DNA of 20,000 nucleotides from an uncultured virus (IMG/VR IMGVR_UViG_3300027808_000022) (IMGVR_UViG_3300027808_000022); one strand, 5' to 3'; positions 1 through 20,000 are shown, numbered from the stretch's first letter. Notes: generated from the letters alone by a model not told the origin. A program made the numbers and translations.

Positions 1-50
1 AATGAGAGCGGGTTTACAATCCGCCGCAATTGCCGCTATGCGATACTGGC
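1..50 (-). tRNA. tRNA-Tyr(GTA), 5' part, truncated by window edge
   Basis: Reverse complement GCCAGTA-TC-GCATAGCGGCAATTGC-G-GCGGA-TTGTAAA-CCCGC; anticodon GTA; T-arm lies outside the window. Confidence 0.85.
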
Positions 51-57
51 ATTTTTG

Positions 58-130
58 TCTTTCCTGTTGGATTTGAACCAACGACATCTTGGATGTAAGC
101 CAAGTGCTCTTCCAACTGAGCTAAGGAAAG
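58..130 (-). tRNA. tRNA-Val(TAC)
   Basis: Cloverleaf: acceptor CTTTCCT/AGGAAAG, D-stem GCTC/GAGC, anticodon arm CTTGG-CTTACAT-CCAAG, T-arm GTTGG-TTCAAAT-CCAAC, discriminator A. Confidence 0.95.
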
Positions 131-136
131 ATATTG

Positions 137-210
137 TGACCCCATCGGGACTCGAACCCGAAACCCCCGTGTTAAAAGCACGGTGCTCTAGCCAATTGAG
201 CTATAAGGTC
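137..210 (-). tRNA. tRNA-Lys(TTT)
   Basis: Acceptor GACCTTA/TGGGGTC, anticodon arm CCGTG-CTTTTAA-CACGG, T-arm TCGGG-TTCGAGT-CCCGA. Confidence 0.95.
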
Positions 211-216
211 ATATTG

Positions 217-287
217 TTACCCCTGAAGGATTCGAACCTCCACTAAGTGGACCAAAACCACTCGTCCTGCCGTTAGACGAAAGGGTA
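217..287 (-). tRNA. tRNA-Gln(TTG)
   Basis: Acceptor TACCCTT/AGGGGTA, anticodon arm AGTGG-TTTTGGT-CCACT, T-arm GGAGG-TTCGAAT-CCTTC. Confidence 0.95.
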
Positions 288-292
288 ATTTA

Positions 293-369
293 TGGTTGGT
301 GATACAGGACTTGAACCTGTGACCCCTACGGTATCAGCGTAGTGCTCTAACCAACTGAGCTAATCACCA
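293..369 (-). tRNA. tRNA-Ile(GAT) with encoded CCA
   Basis: Acceptor TGGTGAT/ATCACCA + ACCA, anticodon arm CTACG-CTGATAC-CGTAG, T-arm ACAGG-TTCAAGT-CCTGT. Confidence 0.95.
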
Positions 370-378
370 ATGTATTTG

Positions 379-451
379 TGGGGTAGACAGGTATCGAACC
401 TGTTCCTTCGGATTTTCAGTCCGGCGCAATGACCTCATCTGCCACTACCCC
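379..451 (-). tRNA. tRNA-Phe(GAA), first gene of the array
   Basis: Acceptor GGGGTAG/CTACCCC, anticodon arm CCGGA-CTGAAAA-TCCGA, T-arm ACAGG-TTCGATA-CCTGT. Confidence 0.93.
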
Positions 452-463
452 ATTTTTGGTTAC

Positions 464-481
464 CAATACGTCAAAGAACTT
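464..481 (-). promoter_or_regulatory. boxA-like antitermination site
   Basis: AAGTTCTTTGACGTATTG between the terminator and tRNA-Phe; core GTTCTTTGAC resembles the rrn boxA consensus GYTCTTTAA/GA. Confidence 0.55.
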
Positions 482-518
482 AAAAACAAAAAAACCCGAA
501 CCTTGTGAGTTCGGGTTT
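482..518 (-). terminator. Intrinsic terminator upstream of the tRNA array (attenuator terminator)
   Basis: AAACCCGAAC-TCACAAG-GTTCGGGTTT followed by TTTTGTTTTT on the minus strand. Confidence 0.9.
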
Positions 519-539
519 CCTTTTTTAGGCTACTACGTG

Positions 540-635
540 TTAACTTATAACACCCGAACTTGAAAATACGCGAAGATACCAATTCTGACAGAATTGAATG
601 ACATGTTTCACGATTTGTTTATTTACGAGTTTCAT
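540..635 (-). CDS. Putative attenuator leader peptide, 31 aa (MKLVNKQIVKHVIQFCQNWYLRVFSSSGVIS)
   Basis: Hand-translated ATG(635)..TAA(540); below the ORF-track cut-off; lies between promoter motifs (646-666) and the terminator; codons 26-28 (AGTTCGGGT) are complementary to the terminator 5' arm. Confidence 0.7.
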   Translation of the reverse strand: MKLVNKQIVKHVIQFCQNWYLRVFSSSGVIS

Positions 636-645
636 TGTGTTTAGT

Positions 646-666
646 ATTAAATATGGTACAAAGATA
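646..666 (-). promoter_or_regulatory. Promoter region of leader/tRNA array: TATCTTTG (659-666) and TATTTAAT (646-653)
   Basis: TATCTTTG fits the Bacteroidota housekeeping -7 element TAnnTTTG; TATTTAAT is a variant of the recurring TATTTAT motif. Confidence 0.65.
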
Positions 667-684
667 CAAAAGTTTCTTGATATG

Positions 685-945
685 TTAAATATTTTTTTCG
701 TTTTTATTTTTTAATAACCAGTTGGCTCCGACTACAAACCCTTGTTTCCATTTTGTAATATCATCATCACACATCCCTTCACTGTATTGTTGATATTTGT
801 CATCAGCGCCAATATGAATCATTTGTTGGATTCTTTTTTCTATAAAACCGGGCTTAGTTTCAAACTCAGGTTCTCCCAATTCAACCATACCATTTTTCCA
901 CTTTTTCCAAGTGTCAAAATCTTTTAAATCTTCAATGTTAATCAT
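685..945 (-). CDS. Hypothetical protein
   Basis: 86 aa ORF co-oriented and tightly packed with neighbours. Confidence 0.75.
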   Translation of the reverse strand: MINIEDLKDFDTWKKWKNGMVELGEPEFETKPGFIEKRIQQMIHIGADDKYQQYSEGMCDDDITKWKQGFVVGANWLLKNKNEKNI

Positions 946-958
946 ATTATTTTTTTAA

Positions 959-1375
959 TTATAACCTGTCTTTTACAATATTCAATAAGTCCTCATTAAA
1001 AGGTACTCCATGTCTTGAATCAAATTCATCTTCCAATCTTTCAGTTGACATATCATTTTTCTTCAATAAAATATACGCTCCCAAATCAGCTTCAATTTCA
1101 TCTTTTTCAGACCTCGGTCCGTTGTGTCCCAATAACAAATGTGAGATTTCATGAGCTTCAATAAATTTCATGTCATCCATAGTTAAACCATCATCACCCA
1201 AAAATATTTCACCGTCAATAAAAATTGTTTTGAATTCTGGTGCAAGAAATCCATAACCGTATTGGTCAAAAATTTTTCTCATTGCACTATAATTTGGATT
1301 TTCTTTGAATACCAAATTAATATTCATGTTTGGGATAAAACTACTTTTGTACGCTATGATGTCTTGGTCTTCCAT
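959..1375 (-). CDS. Zincin-like metallopeptidase domain protein (ImmA/IrrE-like)
   Basis: AHEISHLLLGH (HExxH) followed by EIEAD third-ligand motif. Confidence 0.65.
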   Translation of the reverse strand: MEDQDIIAYKSSFIPNMNINLVFKENPNYSAMRKIFDQYGYGFLAPEFKTIFIDGEIFLGDDGLTMDDMKFIEAHEISHLLLGHNGPRSEKDEIEADLGAYILLKKNDMSTERLEDEFDSRHGVPFNEDLLNIVKDRL

Positions 1376-1377
1376 TT

Positions 1378-1941
1378 TTATAATAAATATTCCAATACTT
1401 TTTCTTTTATGCCCGTTTGTTTAATGCCTTCTTTATTTTCGGGTGTTAATACAAAGTTCTTCAATCCCCAAGTCTTATCGTGCACATCCGTTAATGACAT
1501 ATTCAAATCATCAATTGCCACCCAATGTGTGATTACAGGATTCTGACCAATATATTGCGCAATCTCCAAACTACGAGTTTGTTCTAACTCCGATTTGTTG
1601 TGCCATGGGAAATCATCATAATCATCATATAAGATAGAATCGGTAAAGGCAATTGGTTTTTTAATAATACCTTTTGATTCGTAATATTCTCCCATCTCCT
1701 CAACTGTCGCCCAATTTTTCCAATCTGAAGATACAACAATTTCGGCACCTGTTTCCTCTAAGATTTCATTAAGAACTTTAACCGCCTCCTCATCAAAATT
1801 ATCAAAACGATACTCAACGGGCATACTTAAAGTACTCATAGACAATTTACGTTTACCCCAACTTTTTTGTTTTTTGAAACGATTACCCCAATTATCAGAC
1901 AGACATATCACACCATCGTGGTCCAAAAATATAACTTTCAT
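1378..1941 (-). CDS. HAD-family phosphatase of the Swiss-Army-Knife RNA repair type (HAD_SAK_2-like)
   Basis: MKVIFLDHDGV (DxD), IVVSSDWK and WVAIDD motifs. Confidence 0.8.
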   Translation of the reverse strand: MKVIFLDHDGVICLSDNWGNRFKKQKSWGKRKLSMSTLSMPVEYRFDNFDEEAVKVLNEILEETGAEIVVSSDWKNWATVEEMGEYYESKGIIKKPIAFTDSILYDDYDDFPWHNKSELEQTRSLEIAQYIGQNPVITHWVAIDDLNMSLTDVHDKTWGLKNFVLTPENKEGIKQTGIKEKVLEYLL

Positions 1942-1945
1942 AACA

Positions 1946-1953
1946 CAAAGATA
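1946..1953 (-). promoter_or_regulatory. Bacteroidota-type -7 box TATCTTTG
   Basis: TAnnTTTG match 4 nt upstream of the HAD gene start. Confidence 0.55.
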
Positions 1954-2049
1954 ATAAAAGTTATTCTTGTATCAAAGAAATATCGTAATAAAAACTATTG
2001 TATCATATTTTACAATTTGACAAATATGTTGTATTTTTTTTAAAAAACT

Positions 2050-2766
2050 ATGTCATATTTAAATACACCAATTCCCGTAGTAGAGGCTTACATTAGAGGA
2101 AACTTCTTAAGAAACCAAGAAGATTCTCACGATAAAAAATTCCCTTGTTACATTTTTGGAATGTCGTCAATTCCAGCACAAGCACCATTATTTCACTTTA
2201 TCATGGAGGATGGGGCATTATGGTGGAGAATGCCAATACAGGCATTTTGTTGGAAAGAAGATGCACCTGAACAAGAACTTGATGAATTAGTGTTATGGGA
2301 TTCATTTTCATATCATGTTGGAGCAACAGCATTCCCTATGTTAAAAAACAAGACATGTAAATTCATATCAAGACGTAGAGTAGAATATACGGGCAAATAT
2401 TTATTTACCTTAGATTGGGGGTCATCTTCAGACATGGGAGACACAGATTTTGGATTAAGTGAATTCCCATCACAACACAAATGTGGTCATTTCATTGCCA
2501 TGGATAATGGAAACTTTGCAATACAACCAAACAATAGGTTTGTGCTTCATGACCCATCGTTCACAGTAAAAGATGAATTGGTTATACATAGAAAATACAA
2601 TACCACATTATGGACTGCTGAAAGAAATGGAAGATGGGTCACACCTGATACTGACATTATGAATTACGACCATACCGATTTAGAAAAAGGTGAGAGTAAT
2701 AAAAAACGGTCAGATGAATATAATAAAATTGATTCCGAACGTTTAAAGAATGAAGGTTCAATTTAA
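2050..2766 (+). CDS. Hypothetical protein, phage-like
   Basis: 238 aa ORF, aromatic-rich with HKCGH motif; overlaps the next gene. Confidence 0.8.
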   Translation: MSYLNTPIPVVEAYIRGNFLRNQEDSHDKKFPCYIFGMSSIPAQAPLFHFIMEDGALWWRMPIQAFCWKEDAPEQELDELVLWDSFSYHVGATAFPMLKNKTCKFISRRRVEYTGKYLFTLDWGSSSDMGDTDFGLSEFPSQHKCGHFIAMDNGNFAIQPNNRFVLHDPSFTVKDELVIHRKYNTTLWTAERNGRWVTPDTDIMNYDHTDLEKGESNKKRSDEYNKIDSERLKNEGSI

Positions 2767-3379
2767 CCACCAAAATGGATTCTTTTTAGACGGGAGAATA
2801 TTTTGTGAAGTTTACGGTATTGCGGAAAACGAATCAAATGATGAGTTATTAAATTCAGGATGGTTACCGTCAATGGAGGAAAAAAATATTTGGTATCAAT
2901 CAAGAAGTCATAGAATAGAACTATCTAATTTTGAGATATCAAAAAAACGAAGACACATAATTAAAAAGTTAACCTGTGAAGTAAGTGATTATATTCAAAA
3001 CCAAGAAATAGATGATTTCTTTCAAGAATACTACAATGATAAGGATTTTGATATTATGGATGATTATAATAACTGTTCAAAGTTTTTTGAACCAAAAATA
3101 TTGTACTTAAGATTAGAAGGTAAATTAGTTGCGGTGGGAAGATACTTAGAAAATAAAAAGTCTAATGTATTTTTAAATCTTGCTTATGATAACAATAATT
3201 TAAAGTTATCTCTTGGTACTAATTTATTTTACATACTCGCAGATATTACCAAGAAACAAAATAAAGATTATTTGTATATCTATGAATCATATGATGATAG
3301 TTTTTCATATAAACAAAAATTACCTAACTTAAATTTTTGGAGTGGGACTAAATGGATATCAAATGCTATTTATAAATAA
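2750..3379 (+). CDS. ATE/Bpt-like aminoacyl-tRNA-protein transferase (GNAT fold)
   Basis: LLNSGW..WYQSRSHRIELSNF near N-terminus and AYD..KLSLGT..KDYLYI..SYK near C-terminus match the ATE_N/ATE_C motif pattern of Bpt/ATE1. Confidence 0.65.
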   Translation: MKVQFNHQNGFFLDGRIFCEVYGIAENESNDELLNSGWLPSMEEKNIWYQSRSHRIELSNFEISKKRRHIIKKLTCEVSDYIQNQEIDDFFQEYYNDKDFDIMDDYNNCSKFFEPKILYLRLEGKLVAVGRYLENKKSNVFLNLAYDNNNLKLSLGTNLFYILADITKKQNKDYLYIYESYDDSFSYKQKLPNLNFWSGTKWISNAIYK

Positions 3380-3381
3380 AA

Positions 3382-4104
3382 ATGGAAGAGGGTAATTTTA
3401 AAGTATTAGTTAATACAATTGAAGAACTAAAAAAATATAAAAAAGTTCTTTTATTAACTTGCTCTAACAGAGGTGAAGAAATTTCAAAAGAAGAAACACC
3501 AAAATCTACAATTTTAGCAAAAGTAATACATAACAATCTTAGTAATTCTACAATAATAGATGTTACTAAACTTAAAATTTATCCATGTGAGGGAAATGTT
3601 TCTTTAATGGAAGGAAACGTTTGTGGTGTTAAAGATGCTCTTTTAGACGACCCTGAGAAAAATCCATCAGGATATCATAGATGTTGGGCTTCAATTCATA
3701 ATCCTGACGATGAACTTTGGAAAATAAGCAAAGAACTTTTTGAATCTGACTGTGTAGTTTTTTTCGCGTCAGTTAGATGGGGAGCTGCTAATATGTTTTA
3801 TCAAAAACTTATAGAAAGACTAAATTGGATTAATAATAGATATATCCCATATGGTGAAGACAACATAATAAAAAATACAACATCAGGTTTTATAATTGTT
3901 GGACAACACAAATATGGTGATGATATTGCCGAACTTCAGTATAACAATCACGAATATTATGGTTTTAAAGTTAACAAAAAACTATATTGGAATTGGAACG
4001 CCGAAAATATTGAATACGATGATGAAACCTTACAAGGATATATTGAAAGTTATCCCGAATTTTTTAAAGATTTTAAGATAAAAAAGAAACCTGTTCTTGA
4101 TTAA
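3382..4104 (+). CDS. Flavodoxin-fold protein (NADPH-dependent FMN reductase / iron-sulfur flavoprotein-like)
   Basis: LLTCSNR, KIYPCEG..C..HRC, DDELWKISKELFESDCVVFFASVRWG..QKLIERL. Confidence 0.75.
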   Translation: MEEGNFKVLVNTIEELKKYKKVLLLTCSNRGEEISKEETPKSTILAKVIHNNLSNSTIIDVTKLKIYPCEGNVSLMEGNVCGVKDALLDDPEKNPSGYHRCWASIHNPDDELWKISKELFESDCVVFFASVRWGAANMFYQKLIERLNWINNRYIPYGEDNIIKNTTSGFIIVGQHKYGDDIAELQYNNHEYYGFKVNKKLYWNWNAENIEYDDETLQGYIESYPEFFKDFKIKKKPVLD

Positions 4105-4775
4105 AACTCTTCTTGATGGAAGACAACATCTTCATATGCATATTCATTCCAAGTAAATTTTAATGTAATTGTACCCGCTCTTGAATCAATCATGAAATTT
4201 CCAAAAGAACCTTCATCATTTTCCCAACCACCATACACTCCCAACATATCGTATAAATAATCATCTAATCCTGGTACACTATCTACGTTTCTTTCTGGTT
4301 TACTACCAGAATCAACATATAAGGTACCATCAATATATCCATCATCACCACCACCATTAAACGTAACTTCAGCAAATGGAAATATGTCCTCTTGTTTAAG
4401 AAAATTCATAATCTCTTTTAGATTTTCATCATCTTCTTCACTTCTTTCAGTTTCACCTGAAGGTCCGTCAACAATTTCTTGATAAGTTCCACTAATAGTA
4501 ACTGTTCTTGTTTGGGGATATAACGCAAAAGTTATTGCATTCAAATTATCTTCATCAAAATCTGAAGCATTTTCACCAACATATTCGGTAATTATCTCAC
4601 TAATATCAAATGGTAATTTTTGTGGTGTTTCATGTTTTTCAATTCCACAACCAAAATTTCTACCGTTATATGGTGTGTGATTCCAAGGGTCAACATCCAT
4701 CTCAAGATACTCACAACCACGAGAAGATGCGTATTTGGATATTAATTCAAAAATTGATTTTTGTTTTGGGGTCAT
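4101..4775 (-). CDS. Acidic protein with DUF6878-like C-terminal domain
   Basis: VTFNGGGDDGYID and GWENDEGSFG motifs; start set at MTPKQK because of the TATTTAT motif at 4780-4786. Confidence 0.6.
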   Translation of the reverse strand: MTPKQKSIFELISKYASSRGCEYLEMDVDPWNHTPYNGRNFGCGIEKHETPQKLPFDISEIITEYVGENASDFDEDNLNAITFALYPQTRTVTISGTYQEIVDGPSGETERSEEDDENLKEIMNFLKQEDIFPFAEVTFNGGGDDGYIDGTLYVDSGSKPERNVDSVPGLDDYLYDMLGVYGGWENDEGSFGNFMIDSRAGTITLKFTWNEYAYEDVVFHQEEF

Positions 4776-4786
4776 AGTAATAAATA

Positions 4787-5140
4787 TCAATCATCTACTT
4801 TGAGGTCCAATGTTCTTAACATCCACATTGGTTTCTTTTCAGCTTGTAAAGCATCTATCCAATCTTTTGCCGTTGGAATATAATTAAAACAATCTTCTTT
4901 CACGTGTTGTTCACCAACATACCTGGTGTAGACAGTTTTACCGTCACTATTAACAAATGATTTACCAAAGATTTTTTCCATCTCAAAGATACCTTCTGAG
5001 TGGTGACGAAACATTCTATGATTTGAATGTCCAACCCACGCCTTTGTTTCATCTAACCAATCGTGTAAATGAATATAATCTTCAAATTTTCCACCAAATT
5101 TTTTGGCTGAAGATTTTGCATGAATTAAAGGATGTGCCAT
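4787..5140 (-). CDS. His-rich DUF6915-like protein
   Basis: MAHPLIHAKSSAKKFGG..HDWLDETK..HRMFRHHSEGI..GEQHVKED. Confidence 0.65.
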   Translation of the reverse strand: MAHPLIHAKSSAKKFGGKFEDYIHLHDWLDETKAWVGHSNHRMFRHHSEGIFEMEKIFGKSFVNSDGKTVYTRYVGEQHVKEDCFNYIPTAKDWIDALQAEKKPMWMLRTLDLKVDD

Positions 5141-5271
5141 ATTGAAATGATAAAACTAATTAAACAGAATGATAAAACGGCAATTGTTGCTACCGTACCA
5201 ATATTTCTATAATAGGACTCCACTTGTTCTTTGGACCTACCTTGCCATTCGTCTTTATTCCAAAATTTCAT
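5125..5271 (-). CDS. Small single-TM membrane protein, 48 aa (MKFWNKDEWQGRSKEQVESYYRNIGTVATIAVLSFCLISFIISIWHIL)
   Basis: Hand-translated; fills the gap between tRNA-Arg and the next gene, overlapping its start; C-terminal hydrophobic helix. Confidence 0.7.
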   Translation of the reverse strand: MKFWNKDEWQGRSKEQVESYYRNIGTVATIAVLSFCLISFIISIWHIL

Positions 5272-5275
5272 TTTG

Positions 5276-5349
5276 TACCCCCGACAGGACTCGAACCTGT
5301 GACCTACGGTTTAGAAAACCGTTGCTCTATCCAGCTGAGCTACAAGGGC
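5276..5349 (-). tRNA. tRNA-Arg(TCT)
   Basis: Acceptor GCCCTTG/CGGGGGT, anticodon arm ACGGT-TTTCTAA-ACCGT, T-arm ACAGG-TTCGAGT-CCTGT. Confidence 0.95.
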
Positions 5350-5352
5350 ATT

Positions 5353-5706
5353 TTATTTAAATATTACTTGAATTATAATAATCATAACCGCCAAAGTCAA
5401 ACTAGCCCATGTTTTTGCTGACATCCCTTGATTTAGAAATAAATATGTTAAAATCGCGTACATTACAATCCCAATTGAAAATCCCAAAAATCGTTGTGGC
5501 CACATTAAACCCATGAATGCTTTTTCACCGTAACCTGTTGCCAATATAAAAAGATATGTAAATGGTACACCTACAAAAGACATAATTAATGTATTTCTTT
5601 TTGCCCAATCCCACATAAATTGAGCATTCAGTTGAAACCATATTCCAGTTTGACCTATTAAGAAAAACAAACAAGTGAGTAAGAAATACTTTAAATTAAT
5701 ATTCAT
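5353..5706 (-). CDS. Small integral membrane protein, about 4 TM helices (DMT/SMR-like size)
   Basis: Four hydrophobic segments; ATG at 5706 lies just downstream of a TATCTTTG box (5713-5720). Confidence 0.75.
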   Translation of the reverse strand: MNINLKYFLLTCLFFLIGQTGIWFQLNAQFMWDWAKRNTLIMSFVGVPFTYLFILATGYGEKAFMGLMWPQRFLGFSIGIVMYAILTYLFLNQGMSAKTWASLTLAVMIIIIQVIFK

Positions 5707-5766
5707 GTGATACAAAGATAAATCAAATATTTGACCTTTTCAAGGAATACACCTATTTATGTCTAA

Positions 5767-5880
5767 ATGAACAACACGGCAATGAATATTGGGCAAACAG
5801 AGATTGTGTATCTTAACGGTACGCCTTCGTTATTGTTTGATAAACCTATGACCCTTTTGAAACGCCGAACCATATATTAA
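5767..5880 (+). CDS. Putative attenuator leader peptide, 37 aa (MNNTAMNIGQTEIVYLNGTPSLLFDKPMTLLKRRTIY)
   Basis: Hand-translated ATG(5767)..TAA(5880); TATTTAT motif at 5754-5760; contains an arm complementary to the following terminator. Confidence 0.6.
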   Translation: MNNTAMNIGQTEIVYLNGTPSLLFDKPMTLLKRRTIY

Positions 5881-5893
5881 AACGTGTTTAGAA

Positions 5894-5922
5894 GGGTCCT
5901 GAGAAATCAGGACTTTTTTTTT
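5894..5922 (+). terminator. Intrinsic terminator upstream of the HNH gene
   Basis: GTCCTGA-GAAA-TCAGGAC followed by 9 T. Confidence 0.9.
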
Positions 5923-5958
5923 ACACATAAATTTCGTAAATTTGTAAAACATATTGTA

Positions 5959-6450
5959 ATGGATAAAGTATTAGTATTAAACTCAGACTACACACCCTTG
6001 AACGTAACTTCGGTTCGTAAGGGATTTGTATTGGTAATAAAAGGAAAGGCTGAGGTATTAAAACAAGACTCACAAAAATTGTCATCATCAGTTAAAGAAT
6101 ATGTTAAACCATTAATAATTCGTTTATTGTCTTATGTTAGATTTAAAACACGAAGTGTACGGTTAAACAGAAAACGTATCTACAAAAGGGATAACAACCA
6201 ATGTGTTTATTGTGGAAGTGAAAAGAATTTAACAATTGACCATATTATACCTCGTTCACGTGGTGGAAAAAACAGTTGGGTTAATTTGGTAACTTGTTGC
6301 TCATATTGTAATTTAAAAAAGGCAAATAAAACACCTGAAGAAGCTAACATGAAAATGAGATACAAAGCGTATGAACCAACTGTATTCTCATCTATTATTA
6401 GTTCTGACGTTGAGTGTTTATGGAATGATTATAAAGAATCATTTGTCTAA
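5959..6450 (+). CDS. HNH endonuclease (VLVLN..Y.PL N-terminal family)
   Basis: RDNNQCVYCG..LTIDHIIPRSRGGKNSWVNLVTCCSYCNLKK; real start MDKVLVLNSDYTPL at 5959. Confidence 0.9.
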   Translation: MDKVLVLNSDYTPLNVTSVRKGFVLVIKGKAEVLKQDSQKLSSSVKEYVKPLIIRLLSYVRFKTRSVRLNRKRIYKRDNNQCVYCGSEKNLTIDHIIPRSRGGKNSWVNLVTCCSYCNLKKANKTPEEANMKMRYKAYEPTVFSSIISSDVECLWNDYKESFV

Positions 6451-6482
6451 TTCAAAAATTGTTCTTATATTTGTTAAACAAT

Positions 6483-6567
6483 GCCGATGTGGTGAAAAGG
6501 TAGCCACGCAGGACTTAAAATCCTGTGGACTGTAAGGTCCGTGCCGGTTCGACTCCGGCCATCGGTA
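6483..6567 (+). tRNA. tRNA-Leu(TAA)
   Basis: Acceptor GCCGATG/CATCGGT, anticodon arm CAGGA-CTTAAAA-TCCTG, long variable arm, T-arm GCCGG-TTCGACT-CCGGC. Confidence 0.95.
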
Positions 6568-6582
6568 CAAATTATATAAAAT

Positions 6583-7260
6583 ATGGATTACGGAAACGAT
6601 TTCAAAAACTACTTTACCAAACACTTAGGTAAAAGTTCACTCAATCTTCATCATTATGATAGACAGATTGAAAATTCAATGACTCCTTACATTTTGGAGG
6701 AAAGGGAAATGAGGGTAACTCAAATGGATATTTTTTCTCGTTTAATGAGAGAAAGACTATTATGGGTTGCTGGACCTGTAAATGACAACATGTCAACCAT
6801 TGTACAAGCTCAGTTAATGTACTTGGACTCGGTTGAGAGTACTGACATCACAATGCACATTGATAGTCCTGGTGGGTCAGTAAAATCAGGTTTGTCTATG
6901 GTTGATGTTATGGATTACATTCGTTGTGATATTCGTACAGTAAACACAGGTATGGCAGCATCAATGGGTTCAGTTCTGTTAGGCGCTGGTACAAAAGGTA
7001 AACGTTCTTCATTACGTTTTTCTCGTACAATGTTACACCAATCATCAGGTGGTTATGAAGGTAACATTCAAGACGCAGAAATTTCAATGAAAGAATGGAA
7101 AAAAATTAACGATGTTCTTTTTGATTTGTTGGGTGGGTATTGCGGTAAAACAACAAAACAAGTTATGAAGGACGCATCTCGTGATTTATGGTTAGATGCT
7201 AAAGAAGCGTTAGAGTACGGAATTATTGATGAAATTGTTGTTAAAAAAGAAAAAAAATAA
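6583..7260 (+). CDS. clpP: ATP-dependent Clp protease proteolytic subunit
   Basis: MDIFSRLMRER, IDSPGGSV, GMAASMGS (catalytic Ser), MLHQ (catalytic His), RDLWLDAKEALEYGIID. Confidence 0.97.
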   Translation: MDYGNDFKNYFTKHLGKSSLNLHHYDRQIENSMTPYILEEREMRVTQMDIFSRLMRERLLWVAGPVNDNMSTIVQAQLMYLDSVESTDITMHIDSPGGSVKSGLSMVDVMDYIRCDIRTVNTGMAASMGSVLLGAGTKGKRSSLRFSRTMLHQSSGGYEGNIQDAEISMKEWKKINDVLFDLLGGYCGKTTKQVMKDASRDLWLDAKEALEYGIIDEIVVKKEKK

Positions 7261-7265
7261 CCAAT

Positions 7266-7294
7266 AAAAAAAGGGTTCCTCACGGAACCCTTTT
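7266..7294. terminator. Bidirectional intrinsic terminator between convergent genes
   Basis: AAAAGGGTTCC-TCAC-GGAACCCTTTT with A-run before and T-run after. Confidence 0.85.
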
Positions 7295-7358
7295 GGTTTT
7301 AAAATCACCCCCTTTATTTTAGTTGATTTATATTAACAGGTTCTAACCTGATAATTTC

Positions 7359-8831
7359 TTAAGCCATGACTTTAGTTTTTAATTCGTCATATTTGTCCGA
7401 AATTTTACTACTAACTTTGGACATTTTGGGACATAAAAAGTCTGCTATTTTATCTTCTAATTTTTGAATCATTGAATCACTACCTTCTGCGTAATAATCC
7501 ACTACTGAGTTTCTAAGTGCTGTTACAATAAATCCACTTGCACCTTTGTCTAAATTTGATTTTTCTTGTAATTCTTTTAGGTAACCCTTAATTAATGCAT
7601 CTGCTAAAGCGTTTGTTGTAAATCTACAATCCGTTAATACTCTATCATAATCACTAACATTGATACTTGCAATAAATGTACTGATAACTTTAGCCATATA
7701 AGAACCTGAAGGGATGTTTAACACCTTCATCAACCAATCAACTAAGTATTCACCCATTGCTGATGGTAAAGCTGTTGCAGTACCACCAAATATTGATGAT
7801 AGTGTTGCAAATAAACCCGCAGCTTCTTGAATAACTTTTGAATCGTATCCTTGAGTTCTTAAATAAGATACTTCAGCAATATAGTCTTCCATAAATAATT
7901 CCAAATCTTTATCAGTTTCAAATTTTCTGTTTTCAACTAAAAAATTAAATCTGTTTGTAATTATTTTACTTTCAACCATTAAATCTTCTTTTTTTGATTT
8001 AACTTCTAATAAATTTTTCTTTAATATATTTTTCACGTCTAAATGTTCACCTAATCTTTTACGGGCAGCAAAATTAATTGCAAATCTTTGTCTTGCTCCA
8101 CCATAAGAACTAATTTGTTTAATGTCTTCAGGTACAGATGATAATAAACCCCAATTATCAATTTGGTCATTACAATTCATAATTTGATTTGCGTAACTAT
8201 CTAATAATTGTTTGTCAATTTTCATGTTTTTGTCTGCAGCATCCATGTATAAATCAATTAATGTTTTACAAGCCTTTTTATTAACAATTTGACTAGTAGT
8301 AATTTTGTTAAGAGCATCTTCGGTTGTTTGTTGATTACCTGTTTGTTTTTGACGATACATTTCTTTTCCAATTAAAGTAAATGATTCAGAATCAATCTCA
8401 GATAATTTCTCATACAATGGTAACATTGATGTTAATGGTTCTTGTAAACTCCAACCCTGTTCAACTAAACGTTGTATTTCACCTTGATTTTTAAGTTCTG
8501 TTTTTTGTGTTTGAGTTTGTGTTGAAATTTCACTTTGTTTTTGTTCAGGTGATTTAAAATTTGCAATTGCTTCATCACATGTAAATGTTTCGGGAATTAA
8601 TTTTACTTTATTATCTTGACCTACCAAACCAATTTTACCATCATGAAAAAAATATAAAGTATTTCCTTTTGCAGTTTTTGTATAAATCGCTTCGGGGTAT
8701 TTTGATAAACCGGTATTTTCAATTAGTTTACCATTTGGGATACAACCAAATTTTACATATTCAATTAGTTTTTGTTTGTTTGTTGGCGGTTGTGGACCTG
8801 AAGCTAATTGTTCTTTTATATTTTTTTTCAT
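7359..8831 (-). CDS. Large hypothetical protein, possibly virion-associated
   Basis: Start MKKNIKEQ at 8831; N-terminal domain resembles the upstream 115 aa ORF; helical C-terminal region with a hydrophobic segment. Confidence 0.8.
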   Translation of the reverse strand: MKKNIKEQLASGPQPPTNKQKLIEYVKFGCIPNGKLIENTGLSKYPEAIYTKTAKGNTLYFFHDGKIGLVGQDNKVKLIPETFTCDEAIANFKSPEQKQSEISTQTQTQKTELKNQGEIQRLVEQGWSLQEPLTSMLPLYEKLSEIDSESFTLIGKEMYRQKQTGNQQTTEDALNKITTSQIVNKKACKTLIDLYMDAADKNMKIDKQLLDSYANQIMNCNDQIDNWGLLSSVPEDIKQISSYGGARQRFAINFAARKRLGEHLDVKNILKKNLLEVKSKKEDLMVESKIITNRFNFLVENRKFETDKDLELFMEDYIAEVSYLRTQGYDSKVIQEAAGLFATLSSIFGGTATALPSAMGEYLVDWLMKVLNIPSGSYMAKVISTFIASINVSDYDRVLTDCRFTTNALADALIKGYLKELQEKSNLDKGASGFIVTALRNSVVDYYAEGSDSMIQKLEDKIADFLCPKMSKVSSKISDKYDELKTKVMA

Positions 8832-8835
8832 AGTA

Positions 8836-9183
8836 TTAATATTTTGATAAGATATTTGATGGTGACATTGGTACTGAAGATGCTGTACCAATTTCATTAG
8901 GGTCTTTTGTTAATTCATCGCAAGTCCAAGCACCTTTCGCCATTGGTTTTGAATTTGTGGCAGGTGCCACCCATGTCATATCGGCATAATAATATATAGT
9001 TCTATCATTTTTATTAATAAATTTGAAACCAACACGACCTTCAGATGTGTTCCATAACTTTGATGATGGTTGTTTTGATGAAATTACCTCAGCATTTTTT
9101 ACAGGTAAACAACCCAATGTTATTGCTTTTTCTAACTTTGGGATATCAGGATTAGACTGTTCTTTTAATATTTGTTTTTCCAT
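8836..9183 (-). CDS. Hypothetical protein, paralog of the N-terminal domain of 7359-8831
   Basis: Shared KL..GC[LI]P, T[IL]Y[YF][YF].D and [WF]TCDE motifs. Confidence 0.8.
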   Translation of the reverse strand: MEKQILKEQSNPDIPKLEKAITLGCLPVKNAEVISSKQPSSKLWNTSEGRVGFKFINKNDRTIYYYADMTWVAPATNSKPMAKGAWTCDELTKDPNEIGTASSVPMSPSNILSKY

Positions 9184-9185
9184 TA

Positions 9186-10151
9186 TTATAATTCATTAAT
9201 ATCATCAGTTGAAGAATCCGCAACGGGACTTTCTTTTTGACATATTTTATCAATATCAGCATCGGTTACACCATTCTCATAACCATTGGCCTTTAATGCC
9301 GCTTGTGTTAACTTACCGAAATAAATATCATTTCTTCCTGTGTATGAAGTACCTAAACAATTTTGCAATTCTTTAATTCTTGTTGATTTACAACCCTCAA
9401 CATATTTTCCAGTACAAAGTTTGTATGACATTGTGTTGGTAGCTGATGAACTACCACCTTTTTTACCATCTTTAGCCTCAACACCAGCCTTTTCTTGTTC
9501 TTGGGGTGTTAACATTATTTCAGTGTCTTCAATCATACCTGCAATAGGTCTTGTAAACATTTTCCATTCATCAGGACTATCAGTTAAATTGTCTAAAAAT
9601 AGATATAACCCGCCAGCTATTTTCTTGTCTACAGCACATAAATCAGCAATAGTTGGTATTTTTTGTAATTCGGCAGCAATAGTATCTTCATCATCATCCC
9701 AAGTATCTTTAGAATCTTCAATTGCATATGCAATACTTCTAATATCCGATTTTGATAGTTGAGGAACTAACTTTGAAGCTCCTGCGGCACTACATGCACT
9801 CATAATTTTTTTAAAACCATCCGCTCCATTATCATAATTTGCGCTCCAATTAAGTAACACACCAAGACCTAATCCCGCAACAGCACCAACTGCAGTACCA
9901 ACAACAGGAAAAACACTACCAAGGGTTGCACCTGCGGCCGTAGCCGCAGCTATTCCACCACCAGCAGCAGTTGCCCCAAGAATAGCCCCACCTGCACCAC
10001 CAACCAATGTTGTTGGGTCCGATAAATCACCCGCAGTTTGTTCAAAAATTGTTTGTTTATTCTCAGTTAGAGTTTTTTTACTATCATATTTCATTAGTAA
10101 TAACGCTCTTTCTAACGCTTCTTTACCTTCTGATATAATTTGTTGTTTCAT
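9186..10151 (-). CDS. Glycine-zipper protein with C-terminal peptidoglycan-binding-like domain
   Basis: Long Gly/Ala hydrophobic stretch (GGAGGAILGA..PVVGTAVGAVAGLGLG) and GCKSTRIKELQNCLG..DIYFGKLTQAALK. Confidence 0.65.
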   Translation of the reverse strand: MKQQIISEGKEALERALLLMKYDSKKTLTENKQTIFEQTAGDLSDPTTLVGGAGGAILGATAAGGGIAAATAAGATLGSVFPVVGTAVGAVAGLGLGVLLNWSANYDNGADGFKKIMSACSAAGASKLVPQLSKSDIRSIAYAIEDSKDTWDDDEDTIAAELQKIPTIADLCAVDKKIAGGLYLFLDNLTDSPDEWKMFTRPIAGMIEDTEIMLTPQEQEKAGVEAKDGKKGGSSSATNTMSYKLCTGKYVEGCKSTRIKELQNCLGTSYTGRNDIYFGKLTQAALKANGYENGVTDADIDKICQKESPVADSSTDDINEL

Positions 10152-10176
10152 ATTATTTTATGTATAAATATCTTTC

Positions 10177-10416
10177 TTATAGTAAAGTATTCGCTTTACC
10201 TCTTGTTATTGTATAAGAATCTTTCCATTTTGTATTACCAAGTGGATTGGCAGAACCTCTTTTAATTCCCGTTTCCCATTTGGTAACTGCAGGATAACCT
10301 CCTCCACCACTAGTTGATGTAGATTCACCTTCTTGTTCACCCATTTCATTTTTACTTTGAGCTAGTTCGTTAAAGATGTCTGTTAATGTATCTATATCAA
10401 GTGTCTTGACTGCCAT
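10177..10416 (-). CDS. Small hypothetical protein with duplicated KW..RG.AN.L motif
   Basis: KWETGIKRGSANPL and KWKDSYTITRGKANTL; TATTTAT motif upstream. Confidence 0.8.
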   Translation of the reverse strand: MAVKTLDIDTLTDIFNELAQSKNEMGEQEGESTSTSGGGGYPAVTKWETGIKRGSANPLGNTKWKDSYTITRGKANTLL

Positions 10417-10431
10417 GTATATAAATATCAG

Positions 10432-10740
10432 TTAAAACATTTCTGATGGTGGTACGTGGTCATTTATTAAGAAAAACTCATTCATAAATGATATTAATTC
10501 ATCTTCATCTATTTCTAACGAATCATCATCATCAATTTCTACCTCACCATCTTCCCATTCGTCATCATCAAAATCAAATAAATCAAAATTTTCCGTGATA
10601 ACATTATAACCGTAATCTTCAATTTCTTGTAAGTCAAATTCCGTAATTCTAATAACTTCATCAGTATCAGTGCTCATTCTAAATCTAACTTCTAATAAAG
10701 GTTCTTTAATAACCGTTTCTACAATTTCTCTAACTTCCAT
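10432..10740 (-). CDS. Highly acidic hypothetical protein
   Basis: Start MEVREIVE at 10740; D/E-rich. Confidence 0.75.
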   Translation of the reverse strand: MEVREIVETVIKEPLLEVRFRMSTDTDEVIRITEFDLQEIEDYGYNVITENFDLFDFDDDEWEDGEVEIDDDDSLEIDEDELISFMNEFFLINDHVPPSEMF

Positions 10741-10815
10741 TTGTTTATGGATAAAAAGTTTATTTAATAACAAATATCATATTATGTTGTAAAAGGATAT
10801 AGTTCTTTAATAAAT

Positions 10816-10848
10816 AAAAAAAAATCCCCCATTATTATTGGAGGATTT
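10816..10848 (-). terminator. Intrinsic terminator
   Basis: Minus strand ATCCTCCA-ATAATAA-TGGGGGAT followed by a T-run, just after the stop at 10871. Confidence 0.75.
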
Positions 10849-10870
10849 AATTATTAACTAATTTAATTAA

Positions 10871-11671
10871 TTATAAAAATTTACTCATTCTTTGGAACAT
10901 TTCCAAAGTAAGTTTTCTTTCTTTAGTAAAAGATTCTTGTAAATCTTTATCTACTTCTTCTTCAACATTAAACTCACTATCATCATCACCTTCTTCTGGA
11001 CCATCAGATGTAAAAGTATAAGGTGATTTAATCATTGATAAATCCATATCATTTTCGGTGTCTTGACCTAAACCTTCATCACCTTCTCTATCAACATCAC
11101 CAGCATCGTGTTGGAACGTGTCTGATGGTCCACCACCAAAGGCCATACCATCTGATAAATTACCAAACATGTCACTCAAATCATCACTTGGGTCATATCT
11201 TTCAACATCTTCCATTGAGTTATAATCATGGTGTGGGTGTTCTGAATCATAATCATCTAATGTTCCGTAAACATCTTCAGGACCGTGAGATTGGAATTCG
11301 TATGCTGGTTCTACATCTGAAGCAACTTCACCATCTTCAAAATCTTCTTCTAATGATTTGTTACTTGAACATTGTTCACACATTTCTTCTTCCATTTTTC
11401 CACCACATTGTTCACACATTTCTTTATCAGTTTCAACGTATGATTTTCTTTTTTTAGATTCATTTATTCCCATATTGGTATAGGCTTTAACTTCACCTTT
11501 GTTATTAACAACCAAACCTTCTTTGTCATTTGCAAAGTCTTGGGTATATAATGGTTGTTCATTTGCCACTGGACTTGGGTTTAACGTTCTATAACCGTTA
11601 TAAACGTGTCTATGTTTGCTGAGGATGTTTTCTTTTTCCTCAGGTGTTACTCCTACAAAAAATGCATTCAT
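10871..11671 (-). CDS. Acidic low-complexity protein with two CEQC motifs
   Basis: Start MNAFFVG at 11671 (TATTTAT at 11684-11690); MCEQCGGKMEEEMCEQC. Confidence 0.8.
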   Translation of the reverse strand: MNAFFVGVTPEEKENILSKHRHVYNGYRTLNPSPVANEQPLYTQDFANDKEGLVVNNKGEVKAYTNMGINESKKRKSYVETDKEMCEQCGGKMEEEMCEQCSSNKSLEEDFEDGEVASDVEPAYEFQSHGPEDVYGTLDDYDSEHPHHDYNSMEDVERYDPSDDLSDMFGNLSDGMAFGGGPSDTFQHDAGDVDREGDEGLGQDTENDMDLSMIKSPYTFTSDGPEEGDDDSEFNVEEEVDKDLQESFTKERKLTLEMFQRMSKFL

Positions 11672-11741
11672 ATCTTTTTCTATATAAATAGTTGTGGGAA
11701 TGAAAAAAAGTTGTATCTTTGTATAACAAATAACCACCACC

Positions 11742-12485
11742 ATGACAACAGAACAAAAAGTCCGCAACTATCAAGGTAACAACCAATTCTTGAACAGCCT
11801 TAAAGAGTCTTTGACTCGCTACCCATCTTTGACTCAACGTCAGTGCGAAATTGCTGACAGAGCTTTAAAAAGTATTGAGCGTAATGGTGAGTTGGTAATT
11901 TCAAATCTTTCTGAGGATTTGCAGTTGATTATGAACTACACAGGTTCTAATGAGTTCATCTTGAAGATGAAAGACAGTTACGCTAAATGGAGGGACTTGT
12001 CTGAGCGTCAAATTTCTGCGGCGGTTAAATCTATCAAAAAAGAAAAGACCCCAACTATGGAAATTCGTGTTGATTTGAAGAACGAATCTATCCGTATCAA
12101 ACGTGGTATCGCTTTGAAAATCAAAGAAGAGTATGGTTTGGAATTCATGCCAATCTTGGTTGACTTGGTTGGAACAACTCACATCAGTGCCAAGGCAGTA
12201 AGAGTTCGTGCCAAATTGACTAAAGAAAATGGTGATGTGTGTCGTTGTTGTGGAGCTGAGTTGACTGATGAGTTCTCAATCTTGACTGGTATGGGTCCAG
12301 TATGTGCTAAGAATTTGAGAGTAAAATACATCAAAGATAAAGTTGAGGTGGCTCGTTTCCACGAAGAATTGGCACTTCGTGTTGAAGAAATCGGTGAGTT
12401 TGAGTTATGGTTACCAAAATCTCAAATTAAAGAATACGTTCAAGGTGGTCGTTTCAAATTCTTGGCCGAAAAATTCTACAACTAA
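11742..12485 (+). CDS. Protein with N-terminal duplicated helical motif and DUF6011-like zinc finger
   Basis: CRCCGAELTDEFSILTGMGPVCAK; TATCTTTG box at 11714-11721. Confidence 0.75.
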   Translation: MTTEQKVRNYQGNNQFLNSLKESLTRYPSLTQRQCEIADRALKSIERNGELVISNLSEDLQLIMNYTGSNEFILKMKDSYAKWRDLSERQISAAVKSIKKEKTPTMEIRVDLKNESIRIKRGIALKIKEEYGLEFMPILVDLVGTTHISAKAVRVRAKLTKENGDVCRCCGAELTDEFSILTGMGPVCAKNLRVKYIKDKVEVARFHEELALRVEEIGEFELWLPKSQIKEYVQGGRFKFLAEKFYN

Positions 12486-12520
12486 TTGACTATGTAGAAT
12501 AAATAAGTTAAGTTTTCAAT

Positions 12521-12607
12521 AAGGGTTTCCCACACAGATAATTTAGAGTAGTCGTAGTATCTTGGTAATTTATTCTGAAAGCCCTGAACTCTGTGTGGAA
12601 CCTTTTT
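12521..12607 (+). ncRNA. Candidate structured RNA / long interrupted hairpin
   Basis: CCACACAGA(12530-12538)/TCTGTGTGG(12590-12598) and TTTAGAGTAG(12542-12551)/TTATTCTGAA(12570-12579), ending in a T-run. Confidence 0.4.
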
Positions 12608-12623
12608 ATTTGAACTTAACTAA

Positions 12624-12923
12624 ATGGAAACAAGAGAAATATTAGAGATTGACGAATATTGTGAAGGTTCAGTTCTTTTAAATGGGTATGAAAATGCCAT
12701 TATCGGTGTTGTTGACTCATTTGAAGGTCGTAGAATATTGTACTCAAAACAACAAATAATTGATAGTTTGTGTAAGGACGAAATGACTTGGTTAGAAGCC
12801 GAAGAATATTTTGACTACAATATCAAAGGTGGGCATTTTGGTGAGTTGTCACCTGTTTTTTTGGAAACTACGGTAATACCAATTAAAACACACGGGGAAT
12901 ACAGATACGAAATTATTTCTTAA
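12624..12923 (+). CDS. Phage-type hypothetical protein
   Basis: GYENAIIG..ILYS..EAEEYFDYNIKGGHFGELSPVF pattern recalled from phage hypothetical proteins. Confidence 0.8.
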   Translation: METREILEIDEYCEGSVLLNGYENAIIGVVDSFEGRRILYSKQQIIDSLCKDEMTWLEAEEYFDYNIKGGHFGELSPVFLETTVIPIKTHGEYRYEIIS

Positions 12924-13539
12924 AGTAAGTTGAGTATAAACTTGTGTACATTTCCATAACCGCTCTACAAACTTTTTGGAAAACACTATTGATTGTAGTA
13001 TCGTTAAACTCCATATTTTTTTCTTCCATAATTCTAATTGTTTCAGAAACTAAAATTTGTCTTACATCATCAACATTTTCAAATAATTCAGGATAATCAT
13101 CGGGTTCACCATCAAACTTATAAATCAATTTATGTAAATTGTGTGAGTCTGTCATTAAAAATGGCATTGCCTGAATCATATTAACCAATCCTGATTTTTG
13201 CACAAGTTTTAGATAATCAAGAACTGGTCTATAATCCATATTCTTGATAATGTCTTTATGTTTTGATAACGTTTTTAATTCATTACCAAATTCTTCAGTT
13301 GTTAAATTTTTCTTTGATTTAACATCTGTTGCTAACACCCAACTATCTGTATCAGGTAATAAATCTAATGTAGAACCATCATCCCATTTAACATTATATT
13401 GGTATCCCATATCAAACGGAACTCTAACAATTTTAAGTACGGTACCTTTTGTACCCATACGAACAGCACTATATGGGTCATCCATATGAAGTAAAACTAT
13501 TCTATCACCAGGCTCTAATTTTGGATTTAATTGCGACAT
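12913..13539 (-). CDS. DUF4314-like N-terminal domain fused to a DUF5049-like domain
   Basis: GDRIVLLHMDDPY..GTKGTV..VKWDDGSTLDLLPDTD; VQKSGLVNM. Confidence 0.65.
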   Translation of the reverse strand: MSQLNPKLEPGDRIVLLHMDDPYSAVRMGTKGTVLKIVRVPFDMGYQYNVKWDDGSTLDLLPDTDSWVLATDVKSKKNLTTEEFGNELKTLSKHKDIIKNMDYRPVLDYLKLVQKSGLVNMIQAMPFLMTDSHNLHKLIYKFDGEPDDYPELFENVDDVRQILVSETIRIMEEKNMEFNDTTINSVFQKVCRAVMEMYTSLYSTYFKK

Positions 13540-13575
13540 ATTATACAGAATAAATATATCAAAGTATTTATTAGT

Positions 13576-14190
13576 ATGGATGTTTTAATTACAGAAAGTC
13601 AAAGAACATTAATTTTGACCGAAAGTTTAAATGATACTTTAAAAACTATACATGAACATGGTATAGATTTTTCAGCTAGTTTATATAAAAGAGTTAAAAA
13701 AAGATTAGGTTTTAATTTTAAAATATTATTAACCTTTGGTGCCGCTGTTGGTGGATTGGTAGAACCTTTGGAAAAATTTTTACAAGGAAAATATCCTGAA
13801 ATGACAGAACAACAAACGCTTGTGGTGATTGTGGCTACTGTTTGTGTCTTGTTTAATGAAGGAAAAAACATTTTAAAGGAACTTTTACCTAAAATTAAAG
13901 AAGAGGGTTTAGAAGACATATTTAGAACTTCTATTGTTAAATCAAGAAAACTTGTAACAGCCTTTAAAGGATTTTTAGCTACCTTAGGAAACTCCGCTGC
14001 GTTTTTAACCGATGTTATTGGTTATATTTACATGATACCGTTAATTGGGTATCTAACCATGGCAATTCAAGGACATGATATGTCATCAGATGATGTTTCA
14101 AGATTGGTAGAAAGAATTGCGGCAATTGGCGTATTTCACATAGCATCTTCAGTTCTTGAAGAAATTGTGAATAGAATTATTAAAAAATAA
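13576..14190 (+). CDS. Hypothetical protein with several hydrophobic helices
   Basis: Start MDVLITESQ at 13576 (TATTTAT at 13565-13571). Confidence 0.8.
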   Translation: MDVLITESQRTLILTESLNDTLKTIHEHGIDFSASLYKRVKKRLGFNFKILLTFGAAVGGLVEPLEKFLQGKYPEMTEQQTLVVIVATVCVLFNEGKNILKELLPKIKEEGLEDIFRTSIVKSRKLVTAFKGFLATLGNSAAFLTDVIGYIYMIPLIGYLTMAIQGHDMSSDDVSRLVERIAAIGVFHIASSVLEEIVNRIIKK

Positions 14191-15162
14191 TTATTTAATA
14201 TATTCGTCCATTAGACGAGCAACAATTTTATCAATTGTTGATTGTTTTAAATTATACACTTCTTTTCTTCTATTGAAAAATTCCCTCATTACATCTTCAA
14301 TATTTCTACCTTGTATTTTGGCTTTTCTTTTGAATCCCGCAACCTGAGCTTCAATTTCATGTTGTTGTGTATAATACCTTAAAGGTTGTTTGTATTCCTT
14401 ATCAGGAAATTCATATCCCGAATATTCTTGTTTTCTGTGTTCCAATTCATGTCTTATGTCATCATTTAGTTCACCAATCAATTCATAAAAAATTTCATTA
14501 CCAGCCTTTTCATCAATATCAACCTCAACTTCAATTTTATCTTCACCTTCAACCCAAAAAGCCTGAACATCAAATGGTTTTAATAATTCATGTCTATGTT
14601 TTTTTGGTGTTGGATTCATTTTCAATACCAATTCAAAAGGTGGGTGTTGACCAAGATTGTACTCAGGAAATGTGATTTCTCTTTTACCTCTTAAATTCTT
14701 TTTTATTTCAAAAACCATATCTCTTACAACATCACGAACAGTTTTTCTATACCCTGAATCTTCAGTAATTGTTTCTTCTTCACCAACAAGTACAGGTTTT
14801 ATAGATGTCACAATAACATCCAATTCAGATACTAATTTTAAGGCTTTTGTTATTTTATCTGCAGTACCATTTTTAATTGGGTAAAAACGTAATAGATTTT
14901 CACTATCCCCCCAAATTTCTTTGTATTCACCAGAAACAAGTTTACCAAGTATAGTTTTTGGGTCAACATGTAAAGTAACCTCAACAAGGGCGTGGTCTTT
15001 CCACTCACCCACAGAAATCATCGGTTTGATTTTGTCAATTTGAAAAGTAAAATCGTAACAATCTTGGTCGGCATTCTCATCATACCTCAAAAAATTACCA
15101 CACCAAGTTAATTTTTTGGTTTTGAAAATCTTATTAATCTGTTCTATGGTTGAATTGTCCAT
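14191..15162 (-). CDS. Two-domain protein with C-terminal zincin-like HExxH domain
   Basis: IRHELEHRKQ..YY..HEIEAQVAG. Confidence 0.7.
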   Translation of the reverse strand: MDNSTIEQINKIFKTKKLTWCGNFLRYDENADQDCYDFTFQIDKIKPMISVGEWKDHALVEVTLHVDPKTILGKLVSGEYKEIWGDSENLLRFYPIKNGTADKITKALKLVSELDVIVTSIKPVLVGEEETITEDSGYRKTVRDVVRDMVFEIKKNLRGKREITFPEYNLGQHPPFELVLKMNPTPKKHRHELLKPFDVQAFWVEGEDKIEVEVDIDEKAGNEIFYELIGELNDDIRHELEHRKQEYSGYEFPDKEYKQPLRYYTQQHEIEAQVAGFKRKAKIQGRNIEDVMREFFNRRKEVYNLKQSTIDKIVARLMDEYIK

Positions 15163-15174
15163 TGAATATAAATA

Positions 15175-15651
15175 TCATAACCTAAAGTTATTTCTGTATT
15201 GGATTGGGAATGATATACCGAAACCAAAACGAGTTGTGGTTGATTTGTAGAATGATAATACAATATCAAACGAATACGGGTCTTGACTAATCAAACGAAT
15301 TGGGTGTAACGATACACCAAATTCAGGACGCAAATCAAAATTATTTATACCTTTTGGTGTTATTTTAATACCACCACTTAATCTAATTCCATCTTTCATA
15401 TACCCCTTAGAAATACCCAACCGATTGATTGCGTTGAATGGTGTGTAAAAAATACTACCACTGAATAAACCACCATACTTAACACCCAAGTAAATTCCAA
15501 AGTCTTTTTTATCCAACCCGTTAAACCCAGTGATTAAAGATGTGTCACCCTGAACCAAGATAAAATCACACGTCCTACCATTATTGTAGTTCGTCTGTGC
15601 CTTGGCAGATATTGTCATCAAAATAAAAATTAAAATTATTAAGCGTTTCAT
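15175..15651 (-). CDS. Secreted protein, possibly outer-membrane beta-barrel
   Basis: Signal peptide MKRLIILIFILMTISAKA|Q; alternating Gly/aromatic beta-strands such as FGIYLGVKY, RPEFGVSLH, RFGFGISF; TATCTTTG at 15656-15663. Confidence 0.65.
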   Translation of the reverse strand: MKRLIILIFILMTISAKAQTNYNNGRTCDFILVQGDTSLITGFNGLDKKDFGIYLGVKYGGLFSGSIFYTPFNAINRLGISKGYMKDGIRLSGGIKITPKGINNFDLRPEFGVSLHPIRLISQDPYSFDIVLSFYKSTTTRFGFGISFPIQYRNNFRL

Positions 15652-15707
15652 AAGACAAAGATACATAATCAATTTGATTTCCACAAATAAATTTATATAT
15701 TTTTATT

Positions 15708-16133
15708 ATGGAATTATTGAACACTCACCCAATCAAAAAATCAGATTTAGGTTTTCACGGAAATTTATTTGGGGGTAAAATACTTGCTTGGGTTGATTCA
15801 GCGGCATCAGCATTATCAATGCAACTTTGTGATTCACCAAGATTGGTTACAATTGCATTAGATGAATGTAGATTTATTAAACCCGGTAAAGAAGGTCAAC
15901 TATTAAAAATATATGGTAAACCCCTTAAGGTTGGGAACACATCAATCACACTTTATTTTGAGGCCAGGGCACATAGTGTTTATACAGGAAAACAAACCGT
16001 CATCTTACATACACAAATCACCTTTGTGAGAATTGATGATGAGGGAAACCCAATTCCAATTAGTGACAGAGCGAAAAATAGGATTAATCAAATTATTGAT
16101 GGTAGTCTTGATATTTTAGACAAAACTATATAA
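15708..16133 (+). CDS. Acyl-CoA thioesterase (hotdog fold, YciA-like)
   Basis: DLGFHGNLFGGKILAWVD, VTIALDECRFIKP, VGNTS, FVRIDDEGNPIPI. Confidence 0.9.
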   Translation: MELLNTHPIKKSDLGFHGNLFGGKILAWVDSAASALSMQLCDSPRLVTIALDECRFIKPGKEGQLLKIYGKPLKVGNTSITLYFEARAHSVYTGKQTVILHTQITFVRIDDEGNPIPISDRAKNRINQIIDGSLDILDKTI

Positions 16134-16154
16134 ATTTGTATTTATTATCACTAC

Positions 16155-16241
16155 GGAGGTTTGGCAGAGCGGTCGATTGCGTCAGTCTTGAAAACTGAAG
16201 ATGTTGAAAGGCATCCTGGGGTTCGAATCCCTAAGCCTCCG
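16155..16241 (+). tRNA. tRNA-Ser(TGA)
   Basis: Acceptor GGAGGTT/AGCCTCC + G, anticodon arm TCAGT-CTTGAAA-ACTGA, long variable arm. Confidence 0.95.
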
Positions 16242-16242
16242 C

Positions 16243-16276
16243 AAAATCTTGGGACACCAACCCAAGATTTTTTTTT
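16243..16276 (+). terminator. Terminator-like hairpin between the two Ser tRNAs
   Basis: AAAATCTTGGG-ACACCAA-CCCAAGATTTT-TTTTT. Confidence 0.75.
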
Positions 16277-16361
16277 GGAAGATTGGCAGAGTGGTAATGC
16301 AGCGGTTTGCTAAACCGTACATCCTTAAAAGGATGCGTGGGTTCGAGTCCCTCATCTTCCG
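16277..16361 (+). tRNA. tRNA-Ser(GCT)
   Basis: Acceptor GGAAGAT/ATCTTCC + G, anticodon arm GCGGT-TTGCTAA-ACCGT, long variable arm CATCCT-TAAA-AGGATG. Confidence 0.95.
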
Positions 16362-16429
16362 CAAAAAAAGAACCTATTTATTTGACTCGGTTTTTTTTAT
16401 TTACTATCTTTGTATCAAATAATTTAATC

Positions 16430-17377
16430 ATGACAAAATTAAAAAAGTTTAAAGAAACCGTACCACCTTGGATGAACCTATCACTTATTGATGTGTTAGA
16501 AATGATTGACCCATCAAATACTAATAAATTTTTACCTATGTTGACAAACATTGTTGATTCATCATTCAAAAATAAAGTTGGTGATTGGAAAGAAGACACT
16601 ATAGATTATATTCGTAGAATTGAAGATATTGCACCACACTTAAAAGGTACTTTTGATATTTTAGACCCATCATTTGTTTTTAGTTTTTGGAGTGGGTTAC
16701 AACATATTCCCAACAATGAATTAGATTCTTTAGTAGACTTTATTGAAATGTATGAAAAACATCAAATTACTGGTGTAGATATTAATCAAATAAAGACTTT
16801 GACTGAAATTGAAAGTGTCATCAATTTAATTAACATAAAAAACATAGGAAAAGAGTTTTCTAAACAAACATATGTTGATTTAGATACTGAAAAATGGTTG
16901 GTTATTAGACCGTTAACCTACGAAGCATCATTAAAATATGGAGCACATACTAAATGGTGTACCGCAGCAAAACATAACCCATATCAATTTTTTAGATATA
17001 CTGAAGAGGGTGTTTTAGTTTATTGTATAAATAAAGATACTGGATATAAATTAGCGTTTCATATGTTTAGAAATGGTAACAAATTTTATGACATTTCATT
17101 TTGGAACTCCGTTGATGAAAGAATAGATTCTTTATCAGCTGAAATTGATTTTGATGTTTATCAGTTAATTAAAAATATCTATACATCTTCAGAAACTAAA
17201 ACCAATAAAGAACTTGGTGGTGAGTATTGGGTACAATCTCATGATTTACACATGAAAGAAGATGAATTATCACCAATACCTCTTGGAGATGGTGAACCAA
17301 TTAGAACTGTTAACAGACGTGTTAGAAATGAAGTTTCAATAATAATTAATGAACCCATGGAACAACAAATTGATTAG
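16430..17377 (+). CDS. Large-phage hypothetical protein (PcfJ-like motif)
   Basis: WLVIRPLTYEASLKYGAHTKWCTA motif; start MTKLKKF at 16430 after TATCTTTG (16405-16412). Confidence 0.7.
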   Translation: MTKLKKFKETVPPWMNLSLIDVLEMIDPSNTNKFLPMLTNIVDSSFKNKVGDWKEDTIDYIRRIEDIAPHLKGTFDILDPSFVFSFWSGLQHIPNNELDSLVDFIEMYEKHQITGVDINQIKTLTEIESVINLINIKNIGKEFSKQTYVDLDTEKWLVIRPLTYEASLKYGAHTKWCTAAKHNPYQFFRYTEEGVLVYCINKDTGYKLAFHMFRNGNKFYDISFWNSVDERIDSLSAEIDFDVYQLIKNIYTSSETKTNKELGGEYWVQSHDLHMKEDELSPIPLGDGEPIRTVNRRVRNEVSIIINEPMEQQID

Positions 17378-17384
17378 AGTGGGC

Positions 17385-18104
17385 CTATAGATTATGATGG
17401 TGGATGATGGTCCACTTTCCATCATAATCTTCAACCAAGGCTGTACAACTTTCACACCAATCACCTGAGTTCATATATTTTTCACTCAACTCAACTTTGT
17501 GAATGTGTCCACAAACAGCCACATCACAATTTTTTTGTTTGGACAAAAGTACTGCGTTTTTTTCAAAATCACCAACAAAATTAACCGCCGCTTTAACACC
17601 TTGTTTAATATCATTAGATATTGAATAATATGGTAGTTTTCTGAGTTCTCTGTATTTGTTATAAACTCTATTTAACCACAAAGCAAAATCATATCCAATA
17701 GAACCTATTTTTGCAATTAGTTTGAATTTTGATGAGAATACATCTAAAACATCTCCATGAAAAATATAATATAATCTCTTATCAATACCTTTATACATCA
17801 AATCTTTTTTTATTGTAATATTACCTAATGTTAGTCCCATGTAGTTTTCTAAAAAATCATCGTGGTTACCTTTAACCCAAACCACATTAGTTCCTTTTTC
17901 AGCCATCTTAAGTATTTTTCTAATGACTTTAGTATGTGAATCTTTCCATTTTGAACCACGTTTCATTGCCCACCCATCAATAATATCACCATTAAGAAAT
18001 AAATTATGACACTCAATTGTTTCCAAAAAATTAATAATATCTTTTGACCTTGAAGCTTTTGAACCTAAATGTAAATCTGAAATTATAACCGTTCTATAAC
18101 TCAT
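17385..18104 (-). CDS. Metallophosphoesterase, LpxH/YbbF-like (UDP-2,3-diacylglucosamine diphosphatase family)
   Basis: ISDLHLG, LNGDIIDGW, GNHD, FHGD, CGHIH, YMNSGDW; ATGA overlap with upstream stop. Confidence 0.88.
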   Translation of the reverse strand: MSYRTVIISDLHLGSKASRSKDIINFLETIECHNLFLNGDIIDGWAMKRGSKWKDSHTKVIRKILKMAEKGTNVVWVKGNHDDFLENYMGLTLGNITIKKDLMYKGIDKRLYYIFHGDVLDVFSSKFKLIAKIGSIGYDFALWLNRVYNKYRELRKLPYYSISNDIKQGVKAAVNFVGDFEKNAVLLSKQKNCDVAVCGHIHKVELSEKYMNSGDWCESCTALVEDYDGKWTIIHHHNL

Positions 18105-18808
18105 GACCAATACGAATGTGTTTTTTCAAAAAAACTTTGGTTATTTCTATTAAGAAAAGAAAGGAACATTAATTTAGCCATGTACCAAACACCTTTAGAT
18201 TTTAATCTTCTTGATGATGTGTGTATTATATTTTTTGATAAAATAAAATCTTTTGAGTTAACTTTTTTACTTAAGTTATAATCTTCAGCAAATTTATCAT
18301 TTGGATTAAATCCACCAAGTTTAAAATAACTTTCAGTATTAAACAACATAATTCCACCCAATGCAAATGGTCCTGTTATTCTGTGAAATTTTTGTATTAA
18401 ATCAAAAAACTTAAAAAAGTTGTTATATTTGTTATCTGCGGTTCTAACTTTACAAGTAAGTAATGAACCTTTTTTAGTAATAATTTCATTTAATATTTTT
18501 TCTAAAAAATCTGTATCTTTAATTTCCATGTCTGAATCCAAAAACAAAGTGTATGGTGTTTCAGACATTAAACCACCTTGATGTCTACCATAAGCTGGAT
18601 ATCCACCGCCAATTATTAAAATTTGAATGTTTTTATTTCTTTCAGAATTTATATGATGAACTGTTACCATATCATCACTAATGTCAGCAACAATCACCAA
18701 TAAATCTTTAGAATTTTTTTGTTTGTTAAGAGAATTTAAAATGTTTCGGACATTCTCTTTTTCATTTTTACACGGTATAACTACCGTTAATATATCTTGT
18801 AATTCCAT
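18101..18808 (-). CDS. Glycosyltransferase family 2
   Basis: LTVVIPCKNE, LFLDSD (DxD), GGFN..AED, TSSRR. Confidence 0.9.
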   Translation of the reverse strand: MELQDILTVVIPCKNEKENVRNILNSLNKQKNSKDLLVIVADISDDMVTVHHINSERNKNIQILIIGGGYPAYGRHQGGLMSETPYTLFLDSDMEIKDTDFLEKILNEIITKKGSLLTCKVRTADNKYNNFFKFFDLIQKFHRITGPFALGGIMLFNTESYFKLGGFNPNDKFAEDYNLSKKVNSKDFILSKNIIHTSSRRLKSKGVWYMAKLMFLSFLNRNNQSFFEKTHSYWS

Positions 18809-18870
18809 ACATCTATAAATAGAAAATGGAATGTTTGAGAATATTATATTAATATTAAATTACTATAGAA

Positions 18871-19458
18871 TTAAGATTTAATACCCAACTTTTTTCTATA
18901 CTTTGATATATTACACGCCCAATATACAGCTTTGGTTTTGTCATGTTTTGTGTCACATTTGTGACGTACTCTAAAATTTTTCTTTGTTTCGGGCTTGTTA
19001 TTTGGGTCACCAAATTTAACCATTTTAATATCACCACTTGGTTCTTTTACATACACAGCAAATTTCTTTAATTTACCTGAAGTTTTAAATGGCGAATTTA
19101 ATTTAACATTTTTTCCGTTATATTCAGCCTCATTAATAGATTCATCATCCTCTTCTATTAAAAATGGAATATCTAACCAAACTTCATCACCTTCAAACAT
19201 TGCTGTTTTTCCAATATCAGTTTTTAATAACCACTCATCATCTTCACAAAGTTGGACTAACCCATTTTTCCAAAGACCACGTGTTTCATTTATTAACGAA
19301 AAAAACTCATCTGAAAATGGTATAAAAACATTTTCAACTAAAGGCAAATCATATTCTTTGTGATATTTTAATCCTTCTGAGATTTCAACACCTTCTTTTA
19401 TTAGAATACCTTTTTTTGGTAAGTTTTCTTTTAATATATAACGAATAAAATTTTTCAT
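18871..19458 (-). CDS. Phage hypothetical protein with basic C-terminal domain
   Basis: AEYNGKNVKLN..KKFAVYVK..VKFGDP..FRVRHKC..YWAC. Confidence 0.75.
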   Translation of the reverse strand: MKNFIRYILKENLPKKGILIKEGVEISEGLKYHKEYDLPLVENVFIPFSDEFFSLINETRGLWKNGLVQLCEDDEWLLKTDIGKTAMFEGDEVWLDIPFLIEEDDESINEAEYNGKNVKLNSPFKTSGKLKKFAVYVKEPSGDIKMVKFGDPNNKPETKKNFRVRHKCDTKHDKTKAVYWACNISKYRKKLGIKS

Positions 19459-20000
19459 TATTCCGGCCTCAATACAGTTAATGCTTCAGGATATTCTTTA
19501 CTTAAGAATTCTTCATTTTTTCCTTTATATGGTATGTTCTGTAAAACATATCTTATTGAATTTAATCCTGACACTCTTTTATCTGACGAATCTAAAATAA
19601 CCCAAGGATGGTTTACCGTTGATGTCCTATCAAATAGTTTTTCTTTGAATTCAGTAAATCTATCCCATAAATCTAACATCTTTTCATCATTAGGTGAATA
19701 TTTCCATTTCTTTAATGGTGAACTTAATCTTTGTTTGAATCTTTTTCCCATGGTTTCTTTATCAATTGAGAACCAAAGTTTGAAAAGGAAATCTCCATTT
19801 TCTACTAGTGAATTTTCAAAGTTCTCAACGTTTTCCATAAAGTCTTCATATTCTTCAGGAGTACCATAACCAGCAACAGGTTCAACTAAACCTCTGTTGT
19901 ACCAACTTCTATCAAATAAATTGATTTTACCTGGTTCAATTTGTTTTCTATATCTACCCCACCAATCAGCTCTATCATCAGGTGTTGGAATTCCAAGTTG
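19458..20000 (-). CDS. ppk2: Polyphosphate kinase 2, 5' truncated by window edge
   Basis: Frame open to 20000: QLGIPT..LFDRSWYNRGLVEPVAGY..KLWFSIDKE..PLKKWKYSPND. Confidence 0.93.
   Translation of the reverse strand, partial: QLGIPTPDDRADWWGRYRKQIEPGKINLFDRSWYNRGLVEPVAGYGTPEEYEDFMENVENFENSLVENGDFLFKLWFSIDKETMGKRFKQRLSSPLKKWKYSPNDEKMLDLWDRFTEFKEKLFDRTSTVNHPWVILDSSDKRVSGLNSIRYVLQNIPYKGKNEEFLSKEYPEALTVLRPE

Follow-up and report, generated by a model that had tools for sequence, protein, structure and literature searches.

Among the described systems, the element reported here stands closest to the enterobacterial multivalent attenuators trpL, hisL, thrL (Thr/Ile), and ilvL (Ile/Leu/Val), and to the pheST leader (pheM) and the T-boxes, which control aminoacyl-tRNA synthetase genes by charged-tRNA supply. 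The role of tRNA genes in phages has been debated between codon-usage matching and the replacement of tRNAs destroyed by host defence, and, to our knowledge, the regulation of tRNA genes has been much less studied. For a cellular array, the passages cited here describe the trn operon of Anabaena sp. PCC 7120 (the L-array, 26 tRNA genes) as induced by translational stress and as controlled at its promoter through direct repeats and the repressor TrcR (PMC8421152, PMC10272220). The strings "leader" and "attenuat" have no occurrence in either of these two papers. A full-text literature search, at the level of titles and abstract openings, returned no paper in which tRNA genes or phage tRNA arrays are controlled by a leader peptide or an attenuator.

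The locus analyzed here probably comprises a ribosome-mediated (leader-peptide) transcription attenuator that gates an array of 12 phage tRNA genes. Like trpL, hisL, thrL, and ilvL, it has near the promoter a short ORF with many regulatory codons, followed by an intrinsic terminator whose 5' arm can alternatively pair further upstream, and, as in those leaders, a stalled ribosome would select the antiterminator. It differs from them in being virus-encoded and in that the regulated genes encode tRNAs, whereas those of the enterobacterial leaders encode biosynthetic enzymes. Moreover, the ORF carries no run of a single codon and reads instead as a roll-call of 12 isotypes, each represented one to four times, and the antiterminator arm is situated inside the ORF, with no 1:2 anti-antiterminator. 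By sequence, the phage leader falls outside the Rfam leader families; a scan of window positions 1-3000 at E values up to 10 retrieved no known leader, T-box, or sRNA reaching threshold. An identity as Thr_leader was rejected, as this match, at 485-550, scored 25.7 bits against a gathering score of 55 and reflects the terminator only. With pheM and the T-boxes, the locus would share the principle that genes of the translation apparatus are governed by charged-tRNA supply. However, pheM responds to a single amino acid and has a synthetase gene as its target, whereas the output here would be tRNA genes, and a T-box binds one uncharged tRNA directly, without a ribosome. The behavior that we propose, namely that of a spare tRNA array silent in healthy translation and switched on when translation is impaired, would have its nearest functional counterpart in that of the Anabaena trn operon as the cited passages portray it, although the latter is cellular, controlled at its promoter, and devoid of a codon-level match, whereas the phage array is viral.

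The window, that is, the whole stretch of 20,000 nucleotides that was analyzed, corresponds to bases 14008-34007, on the reverse strand, of a 117.6-kb virus record with a CheckV completeness of 39%. A comparison of window positions 1-3000 with a phage database of 50,697 records yielded weak or tRNA-level matches alone and no cultured relative. The array lies on the minus strand and opens with tRNA-Phe (451-378), followed by tRNA-Ile(GAT) (369-293), tRNA-Gln (287-216), tRNA-Lys (210-136), tRNA-Val (130-57), and tRNA-Tyr (50-1), the last of which is cut by the window edge and was confirmed with the full contig. The ORF, the arm, the terminator, and the tRNAs of the initial annotation were all recovered on this strand at the positions it had given, and its question as to whether the array also holds Asn, His, Cys, Trp, Leu, and Arg tRNAs found an answer beyond the window. 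There, at contig positions 34102-34576, ARAGORN called all six on the whole contig, giving the complete order Phe, Ile, Gln, Lys, Val, Tyr, Cys, His, Arg(ACG), Trp, Leu(TAG), and Asn. The genes of the upstream operon, at 1941-685, share the strand of the array. The gene located two upstream (1378-1941) encodes an RNA-repair HAD domain (HAD_SAK_2, E = 2.9e-20), which by its context hints weakly at a conflict over RNA and does not constitute evidence for the involvement of nucleases.

Between this operon and the array, ORF calling delineated a leader of 31 codons plus TAA on the minus strand (540-635), encoding MKLVNKQIVKHVIQFCQNWYLRVFSSSGVIS. Its codons 2-24 (564-632), hereafter the sensor codons, encode exactly K, L, V, N, Q, I, H, F, C, W, Y, and R, so that all 12 amino acids of the array isotypes are used in a stretch of 23 codons and no other amino acid occurs. 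The tally put forward earlier, in which 15 of the 23 codons serve the six tRNAs visible in the window (K3, V4, Q3, I2, F2, Y1), is correct, the remainder being L2, N2, H, C, W, and R. When codon 25 is included, 23 of the 24 codons match the array, whether scored by amino acid or by what its anticodons can read, and every one of its 12 isotypes is represented. The agreement extends to the choice of isoacceptor: the Leu codons CTC and CTT fit the tRNA-Leu(TAG) of the array and not the separate Leu(TAA) of this phage, the Arg codon CGC fits the Arg(ACG) of the array and not Arg(TCT), and the Ile codons ATC and ATT fit tRNA-Ile(GAT). Across the 117.6-kb contig, only three of 393 short ATG ORFs keep within the 12-amino-acid set, two cover all 12, and the leader alone satisfies both conditions; among 29,391 windows of 23 residues taken from long ORFs, none keeps within the set. 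From the proteome composition, the joint probability of the leader composition is about 3e-8. This codon match is far beyond chance.

The frame and length of the leader are unchanged in two variants of the same type, designated A2 and A3. Within the ORF, codons 14-19 form a hairpin (CAATTC-TGTCA-GAATTG, 580-596, minus strand) that appears in both the minimum free energy (MFE) and centroid folds, and variant A2 keeps both of its arms while the loop differs; possibly, this hairpin acts as a pause site for RNA polymerase. A listing gave 22 runs, and contigs assembled from four metatranscriptome runs were compared with window positions 1-1400. Contigs covering the leader were found in three runs, at 545-769, at 533-685, and, from a variant strain, at 465-682. 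The last of these reaches 17 letters past the T-run and, under a bridging rule of 31 letters, falls short of spanning the terminator. No contig from the four runs lay on the tRNAs in window positions 1-1400, and contigs of this kind cannot show ends, strand, or level. The leader region hence occurs in RNA libraries, and these contigs neither support nor refute termination or read-through.

Downstream of the leader, an intrinsic terminator extends over 482-522 on the minus strand, with the 5' arm ACCCGAACT at 516-508, the 3' arm GGTTCGGGT at 502-494, and a T7-G-T5 run down to 482; the terminator scan delimited it at 522-488, with 15 pairs and a T-run. Inside the ORF, on the same strand, codons 26-28 carry the putative antiterminator arm AGTTCGGGT (552-560), which ends 9 nt before the stop codon and is the exact 9-bp reverse complement of the terminator 5' arm. 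The duplex of these two segments has an energy of -15.5 kcal/mol, which was matched by one of 2,000 shuffled ORFs, and the whole-region fold gave z = -2.42. When the transcript was cut before the 3' arm, the MFE structure paired the antiterminator arm with the terminator 5' arm. Folds of the region contained no anti-antiterminator (1:2) pairing of the sort known from leader-peptide attenuators, in agreement with the initial annotation, which had seen no strong one; the only structure in its place is the local hairpin at 596-580, which excludes the arm. Since there is no anti-antiterminator, the default of an untranslated transcript would be read-through, that is, the ON state, in contrast to trp and his. 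The other features of such attenuators are present, namely a short ORF following a promoter, codons matched to the product, an intrinsic terminator, and an alternative antiterminator helix, and translation of the ORF is predicted.

To extend these observations to related phages, viral contigs were searched with a 20-mer, GTTCTTTGACGTATTGGTAA, that lies 8 nt before tRNA-Phe (460-479, minus strand), which resulted in 33 loci. On reading these loci, we found a short ORF and a terminator upstream of the array in 31 of them, the exceptions being L029 and L030. The cassette of the relatives consists of a promoter-like box, a short ORF, and a terminator, with the ORF end able to pair with the 5' arm of the latter. 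The short ORFs start with MK, replaced by MM in one type and by MI in one variant, and fall into at least seven leader types differing in sequence, of which five match their own arrays strongly and two, B and F, weakly. Next to the type A leader of this window, the match to the cognate array reaches 21 of 23 codons and 13 of 13 isotypes in type C (L042), 22 of 24 codons and 13 of 13 isotypes in type C2 (L053), 19 of 24 codons and 10 of 10 isotypes in type D (L043), and 17 of 19 codons and 7 of 7 isotypes in type E2 (L044). Type G, which was found without the 20-mer upstream of a second array in L043, matches in 15 of 18 codons and 10 of 11 isotypes. At the weak end, type B, which precedes the second array of the phage studied here, matches in 4 of 18 codons (10 of 18 when Thr, Ile(TAT), and Met tRNAs further downstream are included) and 4 of 5 isotypes, and type F (L045) in 6 of 14 codons and 5 of 10 isotypes. 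A cmscan search of the gaps in array B and of the 700-nt tRNA-like stretch of type F disclosed no extra tRNAs.

The phage represented by L043 carries two leaders, G and D, that divide the amino acids between them as their arrays do. Here the Ser codons also track the isoacceptor, with AGT/AGC accompanying Ser(GCT) in G and TCG accompanying Ser(TGA) in D. When the arrays were permuted among seven leaders, the codon-level score was reached by the true pairing only (1 of 5,040) and the amino-acid-level score by 3 of 5,040 permutations, figures that overstate independence given that leader types share ancestry (e.g., the CQ-WY-R motif common to A and C).

Closely related leaders change together with their arrays; in what follows, the counts for variants A2, A3, D2, and G2 and for contig L084 are hand counts. 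Variant A2 (L054) carries one additional tRNA gene, Ser(TGA), placed between those for His and Arg, and its sensor region differs from that of type A by one amino-acid change, CAG (Gln) to TCG (Ser) at codon 17, which makes all 24 codons match its own array, with all 13 isotypes covered. In C2, where tRNA-Ala is absent and tRNA-Ser(GCT) is present, the leader is devoid of Ala codons, of which C has three, and has gained AGT. Variants D2 (N3 to T, 20 of 24 by hand count) and G2 (T3 to I, 16 of 18 by hand count) each replace an outsider to the array with an array member. The length and frame of the ORF were kept in every variant, and the six type-C variants all span 32 codons with 18 variable codon columns. 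An apparent lack of tRNA-Met beside Met codons, in L046, was rejected upon finding a tRNA-Met homolog, identical at 70 of 73 aligned positions, that ARAGORN had overlooked; because of this case, some arrays may be under-called. The 7-kb contig L084 is a counter-example, with a type-A leader followed by only Phe, Ile, Gln, a boxA-like site, an ORF, and Glu, and a match to its own array of 7 of 24 codons by hand count; it may represent a recent rearrangement or a mis-assembly. Thus, the codon match, its recurrence, and its co-variation support the attenuator reading with which the analysis had started, although types B and F conform to it weakly and L084 breaks the match.

The 20-mer used for this search has two exact occurrences in the contig, both at the head of a tRNA array, and also sits between tRNAs in some relatives. 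Its first ten bases, GTTCTTTGAC, are boxA-like, and it starts with GUUCUUUGAC, which shares the UCUUU core with the boxA sequences that the cited passage gives for E. coli (UGCUCUUUAACA) and B. subtilis (AUGAUCUUUGAAA), located upstream of 16S and 23S (PMC13753749). A boxA consensus for Bacteroidota was not found in the portion of the literature covered. The exact 20-mer occurs at four places in bacterial genomes: one immediately ahead of 23S in the Cryomorpha ignava 16S-23S spacer, one in a small Bacteroidota MAG contig, and two in gammaproteobacterial coding DNA, the latter two equal to the chance expectation. With up to two mismatches, it was detected in 8 of 61 sampled genomes of the order Flavobacteriales, against 0 for a control pattern, and 8 of its 12 places fall in rRNA operons of this order, in the stretch from the spacer tRNAs to the 23S start. 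The 20-mer is therefore comparable to an rrn boxA in both its likeness to the consensus and its position in rRNA operons. A role as an rRNA-like processing stem was rejected, no complement of at least 9 nt being present downstream of either array. We read the 20-mer as a candidate antitermination signal borrowed from host rRNA operons, which would act on RNA from upstream. The likeness to the rrn boxA/NusB-S10 signal comprises the UCUUU core, the Flavobacteriales spacer site before 23S, and the location at the head of a long untranslated stable-RNA operon; unlike the rrn signal, the phage element lies downstream of an attenuator, and its binding of NusB/S10 is a prediction.

We then examined the pairing between leader and terminator in the relatives. 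An intrinsic terminator is present in all 11 leaders examined, and in all 11 its 5' arm pairs with the 3' part of the ORF in the MFE structure of the truncated transcript. In 10 of the 11, the best ORF/terminator duplex falls within codons 19-29, with energies from -9.8 to -16.9 kcal/mol, type F being poor. The arm sequences differ between types, and the pairing of each ORF with its own terminator was the best of 40,320 permutations, with the same reservation regarding shared ancestry. Taken one by one, the observed duplex energy was reached by one of 2,000 shuffled ORFs in B, G, and E2, as in A, by 7 in E, 21 in D, 136 in C, and 141 in F2, so that the complementarity in C and F2 is individually weak. 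The recurrence of a short ORF with antiterminator/terminator complementarity under different sequences, and with co-varying arms, is the pattern that had been anticipated for relatives. Across leaders, the arm end lies 0-20 nt from the stop codon and the terminator 5' arm begins 24-38 nt after it; in G and E2, 16-20 nt separate the arm end from the stop codon, so that the arm lies outside a ribosome positioned there. The trp/his geometry initially invoked for this locus consequently holds in its ORF, terminator, and arm, but the anti-antiterminator is missing and masking by a ribosome at the stop codon is not general, as G and E2 illustrate.

These same data bear on a different use of the leader, in which it would be translated and codon-matched but act via Rho or RNA stability, slow decoding uncoupling the ribosome from the polymerase and altering Rho access or leader decay. 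The sign could then be opposite, with plentiful tRNAs leading to more transcription of the array. The missing anti-antiterminator and the variable distance between arm and stop codon are in its favor, and the boxA-like, anti-Rho element after the terminator makes Rho plausibly relevant to this transcript. Nevertheless, we regard such a mechanism as unlikely, considering that the strong intrinsic terminator is conserved in every leader examined and that the ORF segment complementary to the terminator 5' arm is conserved and co-varies, whereas a purely Rho- or decay-based mechanism needs none.

The start of the transcript can be placed at a promoter-like site of Bacteroidota type on the minus strand (659-689), composed of TTTA at 689-686, a spacing of 19 nt, and TATCTTTG at 666-659. 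This naming rests on TTTG / TAnnTTTG, which we take to be the Bacteroidota promoter consensus. The site overlaps the stop codon (687-685) of the upstream gene, and the sigma-70 scan lists TTAACA-16-TATCTT at 688-661. Within the span of 646-666 previously proposed as the promoter, TATCTTTG is recognizable, with TTTA 19 nt upstream, but the rest of the span holds no recognizable box. TAnnTTTG on its own is not enriched in the AT-rich window (43 found against 34.5 expected). Among the 11 leaders, nine have a TAnnTTT[GA] box 29-45 nt upstream of the ATG, often with ATATTTAAT following it.

A second start between the terminator and the array would decouple the tRNAs from the leader, and it belongs to an explanation in which an ordinary terminator ends the upstream operon, the small ORF is due to chance or unrelated, the array has its own promoter in or next to the 20-mer, and the codon match is incidental. 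The upstream genes on the same strand do need a terminator, the 20-mer is strictly conserved right before the first tRNA, and TAnnTTTG boxes are common in the AT-rich DNA here. In addition, the second array of this phage, of type B, does have a canonical promoter, TTTG-N20-TAACTTTG, between its terminator and the boxA-like site and array, and with this promoter the type B array could be transcribed independently of read-through. Between the terminator and tRNA-Phe (482-452), however, the promoter scan and the motif count called no canonical promoter, which leaves the separate start that would have spoken against the initial annotation without a candidate of this kind. The 20-mer was likewise rejected as a canonical promoter, for it lacks the TA of a -7 box, has no -33 element at the right spacing, also occurs between tRNAs, and matches rRNA-operon spacers upstream of 23S. 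The first tRNA of types G, C2, and F follows the T-run by about 14-20 nt, a gap that has no room for a promoter, so that these arrays are reachable only through the terminator. The codon fit, finally, lies far beyond an incidental match and tracks the gain and loss of tRNAs in relatives. We thus consider this explanation improbable.

That the short ORFs might be a family of functional micro-proteins with a merely array-like composition, as motifs common across types could suggest (the MK start, and CQ-WY or S-W near the middle), appears very improbable, given that non-synonymous changes are mostly swaps of one array amino acid for another or of neighbors (A-V to V-A; P-R to R-H), that composition is kept while sequence is not, that the C-terminal residues are set by the RNA arm, and that the A, B, D, and G peptides, despite their unrelated sequences, fit their respective arrays.

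Under the attenuator model that we favor, the sequence of events may be envisaged as follows. Transcription would start at the promoter-like site around 666-659 and enter the 31-codon leader. Slow decoding of any sensor codon would cause the ribosome to lag behind RNA polymerase, leaving the arm at 560-552 bare. The bare arm would then pair with the emerging terminator 5' arm (516-508), no terminator hairpin would form, and the polymerase would read on. After read-through, it would cross the boxA-like element at 479-460, which probably recruits the host NusB/S10 antitermination complex for the approximately 1 kb of untranslated tRNA genes. Conversely, when the 12 codon families are read fast, the ribosome would be on or just past the arm while the terminator is being made, the local hairpin would win, and transcription would end near 482. 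The net effect would be a closed-loop control in which the array is ON if any of its own tRNAs is short and OFF if all are plentiful. In this scheme we infer the translation of the ORF, the sign and timing of the switch, and the function of the boxA-like element. Any link to host anticodon nucleases is speculation.

What precedes this phage tRNA array is a real and non-random feature, probably a codon-matched leader-peptide attenuator with a host-type boxA after it. We lean, somewhat cautiously, toward the view that the cassette formed by the shared promoter, the roll-call leader, the attenuator, and the copy of the host rRNA boxA is a general form of tRNA-array control in a broad group of large phages infecting freshwater Bacteroidota. 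The leaders would co-evolve with the gain and loss of single tRNAs, and each block would be regulated in a closed loop by how fast its own codons are decoded, which would allow the phage to detect tRNA depletion, including that caused by host tRNA-cleaving defences. The boxA copy would mean that the phage borrows host rRNA transcription machinery for its own stable RNAs.

If the proposed mechanism is true, tRNA genes would for the first time be known to lie under a leader-peptide attenuator, which would also be the most multivalent attenuator known, with 12-13 tRNA supplies read at once and the same tRNAs as output. It offers a compact design for a multi-tRNA sensor, in which the leaders predict the content of the arrays, and the question of when phage tRNAs are needed becomes testable. 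It would also be a direct sign that phages regulate their tRNA supply on demand rather than constitutively.

The phage from which the window derives carries, outside the window in the region G000:C1:40272-41205 (L002), a second leader, MKTIFIFGTPATEADTSKVEMG, whose terminator arm pairs with its final codons, GAGATGGG. On the 3' side of this leader, a canonical promoter (TTTG-N20-TAACTTTG) is followed by the boxA-like 20-mer and then by tRNAs Glu, Met, Gly, Gly, Asp and Pro. The codon match between the second leader and its own array was weak, at 4/18, or 10/18 when the downstream Thr, Ile(TAT) and Met tRNAs are counted. Also outside the window, 3' of the protein gene that succeeds array A (the 12-tRNA block behind the type-A leader), the stretch G000:C1:35126-35355 contains a second tRNA-Phe(GAA) together with a peculiar tRNA-like gene, to which ARAGORN assigns the two-base anticodon "(ta)".

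Among the protein genes in the window, the one located two genes upstream of the type-A leader (1378-1941, minus strand) encodes a protein of 187 aa that carries the "Swiss Army Knife" RNA repair HAD domain (Pfam: PF18143, E = 2.9e-20). The plus strand bears an HNH endonuclease gene adjoining tRNA-Leu(TAA) (5884-6450) and a ClpP-family protease gene (6583-7260, E = 2.7e-56), and a polyphosphate kinase 2 fragment is found at 19458-19838 on the minus strand.

Further observations concern related viral loci. In the reverse-oriented L045, which has a type-F leader, five or so tRNA-like units with T-arms of the GGTTCGAATCC type occupy the ~700 nt separating tRNA-Pro from tRNA-Tyr (9427-10120), together with a copy of the 20-mer bearing one mismatch; none of these units was called as a tRNA by ARAGORN or by the tRNA model of Rfam. 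Array G of L043 has an ORF of ~190 aa inserted between tRNA-Asn and tRNA-Tyr (2787-3420), with Cys/His motifs that appear HNH-like by eye, and this insert is absent from the relative L056 (1763-1830 compared). In L044, a 362-kb complete phage record with a type-E2 leader, ~290 nt of GC-richer and apparently structured sequence separates the leader terminator from the 20-mer (3672-3968). Several phage contigs also carry, a few hundred nucleotides 5' of their type-C leader, a tRNA with the amber-reading CTA anticodon, labeled Pyl by ARAGORN (at ~1165 in L006, L011, L013, L018, L025 and L032, and at 1811-1885 in L042); its presence could indicate that TAG is reassigned or suppressed in these phages.

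At 1380-1861 of the 7-kb contig L084, a type-A leader heads a cut-down array with only tRNAs Phe, Ile and Gln, beyond which come a boxA-like site of variant sequence, a ~100-codon gene and tRNA-Glu. Because its divergence from the window's phage begins precisely at the variant site, recombination between arrays may take place at boxA-like sites.

One copy of the 20-mer precedes each of the two tRNA arrays of the window's phage (window 460-479, minus strand; G000:C1:40466-40485), and its first bases are the boxA-like GTTCTTTGAC. The same or almost the same sequence lies directly 5' of the 23S rRNA in Flavobacteriales rRNA operons (L059, L062, L068, L070, L071 and L074-L077). Judged from sequence, this likeness and the boxA-like start point to a Flavobacteriales-like host, whose rRNA antitermination machinery the phage would use.
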